A stretch of DNA of 64,000 bases from a virus. Under the pieces are notes generated by a model. That model was not told the DNA's origin and searched no databases. It saw nothing but the letters and a program-made list of their open reading frames with translations. The stretch covers positions 21,064 through 85,063 of IMG/VR virus record IMGVR_UViG_3300032820_000003; one strand, given 5' to 3'. The position numbers and the translations under genes are program-made. Shown piece after piece: positions 1 to 64,000 of this stretch; position 1 is the first letter of the stretch, and each line of letters begins with the position of its first letter.

Positions 1-174
1 GACTGGACACTCCCAACCTGTAAATTCAGCACATGCTCCACACATACCATCTACATGTTCATGTTCATATGCTCCACAGCATCCACTAACTGGATCAGCA
101 TGATAGCCATCTACGCAATCCATCATCTGTGCGTAGTCAGCTTCTTCCTGTTCGTATTGTTCATCAGTCAACAT
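1..174 (-). CDS. Small Cys-rich phage protein, runs off the window edge
   Basis: Manual translation MLTDEQYEQEEADYAQMMDCVDGYHADPVSGCCGAYEHEHVDGMCGACAEFTGWECPV; SxCCGA...CxxC motif; starts just after the upstream stop. Confidence 0.7.
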   Translation of the reverse strand, partial: MLTDEQYEQEEADYAQMMDCVDGYHADPVSGCCGAYEHEHVDGMCGACAEFTGWECPV

Positions 175-175
175 A

Positions 176-499
176 TTAAGACTCCACTTGTATATTAGAA
201 TATCTACCGTCTTGACTTGCTCCCCCCTGTATACACCAAGCATCAAACTTCTCAGGACTTCCGTAAGTAACAACTGGAAGTTCATTATATATAAACTCAC
301 ATATGTTCCTAAGTCTAAGTACATGATTACTGTCTGCTCTACCTACAGCACCCATTAAATCATTCTCTAATACTTTCTGTAGGAATCCACCTGTAGCAAT
401 CCCATACTCAAAGTATCTTTGGAATGCCCCCTTACAACATTCACAATCTAACTTATCGTAATCTAACTTTTCTATATATGTTGGAAAGTTCGTAACCAT
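176..499 (-). CDS. Conserved phage hypothetical protein
   Basis: GGFLQKVLENDLMGAVGRAD motif resembles a common phage family; GGAG RBS. Confidence 0.75.
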   Translation of the reverse strand: MVTNFPTYIEKLDYDKLDCECCKGAFQRYFEYGIATGGFLQKVLENDLMGAVGRADSNHVLRLRNICEFIYNELPVVTYGSPEKFDAWCIQGGASQDGRYSNIQVES

Positions 500-502
500 T
501 AT

Positions 503-733
503 CTATCTCCCATATTTGTATAGACTTGCTTTCGTTTCGACCTGAGAAAATCTTAACACAGTCTCAAAACTGGTGTCAAGTTCTTTGCTTTTTCGTAACT
601 CTTTTTCTTTTATATCTTTAGCTTTCTTTTCTAAGATACGTTCTATATTACGAACTGACTTTCTATTATCAGTTTTAAAAGACTTTCTTTTTTTAAGTTT
701 CCTATCTCTAGATAACCAATCTCTAGCCATCAA
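503..733 (-). CDS. Small basic protein with WxxRDRK motif
   Basis: Lys/Arg-rich; AGGAG RBS; similar N-terminus to 8612-8800. Confidence 0.65.
   Translation of the reverse strand: MMARDWLSRDRKLKKRKSFKTDNRKSVRNIERILEKKAKDIKEKELRKSKELDTSFETVLRFSQVETKASLYKYGR
550..579 (-). promoter_or_regulatory. Sigma70-type early promoter
   Basis: TTGACA-18 bp-TAAGAT with extended TG; TCGA 9 nt downstream. Confidence 0.75.
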
Positions 734-1025
734 TATCTCCTTCTGTAAATAGGTGGGGTTGTCCCCCTGTGATTATTAGTACCGCTTCCTGACCTAAGTC
801 TAACATATATTGGGCAAGGTTGCCAAGTATTTCAGAATAGTCCTCTACACTAAATATTTCATGTATACTAACAGACTCTTCTTCACCTCTCCATACTCCT
901 GTAGCTGTATAGATAGTCCCACCATTTTTCATGAGTTGCTCATAATACTCATAGTCTTTTAGGCTATCCATTAAAACTGTTGGAATATAAACTTTGTATT
1001 GTATTGGAAGTATCTCAATGTGCAT
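723..1025 (-). CDS. Hypothetical protein, possibly DUF3574/PII-like fold
   Basis: GGTIYTATGVW...LGQEAVLI pattern; start moved to MHIE after the AGGGAG RBS. Confidence 0.6.
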   Translation of the reverse strand: MHIEILPIQYKVYIPTVLMDSLKDYEYYEQLMKNGGTIYTATGVWRGEEESVSIHEIFSVEDYSEILGNLAQYMLDLGQEAVLIITGGQPHLFTEGDIDG

Positions 1026-1058
1026 ATACGTTCTCCCTGTTCTGCTCGATTTGCTCAA

Positions 1059-1088
1059 AGCATATCAAAGTTTTCAGACAGTTGTCAA
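1059..1088 (-). promoter_or_regulatory. Sigma70-type early promoter
   Basis: TTGACA-18 bp-TATGCT with extended TG; TCGA 9 nt downstream. Confidence 0.75.
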
Positions 1089-1258
1089 GTTATCCACAAA
1101 CTGCCCATATAAACATAACTAGAAAGAAGAGTATAACAGCAGGAAGTATACTATGTTTCTTTTCGTTCATACAGCCCCCTTATATTAAGTACAGTATCTA
1201 TACTTAGCTTTCCTATATACTCTTCTCTATGGGGCTTGTAGACCCCTTCATAGCTAAT

Positions 1259-1387
1259 CTATTTAATGACCTTCAATTCAAAATTACAGTTTTCGCAATC
1301 CAATAAGTTCCCTGAGTATTTACTAGGCTTGTCGCCTTTAACAGGTTTCTTATATTCAGTACAAAACTTATTAGGACATTGATACAT
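1259..1387 (-). CDS. 42-aa zinc-ribbon protein, not in the ORF track
   Basis: MYQCPNKFC...LLDCENCNFELKVIK; Cx4C and CxxC pairs. Confidence 0.6.
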   Translation of the reverse strand: MYQCPNKFCTEYKKPVKGDKPSKYSGNLLDCENCNFELKVIK

Positions 1388-1398
1388 TTTCTCAGCTT

Positions 1399-1647
1399 TT
1401 ACTTTTGCCATTGTTCTGTCACCTCACTTGGTACAGTATACAGTTCATCAGGGAAGTTGTAAAGTTCATCTCGTAGATATTTCATATCAGAGATATTACT
1501 AACTTCTCTATATGGACTTGGAACTTTTTCAAGTTCTTTAATTGCATAGAATAAAGCCTGTCCTAGAATGTAGTTTCCTCTAAGACTCTCTGCAAACGCT
1601 ATAGCTTTATCCAGTTCTTTTGTACTAGTCGTTGTATTTCTAGCCAT
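1399..1647 (-). CDS. Phage hypothetical protein
   Basis: AAGGAG RBS; fits the packed minus-strand operon. Confidence 0.75.
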   Translation of the reverse strand: MARNTTTSTKELDKAIAFAESLRGNYILGQALFYAIKELEKVPSPYREVSNISDMKYLRDELYNFPDELYTVPSEVTEQWQK

Positions 1648-1767
1648 TATAATCTCCTTTGATTATATGGACAAGGAACGGTGGCATGGCTCTCTGGCAC
1701 TCCTACCGCACAACTGCCGTCCCTTCCTTTTTAGTAAAGTTGTCTTACTACCTTGCCCATGTAAGTT

Positions 1768-1998
1768 CTAATAATTTAATATATCTTGGGCTTGAGGAAT
1801 GTAGTCATCCTCTAGTCTCTGGGCAGAGTCAACTGCATCATCAATATAATTTAAGGCAGTCTCTAAAGTAGCATTAGCATCTTCTATGTTAGAGATAACT
1901 TCTTCTATGTCATCTTTCTTGTATCCAAGATTTCTAATATTCTCTTCTGCATCTTGCATTACATTTCTCAACTCTTCTGCAAAACTTGAGTAGTCCAT
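1768..1998 (-). CDS. Acidic coiled-coil hypothetical protein
   Basis: AAGGAG RBS; helical heptad pattern. Confidence 0.75.
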   Translation of the reverse strand: MDYSSFAEELRNVMQDAEENIRNLGYKKDDIEEVISNIEDANATLETALNYIDDAVDSAQRLEDDYIPQAQDILNY

Positions 1999-2037
1999 TT
2001 AATTCTCCTTATTGAACTTGTTTTTCGATCTCGTTAA

Positions 2038-2067
2038 ATCGTACCATGTGGGTCTTGCCCTTGTCAA
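2038..2067 (-). promoter_or_regulatory. Sigma70-type early promoter
   Basis: TTGACA-18 bp-TACGAT with extended TG; TCGA 9 nt downstream. Confidence 0.75.
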
Positions 2068-2549
2068 CCGTAGGCACATTCTCCACATTTCATACCACCA
2101 AATACTCTATCGTCATCAGGTTTATATTCTCCACACTCCCCACATAATGTACTTCTAAGATAGTCTGTAATATCAAACCATTGGCTTGTATCTACTATCC
2201 ATTGATCTACACCTGTACCATTCACATCATCTATATCTCTTTCTATAGGATACAATACTATATGGGGTTTAGTATTTGGATTCGGGATACAGTCTACACC
2301 CTCTCCATGATACAGACAATTCTCATCTTCATCCATCCATATATTTATATCTATACAGTCTGTACAATCTTCGGGGTGGTCACTTGTATGTAGACTACCC
2401 CACCAATCACTTTCCCTACCACCATCTTCCCATCTATAATATTCATCTACTAGTGTAAGCATATCAATATATTTAGGTAACCATCCAGTATCTTGTTCTT
2501 TTAAATCGTCAACTGTTGGCGAATAGGTATAAGTATTATTTACTACCAA
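2064..2549 (-). CDS. Acidic hypothetical protein with C-terminal Zn finger
   Basis: CGEC...CGEC at the C-terminus; ends in TGA. Confidence 0.7.
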   Translation of the reverse strand: MVVNNTYTYSPTVDDLKEQDTGWLPKYIDMLTLVDEYYRWEDGGRESDWWGSLHTSDHPEDCTDCIDINIWMDEDENCLYHGEGVDCIPNPNTKPHIVLYPIERDIDDVNGTGVDQWIVDTSQWFDITDYLRSTLCGECGEYKPDDDRVFGGMKCGECAYG

Positions 2550-2947
2550 GGTAGGTCATCTCCTTCTTCTATTTGTGCATCACTATATGTATCAGCATTG
2601 TAATCTGTTATAGCTACGGCTTCTCGTTCTAATGGAAGCTGAGTGCTATAGCATTTATCGTAGGCATCTTTAACTTCATTCATAGTAATAGGAGTTTCAA
2701 TAGGTTCGCTACCTAGAGTCTTAAACTCTACACTAGCTAGTTTCCTAATGGCTTTACTAGTCTCCCATACAGTTTCTACTAGTTCTTTGGCTTCTTTTAA
2801 ACCAATCCCAAACTCTGCTCTAACATGTTTAATAGTATTAATCTTGTTGACCATAGCTACATCATGATCTTCTATAAAGCTGTATATCTCAGCAGAAGTT
2901 ATCTGTGGGTAGGTTATAGTTACTTCTCTAGTCTCTTGAATAATCAT
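2543..2947 (-). CDS. Protein with a ribosomal L7/L12 C-terminal-like domain
   Basis: NKINTIKHVRAEFGIGLKEAKELVE matches the bL12 CTD signature; start moved to MIIQ after AAGGAG. Confidence 0.75.
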   Translation of the reverse strand: MIIQETREVTITYPQITSAEIYSFIEDHDVAMVNKINTIKHVRAEFGIGLKEAKELVETVWETSKAIRKLASVEFKTLGSEPIETPITMNEVKDAYDKCYSTQLPLEREAVAITDYNADTYSDAQIEEGDDLPW

Positions 2948-2948
2948 T

Positions 2949-3155
2949 CTAATTCTCTCCTTGTACTGTTGAATATTTGCTCTCCGAATCAATTGCTGAC
3001 AGTATAGCATCCGTAAACTGGTCTTTGCAAGTCCTGTCCGAACAACAATAAACTAAATCATTACCTAGTTTTATTGTGGTTACTGTTGTCCAGTTACAGA
3101 CTACACACTTACCAAACTTATTACTAACCATACTTGTACCATTTCTCATATGCAT
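2949..3155 (-). CDS. Small Zn-binding protein (TRASH-like)
   Basis: CVVC...YCCSDRTC; AGGAG RBS. Confidence 0.65.
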   Translation of the reverse strand: MHMRNGTSMVSNKFGKCVVCNWTTVTTIKLGNDLVYCCSDRTCKDQFTDAILSAIDSESKYSTVQGEN

Positions 3156-3192
3156 CTCCTATATGAATGTGGGTTTTGCTCGACTCAAGTGA

Positions 3193-3222
3193 ATCTTAGC
3201 ACAGTCTGAAAACTGCTGTCAA
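3193..3222 (-). promoter_or_regulatory. Sigma70-type early promoter
   Basis: TTGACA-18 bp-TAAGAT with extended TG; TCGA 9 nt downstream. Confidence 0.75.
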
Positions 3223-3226
3223 CCCC

Positions 3227-3424
3227 TTAGTTATATGCTTCATACTCCTTATGGTGAATCTTCCAGTAAGCTGTTAACTTTTTACAGGCATCATTATAAT
3301 CTTGTATCTCCTGTACTATTGTGCTTGGTAATGTAACCACCTCACAGTCAGGATTTACGCAGACATAGAAACCATCCTCAAAGTCTAGTATCCCACTACA
3401 CATACATATAGCTTCAGTAGTCAT
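3227..3424 (-). CDS. Zinc-ribbon protein
   Basis: CMC...YVCVNPDC; TAATG coupling to the upstream gene. Confidence 0.65.
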   Translation of the reverse strand: MTTEAICMCSGILDFEDGFYVCVNPDCEVVTLPSTIVQEIQDYNDACKKLTAYWKIHHKEYEAYN

Positions 3425-4068
3425 TATAGATACCCTGCCATCTCTACACCTTCTTCCCTATAGAACCAACTAATAGTAAGGTCAGGAAACTTGTCTACTA
3501 AGAAAGCATGAATACCTTCAGGTGGACACCATGCAGTATCAAAATCATATCTTAAATAGTCATCGTCATCTTCCAACCAAACATCACTAACATCCCATTT
3601 AGTTCCCCAATTTTCATATGACCAATCATACCAGTTATTAAATCCAAATGTATTTATAAGATAGTCTGAATATTCTCTAGTCATAGCTTGTGATATAATT
3701 TGTTTTGCAAATGCACTACCAGTATCATCTTCTCTGCTTTTAATATATTCATCTAGTTCTTCCTGTGTCTCATAGATTCTAGCAGGAGAAGTTGTATGTT
3801 CTAACTCTTTAGGCATAGGTAATATAGAACGGAAGCTAAACTCGCTCCGCTTTTTATCGCAAGTGTCTAGGAATTCCTCTTCCCCACAATAGTCGGGATT
3901 AGATTTATATTCTCCCCAAGGTGGTTCTGTAGCATCTTTATTGACTACCCATATCTCTTGTCTACCACACTTGTCATGATACCATTCACCATAACAATAC
4001 TCTTTAAATTCTTTTAGCTTATCTTCATCACCAAATACGGTAACTTCATTCTGACACCAGTTCGGCAT
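3424..4068 (-). CDS. DUF1281 / YubB ferredoxin-like domain protein
   Basis: MPNWCxN N-terminus, WYDW..ENWGTKWD and FDTAWCPP motifs. Confidence 0.85.
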   Translation of the reverse strand: MPNWCQNEVTVFGDEDKLKEFKEYCYGEWYHDKCGRQEIWVVNKDATEPPWGEYKSNPDYCGEEEFLDTCDKKRSEFSFRSILPMPKELEHTTSPARIYETQEELDEYIKSREDDTGSAFAKQIISQAMTREYSDYLINTFGFNNWYDWSYENWGTKWDVSDVWLEDDDDYLRYDFDTAWCPPEGIHAFLVDKFPDLTISWFYREEGVEMAGYL

Positions 4069-4300
4069 TACTATCCTCCTTTAATCCAAAGGGATCATCT
4101 AGATCAATGAACCCATCTACTATGTCTTGACTATATATTTGTATTACTATTCTATAACATTTTATGTGAACGAACCTTTCGATTGGATCACCGTCTCTAC
4201 AATCTATCCAGTCTTTCTCTATTAAGACAGTCTGTAAACCATAGGCTTCGCCCTCTCCTATTGTTTCATTACACATATCACATATTAAATTAATAGACAT
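4046..4300 (-). CDS. Hypothetical protein (CxxC...HxxC)
   Basis: CDMC and HIKC; operon packing. Confidence 0.65.
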   Translation of the reverse strand: MSINLICDMCNETIGEGEAYGLQTVLIEKDWIDCRDGDPIERFVHIKCYRIVIQIYSQDIVDGFIDLDDPFGLKEDSNAELVSE

Positions 4301-4621
4301 TTACTCTTCTCCATACTCCCCCAATCCTTGGGGAAAACTATACTCTTCTTCTTTAGTAGTGGCATTAACATACTGCTCTCTACTAACCACTTCGTAATCG
4401 GTAAACTCCCAATCTTCGTGAACAGAGTCTACACCATAATCCCATGTCAGGTCAAATAGATCAAAGTCAGAGTTTTGAACTTTCTCTATTGAACCGTCCA
4501 TATACATTTCATATCCTTTAGGGTTTCCTTCTTCATCAAATATATGTGGGAAATTTTCACTATCTATATAACTGTAGTAGGTTGCCAAACTAGTGGCTCT
4601 AACCCTATAATACTTTCCCAT
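4301..4621 (-). CDS. Acidic hypothetical protein
   Basis: GGAGG RBS; abuts neighbouring genes. Confidence 0.7.
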   Translation of the reverse strand: MGKYYRVRATSLATYYSYIDSENFPHIFDEEGNPKGYEMYMDGSIEKVQNSDFDLFDLTWDYGVDSVHEDWEFTDYEVVSREQYVNATTKEEEYSFPQGLGEYGEE

Positions 4622-4622
4622 A

Positions 4623-4835
4623 TTAATCCTCCAATAAATCTAACATGGCATCCATGTCTTCTTCCCTCTCAGTTTCTCGTAACCAAGAAAAGGCATGATC
4701 TTCCATAGATTCTTCAAAGTCTTGTTTTAATGCTTCTTGTGAATAATCACCGTTAATTAAATCTGTGATTATTTCTACCCATTCACTTTCACTAGTAATC
4801 CATTCAGCTACTAGTTCATGTGTTGCCTGTACCAT
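4623..4835 (-). CDS. Acidic hypothetical protein
   Basis: AAGGAG RBS. Confidence 0.7.
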   Translation of the reverse strand: MVQATHELVAEWITSESEWVEIITDLINGDYSQEALKQDFEESMEDHAFSWLRETEREEDMDAMLDLLED

Positions 4836-4846
4836 ACTATTCTCCT

Positions 4847-5047
4847 TTATCCGAATATCTTTGTTTTAGGTGTATTCATTTCTAGAAACTCTCCCCATTG
4901 TCTTGCGAAAGTCTCAGGGTTGTGTCTCCAATATTCTTTCATACCATCTATAGCTACTTCTTTAAAAGAATCAGGAAGTCCCTCAGATGCTTGGATTTCA
5001 TGATCTATAAAGTAATTAGCTAATATTGTCATTGCTTCATCAGTCAT
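4847..5047 (-). CDS. Hypothetical protein
   Basis: GAGG RBS; operon packing. Confidence 0.65.
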   Translation of the reverse strand: MTDEAMTILANYFIDHEIQASEGLPDSFKEVAIDGMKEYWRHNPETFARQWGEFLEMNTPKTKIFG

Positions 5048-5189
5048 TTATAACCTCTTTCTTTACATTTATAATCGCTTCTATAACTTGTCTTAATTTA
5101 TACATCCTACTTTCTAAATGTTTAATGTTCTGTTCAATAGATTCTAATTCTTCGATTACTTCTAAGATTTCATCTTCAACAGTTTTCAT
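5040..5189 (-). CDS. 49-aa coiled-coil protein, not in the ORF track
   Basis: MKTVEDEILEVIEELESIEQNIKHLE...; GGAGG RBS directly after a promoter. Confidence 0.65.
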   Translation of the reverse strand: MKTVEDEILEVIEELESIEQNIKHLESRMYKLRQVIEAIINVKKEVIND

Positions 5190-5201
5190 TCGTCCTCCGT
5201 T

Positions 5202-5231
5202 ATTATATGACAGTCGTTAAAGAACTGTCAA
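5202..5231 (-). promoter_or_regulatory. Sigma70-type early promoter with an internal inverted repeat
   Basis: TTGACA-18 bp-TATAAT; TGACAGT...ACTGTCA inverted repeat spans the -35 box and spacer. Confidence 0.8.
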
Positions 5232-5233
5232 GG

Positions 5234-5557
5234 TTAGTTGAGATTTTTACGGTAAGGGTATCCTGATATCCAAGGTCTACTTTCACCAGTTCTAAAATTC
5301 ATTTCTTCAACTGTGCCTAGTTTAAAAGGGTCTTTCTCAGATTCAATCTTTGCGTCTTTAAAAATATTATAGGCTTCTTCAGTTGCAAACATTTGAAAAA
5401 ATGATGCTACTGTAGAATCAATTAACCAATCAGGTAATCCATAAGGTAGTTGATTACGAAAGGCACGACAAGCTAGACTAAAATGATCAGGAAAAAAATC
5501 CCTTAACATCTCAATCCACTCCTCCATTTCATTTGGGTTCTCCATTTCGTATGCCAT
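5234..5557 (-). CDS. Hypothetical protein
   Basis: Start moved to MAYEM after AGGAG. Confidence 0.65.
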   Translation of the reverse strand: MAYEMENPNEMEEWIEMLRDFFPDHFSLACRAFRNQLPYGLPDWLIDSTVASFFQMFATEEAYNIFKDAKIESEKDPFKLGTVEEMNFRTGESRPWISGYPYRKNLN

Positions 5558-5650
5558 GTTATATCTCCTAAATAAATAAAGAGGGGACTTACAATAACTG
5601 ATGTACTCAAACCTATGCATCGGTACAGTTATATGCCCGCTCTTATTTTA

Positions 5651-5660
5651 TATTATACTA
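5651..5660 (-). promoter_or_regulatory. TAGTATAATA putative phage-specific promoter
   Basis: Exact copy of the recurring intergenic motif; no TTGACA upstream. Confidence 0.5.
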
Positions 5661-6713
5661 TTTTACAAATGAGAAGGCAGTTTGGAAAGCCCTAGCTTTC
5701 GTCTCTGCTCTCATGCCAAATAGGGCAGTAGAAGAATCTTTATGACCCTTCCTATAGTCTTCTGTTTCTACAACAGCTTGCCATATCGCCCAAGGAGTAT
5801 TAGCTAGGTTAGAGTGTTCTTCATTAAAGATATGGAATCTATCTCTTGCTCCATCTCTAATAGTCTTAACTCTATCCTGTCTTCGCTCCCACTCTTCTAC
5901 TAAGTCTTTACGATCCAGTAAAAGATTTGTCCACACTTCTTTAGGTACATCATCAGCAGTAATCTGATTTGATATAGTTAGTCTGCGTGGCTTTGATGCA
6001 TCAGGGTATGCACTTGTCAATACCTTTTCTACATCCTTCTCTTCAATTGTAACGGTAGCTAGAGAATCCATCATTGGAATAACTGTCTCTTTAGCTGATA
6101 CCATTTTATTAAACAGACCCATGAACCACTCAGCATCTTTCTCAATGTTTCGTGTATGAGTAAGTCTAACATTTACTTTAGCAGATGACAGACCTGATGT
6201 CAATGTATTCTGACATACTACTCGTACTGGAGTAAAAGCCATTTGTAATGACCCCACACCTGTTCGATGATCTGTTACTAAGTAGTAGAGGTTATGGTCT
6301 TCCCCTGCTATCTTAGACTCTCCTGCATCAAGAGTCATAAATATCTGCTCCCCATAACCTAACGCTCCTATAGTTTCTACAGGATATTGTTCGGTAATTG
6401 GGTCTAGCATTTTTGCTAGAGTCTTAGTCTGTATAGGAGTCCACTCCTTACCTACTATAGATAGTATCCGATGAATAGGATCATCGTCTACAGGTTCTCT
6501 AACAACTGCAAAGTTTCCTGTAGCTATAACATCTGTTGACCCATCCTCATTTTCTATATGAGCATAAGCAGGATGTTTATCAATAGAGAAATCTATCTTT
6601 GCTCTCTCTACTGCCTGTGTCATAGTTAGGGGTTCATCAAAGACTTCTCCTAATCTATGCCATGCTGGTTCTCTTCTTCCTAAGAACCTATCTCCAAATA
6701 TACTTGCTGGCAT
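5658..6713 (-). CDS. DUF932 family phage/plasmid-like protein
   Basis: REPAWHRLG, ETIGALGYG and TPVRVVCQNTL motifs. Confidence 0.9.
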   Translation of the reverse strand: MPASIFGDRFLGRREPAWHRLGEVFDEPLTMTQAVERAKIDFSIDKHPAYAHIENEDGSTDVIATGNFAVVREPVDDDPIHRILSIVGKEWTPIQTKTLAKMLDPITEQYPVETIGALGYGEQIFMTLDAGESKIAGEDHNLYYLVTDHRTGVGSLQMAFTPVRVVCQNTLTSGLSSAKVNVRLTHTRNIEKDAEWFMGLFNKMVSAKETVIPMMDSLATVTIEEKDVEKVLTSAYPDASKPRRLTISNQITADDVPKEVWTNLLLDRKDLVEEWERRQDRVKTIRDGARDRFHIFNEEHSNLANTPWAIWQAVVETEDYRKGHKDSSTALFGMRAETKARAFQTAFSFVK

Positions 6714-6761
6714 TAGTACCTCCTTATTTATACGGTTGCCTTCTTTTTTCGACTTGCCCCA

Positions 6762-6790
6762 AGTTTAACGCAATCATTAAACCTTGTCAA
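6762..6790 (-). promoter_or_regulatory. Sigma70-type early promoter
   Basis: TTGACA-17 bp-TAAACT; TCGA 9 nt downstream. Confidence 0.7.
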
Positions 6791-6974
6791 GTAACTCTTC
6801 ACTCACTTGTTTTATCGCTATTGTTTCTCTTTTAATCTCTATAGTTTCAACAAGTAGTTCAACACTTACTTGTAATATATCTTTAGAGACTACGTATATT
6901 CTATAGTTAATCCAACTAATGTATATCATTAAGATGAATGTTACAAATAGAACTACAAGAATTAAACTATCCAT
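6777..6974 (-). CDS. Small membrane-anchored protein
   Basis: N-terminal hydrophobic helix. Confidence 0.65.
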   Translation of the reverse strand: MDSLILVVLFVTFILMIYISWINYRIYVVSKDILQVSVELLVETIEIKRETIAIKQVSEELLDKV

Positions 6975-7167
6975 ATATATCTATTAACCTCTTCGGCTGT
7001 TGATGTTGATCAGGATCAATTAAATGTAAACTAATATGTAAGTAATCATCTTCTATATCCCAATTATAATCCCAAGCATCTCCTATTGCTTTTATTAAAT
7101 ACGTATCTAATCCATCTAAAAAAGCATCTAATTTTGGTGACTCACTATCTCTATACTTATCTTTCAT
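6967..7167 (-). CDS. Hypothetical protein
   Basis: GAGG RBS; operon packing. Confidence 0.65.
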   Translation of the reverse strand: MKDKYRDSESPKLDAFLDGLDTYLIKAIGDAWDYNWDIEDDYLHISLHLIDPDQHQQPKRLIDIYG

Positions 7168-7168
7168 A

Positions 7169-7501
7169 CTAAACCTCTAAATTTACTAACTGAAGTTGAA
7201 CTCCATGTTCTTCTATTGTTTCATATAATTTTTGTTCTATGGGATTTAAATCGTCCCATGTAATAAATTCTAAGTCTTGTGACAGCACAAAGATATTTTT
7301 ACCGTAGGCATTAATAGCTGATACATTAAAATCTGAATCATGTTCATAGTCAGGAAATTCATCCACAGCTTGTTCTAATATTAGTAGTGGGAAATGTGAA
7401 ACATCTAACCATCCTATATCTGACCACACTCCATAATATTCATCTAATTCTTCATGCACAAGAGATCGAGCAAATGTTCTACTTTGTAAGGATTGCTTCA
7501 T
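7169..7501 (-). CDS. Acidic hypothetical protein
   Basis: Overlaps the upstream gene end; operon packing. Confidence 0.65.
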   Translation of the reverse strand: MKQSLQSRTFARSLVHEELDEYYGVWSDIGWLDVSHFPLLILEQAVDEFPDYEHDSDFNVSAINAYGKNIFVLSQDLEFITWDDLNPIEQKLYETIEEHGVQLQLVNLEV

Positions 7502-7949
7502 TCTCTTCCTCCTTTAGAGTACCATCTTCAAACTCCTTTATCTCTGAGTTAATTATAAATCTTGCTTGGTCTTCTACTGACTCCCCAACCTTCCGTAAAA
7601 ACTTTACATTAGAAAGGGCAGTTACATTTGTTGATAAACCAATGTGTAAAAAGATTTCTTTTAAAGATGGATTACGATCTTTTAATACTTTACCATCGTC
7701 AGTTTTCCCACCTGTTAGAAAACATATCCCTGCCTGTTCTAACATTTTATATCTACGATGGACATCTCTATAATTCTTTTTAGTAATCCTGCTAACTCCG
7801 ATAGACATACTTCCCCAAATTAATACATCTGTAATAGGGTTAAGCCTAACTCGGTCAGGATGAACGATACCTTTTTCATCTATGGTATCAGGAATAAAAC
7901 ATAATTGTTTAAAATCTTCAATATTGGATACGTCCCAATTTAACGACAT
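7479..7949 (-). CDS. Conserved phage hypothetical protein
   Basis: MSLNWD...LNPITDVLIW...HIGLSTNV; AAGGAGG RBS. Confidence 0.75.
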   Translation of the reverse strand: MSLNWDVSNIEDFKQLCFIPDTIDEKGIVHPDRVRLNPITDVLIWGSMSIGVSRITKKNYRDVHRRYKMLEQAGICFLTGGKTDDGKVLKDRNPSLKEIFLHIGLSTNVTALSNVKFLRKVGESVEDQARFIINSEIKEFEDGTLKEEENEAILTK

Positions 7950-7978
7950 AATATCCTCCTTTTCTTTTCTGTGCGTTA

Positions 7979-8008
7979 ATTATAACACAGTCTTAAACTT
8001 AGTGTCAA
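7979..8008 (-). promoter_or_regulatory. Sigma70-type early promoter
   Basis: TTGACA-18 bp-TATAAT with extended TG. Confidence 0.85.
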
Positions 8009-8012
8009 GGGT

Positions 8013-8040
8013 AAAAAATATCCCCCTAGGAAGGGGGTAT
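8013..8040 (-). terminator. Rho-independent terminator
   Basis: CCCCCT-TCCT-AGGGGG hairpin followed by ATATTTTTT on the minus strand. Confidence 0.75.
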
Positions 8041-8046
8041 GAATTT

Positions 8047-8493
8047 TTAGAGTTCTGTATTTAAACCCTGTAATAATTTCTCAGCTATACTATCATTCAT
8101 TGTTTGTGTATATGAGGATTCATGTAGACACTTAGCTATCTTTCTTTTTAAATTATAACCTACTGGCTCTTCTCCAATTTTAACATATGATTGAGCCACT
8201 TCTCTCATTGCCAATAAATCACTTGTACTAAATTTTACTTCAGCTTCTTTACCTTCATTTTTAGGATCGGTTGTAAATAATACAGCATGTCCAATTCTTT
8301 CTATAAAATCATATGGAACTGCGATCCCGGCTGAAGGACTAACTCCTCTCATAGTAAGAGGGGGTTTACCTTCCCCGTCCATGTCGATCATTATACTGCA
8401 ACTGTCGTCTAAGTACAATGCTTCATTTCGGGTTAAGTAAAGCGTATGATAACTTTCATTCTCTATAAGATCAAGAAATTCATCTTCCATCAA
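8047..8493 (-). CDS. Hypothetical protein
   Basis: GGAGGTG RBS. Confidence 0.75.
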   Translation of the reverse strand: MMEDEFLDLIENESYHTLYLTRNEALYLDDSCSIMIDMDGEGKPPLTMRGVSPSAGIAVPYDFIERIGHAVLFTTDPKNEGKEAEVKFSTSDLLAMREVAQSYVKIGEEPVGYNLKRKIAKCLHESSYTQTMNDSIAEKLLQGLNTEL

Positions 8494-8627
8494 TTCACCT
8501 CCGTAATAACAATATCACATATAGCACATCTTAAAGTATCAAAGTTTTTATTCTCCCACACTTCAACGACTGTAGCTTTATGTGTCTTCTTTAATTTACA
8601 ATAAAGTCTTCTTAAACATTTTCCCAT
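8490..8627 (-). CDS. 45-aa Cys/His protein, not in the ORF track
   Basis: MGKCLRRLYCKLKKTH...LRCAICDIVITEVN fills the gap between flanking genes. Confidence 0.5.
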   Translation of the reverse strand: MGKCLRRLYCKLKKTHKATVVEVWENKNFDTLRCAICDIVITEVN

Positions 8628-8800
8628 TCTAACTCTTCCTGTATTCTTCGTTTCTTTTTATACTCAGCGTTACGTTTTTTATGTGTAGACTCTTTTGATT
8701 TTTCTTTAAAGGGTCTATCGTAACTCCTGTCTTTTCTTCTCTTACTTGTTTTGCGATCTCGTGTTACCCACTTCATCTTCGTTTTATAATTTCCTCCCAT
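8612..8800 (-). CDS. Small basic protein with WxxRDRK motif
   Basis: KWVTRDRK; similar to 503-733. Confidence 0.6.
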   Translation of the reverse strand: MGGNYKTKMKWVTRDRKTSKRRKDRSYDRPFKEKSKESTHKKRNAEYKKKRRIQEELEWENV

Positions 8801-9054
8801 ACTAAATGTGCTGTTACTTGAGTACCATCTTCAATTGGTTTATGACTTTTACAGTTAGTCCATGTCATTTGTTTAACATAACCCTCTTCTAAAAGGGACT
8901 TTAAGTGATTAATAAATCGGTATGAATCTGCTTCGTTACGACTAGCCACATCGCATTTAATGCAATAGCTTATGCTAATCGCCTTATTCGGTTTCTCCGT
9001 AGTCATTAAAAACCTCCGCTCCTTTATTATACTCGATTCGTTCAACAATTTCAA
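8773..9054 (-). CDS. Hypothetical protein; start probably at MTTEK
   Basis: GGAGG upstream of the internal ATG; CIKC motif. Confidence 0.6.
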   Translation of the reverse strand: MKLLNESSIIKERRFLMTTEKPNKAISISYCIKCDVASRNEADSYRFINHLKSLLEEGYVKQMTWTNCKSHKPIEDGTQVTAHLVWEEIIKRR

Positions 9055-9172
9055 GTATCTTTAAGAGCATGTCATAAGTTTCTCTATGCTGTTCTCTAAC
9101 TAAATTTTCTATAAACTCACTTCGTTGCTGAAACTGTTCAGCATATAGCATCATTTGTTCGGTAACACTCAT
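8984..9172 (-). CDS. Hypothetical protein
   Basis: TAATG coupling. Confidence 0.6.
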   Translation of the reverse strand: MSVTEQMMLYAEQFQQRSEFIENLVREQHRETYDMLLKILEIVERIEYNKGAEVFNDYGETE

Positions 9173-9552
9173 TATACTTTCCCCCTATGTACTTTGCGTC
9201 TAACGTAAGATCGTTTCTCAGGTCTATCAGGATCATACCACATCGGCTGTGGGCCTCCTAGGAATTGTAAGAGATTCTTTATATGTCCGTATGTACCTTT
9301 ATATACCCCTGTAGATTTGTTTAATCTCGACACCCAACCACCTGACCCAACAAGCCAAGTCTCTTCAGTCTGGTTATCTTCTACAGATATAGTGTGTAAT
9401 AGAAAAGATTTATTTCTTCTTAGGAAACTCTTAATCCTTTTCTGTACACCTTTAGTTCTTTTATATTTTGGATTGTATTTTAATTCAGGTCGGGGAGGGC
9501 GATGTGTTTCAATCCACTCCTCCCAAGCCGACCATTTATTTTCTGCGGTCAT
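9172..9552 (-). CDS. Basic hypothetical protein
   Basis: GAGG RBS; operon packing. Confidence 0.7.
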   Translation of the reverse strand: MTAENKWSAWEEWIETHRPPRPELKYNPKYKRTKGVQKRIKSFLRRNKSFLLHTISVEDNQTEETWLVGSGGWVSRLNKSTGVYKGTYGHIKNLLQFLGGPQPMWYDPDRPEKRSYVRRKVHRGKV

Positions 9553-9561
9553 TATTATCCT

Positions 9562-9750
9562 CTATCTAGGATTATCTGTACCTCTTGCAATACGCTTGAG
9601 GTCTTCTTTACCGATCTTTATATCGTTTAGTAATTGCTTACCATTACGATCTATTACTTGTAACCAATAGGAGTGTTCAAATCCTCCACTTCGATTATCA
9701 ATAAATTGGATCGTATAGCCACCTAGACCGCCACTAACTTCAAATTTCAT
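9562..9750 (-). CDS. Hypothetical protein
   Basis: AGGAGG RBS. Confidence 0.65.
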   Translation of the reverse strand: MKFEVSGGLGGYTIQFIDNRSGGFEHSYWLQVIDRNGKQLLNDIKIGKEDLKRIARGTDNPR

Positions 9751-9830
9751 ATTAGCCTCCTAATACTAAATAAATAAATGTAACCCATACCCCCGAACAA
9801 ATACCGACATTCGTTGTCATTAAAACTCGG

Positions 9831-10076
9831 TTAACCATTTTGTACCTCCTTTAACTTTGCTTCTAGTTCTTTAATCTCTACTCTAAGTAAGCCATTTAAA
9901 TGTTTATGTTCATTATTGATGAAATTTAATTCTTTAAGTCTCATCCTTAATTTCCTATTTTCAAACTTATAAGTAGCGAGTTTAGAACTTATCTCTGTAA
10001 ACTTTTCTAAGTTCTGTTCTCGCTGTTCATATAACCAAACAGGATTCATACAATCATGATTATTATTCAATAACAA
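9831..10076 (-). CDS. Coiled-coil hypothetical protein
   Basis: Heptad pattern; GGAG RBS. Confidence 0.6.
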   Translation of the reverse strand: MLLNNNHDCMNPVWLYEQREQNLEKFTEISSKLATYKFENRKLRMRLKELNFINNEHKHLNGLLRVEIKELEAKLKEVQNG

Positions 10077-10344
10077 TGTACGTCTCTCCGTTTGCTCTCA
10101 GTCTAGTAATACCATCTATGCTAACCATACGGTAGCCTTTAGCGATCATATCATATACTGGTAATAGGTCTTTCTCTTTTGCATTATACTTTAAACCTTC
10201 GCCAGTAATGTATTTAGAAACTCCTACACGAGCCGTCATATTTCTCAACTCGCCAGTAGTTCTTTTCTTAAACTCTACGTTAAAGAATTGACCATTGGTA
10301 TTACTAACTATCTCTCTTACTTTATCTCTTGTTATAGTTTGCAT
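10063..10344 (-). CDS. SH3-fold (WYL_2/DUF2693-like) phage protein
   Basis: FFNVEFKKRTTGELRNM...VYDMIAKGYRMV motif. Confidence 0.7.
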   Translation of the reverse strand: MQTITRDKVREIVSNTNGQFFNVEFKKRTTGELRNMTARVGVSKYITGEGLKYNAKEKDLLPVYDMIAKGYRMVSIDGITRLRANGETYIVIE

Positions 10345-10490
10345 ATTCTCTCCTTTACTTTTTCTTAATTAGTTGGTATCGGTTCACCACTTATAATAGC
10401 TATAAGACTACCTAGTATTATAAATGTAATGAATGCACCGAGTGGATTCGTTATAAATATATCCGTGTACCTCCTTCGTTCATATTGCCA

Positions 10491-10520
10491 ATCATAAGTC
10501 ATTTAACTCACCTTTGTCAA
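10491..10520 (-). promoter_or_regulatory. Sigma70-type early promoter
   Basis: TTGACA-18 bp-TATGAT. Confidence 0.7.
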
Positions 10521-10967
10521 GGGGTGATATATCTTTCTAGCTTGTAGTATTTCAGGTGTTTCGTGCCACCCTCTATCAGAATCTTTACCACGTTTGTAAT
10601 TGTTAGGTGAAACTATTTTTAAGGCTTTGGTAAAATCTTTACCGTGCCATCTCTTAGTGGGATCGTAGTCACATAAGAATTGTATTATATGAGCAATCTC
10701 ATGTCGAACAACTCTTTTAGCTTCTTTATCAGATGCTAGTATCCATTTAGACATTTCAAGAACTGGAAGTTCATCTGGATATGTACTGTTTAACCATATC
10801 TGTCCTGCGGTATTTACACCACAAGTATCACTAATCATAATCTCAGGACTCCAATCCTTAATGTCTTTATAGGGAAATCGTGAAACACTAGCCTTTAAAT
10901 AGTTTTGGATATGAGGTCGATAAAAAACCTCATCGGCATACTTCTTTAATGTTGCTTCTTTAATCAA
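10503..10967 (-). CDS. SprT-like zinc metalloprotease
   Basis: AG motif, HEIAH (HExxH) and WHGKDF. Confidence 0.8.
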   Translation of the reverse strand: MIKEATLKKYADEVFYRPHIQNYLKASVSRFPYKDIKDWSPEIMISDTCGVNTAGQIWLNSTYPDELPVLEMSKWILASDKEAKRVVRHEIAHIIQFLCDYDPTKRWHGKDFTKALKIVSPNNYKRGKDSDRGWHETPEILQARKIYHPLTKVS

Positions 10968-11014
10968 ATAATTCGTCTCCTTTCTGCATTAGTCACTCTC
11001 CGAGTGCTGATGTA

Positions 11015-11044
11015 ATCGTACCACAGCGAAAGATTCGGAGTCAA
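11015..11044 (-). promoter_or_regulatory. Sigma70-type early promoter
   Basis: TTGACT-18 bp-TACGAT with extended TG. Confidence 0.7.
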
Positions 11045-11060
11045 ATTTTTTGGTGCGAAT

Positions 11061-11070
11061 TAGTATAATA
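11061..11070 (+). promoter_or_regulatory. TAGTATAATA putative phage-specific promoter for the HNH gene
   Basis: Plus-strand copy of the motif directly upstream of the only plus-strand gene. Confidence 0.65.
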
Positions 11071-11088
11071 ATATAGGAGGTGCTTAGA

Positions 11089-11475
11089 ATGCGACAACGA
11101 AATATAATTAAAACAGAAGGGCGACATCCCTTTACTACTAAATATGATGTTCAACGTCTACAAAAGACTAGGGACATTTCCGATTACCTTTCCAATAAGG
11201 TTCCAATGCAATCTGATAAATTAAAGATTCGCTTAATAAATGAAGGATACTTAGACCCTGTATGTGATATCTGTCGCAGATCACTATGGGTTGGTGAGGA
11301 CATTCCATTGCAATTAGATCATGTAAATGGGAACAATGACGATAATAGTCTTAAAAATCTTCGCCTATTGTGTCCTAACTGTCATGCACAAACACCACAG
11401 TATAGATTAAAGAATGAGTTTAAGGACAGTACTTATTCCAATAAGGATAAGGAAAATCCAAATACTGATCAGTAA
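11089..11475 (+). CDS. HNH endonuclease
   Basis: CDIC...LQLDHVNGNNDDNSLKNLRLLCPNCHAQT; AGGAGG RBS. Confidence 0.9.
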   Translation: MRQRNIIKTEGRHPFTTKYDVQRLQKTRDISDYLSNKVPMQSDKLKIRLINEGYLDPVCDICRRSLWVGEDIPLQLDHVNGNNDDNSLKNLRLLCPNCHAQTPQYRLKNEFKDSTYSNKDKENPNTDQ

Positions 11476-11523
11476 GTCAAGTCTAGTATAGACCCTCTGT
11501 TAATATTTTGTCTAAGCACCCTC

Positions 11524-11724
11524 CTAACAGCAATTACAAGAATCGGTTTTCCTAACCTTATTCCAAATAATGCGGGCTAATCCTATTCCGCCTACCACAA
11601 CTGAAGTCCACGCAATAATCTGTAAGGTTAAAATATCTTCACCGAAACCATGTCGGGAAAGATCAGCTATAATCCCACCGAATAATATTAAGGGGATCGG
11701 AAAATAATCTCTTAGGTATTTCAT
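11524..11724 (-). CDS. Small two-TM membrane protein
   Basis: Two hydrophobic segments; C-terminal CNCC. Confidence 0.7.
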   Translation of the reverse strand: MKYLRDYFPIPLILFGGIIADLSRHGFGEDILTLQIIAWTSVVVGGIGLARIIWNKVRKTDSCNCC

Positions 11725-11915
11725 TAAGTACTCCTTTTGTTATGTGGTTGCCAAGTTATTAAATCGGAACCACAATTATGACAGGTTAATTTTATGTCAT
11801 TTGGAACAAGTTGTAAGACATTATAAACATAACAATCCTTTTCTTGACATCTCAATTCAAGATATCTATCTTCACATATAGAACCTTCAAACATAAATTT
11901 ACTTCCTCCAAACAA
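11724..11915 (-). CDS. Zinc-ribbon protein
   Basis: CQEKDC...CHNC. Confidence 0.55.
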   Translation of the reverse strand: MFGGSKFMFEGSICEDRYLELRCQEKDCYVYNVLQLVPNDIKLTCHNCGSDLITWQPHNKRST

Positions 11916-11997
11916 ACGTTTAATTCCATTCCCTATACCTATATACTTCTTCTCTCTATAAACCTCTCTATGAGCCTCACAGAGGGCTTAAAACGGA

Positions 11998-12258
11998 TTA
12001 TATTTTAGCTAAAATGTTCTCAATAACTTCAGCTAGAACAATTCCATGTTCAGACAAGATAATGTTATTCCTATCTGGACATGACACTTTCCACATACAT
12101 CCACTAGAATCTCTCTCTTTCCAATTACTTATGCTAGCATTCCATCGAACTCTGTATAATATTTCGATGGCTTGTAGGTCTTTTTGTGTTAACTGAATAC
12201 CTACAAGTTTATCATTGCCCTCCGTAATTTCCATACTGTCTATTATCACCATAACCAC
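11998..12258 (-). CDS. Hypothetical protein
   Basis: Operon packing; start uncertain. Confidence 0.55.
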   Translation of the reverse strand: MVMVIIDSMEITEGNDKLVGIQLTQKDLQAIEILYRVRWNASISNWKERDSSGCMWKVSCPDRNNIILSEHGIVLAEVIENILAKI

Positions 12259-12547
12259 TCTTTCCTAAGTCTTTTAATACTTCATTAAAACTAGAATGAT
12301 CTGACATGATTGTTCTCATTTCATTCTCCATGACAGAATCAATTCGTTCTAATTCTACCACTCTTTCACTTAGTTTATCAAGTGCTTCCCATAGTTCAGT
12401 ATCATCAAACTCTTCAATACTTTCTATAGCCGTAGTATTATTGCTTACCGTAGAATCAAGCTGGGCTACATACCAAATGATTCCAAATGCCTGTGCTATG
12501 ATAGCTATAACTATTCCAATTGATACTTTCATATTTTTAATATCCAT
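12212..12547 (-). CDS. Membrane-anchored coiled-coil protein
   Basis: TM helix IGIVIAIIAQAFGIIWY followed by a coiled coil. Confidence 0.75.
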   Translation of the reverse strand: MDIKNMKVSIGIVIAIIAQAFGIIWYVAQLDSTVSNNTTAIESIEEFDDTELWEALDKLSERVVELERIDSVMENEMRTIMSDHSSFNEVLKDLGKSGYGDNRQYGNYGGQ

Positions 12548-12777
12548 TTACATCCTTCACTTTAATTGTTGTAATTGGTTCTGAATACTCTTCCTCCCAC
12601 ACTTCTGTCGCTATAATCTCCGCCCATTGCTTACTTAAAGCCTTAATAGGTATTTCTTTCTTAGCAATGTACTCAATCTCAACGATATAATCATGATCCA
12701 TTAAATGGGCCTCCTAAATACTTATATGGAATTAGATACGACAAAATTAGACTTGATAAAAATATTGTAATAAAAAT

Positions 12778-12987
12778 CTATATTTTAAATTTTTTCTTAT
12801 ATAAGCCCTGACAGAATGCATCAGAACCGGGATTTAATCCCCCCATTCCAAATCCTGAACAGAGATAATGGTTATACTGTGCTAACATCATTGTTGTAGG
12901 TTGTCCACAAATGATGCAGTATCCTTGAGTACCTACATCCCTGTAGGAATGGAGCCAATGTTTCTTACTCAGGAATGTTAATACCAT
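12778..12987 (-). CDS. Small Cys-containing protein
   Basis: CIIC...C...C. Confidence 0.55.
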   Translation of the reverse strand: MVLTFLSKKHWLHSYRDVGTQGYCIICGQPTTMMLAQYNHYLCSGFGMGGLNPGSDAFCQGLYKKKFKI

Positions 12988-13198
12988 CCAGTAAATCTAT
13001 TGCTGATTTGCTGAACTCTCGTAATTCTTTAACTAGTGCCTTCTTTTCCGCTGCGGTAATTTTATTATCTTTAGCAGCTGCTGCCATAGTTTGAATCACA
13101 TCCATCCCCTCTTTAAAAACATGCTTGGCTTGGGCTGATTGTCCTGCGTTCAGTTTAAAATACATCATTGCCATCTGCATTATTGCTATTGGGTTCAT
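12965..13198 (-). CDS. Amphipathic helical hypothetical protein
   Basis: Start moved to MNPI after AAGGAGG; DNKITAAE motif. Confidence 0.65.
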   Translation of the reverse strand: MNPIAIMQMAMMYFKLNAGQSAQAKHVFKEGMDVIQTMAAAAKDNKITAAEKKALVKELREFSKSAIDLLDGINIPE

Positions 13199-13209
13199 AT
13201 TACGCCTCC

Positions 13210-13461
13210 TTAAATTTGATATTCGGGCGAGTCCCATTGCCCACATTGACAATTTCCTCCGCAAGGACACCCTACTTCTTTTGCCATTTCTTCATTTGTG
13301 ATAATTAAATAACTCTGCATATCATCACAATCTTCGCATTCACATTCTAATCCACAATCACATGCTTGTAAATTGTAGCACATACATTGATTCTGTATCT
13401 TACAACTACAAGCGGGTCTATCATTCCAATGATTGTTTTTGTTTGGTGAAAATGAAGTCAT
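13210..13461 (-). CDS. Metallothionein-like Cys-rich protein
   Basis: 13 Cys in 83 aa including six CxC pairs in two clusters; TAATG coupling. Confidence 0.65.
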   Translation of the reverse strand: MTSFSPNKNNHWNDRPACSCKIQNQCMCYNLQACDCGLECECEDCDDMQSYLIITNEEMAKEVGCPCGGNCQCGQWDSPEYQI

Positions 13462-13613
13462 TATTCGTTCTCCAGTACTTTCATTCCAAGAGCAATTATA
13501 CCACCAATTGTAGCGGTTGCTAACTCTGGGATTCCTTCCATCGCCCCAATCCCTGCTAATACGCCAAGAACTATAATCGATAAAAATATCTGCGGTCTAA
13601 GTTTTCCTATCAT
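13461..13613 (-). CDS. 50-aa two-TM membrane protein (holin-like), not in the ORF track
   Basis: MIGKLRPQIFLSIIVLGVLAGIGAMEGIPELATATIGGIIALGMKVLENE; AAGGAGG RBS. Confidence 0.75.
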   Translation of the reverse strand: MIGKLRPQIFLSIIVLGVLAGIGAMEGIPELATATIGGIIALGMKVLENE

Positions 13614-13633
13614 GCTTGCCTCCTTCTAAATCG

Positions 13634-13789
13634 TCAGTACCATCTATCCCTCCGTTCATATGGATCATAAAACCTTTTGGGTTTTGGTTTTACATGTTCT
13701 ATCTGTTCCCAATATTCTATAGTGTTGAAAGAGTTCCCCCAACCTATGCCATTTATCCATTGACCAATGGTACTAATTAATCTCCTCAA
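13634..13789 (-). CDS. 51-aa hypothetical protein with TTG start
   Basis: MRRLISTIGQWINGIGWG...; AAGGAGG 10 nt upstream; fills the intergenic gap. Confidence 0.45.
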   Translation of the reverse strand: MRRLISTIGQWINGIGWGNSFNTIEYWEQIEHVKPKPKRFYDPYERRDRWY

Positions 13790-15333
13790 TCGTCATTGTC
13801 CTCCTTATCGTCTGCTTTATTCATCCAATCTAAGAATGATTTTGTTAATTTACTATAACCCGGAGAGTCTTCATTTAAACGCTCTCCTAAATGTTCTCCA
13901 GCTTCGTTAGTAACCCACGGTGGTTTGTGATGAATCGGTATGCCGAACATATCCGTTTCCACTTCCACAACTGGAGTGTATCTCATTCCTTCAGGCGGTT
14001 GCTCTGATGGGAATCCATACTCTCTTAATAACTGATGATGCTCTGCATCCCTTCCCTCATAGTTTTCAAGTGTTGGGAAAGATGCTCCATCATTAGCATC
14101 AGTCTTATATCGTTGATCTTCAGCCTTTGCGACTTTCTCAGATCGTTCTCGATGTCCATATTGTTCCAAATACTCTTCAGAATATGGTTCATTCTTATCA
14201 GCTTTTACTAGACCATGATCTCGTGTGGATTGCATTCCACTCCCTTCAGTAGTCCATTCAGTATTAGCTTCCATCCAAGCGTCAAAAGACTTTTTAAAAT
14301 CTATGTCACCTTTATCATTTGCCATTAGTGTCACCTCAATTACTTTTGTTGGGCCTCTATCATTATTGAATTCATCTGGTGTATCTTCTTCATGCGTTGC
14401 GTATAACTTACACCACATATCCTCATCAATATTTCCTACCACAACAGAACAACTATCGCCTGTATAAAATTTACATGTACCACATTTAATATTAGCTTCT
14501 TGTTCTACGTCAGTAGCATGTCGATATCCTGCTGCTTCTTGATCTATCTTTCCATCTTGTTTTTCTAGAGGGATAAGACAGCTGCCGTCCACACAGGAAT
14601 GATCTGGAGAGTTATGCCCCTTTATAATATCAAATCCAGCAGCTTGGTTTACTCCCTTCTCACAGATCGTAACCTCTGCTAGTTCCATTGCGTCTACCTG
14701 AAGATATTTCTGTAGACCTTTTTCCATATTTTGCGTCTTAGTGGCTGATCCAGCAATTGAATAAGAACGTAACTTACCATCATTAACTTGTTCAGCTACT
14801 CGTTTTGATATTTTTGTGTCATCTCGTAGTTCCGTAATAAAGAATAATCCTTTATCATCCACACCACTTTTAAAAATTTGTCCGCTTTTAGTTATATAAC
14901 ATGGCAAAGCCCATCCAACTTGTACATCAGAATGGAGTACCATTGCATTTCTAGTACGGAAATTTCCCATATACTTCTCAAAGGCTTCTTCCAATGCCTT
15001 CGTCATAATCATATGACCTTCTCTATCAACGACCTCTACGGATGCTGGGCCGCCAACCACAATAACGTCATCAGGGTCAATGCCAGTTGCAGCTTTTTGA
15101 AAGTCATCATTATCTGGGAAAGCACGAGCCAATGTAAGAATCTCTCCCTTAGAAGCAATCCCTGCTTTAAATAACCGTAAATATTCATCTAACCCCTTCG
15201 CTATTTTCTCTAGAGAGGTGCGACCAATTTGTTGCTTTTCCAGCATCGTAATACTAGAATCTTCAGCAACAAAATTATAAAAGTCCGAATCTTTCCTTAC
15301 AGAAAATAAAGCTTCATCAAATAGTGTTGTCAT
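13786..15333 (-). CDS. Prohead maturation protease with an added HiPIP-like domain
   Basis: GPASVEVVDREG, LHSDVQVG (His), SYSIAG (Ser) and LAEVT...GVNQAA are HK97-type protease motifs. Confidence 0.85.
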   Translation of the reverse strand: MTTLFDEALFSVRKDSDFYNFVAEDSSITMLEKQQIGRTSLEKIAKGLDEYLRLFKAGIASKGEILTLARAFPDNDDFQKAATGIDPDDVIVVGGPASVEVVDREGHMIMTKALEEAFEKYMGNFRTRNAMVLHSDVQVGWALPCYITKSGQIFKSGVDDKGLFFITELRDDTKISKRVAEQVNDGKLRSYSIAGSATKTQNMEKGLQKYLQVDAMELAEVTICEKGVNQAAGFDIIKGHNSPDHSCVDGSCLIPLEKQDGKIDQEAAGYRHATDVEQEANIKCGTCKFYTGDSCSVVVGNIDEDMWCKLYATHEEDTPDEFNNDRGPTKVIEVTLMANDKGDIDFKKSFDAWMEANTEWTTEGSGMQSTRDHGLVKADKNEPYSEEYLEQYGHRERSEKVAKAEDQRYKTDANDGASFPTLENYEGRDAEHHQLLREYGFPSEQPPEGMRYTPVVEVETDMFGIPIHHKPPWVTNEAGEHLGERLNEDSPGYSKLTKSFLDWMNKADDKEDNDD

Positions 15334-15342
15334 AAAAACTCC

Positions 15343-16278
15343 TTATATATGACTGCCCCAAATAACTCCATGTACAACTGGAGTACCTGATGCAGCTACT
15401 ATCGAAACCTTGTCCCTGAAATCTAAGGCGGGCATTCCTGTTTCAAAAGTATCTGTACCTGAAACTCTAATACCTGTTGTAGCAGATGCTACTGTATCAA
15501 AAGCAACATATACGGGAATTGTAGCGTGTTGATTAGTTATTTTAATACCTTTAATTACAATTAAGTCAGATTTCTTTTTAGAGGTTGATAGGTTTGCTGC
15601 TCCTGCCCATGAATAATTTACACCCAAACCACCATCTATATAATCAGAAACTGAGTTATCAGTTCGTATTTCACACATAATCTTATCAACATAGAAATCT
15701 ATATTGTGGTTTGCAACTGTTAAGACTTTCATTAAATACTGTGTAGTATTTGTGGAAGCTGGAACAGCATATGTCGCTGTAATACGTTGAAAACTTGTTG
15801 ATAAACTTGTAGTTGCGGATGTTGCTAGAACAGTATGTGAAGCAGTAACGGCTTCATTATCAGTAATCATAATAGCTACATCACCACTTGCAGATGCTCC
15901 TCGTACTTCAGCTTGAACTGTAATATATTGAACATCTATATTATATGGAACATTTGGAATACTCCAATAAAATCCTTCTCCCCCAGCACTATTACCGGGA
16001 TTTACTAAAAGTGAATTAGTTCCAGAAGCTGCTTGAGCCGAACTTCTAGATATTGCTGAACCTACAGCTGTAAATTCTGTAATATTAGTCCCTTCAATAC
16101 TAGGGTTTTTAACTAGGTTAACCGCTGGTTTAGTCGCAGCCGCTGTTACAAGGGTCTGGGCTGTTGTTGATAGCGTTTCTTCAAAAGGAACGTAACGTGT
16201 CATTGGATGAACAGATTGTCTAGTTGACGAATCTACATCCCATTCTCTTGCATCAGTATGTCGTATGTTATCACTCAT
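15343..16278 (-). CDS. Virion decoration protein with a CBM4/9-like carbohydrate-binding domain
   Basis: NLVKNPSIE...FQRITATY...FYVDKI beta-sandwich pattern; near the capsid gene. Confidence 0.65.
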   Translation of the reverse strand: MSDNIRHTDAREWDVDSSTRQSVHPMTRYVPFEETLSTTAQTLVTAAATKPAVNLVKNPSIEGTNITEFTAVGSAISRSSAQAASGTNSLLVNPGNSAGGEGFYWSIPNVPYNIDVQYITVQAEVRGASASGDVAIMITDNEAVTASHTVLATSATTSLSTSFQRITATYAVPASTNTTQYLMKVLTVANHNIDFYVDKIMCEIRTDNSVSDYIDGGLGVNYSWAGAANLSTSKKKSDLIVIKGIKITNQHATIPVYVAFDTVASATTGIRVSGTDTFETGMPALDFRDKVSIVAASGTPVVHGVIWGSHI

Positions 16279-16296
16279 TTAATTAATTTCTCCTTA

Positions 16297-16560
16297 TTAA
16301 TCGCCAAAGCCAAAATGGGCTATGCCTATAAAACTTACCATTACGGCTGACGTATGCAATATAAGAAGACCAACAGCTACTAGTCCAGTTTTTGCTCCTA
16401 AAACTCTTGACCTCCAAATCTGCATTTCATTCACATCATCTTGTATTTTTTCTACTCTCGCACTTAATGTTTCATTTAATGCTGTTTGACTTTCTATGTA
16501 TGCATCCAACCGTTCCATGTAAGTTGCCAGATTGACAACTACTTCTTTTTCGGTGGACAT
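16297..16560 (-). CDS. Coiled-coil protein with C-terminal TM helix (holin-like)
   Basis: N-terminal coiled coil and hydrophobic C-terminus. Confidence 0.6.
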   Translation of the reverse strand: MSTEKEVVVNLATYMERLDAYIESQTALNETLSARVEKIQDDVNEMQIWRSRVLGAKTGLVAVGLLILHTSAVMVSFIGIAHFGFGD

Positions 16561-16588
16561 ATAATTTACCTCTTTGTATTTTTAATGA

Positions 16589-16622
16589 AAGAGAGGGGGA
16601 GGGTATTTCTCCCTCACCCCTC
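16589..16622 (-). terminator. Terminator after the major capsid gene
   Basis: GAGGGGTGAGGG-AGAAATA-CCCTCCCCCTC hairpin followed by TCTTT. Confidence 0.7.
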
Positions 16623-16632
16623 AAAGTTAAGA

Positions 16633-18006
16633 CTAGGACGTAGCGTTCAAGTCACCAATCTTGGACTGTACCCAGATATTTCTGCATCGCATTTCACCCA
16701 TTGTGTAGAGTAGACCTCTAACAACAAGTGCATTGGCGGCGAAGTAATCTCTGTTCTCTACATACTGCGTGGGTTGCGCTATGGCAATTTCCATGTAGTC
16801 TGTATCAAGTACATAGATGTTTGACCCAAGAACTGAGTCATCGGCGGCTACTGAACTTGGTACATCCGCATCTGGTAGAATTGGGATACCTTGATAAGTA
16901 GCGAGGACTAGTCCAGTTCGTGTACCGGGGAAGGTTCTTTCAGAACCGACTCCAACCTGATACTCTTCCTGTCCCATGTACCTCTGATTGCTATTAAGCA
17001 ACCTTTCCAAGTTAAAGTACTGGTCGTGACCAAGTAGGATCAACTTAGGCTCACCACCATTCTGCCTGATATTCTGTATAGCTGTATCAAGCAAAGTAAG
17101 GGTGAGGTTTCGTCCAACACCAGCATTCATGCTGACGTTAGCGGATGCGTTCCATTGTCCTGCGGCCCTACCACCAAAGGTAAGGTCATAGGCTCGGATA
17201 CCACCATTTGCTGCGAAGTTAGCATTAGGAGTACCGCCAATAAAGTTTTGACCGTCCTCTGCTACTACGTCATCAAGTGATGTCATTCCAGCCCTGCTGT
17301 AAATAGCAACTCCGTCACCATCGGCAAAAGCTGTACCGCTTGCCAAGGTAACAACACCAGTAGTAGTATTAACAGCCGAGACTGTTCGTCCTACTTCACC
17401 TGTAATCCAGTTATTAGCTGAAGTGTCGTATTGTGCTACTGTGTCACCAACTTTAAAGCTGGCTGCCATAGATGCTGGAACTGTAAAAGAAGTTGTTCCA
17501 CCAGCAGATGTAATCATTGCTGCGGGGGACAATAGTTCCTCGTTAATTTCTTTGATGTGGTCAAGCTGTGCATTTTCGTTTTCCAACGCCAACACATCTC
17601 CTACGCCACCCTCAAGCTGTGCAGTAAAGACGGACTTTACCGATGCTCCGAAAGTGGTTGCTACGATTCGGGGTAAACTCGATACCGTTGCGATGTTTGA
17701 GATATCAACATCTGGAAGGGTTCCTGTTTCTGTAACAGGGCGGGATCGTCCTGAACCACGATCAGTTCTGACCCTCCAACCAGCTGTATTTCCCCAGACA
17801 GTTCTGGGAATGGCATTGAAGAAACGAGTTTGGTTATTCAAAGCTTGCCATACTTTTCGTCCATACGTAGTATTAAAAATACCAGTTGCAGTATCGACTG
17901 TGAAATATGATTGTTTCATCATATACTCAGGGCCAAATACGCTCTGATACAAACCACGCTGAGACTGTGCTACATATTCACTAAGTGATGGGTTTGACAT
18001 ACTCAT
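16633..18006 (-). CDS. Major capsid protein (HK97 fold) with an inserted beta domain
   Basis: Follows the scaffold gene and precedes a terminator; GGEPKLIL, LATYQGIPILPD and IYVLDTDY patterns; GGAGG RBS. Confidence 0.85.
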   Translation of the reverse strand: MSMSNPSLSEYVAQSQRGLYQSVFGPEYMMKQSYFTVDTATGIFNTTYGRKVWQALNNQTRFFNAIPRTVWGNTAGWRVRTDRGSGRSRPVTETGTLPDVDISNIATVSSLPRIVATTFGASVKSVFTAQLEGGVGDVLALENENAQLDHIKEINEELLSPAAMITSAGGTTSFTVPASMAASFKVGDTVAQYDTSANNWITGEVGRTVSAVNTTTGVVTLASGTAFADGDGVAIYSRAGMTSLDDVVAEDGQNFIGGTPNANFAANGGIRAYDLTFGGRAAGQWNASANVSMNAGVGRNLTLTLLDTAIQNIRQNGGEPKLILLGHDQYFNLERLLNSNQRYMGQEEYQVGVGSERTFPGTRTGLVLATYQGIPILPDADVPSSVAADDSVLGSNIYVLDTDYMEIAIAQPTQYVENRDYFAANALVVRGLLYTMGEMRCRNIWVQSKIGDLNATS

Positions 18007-18030
18007 TCCTCCTATAATTTTTTAGTGTTA

Positions 18031-18867
18031 TTAGTTTATTAATTCTCTTGGAACTCCATCTGTTTTGCCCATTTCAATATCGGCTTGCAGATTTCGTAGT
18101 TCTTTCCAAGAAAGATTCATTAATTGCTCGACAGTATCACCGTCACCAGCGGACTTCGCTATAGGCGTAGTTCCATCGGTTCCGATTCCTGCGTCAATCA
18201 TTCTAGGCCCTTGCAAGGAAGTTTCCTCTCGGAAGCCCATCTTGCGTAACCTCTCTTCACTTTCGTTCTGAATGGCTTTTTCCATGTTAGCCTCATACGA
18301 AGCGACCTGTTTCTTCAGATCGTCTAGTCTTTTCCTCATCTCTGCCATTTCATCATCGTCTTCTTCGGCATCATCTTCGCCTTCCTTTCTCATCTCTGCT
18401 GCTTTACCTTCTTCCTCTTCTTCGTCCATAGGATAATCATCTTCGCCCTTTTTAGCGTATTTTGCGCCTTCAACGGCTTCGTCATCCTCTTCTTCTTCAT
18501 GATTCTCTTTGAGCATAGCCTGAATAGTTGCCTGAACTGACTCAGTCTTACTATCAATACTAGCTTTCTTTTCGGAGTCATCGGCATTACCAGCAGACTT
18601 ACCAGTACTAGAAGCATTATTTACTTTAGTACCATCTACATCCATACCATTATCTCCTTTGATCATCGAAACTACTGCACCAGCTATTTCTTTAACGAGT
18701 GCTGTATGTTCCGCATTGGCTGCATCTTCTTCAGCCTTTCTCAATTCAGCTTCTTCAGTTGCTGAAAAGCGGGAATCCATCTTCTGTAGAACCTCGGCGA
18801 CTGCCGCTAGAGCCAAGTTGGTTCCCTCCATTTGCTTCTCCACTCTTGTCATTATTTCATCTGACAT
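18031..18867 (-). CDS. Capsid scaffolding protein
   Basis: Acidic coiled coil directly upstream of the capsid gene; start moved to MSDE after GGAGGTGATC. Confidence 0.75.
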   Translation of the reverse strand: MSDEIMTRVEKQMEGTNLALAAVAEVLQKMDSRFSATEEAELRKAEEDAANAEHTALVKEIAGAVVSMIKGDNGMDVDGTKVNNASSTGKSAGNADDSEKKASIDSKTESVQATIQAMLKENHEEEEDDEAVEGAKYAKKGEDDYPMDEEEEEGKAAEMRKEGEDDAEEDDDEMAEMRKRLDDLKKQVASYEANMEKAIQNESEERLRKMGFREETSLQGPRMIDAGIGTDGTTPIAKSAGDGDTVEQLMNLSWKELRNLQADIEMGKTDGVPRELIN

Positions 18868-18970
18868 AGGGATCACCTCCATTTTATTTTTGCTCCAACG
18901 GTTGGTCTTAGCCATCCGACCATTAGATTATATAGAAACCTATATTGTGATTTATATATTAACCACATTT

Positions 18971-18980
18971 TATTATACTA
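18971..18980 (-). promoter_or_regulatory. Putative late promoter for scaffold and capsid genes
   Basis: TAGTATAATA with an upstream ATTTT; no TTGACA. Confidence 0.7.
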
Positions 18981-19002
18981 TTTTTATAGAAAAATCCTAA
19001 CG

Positions 19003-19212
19003 TTAATCGTCTATTGGGGGTACTTCTCCAGCCGATAGACGTAATATATCGTTTCTAAAGTCATATAAAGGAACTTGAACCAGTTTTTTAAACTTTTCAC
19101 ATTGTGTTCCTTCAGGTAATGAAGCTTCAACTAAGTCTAAAACTTTACCTACCATACGTGAATGTCTTGCCACGATAAATTCTTGTTCTTTTGTTACATT
19201 TAAATCTGCCAT
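19003..19212 (-). CDS. Conserved phage hypothetical protein
   Basis: GAGG RBS; MVGKVLDLVEA motif. Confidence 0.7.
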   Translation of the reverse strand: MADLNVTKEQEFIVARHSRMVGKVLDLVEASLPEGTQCEKFKKLVQVPLYDFRNDILRLSAGEVPPIDD

Positions 19213-19227
19213 TCTTTTCTAACCTCT

Positions 19228-19716
19228 TTATACTTTTGTTTTAAAAGTAGTACTAACTAATTCTTTGACAATATTATTCTCAGAAAACCATTTATCTGCT
19301 ACGGTTTGTAGGATTGGATTCCCTTGTACCGCAGGAATAGTATCTACTATTGCCCAATTTCCATCAGGCATTAAAACTGGTTTCTGATTTTTATATGTTC
19401 GTCTATGTTTTCTAACAGTCGTATTTCTACTCCCGGTTTTTCTTCTATGCCGTTTTACATTCTGTACATATGTTCCTGACACAGGTTCGGCGGGCCTTCC
19501 ATTAGTCAATAAATCCATGTCAGGATGGTTGTAACCATAGTTTATCCCATCATTTGTTTTATTAATAAATTCAGACGCTCGTATATTTCGTTGTGTGTCT
19601 GAAGGAATGGAAGAATTTGCTATCCATTGATTCGTTTCTCTAATAGCTTTATCAGTTAGTTTCTCTATAGCTTTTTCCATAGCCAATCTAGCTATTTTTG
19701 CTTTAATATTAGCCAT
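19228..19716 (-). CDS. Basic morphogenesis protein, possibly neck or tail completion
   Basis: VKRHRR...VRKHRR repeats; follows a late-type promoter. Confidence 0.5.
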   Translation of the reverse strand: MANIKAKIARLAMEKAIEKLTDKAIRETNQWIANSSIPSDTQRNIRASEFINKTNDGINYGYNHPDMDLLTNGRPAEPVSGTYVQNVKRHRRKTGSRNTTVRKHRRTYKNQKPVLMPDGNWAIVDTIPAVQGNPILQTVADKWFSENNIVKELVSTTFKTKV

Positions 19717-19742
19717 AAAGTACCTATCCCCCCTATAATATA

Positions 19743-19751
19743 ATTATACTA
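19743..19751 (-). promoter_or_regulatory. Putative late promoter
   Basis: TAGTATAAT with an upstream ATTT. Confidence 0.6.
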
Positions 19752-19774
19752 AGTAAAACGAAATTTCCTGTTAT

Positions 19775-21073
19775 TTAATTATTAACCCATAATTCAGGCA
19801 ATACGTCTACGAATTTATCGCCACTATTATCATATCTATTCAAATATAATACCTCTTTACCTATACATCCATACTGTGGATGCCAGTATGTAGCTATTTG
19901 TTTAGGACGAGTAATTGCAGTTAATCTCTGTAATGCAAACTCATCTCCCCCCTTCATTGTTCCACAGATATGTATTTCACCTGTTCCTATATCAATCTCA
20001 TCTACTCGATGAAAATGACCTATCATAACAGAATCAAAATTGTCAGGAAGATTCCCTGCTACTCCAAGTTCCTCTCTCAAGGCTCGTTGGTATTCAAATA
20101 CAGAACGCATCTTTGTAATATTATTCTGAATAGCTGTTCCTGATCCTGCTCCCGAAATAGCATCTCCATGCATTATTAAGACTTTTCGATCATATACATC
20201 AAATGTTGTTGCATAACTCTTTGGTATATGAAATTTTATATTCTTCTGATCTCGACAGAAAGTTGCTACCCATTGATACAACATGTAATCCCAATCCATA
20301 AACTTGTCTTTCATTGGAGGTTTCCTAGTCATACGACCATGATTACCTACAACACATGGTACTTCAATTTCGGAAAAGTGTGGGGCAAAAAACATTAAGG
20401 CTTGGGCTATTAAATTAGCCCCTCTAATCATCTGTCCCATACAGTTATCAATATTAGTACGGGCTAACTCTTCATGGATATCTCCACTAATCATATCTCC
20501 TAACATAGGAATAATCAACTTATTAATTGGAGATGCTTTACGCCTTAACTCTACTAATTGTAATAATTGATTGGCCCATCCATATAATCGTTCATTAAAA
20601 ATATCAATATTATATTCATTTAATCCGACCATTTGGTCGATTTCAACTTTATCCCCAACATGAGTGTCCGATAACGGAGCGACCATAGTCTGCTCCCTGC
20701 CCTGTCCCGAAACCTTTTTAGGTTTAGGAATCGCCACAGAACGAATTGCGGGAGCAAGAGTCCGTATCGAATCCTCAAACACTTCATTTTTAACTTGATT
20801 TTTAATTGATTGTTCATATAGTTTCTTCCAATAAACTGCTTCTGTCTTAAACGTTTGAAGTTTTTTATCTAATTTAATCCTATCTGAACCATCTAAATCA
20901 TGTACTGCGTCAGCGATTTCTTCTGAAAAGATTTCCCTGTCGTACCACCTTTGAACTGTTGTTCGATGTACTTCCACTCCATACTCCTCCGCTAACCACC
21001 TCGTTATTCCCGTCCATGTCTGTCCTAGTTGTCTCTTTCTTACGATTTCTGATCTTGCCTGTTCTGGAATCAT
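19775..21073 (-). CDS. Calcineurin-like metallophosphoesterase with N-terminal HTH
   Basis: SDTH, GD, GNHG, HGD and GHFH motifs; HTH-like VEVHRTTVQRW. Confidence 0.9.
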   Translation of the reverse strand: MIPEQARSEIVRKRQLGQTWTGITRWLAEEYGVEVHRTTVQRWYDREIFSEEIADAVHDLDGSDRIKLDKKLQTFKTEAVYWKKLYEQSIKNQVKNEVFEDSIRTLAPAIRSVAIPKPKKVSGQGREQTMVAPLSDTHVGDKVEIDQMVGLNEYNIDIFNERLYGWANQLLQLVELRRKASPINKLIIPMLGDMISGDIHEELARTNIDNCMGQMIRGANLIAQALMFFAPHFSEIEVPCVVGNHGRMTRKPPMKDKFMDWDYMLYQWVATFCRDQKNIKFHIPKSYATTFDVYDRKVLIMHGDAISGAGSGTAIQNNITKMRSVFEYQRALREELGVAGNLPDNFDSVMIGHFHRVDEIDIGTGEIHICGTMKGGDEFALQRLTAITRPKQIATYWHPQYGCIGKEVLYLNRYDNSGDKFVDVLPELWVNN

Positions 21074-21188
21074 AATCCCTCCTAATCTCTAAATAAATAA
21101 TTTTTCCACATATCACACAGAGTAAATCCTTATCTGAATTTAAATACATAGCCCCTTCACATTTGGGGCATAATTTATGAGTTATCAT
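20910..21188 (-). CDS. Zinc-ribbon protein with a long 3' overlap
   Basis: CPKCEG...LLCVICG. Confidence 0.6.
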   Translation of the reverse strand: MITHKLCPKCEGAMYLNSDKDLLCVICGKIIYLEIRRDYDSRTGKIRNRKKETTRTDMDGNNEVVSGGVWSGSTSNNSSKVVRQGNLFRRNR

Positions 21189-21795
21189 CTTCTAAGAGAT
21201 GCATAATCTTCTGTATGTTTGTTGTACGACCATGATACGCCTCTTCCATTAGGTTGTCAAGGTCTTTCATTAATGATACTATCTCTGCTGATGGATCAAC
21301 ACTATCCGATACCGCTGATTCTCTAGAGCGTCTATCTTTCTGTTCTCCATCTTTAATTTGTTCTACTTGCATTACGTACTCTTGTTCAGCTTCCGCAGCT
21401 GTATTATCCATTTCAGATGGAAACTCTGATACTTTAGGAGTATCGTTTTCCATATGTCGTTGATCTAGTGCTTTTTTAAGAGTCTCATATTTCTTTTCAA
21501 CCTTCTTCTTTTTCTTGTTACCCCCACCATAAGTCGGTGTAAAGAATCCTGAATCAGTTGAGGTTGCTACAGCCCCACCAAATCCTCCGCCATCGCCTCC
21601 ATTCTCTTTTTGGAGGTCTGCTGTATCTTCATTCCACGATTGCTGTAGTGTATCGACATCCGTTAAAAGCATCTGCTGTTGTTCAGTAGATAAAAGTATT
21701 TTTGTTTTATGGAAGAGGTCTAAAAATTCCATATAGCCTTTCTTTTCAAAAACTTTTAAAAGACCTTTATACGCTCGTTCTTGTATTTTATCCAT
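21175..21795 (-). CDS. Head-associated hypothetical protein
   Basis: TAATG coupling; FTPTYGGG motif; Lys-centred repeats shared with other head proteins. Confidence 0.7.
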   Translation of the reverse strand: MDKIQERAYKGLLKVFEKKGYMEFLDLFHKTKILLSTEQQQMLLTDVDTLQQSWNEDTADLQKENGGDGGGFGGAVATSTDSGFFTPTYGGGNKKKKKVEKKYETLKKALDQRHMENDTPKVSEFPSEMDNTAAEAEQEYVMQVEQIKDGEQKDRRSRESAVSDSVDPSAEIVSLMKDLDNLMEEAYHGRTTNIQKIMHLLEDDNS

Positions 21796-24149
21796 TAATC
21801 ACGCTCCCCGTAAAGTAACCATTTAAAATCTGTATCATCAGGAACAGTCTTAAATGTCTCTTTATTATACTTGATATAATCCTCTGGGTCAATAGTAACA
21901 GGTGGTCTACGTCCACCAATTTCAAATTGTTTTAGTTCCCCGTTCTCAAAAGCGTCTAGATTTATTTTACCATGAAACCTATTCCATGAATTAGCTTTTA
22001 ATCCAGCCGCTACTTCTCGATTTCCTGACGCTTTAGATTGAGCCTTTACCGTCTCATTACTATTAGCATGTGTTCCGATTGCCATATAATGAAGGAAATC
22101 TTTCATAACAGCCTCATGATCATCAGTATGTAATAAATTCAGAATCTCTTTACGAGCAGCTTTAGGACTATCATTATTCTTTGCTAATGCCCATCGAGCA
22201 AAAGTCGGCATGACATGCCCATAACCTACATAAGAAGTTAAATGTTCTAGATTAGCGGCTTCTTCTCTTGAAGCTGCTTTAATATCATTCCCATACCGAT
22301 TAGATAGTATAATATGGGATACTGCTTCTGTCGGAGCCTCGTCCATAAAGACTTCAAAATGTTTAGTATCAAACTTCATCTCCTTATTAGAAGCGTTTGA
22401 AAAAGGACTCTTCATACCAAATCTTTTTACGTGTTGAATGCCTGTAATATCTCCCTTCATCAAACCCGCCATCCAATGAGAATCCCGTTTCCCCTCTCCA
22501 TGTGCTGCTGCATGTACCATTTCATGTGTAAGAGTATGCATTGCATCAAAAAACAAAGTATCATCATCACCATATAAATCAGCTACCATATAAGGATTCA
22601 AAGTAATATGATGGTCACTTGGTGTATAATAACCACCTAAGTGTTTATCTTCAACTTCTAATTTCATCTGATTCTTTTCCCAATCCATAAATTCCTTAGT
22701 AAGAAAAGCAGCTTCCTTATCTTTATCTGGATTAGCTTTTAAGTAATCATCAATAAAATTTTGCCCCCATTTAGAGTTTTCAAATGTCTCTCTTGCCTTT
22801 CTTCGTACCCTACTTTCAAACCTATATTTATTACCTATATAATGCGTCTTCCCATCTATGTCTTCATATTCCTCATGATTAAGTTGTACATCCGCTTGCA
22901 TGTCTATTTCAACCCCATCCACTTTAGGTTTAGAACTAAATAATTTAATTAATTGCTCAACACCCTCATTCATTAATTTTTCTTGTGCTAGTAGAGCCTG
23001 TTCGTGGTCAGAGTGTGCTTTATCCAAAGCACTTTCAGTTCGTGTTACATCTGGAAAATCTAGTACGGTTTTATTATAAGCTTCCACACTTTCAAATATA
23101 CTACTCTCTAAATCCTCTAATGAGTTAGCCATACGATATGCACTTGAAAGAGAAGCCTTCTCTGCCTCCTTTATTTTCTCAACTAAGGGTGCTATATGGT
23201 CTGCATGATATGTTTTTAATTGGTCAGAAATCTCTTCAAATTTTCGACCAGCTTCATGATATGCTGGATCAAAATTCGCTCCATCGGGTGTAGGATCACC
23301 TATGTAATATAAACCTTTTCTCGGCCCCCGAATAATTTTAGTTCCTTCAGGGGCTTGACTAACGTCTCGTATTTGAACCTTGTCTTCAGGCATTGGCCCC
23401 ATTGTAGTGGTATCCCAATCCATTATTGTTCCTGTCTCAGTATCATCTGGAGAATCATCTACAACAACAGATTGATCAGCTGAAGTCTCAGCATCAGGCT
23501 TTTCAATTTCTTCCTCATCCTCACCCGCTTTTAAGATAACCTCTAAACCTCGTTGTCGAGCAATATCAATAAACTTAGATAACCAAAAATCGGGCATATC
23601 AAATAGATCAACTTGTTTTTGAACGTTCTTTTCTACAAACTCTGTAGGTTGAGTATTACGTTTCTTTTTCCAATCAATACGTTTTGGGCCAAGTAAACCT
23701 CCATGTGTAGGAGGATATGATGGATGATTAGTACTTCTACCTTGTTGATAGTTCATTAGTTTTTGAACAGCACTTTCTTCCTTGTCATCATCTTCAACCT
23801 GTTCATCCCAATAAGCACCACGTTTTAAAGAATCACCTTGAGGGTTACCAAAGGAAAGGTCTTTATCAAGCTTCCTATTTTTACTGCGGGCGATAGTAGG
23901 TTTGGTTCCTTCTTGTTGACCACCTCGGCCCCAACCACCCATAGCTTTCTTATAACGAAAACCTTGTTGACGTTCTTCATCAGCATTACCATGTTTATCA
24001 TCGTCTGTAGAACCACGAGGATTAGTTAGCCATGCTTTTGTATAGCCTGAAGCGTAAGCAGCTTGAGCAACTTCCTCTGCCTTCTGCTTAGAATCGAATG
24101 GGCCTTGCTTACCCCAATACCATTTACCATCCTTTTTTCGGACTGGCAT
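21795..24149 (-). CDS. Multidomain head-associated protein with an HExxH metallopeptidase domain
   Basis: Directly downstream of portal; LGGYY..HHITLN, THEMVH and downstream EAPTE. Confidence 0.7.
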   Translation of the reverse strand: MPVRKKDGKWYWGKQGPFDSKQKAEEVAQAAYASGYTKAWLTNPRGSTDDDKHGNADEERQQGFRYKKAMGGWGRGGQQEGTKPTIARSKNRKLDKDLSFGNPQGDSLKRGAYWDEQVEDDDKEESAVQKLMNYQQGRSTNHPSYPPTHGGLLGPKRIDWKKKRNTQPTEFVEKNVQKQVDLFDMPDFWLSKFIDIARQRGLEVILKAGEDEEEIEKPDAETSADQSVVVDDSPDDTETGTIMDWDTTTMGPMPEDKVQIRDVSQAPEGTKIIRGPRKGLYYIGDPTPDGANFDPAYHEAGRKFEEISDQLKTYHADHIAPLVEKIKEAEKASLSSAYRMANSLEDLESSIFESVEAYNKTVLDFPDVTRTESALDKAHSDHEQALLAQEKLMNEGVEQLIKLFSSKPKVDGVEIDMQADVQLNHEEYEDIDGKTHYIGNKYRFESRVRRKARETFENSKWGQNFIDDYLKANPDKDKEAAFLTKEFMDWEKNQMKLEVEDKHLGGYYTPSDHHITLNPYMVADLYGDDDTLFFDAMHTLTHEMVHAAAHGEGKRDSHWMAGLMKGDITGIQHVKRFGMKSPFSNASNKEMKFDTKHFEVFMDEAPTEAVSHIILSNRYGNDIKAASREEAANLEHLTSYVGYGHVMPTFARWALAKNNDSPKAARKEILNLLHTDDHEAVMKDFLHYMAIGTHANSNETVKAQSKASGNREVAAGLKANSWNRFHGKINLDAFENGELKQFEIGGRRPPVTIDPEDYIKYNKETFKTVPDDTDFKWLLYGERD

Positions 24150-24150
24150 A

Positions 24151-26124
24151 TTAAATGTCCTCTGTAATATCTATAACAGATGGGGTTTCATCAATTGGTG
24201 TCTTAGGTCGTTCAGGTTTAGTATTACTGAAAGTAGCTTTCTCTACTGATAATACTCCATGCATTCCAAGATCGGCTACATAATCAATACCATTCTGTAA
24301 GAACCATAGTTTTGTACCATCAGGACTTATCTGTTTAACGACAGGACTAGAAAAACCTTTGTTCATTAAGTCTCCCATCCATGTCTTATTCATTGCCCCA
24401 CCAACTTCTTTATATCCGAACTGACGATTCTCTGCTTTCTTGGCTCGTGCCTCTGCATACTCATCAATATCACGTTCTTCATTGGGGGCTTTATCATGCC
24501 AGTCAGGAGTTCGTCCTGCGGTTCGTCCTTCAAACTTTCCATCAGCTTTAAGCATTGCCTGAATAGGGGTTCCTTCTTCGCCACTCGGAGGGGCAGGAAG
24601 TCCACCTTCACCTCCACCTTGAGTAGCTGCCATCTGTTGTTCCTGCATCTGCTGTTGGGCTTGAGCCATTTGATATTGTTGTTCTTGTTGAGCCAACTGC
24701 ATAGCTTGTTGTTCAGCTTGCATCTGAGCAGCAGGAACCATTTCACCGCTAATAATAAATTCGGCATCCTCCATTGGAACACCTTCTTCTTTTAAGGTAA
24801 ACATAAATCCTAGTTGTGACATAGTTTGCATTACTTGCGCCCGTTGCTGAATAAAACTGATTTTCGTAGCTTCAGCTTTTTCTTCAGGATTTGGCATCTC
24901 CAATGTCCAATCAGTTACACCGAAAGCCTCTAATAAAGCAGGAACAACCTTTTGATGAATCAATCGTTGATCACTCTCTACTACTCGACTCATAACAACT
25001 AATTGTTGGGTTTGTGTTGATAGTCCGCCGAAAGCTTCAGGTGCGCCTTGCCATGCAGGAGTAACACCCCACATAGCAGCAATTCGTTCTCGTATTTCCT
25101 CTCTAACAGGTAAATAGTCCATCTCTTGTAATGTATGGAATAGCCTTACAAGGTCTACTCGACCCCTCTGACTTCTAGCAGATACGGCTACCATTGGAAT
25201 AAAGTTAGGATCAATACGAGTTTGGGCTGCGATATGTTCTCGTTCTCTACGTAAGCTTTCAGGATCATCAGTTGTTACCATGATCATAGAAGCGGGCATT
25301 TTCCTCTCAAAGAAATAACGGTATAGATTTTTATCCATACCAATTAAAGTTAACCCTTTTTCAAAGATCGTAAGAATCGGACTCCAACCATAAGTTTCTG
25401 AAGGAGCGAACTTAGATACGTGGATAACTTCGTGTTCCAACAAATACAGGTGTTGATTTCTATGATAGTATTTATACATGACTGGTTGCAGTTCTCTCTT
25501 ACAACCGATTTCTTCACAAGTTCCCGGCCCTTCTGAGAGTTCTTCTCTGTGGATTGGGCATATAAAATGTGCGTTTTTAGGTAAGCCAGCTGTGTCAAGG
25601 TCAAACTCGACAAGGGCTGGATTAAGTCGTCTGATCTCTTTGACTTTGGATCGGAGGACATCCCCATCACTATAATACTCCTTTGCAATATATAGGAACG
25701 CATCATCAATTGAATTCAAATCAAAATGGAATTGTCTCATAACTTCTTCCAAACTCTGGGAGAAGATATTACAATTCTTCATAAATTTGTCAAGTAAATC
25801 TTTTTGTTCAGTATCAGGATCATCAGTTAAAGCTTTCCACTCTAAGCCCCTCCTAAAAACCTCATTTGTAATATGGTTTAAAGGAGATCGTATTTCCTGT
25901 ACCGACATAACAATAGTTTGTAAGTCCATAACTAATTGTTGTCTGTAAGCCATTTGGTGGCGTACCCAAGTATTGACTACGTGATCAAGTCCTATACTTG
26001 GAGCCGTTCCAGTCTCTGCACCATTACTAGCTTTCATTAACTGCATCATATCAATCTGTTGATTTAGATTAGTTAATTGTTGTGCTAGTTGTGGCACTTC
26101 TGGTAAATATTCTGATAATTTCAT
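24151..26124 (-). CDS. Portal protein
   Basis: Lies between terminase and head genes; IRRLNP, YGWSPI and RIAAMWGV patterns; Gln-rich C-terminal region. Confidence 0.85.
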   Translation of the reverse strand: MKLSEYLPEVPQLAQQLTNLNQQIDMMQLMKASNGAETGTAPSIGLDHVVNTWVRHQMAYRQQLVMDLQTIVMSVQEIRSPLNHITNEVFRRGLEWKALTDDPDTEQKDLLDKFMKNCNIFSQSLEEVMRQFHFDLNSIDDAFLYIAKEYYSDGDVLRSKVKEIRRLNPALVEFDLDTAGLPKNAHFICPIHREELSEGPGTCEEIGCKRELQPVMYKYYHRNQHLYLLEHEVIHVSKFAPSETYGWSPILTIFEKGLTLIGMDKNLYRYFFERKMPASMIMVTTDDPESLRREREHIAAQTRIDPNFIPMVAVSARSQRGRVDLVRLFHTLQEMDYLPVREEIRERIAAMWGVTPAWQGAPEAFGGLSTQTQQLVVMSRVVESDQRLIHQKVVPALLEAFGVTDWTLEMPNPEEKAEATKISFIQQRAQVMQTMSQLGFMFTLKEEGVPMEDAEFIISGEMVPAAQMQAEQQAMQLAQQEQQYQMAQAQQQMQEQQMAATQGGGEGGLPAPPSGEEGTPIQAMLKADGKFEGRTAGRTPDWHDKAPNEERDIDEYAEARAKKAENRQFGYKEVGGAMNKTWMGDLMNKGFSSPVVKQISPDGTKLWFLQNGIDYVADLGMHGVLSVEKATFSNTKPERPKTPIDETPSVIDITEDI

Positions 26125-26127
26125 TTA

Positions 26128-26568
26128 TTATTCCCTACCTAAATTAGTCATATCTTGCATTGATACTAATTTTAGAATTGATTGCATTGCTTTTTCCTTC
26201 AATTCATAATCTTCTGAATGAGAGACATCTCTAAGTACTTGAGATTTTCTTTCTTCCAAAAGTAAAATTTGTTCATGTAATTTTTGTATCTCCTGATCTT
26301 TTTCTAAGATCGTAGCTTCTAGTTCCGCTTCACCCGTTCCAAAATTAGCGTTTGCTAAAACTCCTGTTCGGGCTGCCTCTTTAACGATTGAGATAAATTC
26401 TCCTTCCGTTAATATCTTTACTGCTTCACTATCATCATCGATTTCATCTTCAGGCTGTAAAGATTTTAAATCTTCGTGCCATGTATCTAATATACGCCAT
26501 GTATTTGTAAGATCATCCTTAATTGCTACATATTGTACTTCTCTATCTCTTAACATATTCCCTATCAT
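26128..26568 (-). CDS. Hypothetical protein with a coiled coil
   Basis: AAGGAG RBS. Confidence 0.75.
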   Translation of the reverse strand: MIGNMLRDREVQYVAIKDDLTNTWRILDTWHEDLKSLQPEDEIDDDSEAVKILTEGEFISIVKEAARTGVLANANFGTGEAELEATILEKDQEIQKLHEQILLLEERKSQVLRDVSHSEDYELKEKAMQSILKLVSMQDMTNLGRE

Positions 26569-26587
26569 TTTACTTCTCTCCTTAAAT

Positions 26588-26818
26588 CTATTCTAAAGCT
26601 GCTGTTAATTTCTGCGGACTAAAGCCCACAATCATTGTCTCCTTATCAATTACAGTTACTGGTGTAACTCTAAATCCCATTCGTACTAAATCATCTGCAT
26701 ACTCAGGATTTGTTGAAACATTGTATTCTGTAAAATCGTACTTCCTATCTTTTAACCACATCTTGGTCATAGCACATGGGCCTCAACCATTTGATGTAAA
26801 GACGGTTATATTCTTCAT
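26588..26818 (-). CDS. NrdH/glutaredoxin-like selenoprotein (UGPC; in-frame TGA at 26783-26785)
   Basis: AAGGAGG RBS and ATGA overlap at 26818; MKNITVFTSNG-U-GPCAMTKMWL...TPV...VGFSP is a complete 76-aa redoxin. Confidence 0.9.
26745..26785 (-). promoter_or_regulatory. Putative bacterial SECIS element
   Basis: UGACCA-AGAUG-UGGUUA stem-loop (26753-26769); loop starts 19 nt after the UGA with G at loop position 2; possible CUA/UAG lower stem. Confidence 0.7.
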
Positions 26819-26925
26819 TGCGCCTCCTTACGTTGTTTTCTCTCACAAACATAACATAGTCTGCGTTCTTTCTTCACATGTAGTTTAACACCACATTTAC
26901 ATTTTGTCCAGTTTCTTCTAGCCAT
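26815..26925 (-). CDS. 36-aa basic Zn-finger protein, not in the ORF track
   Basis: MARRNWTKCKCGVKLHVKKERRLCYVCERKQRKEAQ; GAGGTG RBS. Confidence 0.65.
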   Translation of the reverse strand: MARRNWTKCKCGVKLHVKKERRLCYVCERKQRKEAQ

Positions 26926-27025
26926 TTAACACCTCTGATACAATAGTTCCTACTAAAACTAAGACGGCGATGAGGACTGTTACTTGTATTAACAGCCCCC
27001 ATAAATCTGAGTTCTTCCAACCCAT
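26918..27025 (-). CDS. 35-aa single-TM protein, not in the ORF track
   Basis: MGWKNSDLWGLLIQVTVLIAVLVLVGTIVSEVLNG. Confidence 0.55.
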   Translation of the reverse strand: MGWKNSDLWGLLIQVTVLIAVLVLVGTIVSEVLNG

Positions 27026-27033
27026 AATACCAT

Positions 27034-28473
27034 CTACTCGTTAGTTAATGTTTCAGTAGGTGCGCCAATAGCAACTTCAACGTTGTCAGATACATTCCAA
27101 TTGGCTGCTGTCACACTTTGATGTATCTTAAATTCCTTAGTAGCAAATCCGTCTGAGGCTCCAGCATTACCACCGCCCCCTATTTCATTAAGTTTAATAG
27201 TCATAGTACCAACTTTCATTCGGTCAAATATACAAGCACCACCTTCCGTATACAAATTACTTAAAGTTAGCTTATCTATCTTACCATTTTTTGCACTTGT
27301 AGGGGCATCGATATGGATTCTATCGTACGATCCGCCTGAAGTCACCATTGCTTCAGCCTGATGATGACCTCCACCGACTGCCCTCATTCTTGAGGTTCCC
27401 GGTGTAGTATTTATTGATTGACCATCTGAAGCGTTTCCAAGTACGTTGATCGTATGCGCTGTTATATTATCAAAATACATCATCGTACATCTTGACTTTT
27501 CGATCAGTAATTCTCCTACCTCTAGGAAGGTAGGGACAGCGTTCTCTCCAGCTACTACTGTACCCCCAATCAATACTGCTGTAGCCGAAGCCGCAGTACC
27601 GCCAGCAGACGTATGTGCTGATGAAGGTATAGCTGAACCGTTATATACAGTTCCTACAGATACATTCTCTATTTTAATTTCTCTTACTGGTGTATCAGAT
27701 AGAACAATTCGTAACGTATTATCTTCTTTATTCTCTTTCCTCCACGCCATTGTTTGTTCTAATGTAGGAGATGGATGTTCAGCGGGAGCAGCATATATGC
27801 CTGAGTCTCCATTTGTGAAGCTTCTATCGGCTAAGACCGTCTCATTTACAACAACTCCAGTACCCGCAGTACCACCTACTGCTAATAAACCAATAGCCAT
27901 CTGTGGGCTTAGACCCATCATTCTCAAGAACGAATATGGAGACATCATAATTTTAAAGGTTGTCTTCCATTTCGCTGACTCAGAATTCAAATATTCAATC
28001 TTGGCTAATAGCCAATTTCTCCATACGGTAATCTTTCTATATAGAGCAATTGGTGATCTAATAACTGCCATTGGAGCAGCTTTAATTGTTTGCCACCACG
28101 CTCTGAAATTACTTACATGTAATAGTAATCCAAGTACAATTAAACCTGACGATGCAGCAACTGTATTTATTAGATTTGCTTGTAAGTAAACAACAAAATC
28201 AAAAAGCCTATTTGCTATACTAAGGGATATATAAGGGGCGAGTGCAGGGATCGGATTAATATACGAACACAGCAAACCAAAACCGCCCATTAATACTAAT
28301 AATGCCGTATTTATCGCCCCCAAAGTTGTAGCTATCCGTTTTACAGGAAGAACCAACGTTGGTAAGGTAATATGTGGCAAACTAAAACTAATCTTTGGTA
28401 ACTTAATAGTCGGCATTTTAAATTCAGGTATTGCTATAACTGATAAAATACTCTTTAAAAACCGTTGTATCAT
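27034..28473 (-). CDS. Membrane protein with a C-terminal beta-rich domain
   Basis: Several TM segments followed by a Gly/Ser/Thr-rich beta region; GAGGTGA RBS. Confidence 0.75.
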   Translation of the reverse strand: MIQRFLKSILSVIAIPEFKMPTIKLPKISFSLPHITLPTLVLPVKRIATTLGAINTALLVLMGGFGLLCSYINPIPALAPYISLSIANRLFDFVVYLQANLINTVAASSGLIVLGLLLHVSNFRAWWQTIKAAPMAVIRSPIALYRKITVWRNWLLAKIEYLNSESAKWKTTFKIMMSPYSFLRMMGLSPQMAIGLLAVGGTAGTGVVVNETVLADRSFTNGDSGIYAAPAEHPSPTLEQTMAWRKENKEDNTLRIVLSDTPVREIKIENVSVGTVYNGSAIPSSAHTSAGGTAASATAVLIGGTVVAGENAVPTFLEVGELLIEKSRCTMMYFDNITAHTINVLGNASDGQSINTTPGTSRMRAVGGGHHQAEAMVTSGGSYDRIHIDAPTSAKNGKIDKLTLSNLYTEGGACIFDRMKVGTMTIKLNEIGGGGNAGASDGFATKEFKIHQSVTAANWNVSDNVEVAIGAPTETLTNE

Positions 28474-28519
28474 GCTCTCACCTCTCTTTCAGTACTAGGA
28501 AATAATAAATTCCCTACTT

Positions 28520-28529
28520 TATTATACTA
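28520..28529 (-). promoter_or_regulatory. Putative late promoter
   Basis: TAGTATAATA in the intergenic space. Confidence 0.65.
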
Positions 28530-28541
28530 GATAACTCCGAA

Positions 28542-30431
28542 TTATGCAATTTCACAAGCACTCCAATCACAAGATAAGCACTTATGACAACCGCTTTCAT
28601 ATATAATATTTGGATTTTCACAACAATCAAACGTCATCTCTTCATTTTTAGTCCCTTTTACAAGGATTTCTTTTTCTCGACTTCCAGCCCTATAGACTGT
28701 AATTCCTTTACAATCAGTCTTCCATGCTAACATATACGTCTCATATACATCCTCAATAGTTGCATCATTTGGCATATTAATAGTTTTAGAGATTCCTGAA
28801 TCAACATGAGGTTGAAATGCTGCTTGCATTAAAACATGTTCAGCAGGAGTTAGTTCTGGAGATGTAATATAGATTCGTTTTACATCATCAGGAACATCAT
28901 CTCGATCTTGAAGACTACCCCCTTCAGCTAAAAAGTCCATTAAATCTTCTGAATAAAACTCTCGTTCTTTAGCTTCTTGCTCAAAGTATTTATTTACATA
29001 CATTAATGTTTGAGCCTCTCCTGTCTCCTCTTTTAAAATATTTTGTTTTCTCCATGCCAATGCAAACGTAGGTTCTATACCTGATGAACAGTCTGCTAAC
29101 ATAGATATAGTTCCTGTTGGAGCCACAGTCATACGACAAGCATTTCGATACGCCTCAGTTACATGATTAAATGAACTCTGTTCCCATGCAGGAAAGGTTC
29201 CTCTTTTCGCTGCAAGATCGAGGGATGCTAAATCAGCTTCTCGTGTTATATATTGTATAAGTAATCCTGCAATCTTTCTTGCATCTTCACTATTATAAGG
29301 CACTCTTAATTGTATTAATAGATCAGCAAATCCCATTATACCTACGCCAATCTTGCGAGTTGCTTTAGTCATCTGTTCAATTTCAGGAGTAGCATAATAA
29401 TTTGCATCGATAACATTATCTAAGAAATTTACAGACAGTCTTGTAACTTTAGCTAATCGTTGCCAATCAATATGTTCCTCCCATGATAATGAACTATCCT
29501 CTGATACTAAACCTGATGCATCATAACTTGCAGCTTTCTGATAAAACTTGGCAACATTAATTGATCCTAAATTACATGATTCATTTCCAAGAAGTGGCTG
29601 TTCACCACATGGATTTGTTGCAATCATTTCACCATATTGCCCTATAACTTTATTATCCCTATTAACTTGATCTAAGAAAATCATTCCGGGTTCACCGTTT
29701 CTCCATGCCCCCTCAACTATCTTATTAAAAACATATCTAGCAGAAACAGTATCGACTAAATGATTAGTATGTGGATCAATTAATCCATATGTCATATCAT
29801 ATTCAACCATTTTCATAAATCTAGAATCGACTCCGACTGAAATATTGAAGTTATGAATGTCTCCTTCAGTAGCTTTACAAGCAATGAAATCTAAAATATC
29901 GGGATGATATACTGACATTACTGCCATATTAGCACCGTCACGTTTCCCAGCTTGCGTGACCATAGAAGATACTCGTGAAAGAGTCTTTAATACTTCAATC
30001 GGGCCACAGGCTTTACCATGAGTTGTTTTAATGCTAGTTCCTGCGGGACGTAAATGAGATAATGAAAAACCTGTCCCTCCTCCAAACTTCTGAACCATTG
30101 CCATATCATGAGCAGTTTTCATAATGTCCTGCATACTATCCTCTAAAGGTAGTACAAAACATGCTGATAAAGTTCCTTGTTCAGTTCCAGCATTCATTAA
30201 AGTTGGAGAGTTTGGAACAAATTCTAATTTCTCCATTATATCTATAAATTCCTGTTTAAGTAAATCCTTTTCAACAGGTAAAGTAAGGTAGTCATCTTCG
30301 ACTTTCGCAATTGCTTCAGCCACCCGACTAAATAAATCGTTTCCATCTTCGACAGTTTCCCCTTTATTATTTTTTAAATAGTAACGATTCCTCGCCACAG
30401 TTTCAGCATGTGGTGCTAACGTAGTTGTCAT
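28542..30431 (-). CDS. nrdJ: Class II (adenosylcobalamin-dependent) ribonucleotide reductase
   Basis: PNSPTLMNAG, SACFV, GGGTG, TNPCGEQPL, CNLGS and APTGT; C-terminal Cys-rich tail; no beta-subunit gene in the window. Confidence 0.92.
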   Translation of the reverse strand: MTTTLAPHAETVARNRYYLKNNKGETVEDGNDLFSRVAEAIAKVEDDYLTLPVEKDLLKQEFIDIMEKLEFVPNSPTLMNAGTEQGTLSACFVLPLEDSMQDIMKTAHDMAMVQKFGGGTGFSLSHLRPAGTSIKTTHGKACGPIEVLKTLSRVSSMVTQAGKRDGANMAVMSVYHPDILDFIACKATEGDIHNFNISVGVDSRFMKMVEYDMTYGLIDPHTNHLVDTVSARYVFNKIVEGAWRNGEPGMIFLDQVNRDNKVIGQYGEMIATNPCGEQPLLGNESCNLGSINVAKFYQKAASYDASGLVSEDSSLSWEEHIDWQRLAKVTRLSVNFLDNVIDANYYATPEIEQMTKATRKIGVGIMGFADLLIQLRVPYNSEDARKIAGLLIQYITREADLASLDLAAKRGTFPAWEQSSFNHVTEAYRNACRMTVAPTGTISMLADCSSGIEPTFALAWRKQNILKEETGEAQTLMYVNKYFEQEAKEREFYSEDLMDFLAEGGSLQDRDDVPDDVKRIYITSPELTPAEHVLMQAAFQPHVDSGISKTINMPNDATIEDVYETYMLAWKTDCKGITVYRAGSREKEILVKGTKNEEMTFDCCENPNIIYESGCHKCLSCDWSACEIA

Positions 30432-30452
30432 ATGTATAAATCCTCCTTAAAA

Positions 30453-32141
30453 TTATCCTCGATATCCACAGTAGAGACATAAATTGTTTGCTTTAACCCA
30501 AAACGATTCGACACAGATGCTTTCTTGACAGTCAGGATTTGGAGCAGTCGCCCCAAGTTGATTCGTATCATTCCATGATAACTGAGTGTCTCCTGATTCT
30601 AAATCTTCTATTCCATCTTTTTTGCCACGTAATGTAGCTTCTATTTGTACGCTTGCCTTTGGTGCTGATTGTTCTCCGGGCGATACCGCCTCTAACCAAT
30701 CTGTAGCACTCCCTACTGTTGTATAAACATCTTGCGATAATTCATGACATGCTTGTAATGCCATTGCAACTGAGAAGAATGCGTCTCCGTGTCCCATAGG
30801 TGTTTCAGGTGCTTTCAATTCGTTACTTACAGATAAAATCTGTTGAGTTTGTCGTTCATCTTGAAGCAGTTTTAAATTCCCAGAATGTACGAACTGCTCA
30901 AATATATGAGCCATCGTATTCTTAGATTTTAATGTAAACGACATAGATCGCCATTTATGGTCTAATCCTCTATCCTCTAATTCTCCACGAGTATTATCTA
31001 CATAACCCCGTGTAATATTAAAGTTTTCTGCCACTTCGTTCAGATACTCTACTTGATCTGAATAACTCCAACCATCTAACCATGATTGGTGTATCTGCTC
31101 CACTTTATCTCCAATCTTTCTGAAAATAACGAGATGTGATGGGTGTCTCTTTTTCCCCACATCAAACCCAGCGAATATTTGTTCATCAACCGATTCTGTA
31201 TACGGTTTAGTTGTAGGTAGATTCCTCAACTCTGGGTCTTCTAAATTTTCTATATCTTCCTTATCAAAATATGATTCAGTCGAAAAATGTGGTACTAACA
31301 AAAACTCTGAAGCAAAAGACTTAGGTCTTGCTTTTTGTTGCTGTAGTAACCATTCTTCTGAGTATAACTCAGGCATTAAAACTCGCCTATTTGGGGCAGG
31401 GTCTAATGCTGGTAAGACTCTAGATTTAAATCTATCATCTTTTTGTAACTTTGTCAAGAGGTCACCCGGCATCATGGGGGTTCCTAATACAATAGTAGGT
31501 ACACCTTTTAAGGGAATGAATAAACTTTCCGTCATAAAATGGTCTTCTACTTTTGTAATCTGCCCCGTATTTAAAGGATTTTCAGGGTCACGTAAAACGT
31601 CATCTGCAATTAATGCCCCATTAACGTGCATACCTCTTTTAAAAGAAAACAATCCTCCATGCATAATTTCAATAGGTTTATTCTGTAAATAATACCTAAA
31701 TGAATAATCAGCTTTTGGAGTCCTATTTACCATCATCTCTGAAAGAATAGGATTCCTAGAGATTTCTTTATTGATTTCAGATATATGATACTTAGCCATA
31801 CCATCACTATAAGATAAATATAAGACTGACATGTCTCGTGTCGATTGTAATAATCTCCAAACACTAAAGGCATGTCCTAATATGGTTGACTTAAAATGAA
31901 ACCGTGGTAACACAGCTACATAATTTAAGCCTTCCTGTAAACATTCTTCTATATCTTCTGCTACTTGTCCAACGTGCCATGCTTGAAAATATTCTGGGTG
32001 GTCAAATCCTTGCGACCATATGTCCCTAAGAAACTCCCAAAAGCTTCCAATACGAGTTGTTGTATGTGTAGTTAAGCCGTCAGATAATAATTCAAAAGCT
32101 TTACTAAATGTTGTTACATCGTTTGATTTAACCATCTCCAT
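30453..32141 (-). CDS. terL: Terminase large subunit
   Basis: PRFHFKST Walker A variant, LIADD Walker B, GTP coupling motif, GFDVG and HGDAF nuclease motifs. Confidence 0.92.
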   Translation of the reverse strand: MEMVKSNDVTTFSKAFELLSDGLTTHTTTRIGSFWEFLRDIWSQGFDHPEYFQAWHVGQVAEDIEECLQEGLNYVAVLPRFHFKSTILGHAFSVWRLLQSTRDMSVLYLSYSDGMAKYHISEINKEISRNPILSEMMVNRTPKADYSFRYYLQNKPIEIMHGGLFSFKRGMHVNGALIADDVLRDPENPLNTGQITKVEDHFMTESLFIPLKGVPTIVLGTPMMPGDLLTKLQKDDRFKSRVLPALDPAPNRRVLMPELYSEEWLLQQQKARPKSFASEFLLVPHFSTESYFDKEDIENLEDPELRNLPTTKPYTESVDEQIFAGFDVGKKRHPSHLVIFRKIGDKVEQIHQSWLDGWSYSDQVEYLNEVAENFNITRGYVDNTRGELEDRGLDHKWRSMSFTLKSKNTMAHIFEQFVHSGNLKLLQDERQTQQILSVSNELKAPETPMGHGDAFFSVAMALQACHELSQDVYTTVGSATDWLEAVSPGEQSAPKASVQIEATLRGKKDGIEDLESGDTQLSWNDTNQLGATAPNPDCQESICVESFWVKANNLCLYCGYRG

Positions 32142-32658
32142 CCTTTTGTACTAATGTTTTTAATTTAAAAGCAACTCGTTGTAATAAATCAGGGTCTTGA
32201 ATTTCATCAATTAATACAGACATAACATCCTGTACAAATTGAAGATTAATTAAACCTTCCATTACATGCCGCTCCCCTTGAATACTTAAATCTAATGCTT
32301 TAGCGGCATCAAAAGCACGATTAAAAGTTAAAGTACCTAATTCATTTACAGCTTTATGTCGTAATGATTCATATTCATTTAAATGCTCTTCTTGTAATCT
32401 CGCATATCGCTGTGTTTCAGATTCCTGTACTTTTGTTATAGCATCAGCACGGGTGGCTAATTTTGTATCTTTCCACCCGTCTGACTTAATCCATGAATAA
32501 ACTGTTGAGGTGGCTACCTTAACATTAAATTCTTTACTTAATTCATCAGAGATTGTTTCTGCGGTATTATCCCCAGCTAAGTACAATTCTAACGCTTTAA
32601 GTTTTACCTCTTCAGGTAGTTTCTTAGGCATTACCTGATCCAAATGCGTATCCGCCAC
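32128..32658 (-). CDS. terS: Terminase small subunit
   Basis: N-terminal HTH (STVYSWIKSDGW); directly upstream of terL. Confidence 0.75.
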   Translation of the reverse strand: MADTHLDQVMPKKLPEEVKLKALELYLAGDNTAETISDELSKEFNVKVATSTVYSWIKSDGWKDTKLATRADAITKVQESETQRYARLQEEHLNEYESLRHKAVNELGTLTFNRAFDAAKALDLSIQGERHVMEGLINLQFVQDVMSVLIDEIQDPDLLQRVAFKLKTLVQKDGDG

Positions 32659-33112
32659 CGTATTTTCCTACAGCTTGCGAATCTATATTTCCTCCATATG
32701 GAGAACCATCAGCTTGCATAAGTCTAGAAAAATCTATATGACCTGTTTTACCGTTTTTTGCAGCTACATGACAATAAGGTACATCTACTTTACCGCCTGT
32801 CGTATTACGTACAGGTCTATGCCTAATTACAATTTCATCTTCTCTACCACATATTCGTGAAAAAATAGCTTCTTGCTCGTTGAGTGGTTTAAAATGTTTA
32901 TTTCCCTGAACAGTTCCTTGAGTTCTTTGATAATCAACTACTCGTTTGTTCCAAAAACAATCTTTAAATTCACACCAAACAATCTTGCCAAATTCGTTTT
33001 TCATATCTTCTTCTGTTACCCCTTCAGGTAACTTATCTTTATATTCCAGTCTTTCATGATATGATTCATTATATTGAATTCTAATCTGATCTGGGCTATT
33101 CTTGGGTTCCAT
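32624..33112 (-). CDS. Hypothetical protein with four Cys
   Basis: CEFKDCFWN...C...C; GGAGG RBS. Confidence 0.7.
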   Translation of the reverse strand: MEPKNSPDQIRIQYNESYHERLEYKDKLPEGVTEEDMKNEFGKIVWCEFKDCFWNKRVVDYQRTQGTVQGNKHFKPLNEQEAIFSRICGREDEIVIRHRPVRNTTGGKVDVPYCHVAAKNGKTGHIDFSRLMQADGSPYGGNIDSQAVGKYGGGYAFGSGNA

Positions 33113-33611
33113 TTATATCCTCCTGTTTCTTCCATAGTGCAATACAAGCAGCGTCTGCAAAGTCTTGCTCTTTAAATACTTCACCCCACTTGTCTATTGC
33201 ATACTGTTTAATTTCTTTTTTTGAACAGTTTCCTTTTCCTACTATTTGCCTTTTCCATTTTGTATTGTCAACATAACAACAATTTATGTTTAGTATATCA
33301 CACACAAAACGGACAACTCCAATTACTGAAGCAATGGAAATGGTGGCCTTGGGATTCTGGATAAAAATCGCAGATTCCACAGCAGCTAACATATCATTCC
33401 TTAATAAAAGGGTATGTTTTATTGTACTAAGTTCAGCCAAAAATTCCCTACTAAAAGATTGGAAACGGCTATCAAAATCTTTCTCTTTGCTACCCCATTT
33501 ATACTGAGCAACAATCTCTTCGTTCTGGTTAATTATTACGCCATGAATTGCTTTACTAGAACAGTCTAAACCTAAATAATATTTATTAACTATTGTTTCT
33601 TGATTCCCCAT
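33096..33611 (-). CDS. RuvC-like Holliday junction resolvase
   Basis: LGLDCS, AVES, WKRQIVGKGNCSK and QDFADAACIA. Confidence 0.88.
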   Translation of the reverse strand: MGNQETIVNKYYLGLDCSSKAIHGVIINQNEEIVAQYKWGSKEKDFDSRFQSFSREFLAELSTIKHTLLLRNDMLAAVESAIFIQNPKATISIASVIGVVRFVCDILNINCCYVDNTKWKRQIVGKGNCSKKEIKQYAIDKWGEVFKEQDFADAACIALWKKQEDINGTQE

Positions 33612-34104
33612 AAGTCCTCAAAGTTACTATTCTAGAAACTGCGTCATAGGCAGATTTATAGGCGTTTAATAAACCTCCCATTTTCTGATGTAGGGCTGAC
33701 TGTTCTATTATTTCTTGGCGTAATTCTTTTAGAGAAGGGTACTTACTAAGAGCAGCACCTCTAACTTCTTCTCTGGTTAACTTTTTCTGCCCCCCATCTT
33801 CTCGTTCTTCTGCAATTCTAAAAATGGCAGTTGCATATCCTTCATCAAAAGCAGCTTCTAAGGCTTTTCGTTTAGCTTCACAATCAGCTACTTGGGCTTC
33901 TAAATATGCTTTATATCCACCGTAAGCAATTAAAAATTCTTCTAGCTTACGATTATCATGATTCATTAAATTTGCAAACTCTAAATCGTCCCTATCAGAT
34001 AAATCTGTTTTAAACTGTGGTATATTTAATGTACGTAGTTCATTTTCTGCATTTGCTAACGCTTTAATTGGACTCCATGCTGTTTGCTTTGTTTCTATTT
34101 TCAT
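33586..34104 (-). CDS. Helical protein, possibly a UvsY-like recombination mediator
   Basis: Long coiled coil ending SRIVTLR; in the recombination cluster. Confidence 0.5.
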   Translation of the reverse strand: MKIETKQTAWSPIKALANAENELRTLNIPQFKTDLSDRDDLEFANLMNHDNRKLEEFLIAYGGYKAYLEAQVADCEAKRKALEAAFDEGYATAIFRIAEEREDGGQKKLTREEVRGAALSKYPSLKELRQEIIEQSALHQKMGGLLNAYKSAYDAVSRIVTLRTYGESRNNS

Positions 34105-34804
34105 CTTTTACCTCCCTACAAGCACAATAAAATTCACCTGTACATTCAAGAGGAACTTCATTCGGAGTCATATTCATAATACGAATACACCTCTCTAATA
34201 TTTCGTCCCATACTTTCTTGTCTTTAACTATTTTAAAGGCTTTCATATCTTGATCATTTTTATTTTCGTACACTACAATTCCATTTTTTAATCCCATTAG
34301 GTTTAAATATATCTGTAATTGTATAACGTGTTCAGGTTTGGGCTGATCGATTAAATTTTCAAACCCTCGTGCATTAATAGTTTTTAACTCTACTATTGCT
34401 CTATCTGTATCTTTATACCGTATTAAAAAGTCGTATCGTCCTGAAATAGGTGGATTATCAAACTTTAATGTTTGTTCAGCAGCTAAAAATAATCCTGCTT
34501 TTCTTAAATATTTCTCCATCCTAGTCTCAAACGCCCCACCCGTATCAAATATACGCTGTGTTTGTGGGGTTACTTCCTGTGCGGGTAATCCACCGTGATA
34601 AGCAAAATATAAATATCGATCACATCTATTCCCTAATGCAGATGGGTAAAACTTCTGAACAGCTTTCCACGGTCTAGTATAACCTAATACGCTGTCTATC
34701 TGCTTTAGAAACCACCTATCTTGATTCTTAACTCTGGGTTTAGAAGATTTCGCTCTCGGCTTCTTTTTCTTTTGTTGTTTTACAAGTTGTCTAATGCTTG
34801 CCAT
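34064..34804 (-). CDS. Cas4-like PD-(D/E)XK exonuclease
   Basis: PS..G.C, GRYD, ELKT, QLQIY and C-terminal Cys cluster. Confidence 0.85.
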   Translation of the reverse strand: MASIRQLVKQQKKKKPRAKSSKPRVKNQDRWFLKQIDSVLGYTRPWKAVQKFYPSALGNRCDRYLYFAYHGGLPAQEVTPQTQRIFDTGGAFETRMEKYLRKAGLFLAAEQTLKFDNPPISGRYDFLIRYKDTDRAIVELKTINARGFENLIDQPKPEHVIQLQIYLNLMGLKNGIVVYENKNDQDMKAFKIVKDKKVWDEILERCIRIMNMTPNEVPLECTGEFYCACREVKDENRNKANSMESN

Positions 34805-35133
34805 AAAACCTTTTTAATCTCCTCCTTATTTGTTTCCTTAATATGTAATACGTTTGTAATAGCTGGTATCTCTAATAATTCCATATCACGTTTTACATCT
34901 CGTTTTTTAAGATGCCCGTAAACCCCATCCGCTTCAATAACTAATCCAATTTCAGCAATCCAGAAATCTACTATATAATTAATAAATGAATATTGTGTGT
35001 CATATCGTAACCCACATTCATCAAGTAAATGTTGAATATGCTGCTCTTGTTGAGTATAGTCTTTAGGCCGCAAGTTCACTTTTAAGCACCTCAAACAAGT
35101 CTGGGTTCTCTGTAAATAATTTACGGACTCCAT
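34780..35133 (-). CDS. DUF559/Vsr-like endonuclease
   Basis: YIVDF...VIEADGVYGH...RD; true start probably downstream. Confidence 0.8.
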   Translation of the reverse strand: MESVNYLQRTQTCLRCLKVNLRPKDYTQQEQHIQHLLDECGLRYDTQYSFINYIVDFWIAEIGLVIEADGVYGHLKKRDVKRDMELLEIPAITNVLHIKETNKEEIKKVLWQALDNL

Positions 35134-36004
35134 TCAAACCCATAGCTTTCTGTTCTTTATATGCATACCACGGGCCTGATTGAGTAATTAATTTTGCCTC
35201 AATCCCATCTCGGATATAACTTTCAGTAACATCAATTCCACCTTCCACTCTAAATGGTACGGTAGCTGAATTCCAATTCTCGCCCCCAACTTTACTCTTA
35301 CGTAATCGGACTTCCATATCAAAACCAACATTAGTAGTTCCTTCTTTAATCCAACCACTTCGTCTGACTTGTAATAAGAAGTGGGCAAAGAAAGCTTGGG
35401 CTAACCCACCCGGCATATTATCTAAGGCTACAGGCCCAATACTACTTCTAACTTGGTTAATAGCTACTAAAGCTGAACCGTGTTTTAAATTAGGTAGTAT
35501 TCTAGGCAATGAACTATTTACAAATCGTGCTTGCCATGCCATTGGATTATAAGAAAAGTCTTCATCATGTACTGCTGTAGGAACTAGTCCTGCAATACTG
35601 TCTAAAACTATTACGTCTACTCCTGCCCTCATTAATTCTCTAGCTGTATCCATTGCTTCTTCACCATTGATCGGTTGGGCAACCATAACCTTTGATGAAT
35701 CAATACCACATTTCTCAACCCAAGCTGAGTCCCATGATAATTCTGTATCTATCCACGCTGTAGTCCCTCCATTTCTCTGTGCATTTGCGACAACCTGAGA
35801 GGCTAAATATGACTTACCTACATTAGTTGGGCCATATAAAATGGTCATTCTCTTTTTAGGTATGCCACCACCAGTAAGATTATCAAGAACAGGGATATTG
35901 AAAGGGATTCTTCCAAAAGAAAAGTCGTCACTATCTCCCCTCCTTAAATTCATTGTTTTGTTTTGTAATAATGATTCTATTACATCTTCAGCACTATTTT
36001 TCAT
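35063..36004 (-). CDS. recA: RecA recombinase
   Basis: GGGIP, GPTNVGKS Walker A, IDTE, VLDSIAGL, QAR, INQVR and PGG. Confidence 0.93.
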   Translation of the reverse strand: MKNSAEDVIESLLQNKTMNLRRGDSDDFSFGRIPFNIPVLDNLTGGGIPKKRMTILYGPTNVGKSYLASQVVANAQRNGGTTAWIDTELSWDSAWVEKCGIDSSKVMVAQPINGEEAMDTARELMRAGVDVIVLDSIAGLVPTAVHDEDFSYNPMAWQARFVNSSLPRILPNLKHGSALVAINQVRSSIGPVALDNMPGGLAQAFFAHFLLQVRRSGWIKEGTTNVGFDMEVRLRKSKVGGENWNSATVPFRVEGGIDVTESYIRDGIEAKLITQSGPWYAYKEQKAMGLNGVRKLFTENPDLFEVLKSELAA

Positions 36005-36271
36005 TTAACCCTCCTTACGTTGATGGATCGCTTCTGCCCATGCAAAATATACAGCACAGGCTTGAATAATCTCCTCGTACATATTTTCATCGTCTTTTTC
36101 CCAAATGGCTCGTGCTACTTCACCATTCTCTTCTGTTGCTATGACATTCCAATATTCATCTGAATGTCCTGATTGGTTACCATACATTGTATCTTGACGC
36201 TCTCTTTCTGCAAGAACTGCCTCTAAGACTATTGCCCTAGTAACCTCGTTTTTAATTGCTTGATCCTTCAT
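36005..36271 (-). CDS. MazG-like NTP pyrophosphohydrolase
   Basis: ERERQD...EENGEVA...EEIIQACAV. Confidence 0.75.
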   Translation of the reverse strand: MKDQAIKNEVTRAIVLEAVLAERERQDTMYGNQSGHSDEYWNVIATEENGEVARAIWEKDDENMYEEIIQACAVYFAWAEAIHQRKEG

Positions 36272-36476
36272 CTAATACCTCTGTTATTTTATTATCGACT
36301 TCATCCTTCATATACCCCCAGATTTGATTAGCGGTATCTTTAACCTCGGCTAATTGAACATCAACCGGGACTTCGGTGTCGATTTGATCTACATTCAAGT
36401 CTATCCTAGCATATTGATTTGTTGCTAAGTCTCCAACTCTAAATGTAAACCCTAAATGCATACTTACTTTTGCCAT
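36252..36476 (-). CDS. Phage hypothetical protein
   Basis: LGFTFRVG..YARID pattern; GAGG RBS. Confidence 0.7.
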   Translation of the reverse strand: MAKVSMHLGFTFRVGDLATNQYARIDLNVDQIDTEVPVDVQLAEVKDTANQIWGYMKDEVDNKITEVLDEGSSN

Positions 36477-36775
36477 TCTTGTTCCTCCTCTAATTTAAGT
36501 GTAAAACATTCTCTTTGTAGCATTAAACCAATTATAGCATATCCTGCTATATCAGTAAAGCTATCTTCTATTGCTTCATGTTTAGGCGTTTTAGCTGTCC
36601 ATAACAAGTGTTTTAATCTGCCTATTTTGTCCCATAGGCGGACGATTAAGCCCTGTTCTTTGAAAACTAGTATATTATCAGGGCCGTAGTCTTTATGCTT
36701 CTCTATGACCGTCCTAGCCACCTCTAAAGCGATGTTACGACACGCCTGATCAAATGTACCCTCACTCTGTCGCAT
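36464..36775 (-). CDS. Nucleotide modification associated domain 1 (DUF1599) protein
   Basis: KHKDYG...VRLWDKIGRL...EAIEDSFTDIAGYAI. Confidence 0.85.
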   Translation of the reverse strand: MRQSEGTFDQACRNIALEVARTVIEKHKDYGPDNILVFKEQGLIVRLWDKIGRLKHLLWTAKTPKHEAIEDSFTDIAGYAIIGLMLQRECFTLKLEEEQEWQK

Positions 36776-37088
36776 CTTCCTTCTCCCATTTCTGAACCTT
36801 ATCTAATACATATACATGTAAATCTGCTCCAAGTCCTGATGCAAAAGCAGCTAAACGTATTACATTATCTAATGTTTCTGAATATAACTCTCTATGTTCT
36901 TTACTATTTTCATCTGCTCTGTACCATGAATTTTGAATCGCTTTTATCCTATCATCTAAATCCTGTATTCTTGTAGCTATCTCTAATTTATCTCCCCATT
37001 GAGGATTGTCTTTTAAAGATGCGGTTCCATGTGGAGTATTAACTATTTCTGTCATAACTACCTCGTTTTTTACCATAATTATAATCAA
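36762..37088 (-). CDS. Hypothetical helical protein
   Basis: Start probably at MTEI after GAGG. Confidence 0.6.
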   Translation of the reverse strand: MIIIMVKNEVVMTEIVNTPHGTASLKDNPQWGDKLEIATRIQDLDDRIKAIQNSWYRADENSKEHRELYSETLDNVIRLAAFASGLGADLHVYVLDKVQKWEKEDATE

Positions 37089-37272
37089 TAGGATGTGGAA
37101 TAGAATCTATCTCTGTTTTTAACTCTTTATATTCGTTATAACGTTTATTAGCTTTATAGGTAGCATATGCACCTCCAACAATTCCAGCTGCTCCGCCAAT
37201 TACTCCTGCCACAATCCCAAATATTTTTCTCTTTTTCATATCTTTCACTCCCAATCTATATAATTTTCGCAT
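37039..37272 (-). CDS. Small single-TM protein
   Basis: MKKRK followed by a Gly-rich hydrophobic helix. Confidence 0.6.
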   Translation of the reverse strand: MRKLYRLGVKDMKKRKIFGIVAGVIGGAAGIVGGAYATYKANKRYNEYKELKTEIDSIPHPIDYNYGKKRGSYDRNS

Positions 37273-39203
37273 GATTCTTTTACGACTGGTTCATACATAA
37301 AGTCTTTTTTAGTCGCCCATGATGGCGAACATTCTTCCATATCTACATATAATGGTATATCTAAACTATTTTGCTCTAATAAAGATTTAATTTGGTTAGG
37401 TACTTCTTCTAACTCGGAGTTATCTATTTCACAAATGATCTCATCATGAACTTGTAATAACATTCTGCTTTTCTTATCAGCTAAGTATTGAGCAACTGAA
37501 ATCATTCGTTCACTTAATATATCAGCACTTGTGCCTTGAACAAGGTAATTAACTCCTTTATAGCCTAACTCTTTTTTAATCCTATATAAGCGTCCATATC
37601 TATTTCGTATCCATCCTCTACTCTCTACCGTACTAACTACAGAATCAAAAAATTCTTTTGACCCTTTCAACCCTGCAAAATACTGCTTTTTATACCGTCC
37701 TGCCTCAATAGGAGTAGTTCCTAATTGTACAGCGAGTTTATTACGCCCAATTCCATATATAGTTCCAAAGGTAATCGCTTTCGCCATTTGCCTATAAAAC
37801 TTAAAGTCCTTAGACTCCTCATCAACATTAAAAGCTAATTTAGCTGCTTCACCATGAAAATCAGTATCTGATCTTTTAAGTAACTCATTAATCTCCTCGT
37901 TCTGTAAATAACTTAAAAAGACTCTAACTTCCATTTGAGAATAGTCAAAACCAATTAATGTTTTTTCAGGTCGGGATATAAATAATCTACGAATAGCTAT
38001 TTGAGTAGGATCAGTATCATCATAATATTCATCCCCTAAATATCCCCATGTTTGAATCACATTATCAGATAAATCGGTTTGAGACGAGCCACCTTTAGAT
38101 GCTATCAAAGCTGATACCCTAGACCGTACATCTCGCAACTGATCTTCTGTTAATTCCTCATTTGACAATCTAAAATAGTTTCGGGGAATATTTTGAAGGT
38201 TAGGTTCTCGTGATGAAAGCCTACCAGTTAACGTACCCCAATTACAAAAAGATGTATGCATAACAGGTTTCTCTAAATAAGGTTCTATATATGTAGACCT
38301 TAATTTTTCTAATGTCCTATATTGCCTAACTAGTCCTGCAAGAGGATGATTAATTTGAATCAACGCAGCTTCACCCCAAGATTGCTTACCTTTAGGTGTA
38401 GTTTCTGGTGAAAAAATACCATTGTTGTTAAATACCTCACCTAACTGTGCCGTACTATTTATATTAAACTCTCCAACATCACTATATATCTGCCTTTCTA
38501 TTTCACTTTTACGCTGTTCAATCTTTCCCATAACATATTCTGCATATTTAGTATCTACTGAGATTCCAGACTCTTCCATATTTAATAAAACTTTAGTTAA
38601 AGCTTTCTCCATTTCAAAAATATCCATTTGATTAGTAGCTTCTAACTTAGCTAATCTATCATTATATAATGTTCTAGTCCACTCAACATCTTTTATACAA
38701 TAAGGGCCTAGTATAGTAGGTGGGGCTAACGAAAAGTCTTTATTCCATTTATTGGAACGCAACACTTTTTTAGTTTCTATATCATAAGCCCCTGCCTCAT
38801 CACCATAACTACGTTTTAAAGTGCTTGTTAAATCTAAATCTTTCACTACAGCGGGTTCTGTTAATCTAACCATTACTAATACATCAATTAATTCTATATT
38901 AGTTACATCTAAACCGTCCTGCTGTAAAAAGTGAAGATCGAATTTAACATTATAACCAATTAAACTCTTTCTTAAATTCATTACATCTATTAATTCTTTT
39001 AATGCTGTAGGAGGTAGATTTGTTCCTTGTTGATGCCTTACAGGAAAGTAATACGCTGCATTTTCTACTGCGATCCCAATCCCACATATCTGATTCATAC
39101 CAAAATAATCTAAACCATTTGTCTCAACATCTACTATCCACGTATCTGAAGAACGTAACTGAGTTAATACTTCTGCAAAATCTGTTAAATTATCAACTAT
39201 CAT
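37245..39203 (-). CDS. polA: Family A DNA polymerase (3'-5' exonuclease plus polymerase)
   Basis: DVET, YNVKFD, TGRLSS..PNLQNIP, DYSQMEVR, RQMAKAITFGTIYG, NYLVQG and QVHDE. Confidence 0.95.
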   Translation of the reverse strand: MIVDNLTDFAEVLTQLRSSDTWIVDVETNGLDYFGMNQICGIGIAVENAAYYFPVRHQQGTNLPPTALKELIDVMNLRKSLIGYNVKFDLHFLQQDGLDVTNIELIDVLVMVRLTEPAVVKDLDLTSTLKRSYGDEAGAYDIETKKVLRSNKWNKDFSLAPPTILGPYCIKDVEWTRTLYNDRLAKLEATNQMDIFEMEKALTKVLLNMEESGISVDTKYAEYVMGKIEQRKSEIERQIYSDVGEFNINSTAQLGEVFNNNGIFSPETTPKGKQSWGEAALIQINHPLAGLVRQYRTLEKLRSTYIEPYLEKPVMHTSFCNWGTLTGRLSSREPNLQNIPRNYFRLSNEELTEDQLRDVRSRVSALIASKGGSSQTDLSDNVIQTWGYLGDEYYDDTDPTQIAIRRLFISRPEKTLIGFDYSQMEVRVFLSYLQNEEINELLKRSDTDFHGEAAKLAFNVDEESKDFKFYRQMAKAITFGTIYGIGRNKLAVQLGTTPIEAGRYKKQYFAGLKGSKEFFDSVVSTVESRGWIRNRYGRLYRIKKELGYKGVNYLVQGTSADILSERMISVAQYLADKKSRMLLQVHDEIICEIDNSELEEVPNQIKSLLEQNSLDIPLYVDMEECSPSWATKKDFMYEPVVKESCENYIDWE

Positions 39204-39310
39204 TATTTCTCCTTAGTAGGCTTTCAGGTATAGCCTTTACAGCAAGCCTTGCCACGATCGGTGAGCGGTAAAATCCCTTTAAACCATACTCCGTATCTTG
39301 TCTGTGCATA

Positions 39311-40018
39311 TTAACTAAACAAGTTTTCCTTGTCAGTAGTTAGATTTACTACTTCAGCACTAGCTGACCCGTTGAGAGACGGGGCGGGTGTACCACCGTA
39401 TCGCTCTCTAAAGTAACCTTTAATAGTTGGCAGATCATCAATCTCTGTCAACTTATCGGCAGGGATTTCCTCACTACGAGCAGTAGCTGCTAGAGTATAT
39501 GATGTGTCATACATTCCAGTACCAGTCCTCTTAATTCGCATTACACCTTTATCCAAGGCTCCCCAATCGTTGTATATATCCACTAACTGGTTCCATATGT
39601 AGTTAGATCGTCCAAAAGTTAGAGCAATAACTCTGAAGTCATTAACCTCTTCCTTATAAAGTTTCCTTCCACTTGGCCCCTGTATTTCCATCCACGACTC
39701 ATTACGTCTTTCTGGGTGCAGAATTTCATGTACATATGCCCAAAAAGCGAATTTATGTGCGGGCCTAGTGTTTTCAGGAATGTCACTAGTATCAATCCCA
39801 TCATCGGACAGCTTGTTTGTCCAACGATTATCTACTCTATACGTATACATATAGATTTCATCAAATCTCTCATCACCCTCTTCGCCAGTTGCGACAGGTG
39901 TTAAGAAGGCTTGATCACCATCTCTAAACCAAACTTCCCTTCCGGGAGTTCCTCCACCCGAATTTCCACTTCCTATATTCTCTTGTTTTTGTGCTATTCT
40001 TGCAATACCACTTGTCAT
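39311..40018 (-). CDS. Single-stranded DNA-binding protein (gp32-like)
   Basis: Between primase and polymerase; IKRTGTGMYDTSY motif. Confidence 0.65.
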   Translation of the reverse strand: MTSGIARIAQKQENIGSGNSGGGTPGREVWFRDGDQAFLTPVATGEEGDERFDEIYMYTYRVDNRWTNKLSDDGIDTSDIPENTRPAHKFAFWAYVHEILHPERRNESWMEIQGPSGRKLYKEEVNDFRVIALTFGRSNYIWNQLVDIYNDWGALDKGVMRIKRTGTGMYDTSYTLAATARSEEIPADKLTEIDDLPTIKGYFRERYGGTPAPSLNGSASAEVVNLTTDKENLFS

Positions 40019-40037
40019 AATAAATTCCTCCTTTATA

Positions 40038-40895
40038 TTACCAAAATGTTCTTGTATTTATTATTTGTTGTAACTGTTCTTTATTTCTAATGTCCTGCAC
40101 ATCTTTATATTCAGTTGGCAACTGTGTATATGATATCACAAAGCGTTTAGAGATGCAAGTACTAATTTTCTCACTTCCCATACGTCCTGCTTCATCATTA
40201 TCTAAACATAATACTAATTCATTTGTGGGTAGTTTCACTAAAAGTTCCTCTTGGATTTTAGACATATGTGCGCCTAATAAAGCTACAGAATTAAATCCAT
40301 TTTGATTTAACCACATAGTATCCAGAGTACCTTCAGTAATACAGACAAAATCACATTTAGATATTTTATGACTGCCAAATAAAACTTTAGATTTCTTTAG
40401 ACCTTTAGAATATAAATATTTAGGTTCTTGTTTATGCTGTCGGGTTACCCATCCGACCTCTCTACTATTATTATCATGAATGGGAATGACTAGATTTCTA
40501 TATGTATCTATTCCACACTCCCATTCTAATAATGTTTGCTTATCAAAGCCTCGTTCAAAAATCCAATCGGGGACATATCCTTTCTGATAAGGTATTTCAA
40601 TCTCATCTAACTCCTGATCCTCAACGTCAAAACCATCAAATGAACAAAGTTCTATCTGTATACCATTTTTAAGTAGGTACTGTTCTACTTCGTCAGAATT
40701 AAAGTTTAAGTACTGTCCTATAAAAGACTTCAAACTCCCTTGCCCACATCCTCTAAAACAAATCCACATTCCTTTTTCAATATTAATTGAACATGAAGGT
40801 CGTGAATCATTATGGAAAGGGCAAGGAATCTGAAACTCATCTCTATCAGATGGTGTATCTATTCCCATATCTAATAGAATACTTCCCCAATCCAT
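40038..40895 (-). CDS. dnaG: DNA primase (CHC2 Zn finger plus TOPRIM)
   Basis: CPFHND..PS, CFRGC, KY, EGTLD and DNDEAG. Confidence 0.92.
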   Translation of the reverse strand: MDWGSILLDMGIDTPSDRDEFQIPCPFHNDSRPSCSINIEKGMWICFRGCGQGSLKSFIGQYLNFNSDEVEQYLLKNGIQIELCSFDGFDVEDQELDEIEIPYQKGYVPDWIFERGFDKQTLLEWECGIDTYRNLVIPIHDNNSREVGWVTRQHKQEPKYLYSKGLKKSKVLFGSHKISKCDFVCITEGTLDTMWLNQNGFNSVALLGAHMSKIQEELLVKLPTNELVLCLDNDEAGRMGSEKISTCISKRFVISYTQLPTEYKDVQDIRNKEQLQQIINTRTFW

Positions 40896-41107
40896 TATTT
40901 CTTGCCTTTTCGTAAGAATAAAACCACATCGCTAGTATATCCAGTAGTATCAGTTACTTTGCCACTACGAATATTTCCCACGGTAAGTGCTACCTGTTCT
41001 GCTGTGGGGCCTTTACTTTTTACAGTTCTCACTATAATCCCATCTTCATTGTGATCATGTTTATGCTCTTCTTTATGAGAACCTAAAAACCAATTAATTA
41101 AACTCAT
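40895..41107 (-). CDS. Hypothetical protein
   Basis: AAGGAGG RBS. Confidence 0.7.
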   Translation of the reverse strand: MSLINWFLGSHKEEHKHDHNEDGIIVRTVKSKGPTAEQVALTVGNIRSGKVTDTTGYTSDVVLFLRKGKK

Positions 41108-41118
41108 GCTATCCTCCT

Positions 41119-42363
41119 TTAATATAATCCACCGAATGTGGTTTCATGAACTTCTCCGCTATCGACATTCCATTGCATGGCAGTTGTCTCTATTGGAAGA
41201 ATTCCATCTCTGTACTTTTGAAATTGTACTAATCGTTTATTATCTTCATCTTCTACTAATGACATAGCCATAGCTACGTCTGAAGCCCTAATTAAAGCGT
41301 CCCCAAAGGCTACTTGATCAGGACGAGGTGGAGAATACATATGTGCCGCATCTCTATTCGCCTGAGTAGAAACAAATATTGGGGTGTTTGTTGTTTGGGC
41401 TAAGTTCTTCATCCCATAAAAAACAGAATGTGACTGTTCCCACATAGCCTTCCTATTACCTACTCCTGTATTAATAAGATATATACCATCAATAACGACT
41501 AATTCGGGCTTATGTTTCCTAATTAATCCTGCAATATTCTCTACAGATATACTTGTTGCCCCTTCTATATGGTCACAAATCAATAATTGTTGATCATGAA
41601 TAGCATCAAGGAATCGTTGGTACTCTCCCTCATCTATCTGATCTCCTGATCTTATAGCTTTATGCGATAAATTAAATCCCATCATATTAGCAAGCACCAC
41701 ATCAGTCCGTAAACTGATTTGATTAGTTGGCATCTCAGTAGAAATTAACAAGGTTCTAAAACCTTTTGCAACTGCTGTAGCTGCGGCATGAACACACATC
41801 CATGTTTTTCCTACTGTAGGTCTAGCGTATACCGAGATTAGTTCTCCCGGAAGCCATCCAATACCTGTAGAGTTGACACTAGGGAAACTTGTAGGTACTC
41901 CCATAATACCATCGCCTAATTTACGGCGTTCCTTTCGGGATCGCCACTCATCTAATCTCGATCCTGATGATTTTGTATAACTTTGTATATCATCATCATG
42001 CAAGACCTCTAAATCCTGTAGACCCGCCATAATCTTAGTCATTGCATTCTTAGGTTCGGTATGAATTAAATCCCTATTAGAGTTAATTAATCCAACCATT
42101 TTCCTATACAAAACTTGATTACCAAATATCTTAGTAGCATATTCCCATTTTAAGGATTGTGCTGACGGATCAAGGCTAGGAAAATTCTCCACTAATGTAG
42201 CTTCACTAGGGAACTCCCCATAATCATCAAAATATTTTATTACAAATCTATAAGCATCACCATGAACAGAAAAATCCACAGAATGCTTATTAAATGTTCT
42301 AAGATTATTTTTAGTATCTAACCCAAAAATAATACCAGACTCAATATAATCAAAACTCTCCAT
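41119..42363 (-). CDS. dnaB: DnaB-like replicative helicase
   Basis: ARPTVGKT Walker A, STEM, VVIDG, TQANR and KYRDG. Confidence 0.92.
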   Translation of the reverse strand: MESFDYIESGIIFGLDTKNNLRTFNKHSVDFSVHGDAYRFVIKYFDDYGEFPSEATLVENFPSLDPSAQSLKWEYATKIFGNQVLYRKMVGLINSNRDLIHTEPKNAMTKIMAGLQDLEVLHDDDIQSYTKSSGSRLDEWRSRKERRKLGDGIMGVPTSFPSVNSTGIGWLPGELISVYARPTVGKTWMCVHAAATAVAKGFRTLLISTEMPTNQISLRTDVVLANMMGFNLSHKAIRSGDQIDEGEYQRFLDAIHDQQLLICDHIEGATSISVENIAGLIRKHKPELVVIDGIYLINTGVGNRKAMWEQSHSVFYGMKNLAQTTNTPIFVSTQANRDAAHMYSPPRPDQVAFGDALIRASDVAMAMSLVEDEDNKRLVQFQKYRDGILPIETTAMQWNVDSGEVHETTFGGLY

Positions 42364-42365
42364 TC

Positions 42366-42596
42366 TTATCTCTCCTCTCGATATACAGTTCGATTAGCAT
42401 CAGTATAAACTGATAATATTATCTTTCGATCTGTAATCTTATTTAACTTTTCTTTCACTTCACTTACTGTATTAAACGTTCCATAACGAATAACTTCTTC
42501 AGTTTCATGTTTTACACCGACAATTGTATAGGTTGTCGAATCATCTGTCAAGCGAGTTTTAAATAATCCAAAATCTTGCTTTTTACTTCCCAGCAT
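42366..42596 (-). CDS. Hypothetical protein
   Basis: GGAG RBS; operon packing. Confidence 0.6.
   Translation of the reverse strand: MLGSKKQDFGLFKTRLTDDSTTYTIVGVKHETEEVIRYGTFNTVSEVKEKLNKITDRKIILSVYTDANRTVYREER
42523..42551 (-). promoter_or_regulatory. Sigma70-type promoter upstream of the replication genes
   Basis: TTGACA-17 bp-TACAAT. Confidence 0.6.
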
Positions 42597-43095
42597 CTAG
42601 TAAATACTCCAACCTAATTTTTAAACTATCTTTAATTTTATAAGCAGAACTCTTTAAATCCTCTGTAATTTCTTCCATTGTTAACCCCTCAATACGTAAT
42701 AAGATATATTTACGCTCCTCTTCAGTTAAATCTAAAGAATCTAATAATTCTCTTAGTTCTAAATCATTGTCTACATCTATTCCTACAGCCAAAGAATCAG
42801 CTAACTGATCTAATAAAGGCTGCTCATCATCATAATATACAGCGTCTAAGCTTATAGGCTGTTGATGACGCTGTGCTTTAGAGATTAAAGTTCGTAATGT
42901 ATTAACCATTGAGGTATGGAGGTATGTATGAAATATAACACCTCTATCCTCATCGAACCCATGCGCCGCTTTCATTATAGCTATACGTAATTCTTGAGCC
43001 AAATCGTCCCAATCCATACCTATAACAAAAGTATTTGAAAGCATACGAACTATTTTAGGTTCCCATTGTCTAATTAAATCGTCATTAATTTCCAT
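42583..43095 (-). CDS. Phage sigma factor (sigma70 family)
   Basis: Region 2 DDLAQE.RIAIMKAAHGFDEDRGVIFHTY; short region 4 LTEEER...GLTMEEI. Confidence 0.88.
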   Translation of the reverse strand: MEINDDLIRQWEPKIVRMLSNTFVIGMDWDDLAQELRIAIMKAAHGFDEDRGVIFHTYLHTSMVNTLRTLISKAQRHQQPISLDAVYYDDEQPLLDQLADSLAVGIDVDNDLELRELLDSLDLTEEERKYILLRIEGLTMEEITEDLKSSAYKIKDSLKIRLEYLLDAGK

Positions 43096-43280
43096 TACTT
43101 ACTTAAATACCTCTTTACTGTGGGGTTGCGGGATACCCCCCCAATTAAAATACCAAATAAGATCGTAGCTACCATTAGGATCGGTATATTTATTTCAGTA
43201 TACCGTCCCAATAGCACTAATGCTAGGTCTTCAAAGAAATGCGCTCCCGCCACAACGCTAGAAATGATTAACATCCGCAT
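43095..43280 (-). CDS. Small membrane protein
   Basis: Hydrophobic segments; TAATG coupling at both ends. Confidence 0.7.
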   Translation of the reverse strand: MRMLIISSVVAGAHFFEDLALVLLGRYTEINIPILMVATILFGILIGGVSRNPTVKRYLSK

Positions 43281-43711
43281 TACCTAACCTCTATATCAAC
43301 TGTTTTGGGTTGCAGTTCGGCTTTTTTCGGCATTGTAATGGTAAGAATACCATTTTCATACGCAGATGTGATTGATTCACAATCAACTTTAAACTTTTCT
43401 TCAATATTTGGTAGTTGTCTAGCAAAATTAAAGGAAGTTATTCCTCTATAAAGGTATTTTGCCTCTGTATCTTCTGTAGTATTGGTATCTTTCTCTGCTT
43501 TTATAACTAAAGCACTATCTTCTACCTTAACTACCATTTCTTCTTTACTAAAACCGGGAACAGCTACCTGTATCTTAAAAGAATCATCATATTCAATGAT
43601 ATCTAAGGGTAGTATCCCATCTGTAAGACTAGTATCAAAGACTTTATTCATTTCTGTGAATACATCCCCTAATACTCTTCTACTTATATTATTTCCAAAT
43701 CGATTTACCAT
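43280..43711 (-). CDS. Small heat shock protein (Hsp20/alpha-crystallin)
   Basis: PLDIIE, AVPGFSKEE, YLYRGI...F.R and AYENGILTITMPK. Confidence 0.93.
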   Translation of the reverse strand: MVNRFGNNISRRVLGDVFTEMNKVFDTSLTDGILPLDIIEYDDSFKIQVAVPGFSKEEMVVKVEDSALVIKAEKDTNTTEDTEAKYLYRGITSFNFARQLPNIEEKFKVDCESITSAYENGILTITMPKKAELQPKTVDIEVR

Positions 43712-43777
43712 ATATATTTCTCCTTATATTTATTCACTTACGTATATGTAAGTGTTTTTCCTCTCGGATTTATGAAG

Positions 43778-43807
43778 ATTGTATCATATGGTAAATGGTC
43801 GTGTCAA
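43778..43807 (-). promoter_or_regulatory. Sigma70-type promoter for the Hsp20-sigma operon
   Basis: TTGACA-18 bp-TACAAT with extended TG. Confidence 0.8.
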
Positions 43808-43811
43808 GTTT

Positions 43812-44198
43812 TTAGTCGTTACGTTCACTCCTGTAGAAACATTTTCTAGAACAGTATACATTTTTATAGCCACGTTGATGTCTTTGTATTATTTCACCCC
43901 TTCTAAGATAGAAAGGTACTGTACAATAGCTACAATTTACTTTAATTCTATAATATTTAAACCTACATTCAGAATTGCAGAATCTTCCCCGTTTTTCTAG
44001 AACATCATTACAAACTAAACAATAATATACTTTACTATGTTGTGGAAAAGCTGTAATCATATTCTCACTTTTAAGTATCTGGGAAACTCTACCTCTTGTC
44101 AAGTTAAGCTTTTTAGCTATTTCTGATGCTGGCATTGTAGGATTCTTACGTCTAAATTTACGTATTCTTTCTCTGGATGTTAATTTACGTCTAGGCAT
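43812..44198 (-). CDS. HTH plus Zn-finger DNA-binding protein
   Basis: SEIAKKLNLTRGRVSQIL HTH; CxxC, FCNSEC and YCSRKC. Confidence 0.8.
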   Translation of the reverse strand: MPRRKLTSRERIRKFRRKNPTMPASEIAKKLNLTRGRVSQILKSENMITAFPQHSKVYYCLVCNDVLEKRGRFCNSECRFKYYRIKVNCSYCTVPFYLRRGEIIQRHQRGYKNVYCSRKCFYRSERND

Positions 44199-47100
44199 TA
44201 TCCAGCCTCTAATGCTGCAATCCTAGCCTCTAACTCTTTAATAGCGGCAACTAGGTACGGAACAACTGAATCAGGATTAATCGTTTTAATATTTTCTACA
44301 AGCATAGTAGCACCGTCTGGTAAAGCTTCTTTAGCAGAACCTACTTTTGGACTGTATTCTCCTGTTTCATATGAGTTGTCACTCAATTGTATTAAATCAG
44401 TAGCGGTTGTAGTAATATCATTTGGAAATACTGTAGCATACTCATTTGCTAAATAACCAATATGAGTATCATCAGGTAGTCCTGTAGCAGCTTGATAGGC
44501 TGCTGACCATTTATATGTTATTGGATTTAGGGCTTTAATTTTTGCTGTAGCCCCCGATAAAGTAGCGGTATCCGTTTTTAATCGTTCATCAGAAGCGTTT
44601 GCCCAATAACTTGAAGCATATGTTTGATATGCTCTATCAGGAGAAGATATTTTTAATGAATAACTAGATGATGTATTTCCACTAATGCCTAAAGCACCAC
44701 GGTGTTGACTTCCAGTAGTATAAGAGTCCAAATCCAAAACTTGTTGGGAACTTGAAACATTATCTCTTTTTACATAAAAATCCATATAAGATGTGTTCAT
44801 TGTTATCTTACAGTAGGAACTTGAATTATCTTTAATTGATCCATTAAGCAGTAAATCATCGACTGTAACATCTAATGAACTACTATGAGTATGGCTACCG
44901 CCTCCGCTAGGAGTATCCCATTCTGTTGCATAGGGACTATCTATAGTTCCTGATCCACCAGCTATTTTTAGATATTCCCCAAGCGATCCCCCCGATGTAG
45001 GAGGTCGCCATATTCCTGTTTGATTAGTAGCACCTGTAATTCCTCCAACCTCTAATAAACGCATTAAGTTAAAACTCATGGCTGTTGTATCAGAAACTGT
45101 TTGATGCCAATCTAAATTAGTAAATCCATTAGTACCACCACTATCGACTTGACTAAGCCTCATTCCAATATAAGTACTCTGGCTTTCAGCATTACTTAAA
45201 CTACTTCCATATTTAAATTGTAGGGCTGAAGCAGTATTTAAACTACCTGTAACAGCTAATATTTGAACACCATTAGCGTCTAAAACAACCTTTCCTGCTC
45301 CTGCCGAAGCTTTACCATCGACTGAAGACAGAGCAAATTGTGTTGTACCACCAGTAAAGTTTGGGAATGATCCTCCTAATCCAGACGCACCTTTAATACC
45401 TAAGTTATCTATAACTACAGCAGTACCAGATGTCTGTCCATAAGAAAAGAATTTTGCTCCGTCCCCTGTTCCTATAGGTTGAGATACTCGATTACTTGCA
45501 TTTAATCCACCATACGCACGACCAGCACCAGTTTTTTCATTTGCAGTAACTGTTTTCTTAGTGCTTCCTTCTGAAATATTATCTAAATTACCACTACCAA
45601 TAGAACCTAAATCTAAGTCTCCACCAGAAGTTAAACCGCCAATAGCATTAGTCGCACTTCCTATAAGTAATTCATTCGTTGTAATAGCATCACTAGCTAT
45701 TTCATCAGCAGTAATAGTATTAGCAGCTATTTGATCAGCAGTTATAGCCCCTGCTTGAATAACATCAGTCGTAATACTATCTGAAGCTATTGCAATAGCG
45801 TTTATGGTAGGTGATTTAGAATTAAATGGTAATATATTAGGACTTTGCCCAGACCCCGGACTAGAATCATTAGTATATGCAGCACCAGTAGTAATGATAG
45901 CTAATAGAATAGTTGTATCTGCTAAAGCATCTGTATAATTCGTAGTACGAGTAACAGGTTTTGTTGAATTATTAGTCATAGTACCTGAAATTATCATATA
46001 ATAAGTAGTACCAGCTGACATACCAGTAGCATGAGAATTACTAGCTTCTGCGGTTAGAGTAAGGGTATCACCATTAGCAAACTCTAATGTTGCATCTGTA
46101 GTCTCATTACCTACAGCAGAACCATCATTATTCTGACCTTTAAACCATTTAATAGCATTCCATGCAGTCCCTTTAAACTCTATATTAGTTGTCCACGGTC
46201 TAGCACTCGGTTTTAAATGCGCTGCTGTAACCGAATCATTAGCAATTTGTGGTGTGTTTGTTTGTGATATTGAACCAATTGTATCTATAGCTATAGTTCC
46301 GTCAGCCCCAACAGCACCCGTTCCAATATGTAAAATCGCTCTTGAATCTGAATTAACATTTGAAACAGCTTTTGCCCATCCAATAACAACATGATTTGAG
46401 GCTGGTACATATGATTGTTTTAAGGCACTCTGAAATTGAGTCGTGCTTACATCTTTATCAAAATAAATTATGGTGTGGTTTAATGAAACGTCAATAGTAT
46501 GACCTGATATATCATATTGATACATCCCATTACCTAATGATAAAATAGATGATACTACAGTAATAGTATCAGAATCACTTGAATACATAACATTTGTTGT
46601 ATTGCCTGTATCTGGAATTAGTGTCCAAGGTAATGCTGCTATTGCAAAATTATCTCTTATTGCTCCTATAGGGGCAGTTCTGTTTTCAATATTTGCTGTT
46701 ACTGCCCCCGGTGCTAATCCAATTCCTATAGTAGTATTATCAGAAGCTTGTGTCGATAATGTATTAAATTGTGTCGCTGCTACCGCCTCACCCTCACTAT
46801 ACACAACTTCATTCACAAAATGGTAACCATCAATATTCTGTAATCTATTAGTTGCATGTATATAATGCCCTGCTCTAATAGGCATATATAAACGAACTGA
46901 TCCTGAATATCCTGTCCAATTACCCGTATTTAAAGTTGCTGTTACAGTATTATCTGTAATAATCTGTGCATATCCATAAGCTGTGACATTACCATCCGAA
47001 TCTATTTTTGCAATCGTCATGCCCAACTTAAATCCATGTTCATCTATATCTGCACTATTTATTTGATTAAGGGTTATTTGTGATGCACTATTAACACTAC

Positions 47101-48616
47101 TTATAGTCGTATCAACATATCTATAAGGAGTCTGTAACATTCGCATACTTCCTTTAATAGATATTTCTTTACTTTTCATTAATGCTGCTGCTAATTTTCT
47201 TCGTAGACCATCAGTTTGATCTATGCCTTGCCCCGGTAAATTAAGAGGTCTAACTACCGTTTGCGCATTTGATAGACGGCCTGTAGAAGGCATAATTGTA
47301 CATGTAGCACCCGATGTAGCACCTGTAATAGTAAGAGTCGATGTATTATTAGCCGCTAAATGAGTATTTATATTATCTTCGTGGCCCGCTCCTTCCTCAT
47401 AAGAAATTATTATATGTCCATCATTTACAGTTCCTGATTGATATTGAATACGTCCAATTGCATGCCATGTACCACTAATCTGAACCCGTACAATTTCTGC
47501 AACATCTGTTGATAACATAGCGGGTTTTTGGGAAGCATCAAAGGCTTTTCCTGACCATTGAAAAGCACTATTACTTGATCCAAAATTTACTGCTAATAAT
47601 TCACATTTAAGATGTTTACGTTGCTCAGTAGTAGTAGATTTTCCAGTACTTGCATCATAACTAGCGATTTCTTCTGTTGTATTAATAATTCCATGTGTAT
47701 AAACCTCTTCTGCCGCCCGATCAAAAGAGTAATCAGTTAACATAACTCTATGTAAACCCGTTTCAGCAAAACTAGCTGTTGGATATTCTATTCGTAGACC
47801 TTTAAAATTAGTTTTATTTGATTCTACTGCGGCTGGTCGGCTTCCACGTTTAAAATAATTAAATTGTTGGGCAGGAGGAGTATAGTTACCTAAAGAAGTG
47901 AATCGCTCAGATAGATAATAATCATAACCAAAGGTTTTTTCTTCTCCTGATGCTTGATGAGGATCAACTTTTGCAATTTCTAAAATAGCACTTAACCCAC
48001 GATTCTTACCAGTATTAAGATAAATCCTCCCCGAACTCTCATCATTAGGAAAAGTTCTAGCGGAATCTTCAAACATATCATAAGCACTACTATTAATGAA
48101 ATGGGCAGAACCAGTTGTTGTTAAAATGTTTGATGTAGGAATACGTAAGCTATCAGGCTGAGTACTATTAATTATATTTTTAATTATTGTTGATCTCTTC
48201 TTATTTTTTGCATAAATACCAGTTTCTTTATCGAGTGTGGGATAATCTGCTAACTCTTGAAGGTTATCATAAGCAATAATCCGTAAAAGTTGACCGTATT
48301 TTAGATCAAATTCGTCTGTTAAACGATAAATCTTACCATAAAACAGTATATTTCCTGTATCAGGCTCTATAACTCGACATCTTTGGAATTCTTTCAGTTC
48401 ATTAGTCGCTCCAATTGCAAAAGGCCCCTTCTGAGCGTCAGAAGTTGAACCAAATGGGTCATTTGGAGAATTATTTAGGGTGAGTTGTAAGAATTTAGGG
48501 TTATCTAATGCATCATTTATCGTAAAACCTATAACAGCATTAAAATTATTGTGTTCAGCAGTCACCCATGTTGAATTTGAACTCTTCCAGAACTGAAATT
48601 GTGATCGACTAGCCAT
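44198..48616 (-). CDS. Tail tip/central fibre protein with C-terminal peptidase S74 chaperone
   Basis: Tail context; ITADQIAANTITADEIA repeats; SDERLK...GYLANE...LVAAIKELEARIAALE. Confidence 0.85.
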   Translation of the reverse strand: MASRSQFQFWKSSNSTWVTAEHNNFNAVIGFTINDALDNPKFLQLTLNNSPNDPFGSTSDAQKGPFAIGATNELKEFQRCRVIEPDTGNILFYGKIYRLTDEFDLKYGQLLRIIAYDNLQELADYPTLDKETGIYAKNKKRSTIIKNIINSTQPDSLRIPTSNILTTTGSAHFINSSAYDMFEDSARTFPNDESSGRIYLNTGKNRGLSAILEIAKVDPHQASGEEKTFGYDYYLSERFTSLGNYTPPAQQFNYFKRGSRPAAVESNKTNFKGLRIEYPTASFAETGLHRVMLTDYSFDRAAEEVYTHGIINTTEEIASYDASTGKSTTTEQRKHLKCELLAVNFGSSNSAFQWSGKAFDASQKPAMLSTDVAEIVRVQISGTWHAIGRIQYQSGTVNDGHIIISYEEGAGHEDNINTHLAANNTSTLTITGATSGATCTIMPSTGRLSNAQTVVRPLNLPGQGIDQTDGLRRKLAAALMKSKEISIKGSMRMLQTPYRYVDTTISSVNSASQITLNQINSADIDEHGFKLGMTIAKIDSDGNVTAYGYAQIITDNTVTATLNTGNWTGYSGSVRLYMPIRAGHYIHATNRLQNIDGYHFVNEVVYSEGEAVAATQFNTLSTQASDNTTIGIGLAPGAVTANIENRTAPIGAIRDNFAIAALPWTLIPDTGNTTNVMYSSDSDTITVVSSILSLGNGMYQYDISGHTIDVSLNHTIIYFDKDVSTTQFQSALKQSYVPASNHVVIGWAKAVSNVNSDSRAILHIGTGAVGADGTIAIDTIGSISQTNTPQIANDSVTAAHLKPSARPWTTNIEFKGTAWNAIKWFKGQNNDGSAVGNETTDATLEFANGDTLTLTAEASNSHATGMSAGTTYYMIISGTMTNNSTKPVTRTTNYTDALADTTILLAIITTGAAYTNDSSPGSGQSPNILPFNSKSPTINAIAIASDSITTDVIQAGAITADQIAANTITADEIASDAITTNELLIGSATNAIGGLTSGGDLDLGSIGSGNLDNISEGSTKKTVTANEKTGAGRAYGGLNASNRVSQPIGTGDGAKFFSYGQTSGTAVVIDNLGIKGASGLGGSFPNFTGGTTQFALSSVDGKASAGAGKVVLDANGVQILAVTGSLNTASALQFKYGSSLSNAESQSTYIGMRLSQVDSGGTNGFTNLDWHQTVSDTTAMSFNLMRLLEVGGITGATNQTGIWRPPTSGGSLGEYLKIAGGSGTIDSPYATEWDTPSGGGSHTHSSSLDVTVDDLLLNGSIKDNSSSYCKITMNTSYMDFYVKRDNVSSSQQVLDLDSYTTGSQHRGALGISGNTSSSYSLKISSPDRAYQTYASSYWANASDERLKTDTATLSGATAKIKALNPITYKWSAAYQAATGLPDDTHIGYLANEYATVFPNDITTTATDLIQLSDNSYETGEYSPKVGSAKEALPDGATMLVENIKTINPDSVVPYLVAAIKELEARIAALEAG

Positions 48617-49407
48617 TAGTTAGAGTCCTTCCTTTCCCCTACAACAAATTGCATACTAAATGAGTATCTATCTTCTTTAGTAGCATCTATTTGTACCCTA
48701 AATTGTTGTAATGCGACAAGATATACGGCTCCTCCTGTCTGATTTGCCCCAATAGGACTGCTTGCGTCACCCCATTCTAACTCTATAGGCTTAGTAGTCG
48801 AATGTAATTTAGTAGCAGCAAAGTCCTCTAACTTATTTTTATAGGGAATATAGTATATTTTAGCATCACTAGATGCGCCATAACCACCAGTTCGGGTATA
48901 TAGTATTTGTTCCATTCCTTCAAAGGCAGGGGCTGTGGCTGTTGAATCTCCTCCAACAGTTTCTATTGTTCCTGATAAAGAAATTGAGGGTCTATAAATA
49001 CCTAAATCAATAATTTGTGGTGGTGATTGAGGGATAGGTACTTGTATCGGTGTTTTAGCATAACTAATAGATGCATTATCACATTTCAAAGCATAACCAA
49101 AGTTAGTAAGACTTCCAAAAAATTGAACAGCTGCACCGTTATTATGACCCGCTGCTGTTGTATTTGCAGCCCCTCTAATTACAGTAGCTTCGTCAGGATT
49201 AGCACTAAGGTCAATCTCAGTTATTTGCATTATTTCATCATCAACTTTAATAAGCATACCAACGGATGCACCCGTAAGATTAGTTATATATACATCTGTT
49301 TGGCTTGTAGTGGTAATATTCCCAGCAAGGGTTGTATTACTAAGACTATTTGATAATTCTGTATGTTTACATGTTCTTAATAGTACTGCAAGTTCTGGTG
49401 CTGCCAT
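48616..49407 (-). CDS. Distal tail/baseplate hub-like protein
   Basis: Between tape measure and tip genes; IDLG...ISLSG pattern; inserted beta domain. Confidence 0.55.
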   Translation of the reverse strand: MAAPELAVLLRTCKHTELSNSLSNTTLAGNITTTSQTDVYITNLTGASVGMLIKVDDEIMQITEIDLSANPDEATVIRGAANTTAAGHNNGAAVQFFGSLTNFGYALKCDNASISYAKTPIQVPIPQSPPQIIDLGIYRPSISLSGTIETVGGDSTATAPAFEGMEQILYTRTGGYGASSDAKIYYIPYKNKLEDFAATKLHSTTKPIELEWGDASSPIGANQTGGAVYLVALQQFRVQIDATKEDRYSFSMQFVVGERKDSN

Positions 49408-49416
49408 TTATACCTC

Positions 49417-50571
49417 CTAAATTTGCCTCTGTTCAGAATTCTTTTGGTATGCTAATGTCCCACTTCCATCAGGAGTTATTTCTTGAGTCGTTTTCGTACC
49501 ATCATTATGCTCTTGTTCTACAGTCAATTTAAAGGCCGCACCTAATGCCGCAGACCCTCCTATATCAACTGCCATACCAGCAACAGAGTTACCAGTAAAG
49601 GTCAAAGCTGATGCTGCTAATGTTTTTGTTCCATATGCAGCGGCTCCTTTCCAACCATATTTTTGATATGCTCTATATGTTTCAAAGGCTCCAAATCCTA
49701 ATGTGGCTGCTGCTCCAATAACTGGAACTGCTTTTGACCCCATAGCGACAGCTTTCGCACCTTTACCTAGACTACCGATACCTTTTGCTAATGTACCAAA
49801 ACCGGGAATCTTAATTTTACCGACTACTTCCCCTAATTTTGTCCATATACCGCTTAAAAGATTTTTTGCACCTTTAATTAATAAGTCTTTTAAGTATACA
49901 AACCCTTTAACTAAAAGATGTCCAATTCCGGGTAACGAGGTCTTTAACATAATAGCTATTAATTTACCGCCGAGCCTCATTAATTTGCCCGGTAAACTTA
50001 AAGCAAATTTCACAATCCATATTCTAAATTTAGGGAATACTAATGCTAATTGTGCTATTCGTCTTTGAGCCTCTACGACAGGGCCGCTACCTGTGAATTT
50101 ATCCCAAAGCCATTCACCCAGAGCATTAATCCATGTTGGAATATTATCCCGTAGTTCCTTTAATGTTCCTATAGGATCATCTACTAATTTCTCTATCCAA
50201 TTTACAAAAGCAACTAATTTATCCGCTATTGCTTGAGCAAATTTAGCTACATGTGGAATTAGCTTGGCAATGAATTGAATTAATGGTATAATAAGTGGAA
50301 TGAATGGGCCTAATATAACGTCAACTAAGGCTCCAATTAACTGAAATATAGAACCTATAATACTTGTAAAGACCTGTGACTGTTTTAAGAACGCACTAAA
50401 ACCGAACTGTAAGCCTGTGATTTTTTTAACACCTTGCCCCAGCTTTTTAAGGGTACTTTTACGATCCTGACTTTCCTCTTTTGGATCGCCTTTACCCCCG
50501 CCGCCGCCATTTTTCTTATCATCAGCTTCAGCACCGTCTAACATTTTCATTATAACATTTACAGTTGCCAT
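49417..50571 (-). CDS. Putative short tape measure protein
   Basis: Follows the frameshifted chaperone; amphipathic helices and AVPVIGAA motif. Confidence 0.65.
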   Translation of the reverse strand: MATVNVIMKMLDGAEADDKKNGGGGGKGDPKEESQDRKSTLKKLGQGVKKITGLQFGFSAFLKQSQVFTSIIGSIFQLIGALVDVILGPFIPLIIPLIQFIAKLIPHVAKFAQAIADKLVAFVNWIEKLVDDPIGTLKELRDNIPTWINALGEWLWDKFTGSGPVVEAQRRIAQLALVFPKFRIWIVKFALSLPGKLMRLGGKLIAIMLKTSLPGIGHLLVKGFVYLKDLLIKGAKNLLSGIWTKLGEVVGKIKIPGFGTLAKGIGSLGKGAKAVAMGSKAVPVIGAAATLGFGAFETYRAYQKYGWKGAAAYGTKTLAASALTFTGNSVAGMAVDIGGSAALGAAFKLTVEQEHNDGTKTTQEITPDGSGTLAYQKNSEQRQI

Positions 50572-50574
50572 ATT

Positions 50575-50808
50575 TTATATCCTTGGACTTGCCATCCTAT
50601 TTAAAGTTTCTTGTTGCTCATTTTCTCGTTCTTGCAACGCATCCATAACCCCTAAAATCATAGCCATATCTTCTGACGAAAATGATTTAAGAGCCTCCCA
50701 TGATATCCCTCGTTTCACTAAATGAACTACAATAATCCAATAATTATAAGCAATTAATTCGTGAGGTTCGGCATCTGGTAAGACCCCCCGAAGATAGGCT
50801 GTTACCCT
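50575..50808 (-). CDS. -1 frameshift extension of the tail assembly chaperone (GT-like)
   Basis: Open -1 frame RVTAYLRG...GISWEALKSFS...SPRI entered through A AAA AAA at 50808-50814. Confidence 0.8.
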   Translation of the reverse strand, partial: RVTAYLRGVLPDAEPHELIAYNYWIIVVHLVKRGISWEALKSFSSEDMAMILGVMDALQERENEQQETLNRMASPRI

Positions 50809-51182
50809 TTTTTTACTGTATCAGCTGCTTCACCCACATCATCAAAAGCTTGTGGAACTAATGATTCTAACGCTGCTCCAAGTCTATTATCAATCTGTAA
50901 AAGAAAACTTTCTGTTGTGTTTCCCCACGGAGCCTCTACAATCATTTCTTTTAAGCATTCTCGGACATACATATCAGCTGAAAATTTAGTTTCCCCCGCC
51001 TGATTAAATTGCAAAGCTTTTGACAATAACTGATTTCGTTTACTCCATGATAAATCCTTAATCGTTATTTCAAATTCATCACCAGTATCAGGAATCTTCA
51101 CTACCCTCTTTTCTGGTGTCTTCTCAATTATATAATTTTTAAAATCAAACGTGGCTCCGCTCGTACTATTCTTATTCGTCAT
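50802..51182 (-). CDS. Tail assembly chaperone (G-like)
   Basis: Between tail tube and tape measure; ends GTA AAA AAA GGG TAA. Confidence 0.8.
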   Translation of the reverse strand: MTNKNSTSGATFDFKNYIIEKTPEKRVVKIPDTGDEFEITIKDLSWSKRNQLLSKALQFNQAGETKFSADMYVRECLKEMIVEAPWGNTTESFLLQIDNRLGAALESLVPQAFDDVGEAADTVKKG

Positions 51183-51191
51183 TATCCCTCC

Positions 51192-53081
51192 TTATGGATA
51201 TATAGGTTCACTATCTTTAATATTTATTATCATACTCCTAAACAAGATATCAACATCAGCTTCTATTGGATTTGCATCTGATACATTGTGTGTTGCAGAT
51301 CGAATAAACGCTCCTTGTTCGCCACCCCGTGAAGTAGCATTTTTTGGATCAGGGTCTGCATCAGCAACATTAGCGTTACTATCAAAATTCTCACCGGGAA
51401 TACGAATCGTAATCGAATCATTTGTGCTTCTAGTAAAAGTTAATTCAATTGCAAATCCTCGTAAACCCCCGCCATCATCACCAGCGGTTTGAGAAGCTAG
51501 GGTTCCTCGATAATCACCCGCCAACAACAGTTCTTTAAATAGAGTACGAGAATCGGCGTAAGTGGCTTCTGAATCTTCTGTTGCAATAGTTGCAGACATT
51601 GAATATTCTCTACGTTGTTCTAATATCTCTGTCGGGCCTCTTTTACCTTCTCGTTGATTTGAGATATAATATCGAGGTTCTTCGTTATTAGCAATCGATA
51701 TACTAAAACTACGGACACGGGCTAAACTTACTGCATCCGTACCATCTGAAGGGTCATCCCCAAACATCTTAACTACACCCTGTGAAAAGTAATAAGGCGC
51801 ATTTGATGGTCGTTCATAAGTCACACCTGAATCATATACAACCTTACCCACATTAGTTGGTGCTATATCCGACATTAAACCATATCTAGGCATATAAGTA
51901 TTGGCAGGAAGATCAGGATGGTTCTTTACATTATGCATCATATCTAAGAATTGAATACCATCCCATCCAACATTAACTAATCCACCCTCTTCAGCAGAGA
52001 TTGCCATTGAACCAACCTTACCACCTACATATCTTCGTTGCCATGTATTAGCCGGAGTTTCTCCTGAGTCTAAAATATTTACATTCATTGTAATTGAATC
52101 TAAGGCAGTCTTTTCATATATTGTATGATAGAATGGGCCAGCTGCATTAACTGTTGATATAGCCGTATTAGCCGCATGTTCAAATTGTAAAGGAGCATTT
52201 AATACTAATGTTCCTGCTGTTCCCGCACCGCTAGCGGAAGCTGCAAGTATTTGTCTTACCTCAAAATTATCGGAACTTGCGGTTGAAAATGTTGAAGCGT
52301 TAGCATGTGATCCTGAACCAAACATTACATATGTACCCGCAGCTATAGCGGCAGTTGAACCAGCAGCGAATATAGGTACTCTGGTAGCCCCTTGAGTTGC
52401 CCGATTTGATGTAGCATCTGTACCTACCTTCCAAGATGTTGCTGTAATATTGGTAGGTTTTGTTACTAGCTTCCCTAATGGAAAACGTAATGGAGTAGCA
52501 TTTAATAATACCATACCTCCAATTGATCCAGCTAATGTTTCTTGACCGGGATAGGCAGTATAGAAGTTTCTATTTTGACTCCCTAAAATATAATATGGTT
52601 CAAAAGCTTGTTCTGGATCAGGTACATCTACAGCGTCATATACACCGGGAAGCCATGTAATGAATTTTGCTGTGGGGGAGGTAAGAGCATCTAAAGCTGC
52701 TGCTTCTATTTCTGCTGCTTTTACAGGCGCACCAGATGCATGATCAAATGCTAATGGATGATCTAAAGTTATGGTTGACGTTCCATCACCATCTACAACC
52801 TTTCGTATCTCTCGTGGGCCATAGTTAGTACCTGAAGTTCCTGATGCTGAATCATTGCCGATAATAGCGTAATACGTCCCATTACCGCCAAGAGAACTTG
52901 CATTTGCTACGTCATTCAACGTAATAGTTGTTGCACCAGCTATCGCATCCGCTCCTAAAGTTCGGGCAGATGAACCTATTTCACCACCATTTCCTGCTAT
53001 TGTTGCATTTTCAATAAATGCACCGGGGTTCGCTTCAGGTGAAAACGTTACCGATGCTTGATCCGATCTATATATTGCCAT
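51192..53081 (-). CDS. Major tail (tube) protein with two inserted beta domains
   Basis: Position; YVGGKVGSMAISAEEG, VRSFSISIANN and QRREYSMS tube-like patterns. Confidence 0.75.
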   Translation of the reverse strand: MAIYRSDQASVTFSPEANPGAFIENATIAGNGGEIGSSARTLGADAIAGATTITLNDVANASSLGGNGTYYAIIGNDSASGTSGTNYGPREIRKVVDGDGTSTITLDHPLAFDHASGAPVKAAEIEAAALDALTSPTAKFITWLPGVYDAVDVPDPEQAFEPYYILGSQNRNFYTAYPGQETLAGSIGGMVLLNATPLRFPLGKLVTKPTNITATSWKVGTDATSNRATQGATRVPIFAAGSTAAIAAGTYVMFGSGSHANASTFSTASSDNFEVRQILAASASGAGTAGTLVLNAPLQFEHAANTAISTVNAAGPFYHTIYEKTALDSITMNVNILDSGETPANTWQRRYVGGKVGSMAISAEEGGLVNVGWDGIQFLDMMHNVKNHPDLPANTYMPRYGLMSDIAPTNVGKVVYDSGVTYERPSNAPYYFSQGVVKMFGDDPSDGTDAVSLARVRSFSISIANNEEPRYYISNQREGKRGPTEILEQRREYSMSATIATEDSEATYADSRTLFKELLLAGDYRGTLASQTAGDDGGGLRGFAIELTFTRSTNDSITIRIPGENFDSNANVADADPDPKNATSRGGEQGAFIRSATHNVSDANPIEADVDILFRSMIINIKDSEPIYP

Positions 53082-53111
53082 AATCTTATCCTCCCGATAA
53101 GTGTATTATTA

Positions 53112-53121
53112 TATTATACTA
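53112..53121 (-). promoter_or_regulatory. Putative late promoter for the tail tube gene
   Basis: TAGTATAATA with an upstream ATTTT. Confidence 0.7.
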
Positions 53122-53568
53122 AGTCTCTAATAAAATTGCGTTATTTACTAATTGTATATTTACAGTTCCCGCCCATACTCTTGCTTGTTCTTGAGTAAGT
53201 TCAGTAAAATCCATAAATTGTTGACGTTGAAAGTTCGTTAACGAATGCATTCTTGCATGAGCAATACGTCTAATTTCTCTTACTACATCATATAAACGCT
53301 GTCTTCCTGATAACGTATAAACCTCTAATTCAATATTATATTCACGATTACCATATTTCCAATTACCTATAGGGGTTTCATTAAAAGCAGGGGAACCCGC
53401 CCGTCCAACAATCTGATCATTAACATTTAAATCAAATCGCATAGGTTCATTACTACCTGTAACTTCAATAAAAGCGGGTTTTGCAGACGTTCCTGAAACA
53501 TTAGAATATGTCCATTGCCCTTCTAAGTCAGTTAAATAATCATTAATTGGTAATGGTTCAGTAGGCAT
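53119..53568 (-). CDS. Tail terminator/completion protein
   Basis: Size and position upstream of the tail tube gene. Confidence 0.55.
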   Translation of the reverse strand: MPTEPLPINDYLTDLEGQWTYSNVSGTSAKPAFIEVTGSNEPMRFDLNVNDQIVGRAGSPAFNETPIGNWKYGNREYNIELEVYTLSGRQRLYDVVREIRRIAHARMHSLTNFQRQQFMDFTELTQEQARVWAGTVNIQLVNNAILLET

Positions 53569-53577
53569 AACATGTCA

Positions 53578-54699
53578 TTAGAATACTTCAAAGGCAGTCA
53601 TAAAGTCGAGTTTATCTTCGATCTCTTGAGTCCATTGATTTATTCTTTCTCCTTGTTGAATTCTATCCATTCCACTTACCGCAATATTCCCATAATCCGC
53701 AGATCGCATAATCTCAATAGCAGTTAATTTCTTACTGATATCTTGAACTACACCACCTTGTCTCCAATCTGTATTAACATCACGACCAGCTAGGTATGTT
53801 ATTTTTAAGGGCATCGTAAATTCCCCACCACCCCATCTCCAAATAGGAGCATTATAAGATTGAAATCTTGCTGGAAGTAAGAAGAAACGAGAGAAGTGTA
53901 TTAATCCTGTATCTGGAACTAGGAAAAAATCTCCTGTTCTTCCTTGGGTTTTACGATCCCAATTTGCCCCGTTCCAAATCTCTAAAGCGATGACTTTATA
54001 AGGATCGGGTTTATCAAGTTTAATACCATTAATATTAAACTGATGGTATTCATTTTGAACATAAGCTGGTCGCCATGATTTTCGGGTATTCATATCAATA
54101 TACGCTTGAGCCTCATTTATATAACGCTCTACATTATCTTTTGTTGGAACAGTACTCGATGTAAAATCAGTTGTCCCTAAGACATTTTGCAATTGTAAAA
54201 ATTCAAATACTTCTTGAGTCGTACAATAAGCAGTATATTGACGCATTTGTATTCGTTTAATTGTAGGGGCTACACTTACACTAGCTGTTGTTACCCGTAT
54301 CCAATATTTAGTTAGACTATTGATAGCAACTTTTGTCCATGTTTTTAATATATTGATTGGGAATAGTTCAGCCCCATCTACACTAAAATCATATTGAGTT
54401 CCTGCATTATCATCAGGGTCAAGTTCATATCGTCCAGACCCCGGAATAAATTCAGTCCATGCCGAACCGTTATAATATTCCCATGTTAATGCTCCGATTG
54501 ATCCACCTGTTGCCACATCAAAAACAGCCATGTCAAATTTCTCATCGTGACCTAAATAAAGATAATGTGCCGCACTATTAAGAATAGTAAAGGCGGTTCC
54601 ACCGGGAGATTGTGCTTCTAACGTTACATCAGTATAATCACTAGATGCTGTTCCTACACCGTCCCAATTTAATATATTTGTAAATTCCCAACCAGCCAT
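53578..54699 (-). CDS. Head-tail adaptor with an extra N-terminal beta-sandwich domain
   Basis: YCT..EV...INEAQAYID..T...W and KITYLAG connector-like patterns; WEYYNGSAW...YWIRV N-terminal domain. Confidence 0.65.
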   Translation of the reverse strand: MAGWEFTNILNWDGVGTASSDYTDVTLEAQSPGGTAFTILNSAAHYLYLGHDEKFDMAVFDVATGGSIGALTWEYYNGSAWTEFIPGSGRYELDPDDNAGTQYDFSVDGAELFPINILKTWTKVAINSLTKYWIRVTTASVSVAPTIKRIQMRQYTAYCTTQEVFEFLQLQNVLGTTDFTSSTVPTKDNVERYINEAQAYIDMNTRKSWRPAYVQNEYHQFNINGIKLDKPDPYKVIALEIWNGANWDRKTQGRTGDFFLVPDTGLIHFSRFFLLPARFQSYNAPIWRWGGGEFTMPLKITYLAGRDVNTDWRQGGVVQDISKKLTAIEIMRSADYGNIAVSGMDRIQQGERINQWTQEIEDKLDFMTAFEVF

Positions 54700-54703
54700 T
54701 GGC

Positions 54704-54943
54704 TTACTCCGCAGTTACAGGATATTCGTCAGTCCTTTCTACGCTTGTTTCTGTATCTACTTCGTCAATTTCAGCTGCTTCTTCAGGAGGCATTTTACCC
54801 CTTAAATACATAGCAACACCATTTAAATTTTGAACCTGTTGAATTAACTGTTCCCTCTGAGCATTGATCTGATTCAACTGATCAACCATCTGAGTTAACT
54901 GTTCATTTACTGAGTTTAAATCATCTTGAATATTTATATCCAT
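54704..54943 (-). CDS. Coiled-coil hypothetical protein
   Basis: Gln-rich heptads; GGAG RBS. Confidence 0.7.
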   Translation of the reverse strand: MDINIQDDLNSVNEQLTQMVDQLNQINAQREQLIQQVQNLNGVAMYLRGKMPPEEAAEIDEVDTETSVERTDEYPVTAE

Positions 54944-54990
54944 TCTATACTACACTCCATGCTTAAAAGTTTAGGGTTTCCCCTATATAT

Positions 54991-55000
54991 TATTATACTA
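54991..55000 (-). promoter_or_regulatory. Putative late promoter
   Basis: TAGTATAATA with an upstream ATTTT. Confidence 0.7.
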
Positions 55001-55024
55001 GATAGAAGTAAAAAATCTAATTAA

Positions 55025-55369
55025 TTATAAAGTTTCTCCACATTCAGAACATTTAGTTGCATCATAATCATGCTCAACGACTTTATCAGGCAAACAATTT
55101 TCACACAGACTTTTATATGCGGTATTTTTTGTCCAATTTGTACCATCAAACTTATATTTAACACCTATCCAATCTGTAGGTTCTGTAACACCAGTATATT
55201 TTAATGTATTACTATTATTCATACTAAGAATAATCATCTCATCCGTTGTTTCATATTTATCTGCTGATGTAGAAGCACATATTGTACGTGTATCATCAAT
55301 AGTTATATTTCTATCATCATTAAATACAAAATATGATATTTTTGTTATTTTATCGACTAATGTCTGCAT
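55025..55369 (-). CDS. Tail fibre-associated protein with C-terminal Zn ribbon
   Basis: PTDWIGVKYKFDGTNW; CENC...CSECG. Confidence 0.65.
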   Translation of the reverse strand: MQTLVDKITKISYFVFNDDRNITIDDTRTICASTSADKYETTDEMIILSMNNSNTLKYTGVTEPTDWIGVKYKFDGTNWTKNTAYKSLCENCLPDKVVEHDYDATKCSECGETL

Positions 55370-55389
55370 TTTCGCTCCTTCTATGTAGT

Positions 55390-58300
55390 TTAACCATATG
55401 CCCTATGGGTTGGAGTATCACCCATAACTAATAATTTAGTTGAGGATACTGCTGTCCCAAGACGTATTAAATCTTGACTTTGTTGAGGAGGCCCATTTTT
55501 AAAGATTGACCCGAATTCATCTATATAATATTCCCTACCCGCAGTTAATCCAGAAAGCCTCTCATTTACGCCTCCAGTAACTGTAACAGTAGCCGTATTT
55601 CCCGCAGTTACGTTACTAGCATCTGCCCCAAGACCTACAAATATACCATTTGCAGTTCCAAAATCATTTAACCTATCTGTTTCACCGCTGGCTACTTTTA
55701 ACATATAAAGTCCTATTGTTATTTTGCGAGTATTAGTACGGTTTCTTGTAGGGCGTTGATCTGCGCCATCCGCACCATAAGTATATGTTTCAGCAGCAAC
55801 TACTACCCTGTTTCTGTCCGCATTATGACAAGCACCTATTTGACCAATATTATTACCAAGTCCATGTCCAGCTACCCAAGGATTTAATCTAAGGTCTGGT
55901 ACGGTTGGAAAATGTGCAGGAGTATATCTATTTTGACTATCCACAGTTATTCTTTTTACGTTCCATGAAGCATCGTGAAAGCCATCATCGCCGGGGAAAC
56001 CATACCACGTACCATTCTGATTTTTATGATAAATATGTAAGAAAGAATCTGACTCTCCAGCATATACCTGAATAACCGCCGATGTACCACCACCACTCGA
56101 CCCACCATTAATACTCTGATTTAGGTTAGTATTATCCTGTGTAGTGGTATTATCAGAGGCACTTATTGTGATGCGCATTTCATACTGATAAGAACTAGAA
56201 TACCCTCCAGTCATATGCACCTCCCCATTAATTCCTGCCCATACCAAATCTTGTGGATGCGGATAATAGGGTTGCCAATTTCCTGTAGTTATAGTATTAA
56301 TTGTAGTCCCACTTGAACCTATATCAAATCCATGTATATGTGAATATGTCCCCATAAAAAATTGTGTGCCGCTATTACCTGTCTTATCTTGATGCGCCCA
56401 TGCTACAGGTTTAGGATAATATGCGGCAGAATTAATCATATTATATTCACTTCCAACAGTAACATTATTCGCCCCACCTTGGGTTTCATTCCAAGCAGTT
56501 CCAAAATCTAATACTCTAGCTTTGGCGTAATAACTACTTCCACCATATGAAACCACTCCTCGATGATCTGACCCACTACTACCGTCCCCATAATAAGGCG
56601 AATAACTATCAGCCGTATGTGTGACAATTGTGAATTCTGTACTAGCTACTACCGTAGTTGGAGATGTGGCTTTTGTTTTTAACAACCACCCCTTTTTCCC
56701 TTGATTAGCAGTCCAGTTAGAACCCGCAGTAGCATAATTCACTATTACTACAGCTTGCTGTCGTGTTTCCAGCATTGCTGCATGGTAATTATGTCCATAT
56801 ACAGGACAATCAGATGTTATTCGCATCTCTGTACCGAAAGTATAATTATCATTAGCATCAATAGTAAAAGGTATAGCAAACATTCCTTGATTAGCACTTC
56901 CGTCAGTCAGAGGCTCGTTAGTTGATGCTAAACATTTTACAGCTATTAATATATGAATATCTGTTTCAGTATCATATAAAACTTTAGGGTATCTATAAGT
57001 ATATGTTTCTTGATCTGCTGGATAACTATATAATTTCAGACCTGTATAATCTGCACCAGTAGTAGTATATTCAACTGCTTGACCACTACTATTTATCCCT
57101 ACAACCATTCCCGGTGTAATAGTGTGACCACTAGCAACAGTTAATTGCATAGTTCCGCCACCGCCACCTGAAGCTTCTTCCCATGTCGCAAGTCCATTAG
57201 CATCTGAAGTTAATACTTTATCTGCTCCCGGACTGCCACCTGAAATTTTAATTTGTCCTGCTAATGTTAGATTTGCATCTTCAAAAGTAGCGATTAACAT
57301 CTCATTAGAGGAAGATGGGTCGTCCCCATAAATTCTAACTTTCCCCGCATTTCCCGGATGTAGGTCAATAGTATTCCAAATACCTGTATTTCCTTGACCA
57401 ATTTCAATAATACCTGTAGCAACAGATTTAATAATATTTCTGTTATATCCATCAAACCAAGAATATATACCACCATATCCATCCAAAACCATAGCTACTT
57501 CGGCGGTACTATCGTTACCAGACCCAGCTAATTGCCAAGTCTGCGGATCAACCCAGATACCCCCATACATAGATAGCTTTGCATTACCTTTTACTGTTGA
57601 GGAACCTATGACAGTTTGTCCATTATTAGCTATATAAAATTTAGCAGCCAGAGAAGCAGCAGCGTCTGCTGAACCAACTCCTGCCGTCCTAAACCTAAAG
57701 CATCCATCTACTAAATCAATTACACAAGCTTCATCGTTGTTTATATATGTAAACTGACTACTACCATTATAGCGTACATTATTAAGCCAGTAACCGCCTC
57801 TACTGGTAAAATTCGCAAAAGCAGTTTGGTTTCCTAGATGTATAGCTTGAAAGCTACTATTCCAATCTTGTTTTGGGACAGCATTAAATCCAGCATGTCC
57901 AGTACCCATATCCATGACTAGGATATTATCTACTCGGTCAGAACCATCATCATTTAACGATTGAAACCAACCTAGTCCACCATCAATTCGGTACATCATC
58001 CATTTATCATTACTTGCACCGCCAGAATCCATCACATGTAGACTAGGAGGATTAGCTTCTATTAATAATTGACCATGAGCAACAGTATCTTTTATATGAA
58101 GTCCAGAAACATCTAAATCTACTGTACCGCCAGCTACGTTTTGGAAGGGGTCATCAATATTAAGTCCCACCTGTACTTTATACTGACTACTTACGTATTT
58201 AGTCCGCATTGAAAGATTTTTATTAAGAGTACTATTAATATGAGTACCGAAACTAAGAATACCCGCATTTGAAGCGTTGTTAAATTGAACTTCAGAATCA

Positions 58301-59964
58301 CTATCAGATAATCGTATATTAGCCTTAGTACCATTTCCATCAGTCCGAAGATACATATGATCTCCAGACCTAATACCAAACATATTAGTATGTAAAGTCT
58401 GAGTACTGTCTATAGTTGCTGCGGTAGCTGCCTCAGTTTGAAAATACATAGTAGTAGTATTATGATCGTAATAAATTTTGGAAACATCATTGTCATTTGC
58501 ATCCCCAAATAACAATCCTGAAGTTCCATTAGCAGCAGTTAAAAATTGTAAGTAATTTGTGCCAGCCCTTTCTAAAACTATTTGTGCTGAAGCATGTGGA
58601 TTTACACCTGTATCATCTACCTTAACGTGCAGTAAATTAGCAGATGATGTTTCTCCTATTCCTACGTTTCCTGCACCAGTTATATTCAAATCGGTACGGG
58701 AATCTGTAGCGTTCCTTATTCGGAAATTACCGCCATTGTTACCAACTATATATTTATCTCCCCCATCTGTATCTTCATATGTAATGTCAGGTGCGCCATC
58801 TTTAAGATGGAGTAACGTTTCTGGAGCATCATCTCCAATTCCTACATTTCCCGTATTTAATATAGTCATTGCATCATAAGCTACTGCCCCATGATTACGA
58901 ACTTGAAATGTCATAGTGCCGCTATAATTTCCATCACCAGTAGTTGTCTTGGTGACCTTAATTCCCCCCATAATTGCCTGAGAACCAGACGTATGTTGAT
59001 TGAGGAATATAATCCCAGCATCAGGAGTAGAACCAAATGCAGTAGAAGATTGAATAGCTAACTGTCCTAGTGCTGTACCTTCTCCTGCTTCAGCACCGTA
59101 TATATGTGTTAAGTACGTAGGAGATATTCCTATTCCTACTTTTCCATTTCTAAAGTTCCAATCTCCACCATAAGTATGGAAAACAAAATCATTCGCATCT
59201 AAATCAGAACGTAATCCAGTTAAAAATCTATCTGTTCCGTTAGCCGTCTGATGACGAAGTGCTGATTGGTCACCCTTTATTATAAGTTGATCAGTTAATG
59301 TTTTAGACCCAGCAATAGTTTGTGCGCCTGTTGTGTAAACCCCATTAGTAACTGTACCAGCATTTCCCGAAGTATTACCCGTAACGTTACCAACTAAATT
59401 TGCTTCAAGAGTTCCAGTTGTAATTGTAAGGCTACTTGCAGTTCCTGTATCCGTAGTTGTACCGAAGTGGAATCTATCATTATCTTCATCCCACGCCATA
59501 ATTGCGTTATGACCACTAGAACCTCTCTCGATAATAATTCCTGCATCTGCTCCCGTACTTGCACCACTTGCCAGTTCAATTATTTTATCAGAAATTGTTG
59601 TATTAGTCGAATTTACTGTTGTAGTTGTGCCAGTAACATTTAAATTACCCGCAGTAATTGTCCCTGTTGTTGTAATTGCTCCAGACCCAACATCTATTGA
59701 TGTAAATCCTGATGTTATTGAACCCGCATTTAACGCCCCAACAGTTGTAAGAGAAGACGTAACAATATTAGAATTTAATGTTGTACCAGATAAATTAGCG
59801 GCAGTAGATGTGATTTCATTCCATGAATCTCCATCCCATTGATATACTTTATTAGTATCTGTTTCGACAAACAACACCCCCTTCTCATTTGCGGTAAGAG
59901 TAGGTCGAACTGGATCATCTGTAGATAATCCTGATATCGTTGTTCCTATATATTGTGTTGCCAT
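55390..59964 (-). CDS. Long tail fibre/receptor-binding protein
   Basis: GNVGIG fibre repeats, KVLTSDANG linker and an aromatic-rich distal domain. Confidence 0.85.
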   Translation of the reverse strand: MATQYIGTTISGLSTDDPVRPTLTANEKGVLFVETDTNKVYQWDGDSWNEITSTAANLSGTTLNSNIVTSSLTTVGALNAGSITSGFTSIDVGSGAITTTGTITAGNLNVTGTTTTVNSTNTTISDKIIELASGASTGADAGIIIERGSSGHNAIMAWDEDNDRFHFGTTTDTGTASSLTITTGTLEANLVGNVTGNTSGNAGTVTNGVYTTGAQTIAGSKTLTDQLIIKGDQSALRHQTANGTDRFLTGLRSDLDANDFVFHTYGGDWNFRNGKVGIGISPTYLTHIYGAEAGEGTALGQLAIQSSTAFGSTPDAGIIFLNQHTSGSQAIMGGIKVTKTTTGDGNYSGTMTFQVRNHGAVAYDAMTILNTGNVGIGDDAPETLLHLKDGAPDITYEDTDGGDKYIVGNNGGNFRIRNATDSRTDLNITGAGNVGIGETSSANLLHVKVDDTGVNPHASAQIVLERAGTNYLQFLTAANGTSGLLFGDANDNDVSKIYYDHNTTTMYFQTEAATAATIDSTQTLHTNMFGIRSGDHMYLRTDGNGTKANIRLSDSDSEVQFNNASNAGILSFGTHINSTLNKNLSMRTKYVSSQYKVQVGLNIDDPFQNVAGGTVDLDVSGLHIKDTVAHGQLLIEANPPSLHVMDSGGASNDKWMMYRIDGGLGWFQSLNDDGSDRVDNILVMDMGTGHAGFNAVPKQDWNSSFQAIHLGNQTAFANFTSRGGYWLNNVRYNGSSQFTYINNDEACVIDLVDGCFRFRTAGVGSADAAASLAAKFYIANNGQTVIGSSTVKGNAKLSMYGGIWVDPQTWQLAGSGNDSTAEVAMVLDGYGGIYSWFDGYNRNIIKSVATGIIEIGQGNTGIWNTIDLHPGNAGKVRIYGDDPSSSNEMLIATFEDANLTLAGQIKISGGSPGADKVLTSDANGLATWEEASGGGGGTMQLTVASGHTITPGMVVGINSSGQAVEYTTTGADYTGLKLYSYPADQETYTYRYPKVLYDTETDIHILIAVKCLASTNEPLTDGSANQGMFAIPFTIDANDNYTFGTEMRITSDCPVYGHNYHAAMLETRQQAVVIVNYATAGSNWTANQGKKGWLLKTKATSPTTVVASTEFTIVTHTADSYSPYYGDGSSGSDHRGVVSYGGSSYYAKARVLDFGTAWNETQGGANNVTVGSEYNMINSAAYYPKPVAWAHQDKTGNSGTQFFMGTYSHIHGFDIGSSGTTINTITTGNWQPYYPHPQDLVWAGINGEVHMTGGYSSSYQYEMRITISASDNTTTQDNTNLNQSINGGSSGGGTSAVIQVYAGESDSFLHIYHKNQNGTWYGFPGDDGFHDASWNVKRITVDSQNRYTPAHFPTVPDLRLNPWVAGHGLGNNIGQIGACHNADRNRVVVAAETYTYGADGADQRPTRNRTNTRKITIGLYMLKVASGETDRLNDFGTANGIFVGLGADASNVTAGNTATVTVTGGVNERLSGLTAGREYYIDEFGSIFKNGPPQQSQDLIRLGTAVSSTKLLVMGDTPTHRAYG

Positions 59965-59994
59965 AAAATCTCCTTAATAATATAGACCTTTATT

Positions 59995-60003
59995 TATTAT
60001 ACT
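59995..60003 (-). promoter_or_regulatory. Putative late promoter
   Basis: AGTATAATA in the intergenic space. Confidence 0.6.
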
Positions 60004-60008
60004 GATTT

Positions 60009-60410
60009 CTACTCCAGAATATATTGCCAATGTTCCTCTGACCACGTATGAGATTTGCCTCTATGGTCATACAGCATAACTTTATTGCCGTCATCATCAT
60101 CAACTTCCAAATATATTGGATCAGGTAATTCAGGAACGGGCGATTTAAACCAATCATTTACTGGATCATAGATATACCCTTGAGAAGGAAAACATTTTCG
60201 GGGATTAACAGAAGGTTTAGTTTTATATACCCGTATATATTTATATGTAGTATTCAATAAATTTCTACAAAAAATTTGTCCCGTTGCTTCATCTGGAGCA
60301 TCTTCAGCAGAAACAACTAAAGCCCCGCCAGTAGCTATATTATTATCGTCTACTTCTGCATAAACAATCTCTGGCCCATCGTAATCCCAATACATAACTC
60401 CTTCAGGCAT
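60009..60410 (-). CDS. Conserved partner of glycine-rich tail proteins
   Basis: YAEVDDNN...GYIYDPVNDWFKSP; TAATG coupling. Confidence 0.65.
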   Translation of the reverse strand: MPEGVMYWDYDGPEIVYAEVDDNNIATGGALVVSAEDAPDEATGQIFCRNLLNTTYKYIRVYKTKPSVNPRKCFPSQGYIYDPVNDWFKSPVPELPDPIYLEVDDDDGNKVMLYDHRGKSHTWSEEHWQYILE

Positions 60411-61618
60411 TACGCTACCACATATCTAATTACAACTATTCCGCTGCCCCCGGAATTCCCATCACCAGTTCCACCATCGCCAGTATTTGCCGATCCCGTA
60501 TAATTACCACCAGATGGTCTATTGTCTCCGTTTCTCCCACGAGAACCTCCACCACCAGCATAATAAACATCGCTTCCCGTTCTTATTTTATTAGCTTTTG
60601 CTGCCCCACCTTTTCCAGTAGTTGAAGTTGAGTACCAGCCTCCAGCAGTACCGCCGCCGCCAGCACCGCCTCCACCTCCACTAATAAACTGACCGCCAGT
60701 AGCGTTAACTCCATCAGCACCACCATTCCCAGCCTTTCCACCCGCATGAGCAGCAGTACTAGTAAAGGTATTGGTTACGTAATTATCTCCCGATGTATTA
60801 TATGTATTATTATAATAATACGAGTTTCCATATTGATTACTCATCCAGTTACCATAAATACCTCCACCACCAGACCCGCCATGTCCTCCAGCATTAGAGT
60901 TATCACTAGCACCTCCCGTTATACCACCAAATACGCCTCCATTACTTGAAGAATAGTTACCTGAAAATCCTCCCCCACCTCCACGAACAATTACCAGATA
61001 AGTGCTTCCATCAGCTAATCTTATATAACTTCCATTACCCCCACTTCCAGAGTAGTCATATCCACCGCCAGAACCTCCTGAACCAACGTAGACAGTATAG
61101 TTTTGAGCCGTAATATCCTTCTTTTGCGCCCGACCAATACTATTATGTTCATTATAATAATTTTGTTGACCATATAAATTTCGATTATCAAACGGTACAG
61201 AGTAGTCATAGTATTCCATGCCACCAGCACCGCCGCCGCCGCCATACCTAGTAGCACCGCCACCATAACCACCAGCACCACCTCCACCACCAACACATAG
61301 AACAGAAATAGTAGCATCAGTACCTACTGAACTAACTGCGAAGGTTCCACTAGAAGTAAATGTATGTACTTTGTAATTTTTACTCCCCTGTCCATCGATA
61401 TCAGCGGTGTATGTAGTTACAGTTCCACCAGTAGCAGATGTATATGTAACATTAGAAGCCCCATACATATCTGTGGCTAACTGTATTTCACCAGAAGCTG
61501 GAACATCACCTTTATCACGATAGTCGGACATTTGAATTTCTTGGCTGCCATCATGTGTGCCAGTAAATTCATTGTAGATATCGGACATTTTCATTTGTCC
61601 ACTACCTTGAAGTGCCAT
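60410..61618 (-). CDS. Glycine-rich tail fibre/adhesin protein
   Basis: MALQGSGQMKMSDI N-terminus; HTFTSSG, VGGGGG and GGSGIVVIRY. Confidence 0.85.
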   Translation of the reverse strand: MALQGSGQMKMSDIYNEFTGTHDGSQEIQMSDYRDKGDVPASGEIQLATDMYGASNVTYTSATGGTVTTYTADIDGQGSKNYKVHTFTSSGTFAVSSVGTDATISVLCVGGGGGAGGYGGGATRYGGGGGAGGMEYYDYSVPFDNRNLYGQQNYYNEHNSIGRAQKKDITAQNYTVYVGSGGSGGGYDYSGSGGNGSYIRLADGSTYLVIVRGGGGGFSGNYSSSNGGVFGGITGGASDNSNAGGHGGSGGGGIYGNWMSNQYGNSYYYNNTYNTSGDNYVTNTFTSTAAHAGGKAGNGGADGVNATGGQFISGGGGGAGGGGTAGGWYSTSTTGKGGAAKANKIRTGSDVYYAGGGGSRGRNGDNRPSGGNYTGSANTGDGGTGDGNSGGSGIVVIRYVVA

Positions 61619-64000
61619 TCTTCAACTCCTGTATTTCATCTTTAAGTTCTTTAATGGACTCTACAAGTAATCCTATAATTCCATTGTAGTTTAAGTATTT
61701 ATATGAACTATCATCATTTAAATTATCAACATCAGTAACTAATTCTGGTAATACTTTTTCTACGTCTTGTGCTATTAATCCAGCACTACTCCCTTTATTC
61801 TCCCGTTTCCAATCAAACGAAACACCTTTTAATTGAGATATTTTATCTAATGCGTGGTCTATTACATTAATGTTTTCCTTTAATGCTATATCCGAACCTA
61901 CTGAGCCAGAAAATGCGTAGACATCTCCATCTGCATGGAAATCTCCATCAGTTTCAAATCTAAATTCTTCAGCAGACATCCCCGGATAGAAAGATATGTT
62001 TCCCGATGACCAAATATGCGTAGGAGCGGCGTATGAATTGCTAGGAACGCTACCATAAATTATGGTTTTAACATTTCCACTTCCGTCTAGCCATCTAAGT
62101 CCAGAACCACCCGCACCGTCATTAGCTTCTAAGAATGTAACGCTTTCATTTCTTGCAGTTCCTTCTAAAGTCCCAGAGCCAATAGTAATTGCATTATCTC
62201 CATTGCCATCAATTCTGACACGCCCTTTACCTGAACCAGAATAAGCTGTTCCCCCAATACCCATATCACCATTAGTGAAATAAGAACTGCCTGATACATG
62301 TAGTTTTGCAGACGGAGTTGTGCCAGCACCCGTTCCAATTCCTACATTGCCTTGATAATCAAAGGTAGCTATTGTTGTACCGCTACCTAAATTTGTGGCT
62401 CTTGCCCCTAAATATTCAATCTTAAATGCTCTTGGGTTATGTGAATCTGCCCATAACGCCCAACTTCTATCGTCAGTATTAGAGGAAGTTAATATTATTC
62501 CACCTTCTCTAGACGAACCGCTAATAGTTTCAGACCCAAACAATGCATATTTATTTGCGCCAGTAGAGTTATCAATTACGTCTAACCTAGTAGATGGAGC
62601 AATTGACCCAATTCCTAGTTTCCCTTCAGAACTTAATTGCATATGTTTCTGAACAGCAGTACCACCAACGGCTCCTGTCCAAAATCCTAATGCTGTAGCA
62701 CTTCCATAAGTATTTTCATTAACCATACCAATTCTGGCTCTTACATCTCCAGCACTCCAGCTACCACTCGCATCAGCAGAAGCGAAATCAATATTTGTAT
62801 TTTGTGTATTAGCAGTAAATGTTCCTGATGTTGTGTTATACAATCTCAATGTTACGGGATTAGTTCCATTTAAGTTACTTCCCCCTGTGATTTGAAGTTT
62901 TTGTTGGGCAGTCGTTGTTGGGGCTGCACCAACTCCTACGTTTCCAGTAGTTCTTTCCACAATTAAAGCATTAGCAGCATTGATAGTTTCTATCTTTAAT
63001 TGGTTTGCAGAACCATCGTATTTCATCCACGCCTGTTCATTATTATCTGCTTCACCAAATGCTAGTTTTCCACTATCCGCATTATTTGCATTAGTCTGTC
63101 TAATAAATATGGTTGGGTCTGAACCGCCCTCTACATGAAGTAGTTGTTGTGGAGAAAGTGTTCCAACTCCTACATTCCCACTATTATTAATAAATATTCC
63201 ATTAGTGGTTGTACTACCAACATACAGCATCATATATGCATTTGCATGAGTATCCGCATTGTTAATAGTGAATTCACCGTTATAGCGTTTAAGAATGTTT
63301 GCTGCTGAAGTACCGTTATTAGCAGCATTGCGAGTAATTAATCTTAAATCTATAGCATCAGTTCCTGCTGTGCTAGAGATATTATATAAATCAAAATACT
63401 TTATTGCATTTACTGCTCCACCACTACCGTATGAGAAATCTCCAGAACCTTTCCAAGTATGCGTCCCAGCGGCTGTTAAAGTAAAATCAACAACCCCCGC
63501 TCTACCCATCCTTAAATCATCTTCATAAACATCCATAAAGTAATAGTTATATGTGGAGTCAAAATCAGCGGCAGTACCAAGTCTTAACTCTCCACCTTCT
63601 TTGTTTGCAGTACCTGAACCATTCCCATCACCACCCAAGGCATGGAATATGCCGTGATTCGTATCATTCAATCCCGTATATAAAGTAGCCGCAGATGTAT
63701 CCAGCCACATTACCTGAGTAGTTCCGTGTCGCCATTTAAAGTCTTCATTTGCTGGCATTGTATGTACCATCTCGCCAGCGTTAACATCTATTAAATGACT
63801 AGTATCTCCAAAGGCTATATAACCATCAGCTTGTATGGTAAGGTCACCTGAAAGGGTTGCTCCACCAGCGGTTGTTTCAAATTTCTTAGAATTGTCATAA
63901 TAGAGTTGTACTTCTGCTGAAGTATCAAATATAGCAGATGTATGACTAGAGTCTTGTATTTTTATATCTGCTGTACCGCCCCCATCAATAATATTGGTAG
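61602..64000 (-). CDS. Tail fibre with C-terminal peptidase S74 chaperone; 5' end lies beyond the window
   Basis: Frame stays open from 63770 to the window edge; GNVGVG repeats; SDIALKENI...GLIAQDVE...LVESIKELK. Confidence 0.88.
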   Translation of the reverse strand, partial: TNIIDGGGTADIKIQDSSHTSAIFDTSAEVQLYYDNSKKFETTAGGATLSGDLTIQADGYIAFGDTSHLIDVNAGEMVHTMPANEDFKWRHGTTQVMWLDTSAATLYTGLNDTNHGIFHALGGDGNGSGTANKEGGELRLGTAADFDSTYNYYFMDVYEDDLRMGRAGVVDFTLTAAGTHTWKGSGDFSYGSGGAVNAIKYFDLYNISSTAGTDAIDLRLITRNAANNGTSAANILKRYNGEFTINNADTHANAYMMLYVGSTTTNGIFINNSGNVGVGTLSPQQLLHVEGGSDPTIFIRQTNANNADSGKLAFGEADNNEQAWMKYDGSANQLKIETINAANALIVERTTGNVGVGAAPTTTAQQKLQITGGSNLNGTNPVTLRLYNTTSGTFTANTQNTNIDFASADASGSWSAGDVRARIGMVNENTYGSATALGFWTGAVGGTAVQKHMQLSSEGKLGIGSIAPSTRLDVIDNSTGANKYALFGSETISGSSREGGIILTSSNTDDRSWALWADSHNPRAFKIEYLGARATNLGSGTTIATFDYQGNVGIGTGAGTTPSAKLHVSGSSYFTNGDMGIGGTAYSGSGKGRVRIDGNGDNAITIGSGTLEGTARNESVTFLEANDGAGGSGLRWLDGSGNVKTIIYGSVPSNSYAAPTHIWSSGNISFYPGMSAEEFRFETDGDFHADGDVYAFSGSVGSDIALKENINVIDHALDKISQLKGVSFDWKRENKGSSAGLIAQDVEKVLPELVTDVDNLNDDSSYKYLNYNGIIGLLVESIKELKDEIQELKNGTSR

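Follow-up and report, generated by a model that had tools for sequence, protein, structure and literature searches.

Bacteria are known to carry glutaredoxins with selenocysteine (Sec) in the active site. One example is cGrx1 of Clostridium (Alkaliphilus) oremlandii, natively a selenoprotein, the site of which is U/C-P-X-C (PMC7642778), and Grx UxxC is counted among the verified bacterial selenoprotein families (PMC9312934). The phage redoxin presented here resembles cGrx1, the fold is the same, the proposed Sec is the first residue of the U/CxxC site, and a putative SECIS element lies inside the open reading frame, after the UGA. The two differ in their carrier, a tailed phage of lytic type as compared to a cell, in the active site, UGPC (with a thioredoxin-like dipeptide) as compared to UPHC, and in the hairpins, the sequences of which are unrelated. 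The client of cGrx1 is the selenoprotein MsrA, whereas the neighbour of the phage redoxin is NrdJ, a ribonucleotide reductase (RNR).

The NrdH-redoxins (E. coli, 1h75; M. tuberculosis; C. glutamicum) and the B. cereus protein BC3987 are about 75 aa long and share their fold with the phage redoxin. NrdH has the site CVQC and serves the class Ib enzyme NrdEF, whereas the phage redoxin has UGPC and the RNR of the phage is the class II enzyme NrdJ. To our knowledge, no NrdH with Sec has been characterised. Redoxins with CxxC are also found in phages, as the thioredoxin/glutaredoxin-like proteins of PHROG 22 (including the 'glutaredoxin' of Enterococcus phages, Bacillus phages and mycobacteriophages), which commonly sit with nucleotide-metabolism genes. 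They can be aligned with the phage redoxin from end to end, also ahead of the active site, at 37-44% identity, but they have Cys at the position of the proposed Sec (e.g. CPAC in L023) and no hairpin there.

Viral selenoproteins are known from the poxviruses, where molluscum contagiosum virus and fowlpox virus have a glutathione peroxidase, and the SECIS element of fowlpox virus is located in the coding region (PMC8310308). As proposed for the phage, this is a virus-borne selenoprotein gene that relies on the Sec machinery of the host. The poxviruses are eukaryotic viruses, however, they use the eukaryotic SECIS/SBP2 system, and their selenoproteins are of another protein family. No phage-encoded selenoprotein was found in full-text literature searches, the coverage of which leaves out most subscription journals, and absence is not proven by them. 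Phages are not mentioned in the prokaryotic selenoproteome reviews consulted (2008, 2022, 2026) or in a 2026 selenoprotein database paper. Apart from the poxvirus glutathione peroxidases, the searches yielded predicted tRNA-Sec genes in huge phages. A re-analysis of the GOS data gives few or no viral sequences in the selenoprotein families. The caveat on novelty in the preliminary description of this locus was right: the UxxC glutaredoxin is a known bacterial family, and its carriage by a phage is alone in appearing new and unreported.

The redoxin gene and its product

The window, i.e. the whole stretch of 64,000 nucleotides that was analysed, comes from a virus genome of 85,063 bp with direct terminal repeats, which is rated complete and has a GC content of 37%. 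Capsid, portal, terminase, prohead protease and tail proteins are all encoded, and the replication genes are bacterial in type (RecA, the family A polymerase PolA, DnaG primase and DnaB helicase). The portal and capsid match only haloarchaeal siphoviruses, from which the idea arose of an archaeal (magrovirus-type) host without known Sec; it was rejected on account of the bacterial replication genes. A megablast search against 50,697 phage records gave no match. The exact phage is present in 20 marine plankton metagenome runs, and there was no RNA run among the sequencing runs listed. The case of the phage redoxin is not a rarity, as individual clusters of its 60-residue fragment are found on 100-150 contigs each.

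The full redoxin gene is located at 26588-26818 on the minus strand and consists of 76 codons and a TAG stop, with the start ATG at 26818-26816 and the stop at 26590-26588. Codon 12, the proposed selenocysteine codon, is an in-frame TGA at 26783-26785, and readthrough of the frame would give a 76 aa product starting MKNITVFTSNG-U-GPCAMTK. The gene ends with TAALE-TAG and has no C-terminal UGA. A Shine-Dalgarno sequence, AAGGAGG, is found at 26823-26829 on the same strand with a 4-nt spacer to the ATG of codon 1, and relatives have AGGAGG or GGAGG at the equivalent position. The start of the gene overlaps (ATGA) with the TGA stop of a 36-codon Cys-rich ORF (CxC...CxxC) at 26815-26925, also on the minus strand. 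The preliminary description had given the ATG at 26818 with its AAGGAGG and the ATGA overlap, and all of its statements on the sequence hold.

The Pfam family Glutaredoxin (PF00462) matches residues 4-60 (E 4.8e-13, 49.5 bits as compared to a gathering cut-off of 22.9), which means that the homology crosses the TGA. In HMMER alignments with solved structures the position of the TGA corresponds to the leading Cys of two CxxC sites, CPHC of cGrx1 (7c10) and CVQC of E. coli NrdH (1h75), in agreement with the earlier claim that it occupies the site of the nucleophilic Cys of CxxC. An AlphaFold model of the readthrough protein (pLDDT 94) has the glutaredoxin topology, beta-alpha-beta-alpha-beta-beta-alpha. 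Strand 1 (residues 4-8) is upstream of the TGA in this model, residue 12, the position of the TGA, sits at the start of helix 1 or just before it, and a cis-Pro loop is formed by TPV at residues 52-54. The nearest structures are cGrx1 (7c10, TM 0.92, 34% identity) and E. coli NrdH (1h75, TM 0.84).

The best NCBIfam match of the redoxin is NrdH-redoxin, TIGR02194, with 66.5 bits, which is under the curated cut-off of 85.75. Its motifs are UGPC and VGFSP, as compared to CVQC and WSGFRP in the NrdH family, and the C-terminal VGFSP aligns with the SGFRP of NrdH. As the score is below the cut-off and CVQC is absent, the redoxin was not filed as NrdH; it belongs to Pfam Glutaredoxin, and its closest resemblance is to NrdH, in fold and in probable role. 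The Uxx-star glutaredoxin-like selenoproteins (NF041212, NF041211, NF047338) were also considered, and here the redoxin scored 46.3 bits, below the cut-off of 66. Membership was rejected, the Sec of that family being situated three residues before the stop codon. No other gene of the Grx/Trx family is present in the phage genome.

Conservation of codon 12 and the frame around it

A stop codon inside a region of homology could be an artefact or a sign of decay, either through an assembly error, through a recent nonsense mutation that has made the gene a pseudogene, or through reassignment of TGA (code 4 or 25). The bare presence of the stop speaks for this and nothing else does, and we regard it as extremely unlikely. 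The assembly error that the preliminary description had seen as a risk is contradicted by contigs from four sequencing runs (12-19x, runs that may belong to one campaign), which reproduce the TGA and have zero differences from the window; dozens of diverged contigs from many samples also have it. Concerning reassignment, a crude gene set made with code 11 covers 84% of the genome, and long ORFs of up to 1646 aa are open in this code. The 96 ORFs of the set end in TAA (65), TAG (21) and TGA (10), which implies that TGA is a normal stop in this phage, as had been pointed out earlier from the genes ending at 2064, 4046 and 13786. No convincing case of another coding frame in need of TGA readthrough was seen in the phage genome, and with TGA used as a stop and no further frames with internal TGA, codes 4 and 25 were rejected.

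The TGA is invariant in all 21 distinct sequences of the phage clade. A further set of about 36 related loci comes from collections of viral and of metagenome contigs and from many samples, several being one contig present in both collections; the protein identity is 55-87%, and codon 12 is a stop in every case. Wherever the DNA of a related locus was read, this stop was TGA, within GGN TGA GGN CCN TGY, and above about 55% identity the relatives yielded no Cys form. Across the whole phage clade, the single-base step to TGT or TGC has been avoided.

The sequences on the two sides of the TGA evolve in a similar way. In the 21 sequences of the phage clade, codons 3-11 have a pN/pS of 0.40 and codons 16-60 one of 0.38, in line with purifying selection on either side, and the GPC after the TGA is invariant, pN being 0 at a pS of 0.73, i.e. 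with nearly saturated synonymous sites. Furthermore, the lineages L016-L018 have no Met after GPC. The coding selection on both sides, the invariant GPC and the lineages without this Met thus indicate that the region around the TGA is translated as one protein.

Databases give another picture of the gene. In a set of 5.8 billion proteins the close relatives form about 70 clusters of 59-61 aa, for which the Met following the stop was taken as the start. Four full-length calls have W at codon 12, a sign that code 4 had been applied, and Cys is seen in none of the relatives. It is conceivable that translation does stop at the UGA, and that the product is a 60-residue protein from Met17, or that the short upstream ORF is only regulatory. 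The ATG of Met17 is situated four codons after the TGA in the window, it has GAGG 10 nt ahead of it, and the database clusters begin at this codon. A product of 60 residues would, however, lack strand 1 and the entire active site of the model, and the strong AAGGAGG precedes codon 1 and not Met17. The coding evolution of codons 3-11 and GPC, the Pfam and PDB alignments that run across the TGA, and the missing Met in L016-L018 also go against a stop at this position, which we find very unlikely.

The hairpin after the UGA

The apical SECIS-like hairpin, UGACCA-AGAUG-UGGUUA, is located at 26753-26769 on the minus strand, over the codons M17-T-K-M-W-L22, with its loop at 26763-26759. It had been described before, with the loop 19 nt past the UGA and a G at loop position 2, and it was found as described. 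A possible lower helix (CC.UGU with AUAGG in the window) at 26744-26779 on the same strand was seen when single sequences were folded with RNAfold; its pairs are GCCC/GGGC in L010 as compared to GUCC/GGAC in L007 and L016. The register of the lower helix slides between the relatives.

In the window the hairpin is short, 6 bp including one G-U, and the loop AGAUG has a G, without the GU dinucleotide of many relatives. Taken alone it is weak, with an energy of -7.3 kcal/mol (z 0.07 as compared to dinucleotide shuffles and -0.18 as compared to synonymous shuffles), and RNAfold favours an alternative pairing in the window, between the ACCA arm and an upstream UGGUUGA. No Rfam family was matched in a search of the window. 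A hairpin judged by equal criteria, which were set after the hairpin had been seen, follows 1.55% of the 3089 TGA triplets in the genome. The significance of the hairpin is a matter of its conservation and not of the single sequence.

All phage-clade relatives have a hairpin of 6-7 bp with the loop starting 19-20 nt past the UGA. The pairing was scored on 23 distinct sequences aligned without gaps, in which the loop always starts 19-22 nt past the UGA and has G at position 1 or 2 (23 of 23). The helix columns 19-25 with 31-37 are paired in 85.7% of the cells, as compared to 16-55% after a shift of the 3' partner by 1-3 columns, and compensatory changes are seen at three pairs, from U-A to C-G, from A-U to G-C, and as an added G-C. 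None of 500 shuffles reached the observed values, a control that overstates independence because the sequences are related, and RNAalifold picks the same helix.

Two observations are independent of the shuffle control. The first is that the arms of the hairpin fix rare codons, with ACC for Thr in 20 of 21 sequences (8% of genomic Thr) and AAG for Lys in 21 of 21 (27% of genomic Lys), while the remaining Thr and Lys codons of the redoxin gene follow the preference of the genome. The second is found in the most distant relatives, where V-K-V-Y-L-S replaces T-K-x-W-L and a different helix, GUGAAAG/CUUUCAC, is placed 3 nt further on.

The dimensions agree with those of known elements. In the fdhF SECIS of E. 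coli the critical loop G is at position 23 counted from the U of UGA, and in the phage the corresponding G is at position 24. The distance of the loop from the UGA in bacterial SECIS elements is 16-37 nt (PMC10778597), a range that includes the phage loop, and an apical hairpin of 5/6 bp is the typical common core in other bacteria (PMC4607533).

Cellular homologues and the Sec machinery

No tRNA-Sec was found in the phage genome; the tRNA-Sec model scored 23.9 bits, and only on tRNA-Tyr. The preliminary description had stated that there were no sel genes or tRNA in the window. This is also our result, there was no tRNA in the window, and the whole 85-kb genome has tRNA-Tyr as its only tRNA and no SelB. 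A phage without tRNA-Sec and SelB must use those of the host. An odd tRNA-like RNA of 167 nt adjoins the tRNA-Tyr. It has no Rfam family, it is not a tRNA-Sec, and there is no UCA anticodon loop. A tRNA-Sec or UGA suppressor carried by the phage itself was rejected, as ARAGORN finds tRNA-Tyr alone.

A scan of one genome per prokaryotic species gave two matches only, both in MAGs named Dehalococcoidia bacterium; the search was made with peptide patterns, and closer cellular relatives in other phyla are possible. Both MAGs have TGA at the equivalent codon and the GUGAAAG hairpin, and SelA, SelB and tRNA-Sec are all above the curated thresholds. The context of the gene in Dehalococcoidia is chromosomal, with rpoC, an MFS transporter and an SDR (dehydrogenase). 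The Dehalococcoidia genes (L042-L045 and L050-L052) are the closest cellular homologues found, with 46-55% identity to the phage redoxin, and they share with the phage genes the G-U-GPC site, the motif FTEYNVS, the TGA codon and the place of the hairpin. The sequence of their hairpin is unlike that of the phage and it is placed 3 nt further on, and their genomes mostly have 63-68% GC (one genome with the TGA form has 34%) as compared to 37% in the phage.

A homologue with E <= 1e-8 was present in 26 of 401 Dehalococcoidia genomes, 11 with and 15 without an in-frame TGA. Eight loci with the TGA form were read and had TGA at the first position of CxxC (UGPC, UAFC, UAPC, UFHC, UPYC), while the four Cys loci that were read had Cys there (CGYC, CAPC). 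Of nine TGA forms eight had the hairpin, and of five Cys forms none (Fisher p 0.003). SelB was present in all seven TGA-form genomes tested, the two scan MAGs and five more, and also in all five Cys-form genomes tested. The presence of SelB does therefore not separate the two forms, and SelB is common in the class. The capsid protein of the phage was not found in the 401 genomes, which is uninformative on the host either way.

When 1.84 billion representatives were searched exhaustively with HMMER, TGA and Cys were again seen to alternate. Full-length Cys forms with CGPC and CMPC had 41-44% identity (CGPC, CMPC and CGYC together fall within 37-44%), and further forms called with W or shortened, i.e. 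TGA forms, had 45-57%; there was also one Ser variant. The preliminary description had proposed a number of checks, and those made here came out in its favour: TGA is kept in all relatives with coding conservation on either side, it is reproduced in the contigs of four runs, TGA and Cys alternate in more distant homologues, the hairpin is conserved, covarying and associated with the TGA forms, and Sec machinery is found beside the cellular TGA forms (SelB 7/7, and SelA and tRNA-Sec in both MAGs tested).

It is also conceivable that the UGA is read through without selenium, by a near-cognate or suppressor tRNA that inserts Trp, Cys or Arg, and that the hairpin merely slows termination. Of the stop codons, UGA is the one most prone to leak, a tRNA-like RNA is located beside the tRNA-Tyr, and some gene callers already give W for codon 12. 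Trp or Arg in the place of the nucleophile would inactivate a CxxC redoxin, however, and the codons TGT and TGC, one base away, are absent in relatives above about 55% identity despite the near saturation of synonymous sites. The lack of an Rfam match and of a UCA anticodon loop speaks against the tRNA-like RNA in this role, and the same arrangement of TGA and hairpin recurs in chromosomal homologues of genomes with Sec machinery. Readthrough of this kind seems improbable to us.

Of the features by which selenoprotein genes are recognised, UGA/Cys pairing, coding conservation on two sides, and a stem-loop with a loop at 16-37 nt and an early G were found. We consider it very probable that the phage gene encodes a glutaredoxin/NrdH-like UGPC selenoprotein, the UGA of which would be decoded by the Sec machinery of the host via the hairpin in the ORF. 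This is also the core of the preliminary description, a phage UxxC selenoprotein with a SECIS-like hairpin and dependent on the host, and the conservation of the TGA, the selection and the covarying hairpin support it.

Proposed function and meaning for the phages

NrdJ, an adenosylcobalamin-dependent class II RNR with a Cys-rich C-terminal tail, is encoded at 28542-30431 on the minus strand (TIGR02504, 649.5 bits with a cut-off of 400, and Pfam), and the phage genome lacks an RNR small subunit. Between nrdJ and the redoxin lies an ORF of 479 aa (27034-28473, minus strand), and between the redoxin and the portal gene one of 146 aa (26128-26568, minus strand); both are conserved in relatives and neither has an assigned family. 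In all phage loci of sufficient extent the genes follow each other as nrdJ, orf479, (small ORF), redoxin, orf146, portal. The 36-codon Cys-rich ORF has 70-94% identity across 13 related phage loci and no family match. A scan from nrdJ to the portal gene found no terminator, and promoter-like sites occurred at chance level. Phage and NrdH-type redoxins are hydrogen donors of RNR, and NrdH proteins are reduced by thioredoxin reductase. Judging from the synteny and these known roles, we give a roughly even chance to the phage's own NrdJ being the client of the redoxin.

In the proposed mechanism, a complex of host Sec-tRNA(Sec), SelB and GTP would bind the small hairpin inside the coding sequence, 19 nt past the UGA at its loop, and selenocysteine would be delivered to the UGA, for which release factor 2 competes. 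The phage would supply only the cis signals of the mRNA, as it has no tRNA-Sec, SelA, SelB or SelD of its own. The product would carry selenium at residue 12, and Sec12 could attack the disulfide of the substrate and form a selenenylsulfide with Cys15, which resolves. The substrate may be the Cys-rich tail of the B12-dependent NrdJ, the gene of which lies upstream at a distance of two genes, within one block free of terminators, and an enzyme of the thioredoxin reductase type in the host would presumably reduce the redoxin again.

It is possible, and suggested here only tentatively, that an abundant clade of marine phages of about 85 kb has its nucleotide synthesis tied to selenium and to the Sec machinery of the host, that marine Dehalococcoidia (SAR202-type), with the closest UGPC homologues found on their chromosomes, are a candidate host and a possible source of the gene and its recoding signal, and that phage selenoproteins are a class that gene callers miss. 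In public sets the gene appears as fragments of 60 residues or has Trp in the active site, which means that virome pipelines miss it. The short hairpin inside the ORF, with natural variants such as AGAUG, AGUCU and GUGAAAG/CUUUCAC, would be a ready test set for the recognition of SECIS elements by SelB in an uncultured lineage. A phage dependent on its host for SelA, SelB, SelD and tRNA-Sec would have a built-in constraint on its host range, and the supply of nucleotides to a virus would be linked to a trace element in the ocean. If this is true, the gene marks the hosts of its phages as Sec-decoding bacteria.

Redoxin, NrdJ and the small cysteine-rich ORF

The NrdJ of the phage (window 28542-30431, - strand) ends in a cysteine-rich C-terminal tail, CC...CHKCLSC...C, and in class II RNRs such C-terminal segments are re-reduced by redoxins. 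Neither an RNR small subunit nor a redoxin gene other than that of the UGPC redoxin was found in the phage genome. The redoxin gene is preceded by a small cysteine-rich ORF of 36 codons (window 26815-26925, -), and the TGA stop of this ORF overlaps the redoxin ATG. Its motif, CxC...CxxC, is zinc-ribbon-like, and 13 loci of related phages keep the ORF, with identities of 70-94%; we searched for a family match to it and found none.

The UGA codon, its surroundings and homologues

Within window 26753-26789 (-), the sequence UGGUUGA, which holds the redoxin UGA, repeats the 3' arm UGGUUA of the SECIS-like hairpin, which means that the ACCA arm is able to pair upstream or downstream. When the window sequence was folded with RNAfold the upstream pairing was favoured, and the UGA is buried in it. 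The Gly11 codon is invariably GGT (21/21 phage sequences), and together with the upstream pairing this may reflect either a second, alternative fold or an effect of context.

In the public databases the redoxin appears (proteins P0002-P0079) as about 70 clusters of fragments of 59-61 aa, or with Trp at codon 12, the latter a result of translating short contigs with code 4. These entries are a systematic annotation blind spot. A full-length relative, P0084 (44% identical), has Ser (SGQC) where the others carry Sec or Cys, and may be a monothiol-type variant.

A tRNA-like RNA beside tRNA-Tyr

Directly upstream of tRNA-Tyr, just before the window start, lies a tRNA-like RNA of 167 nt (L024:361-527, genome 20860-21026, -). 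It has an acceptor stem, and its T arm is perfect. ARAGORN called it, as an intron-bearing tRNA, only at a low threshold, and no Rfam family matched. It is not a tRNA-Sec, and a UCA anticodon loop is absent.

Affinities of the structural genes and the portal-redoxin cassette

In a set of 50,697 phage records, the haloarchaeal siphoviruses HVTV-1, HCTV-1 and HCTV-5 are the only ones matched, at about 27% identity, by the major capsid protein and the portal protein (window 16633-18006 and 24151-26124, -), whereas the replication genes are bacterial in type. Compared with the window, the related loci L011-L013 have a portal that is 92% identical but an adjoining redoxin that is just 68% identical, while locus L006 shows the opposite pattern, 67% for the portal and 79% for the redoxin. 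These discordant identities suggest that recombination has taken place inside the cassette that holds both genes.
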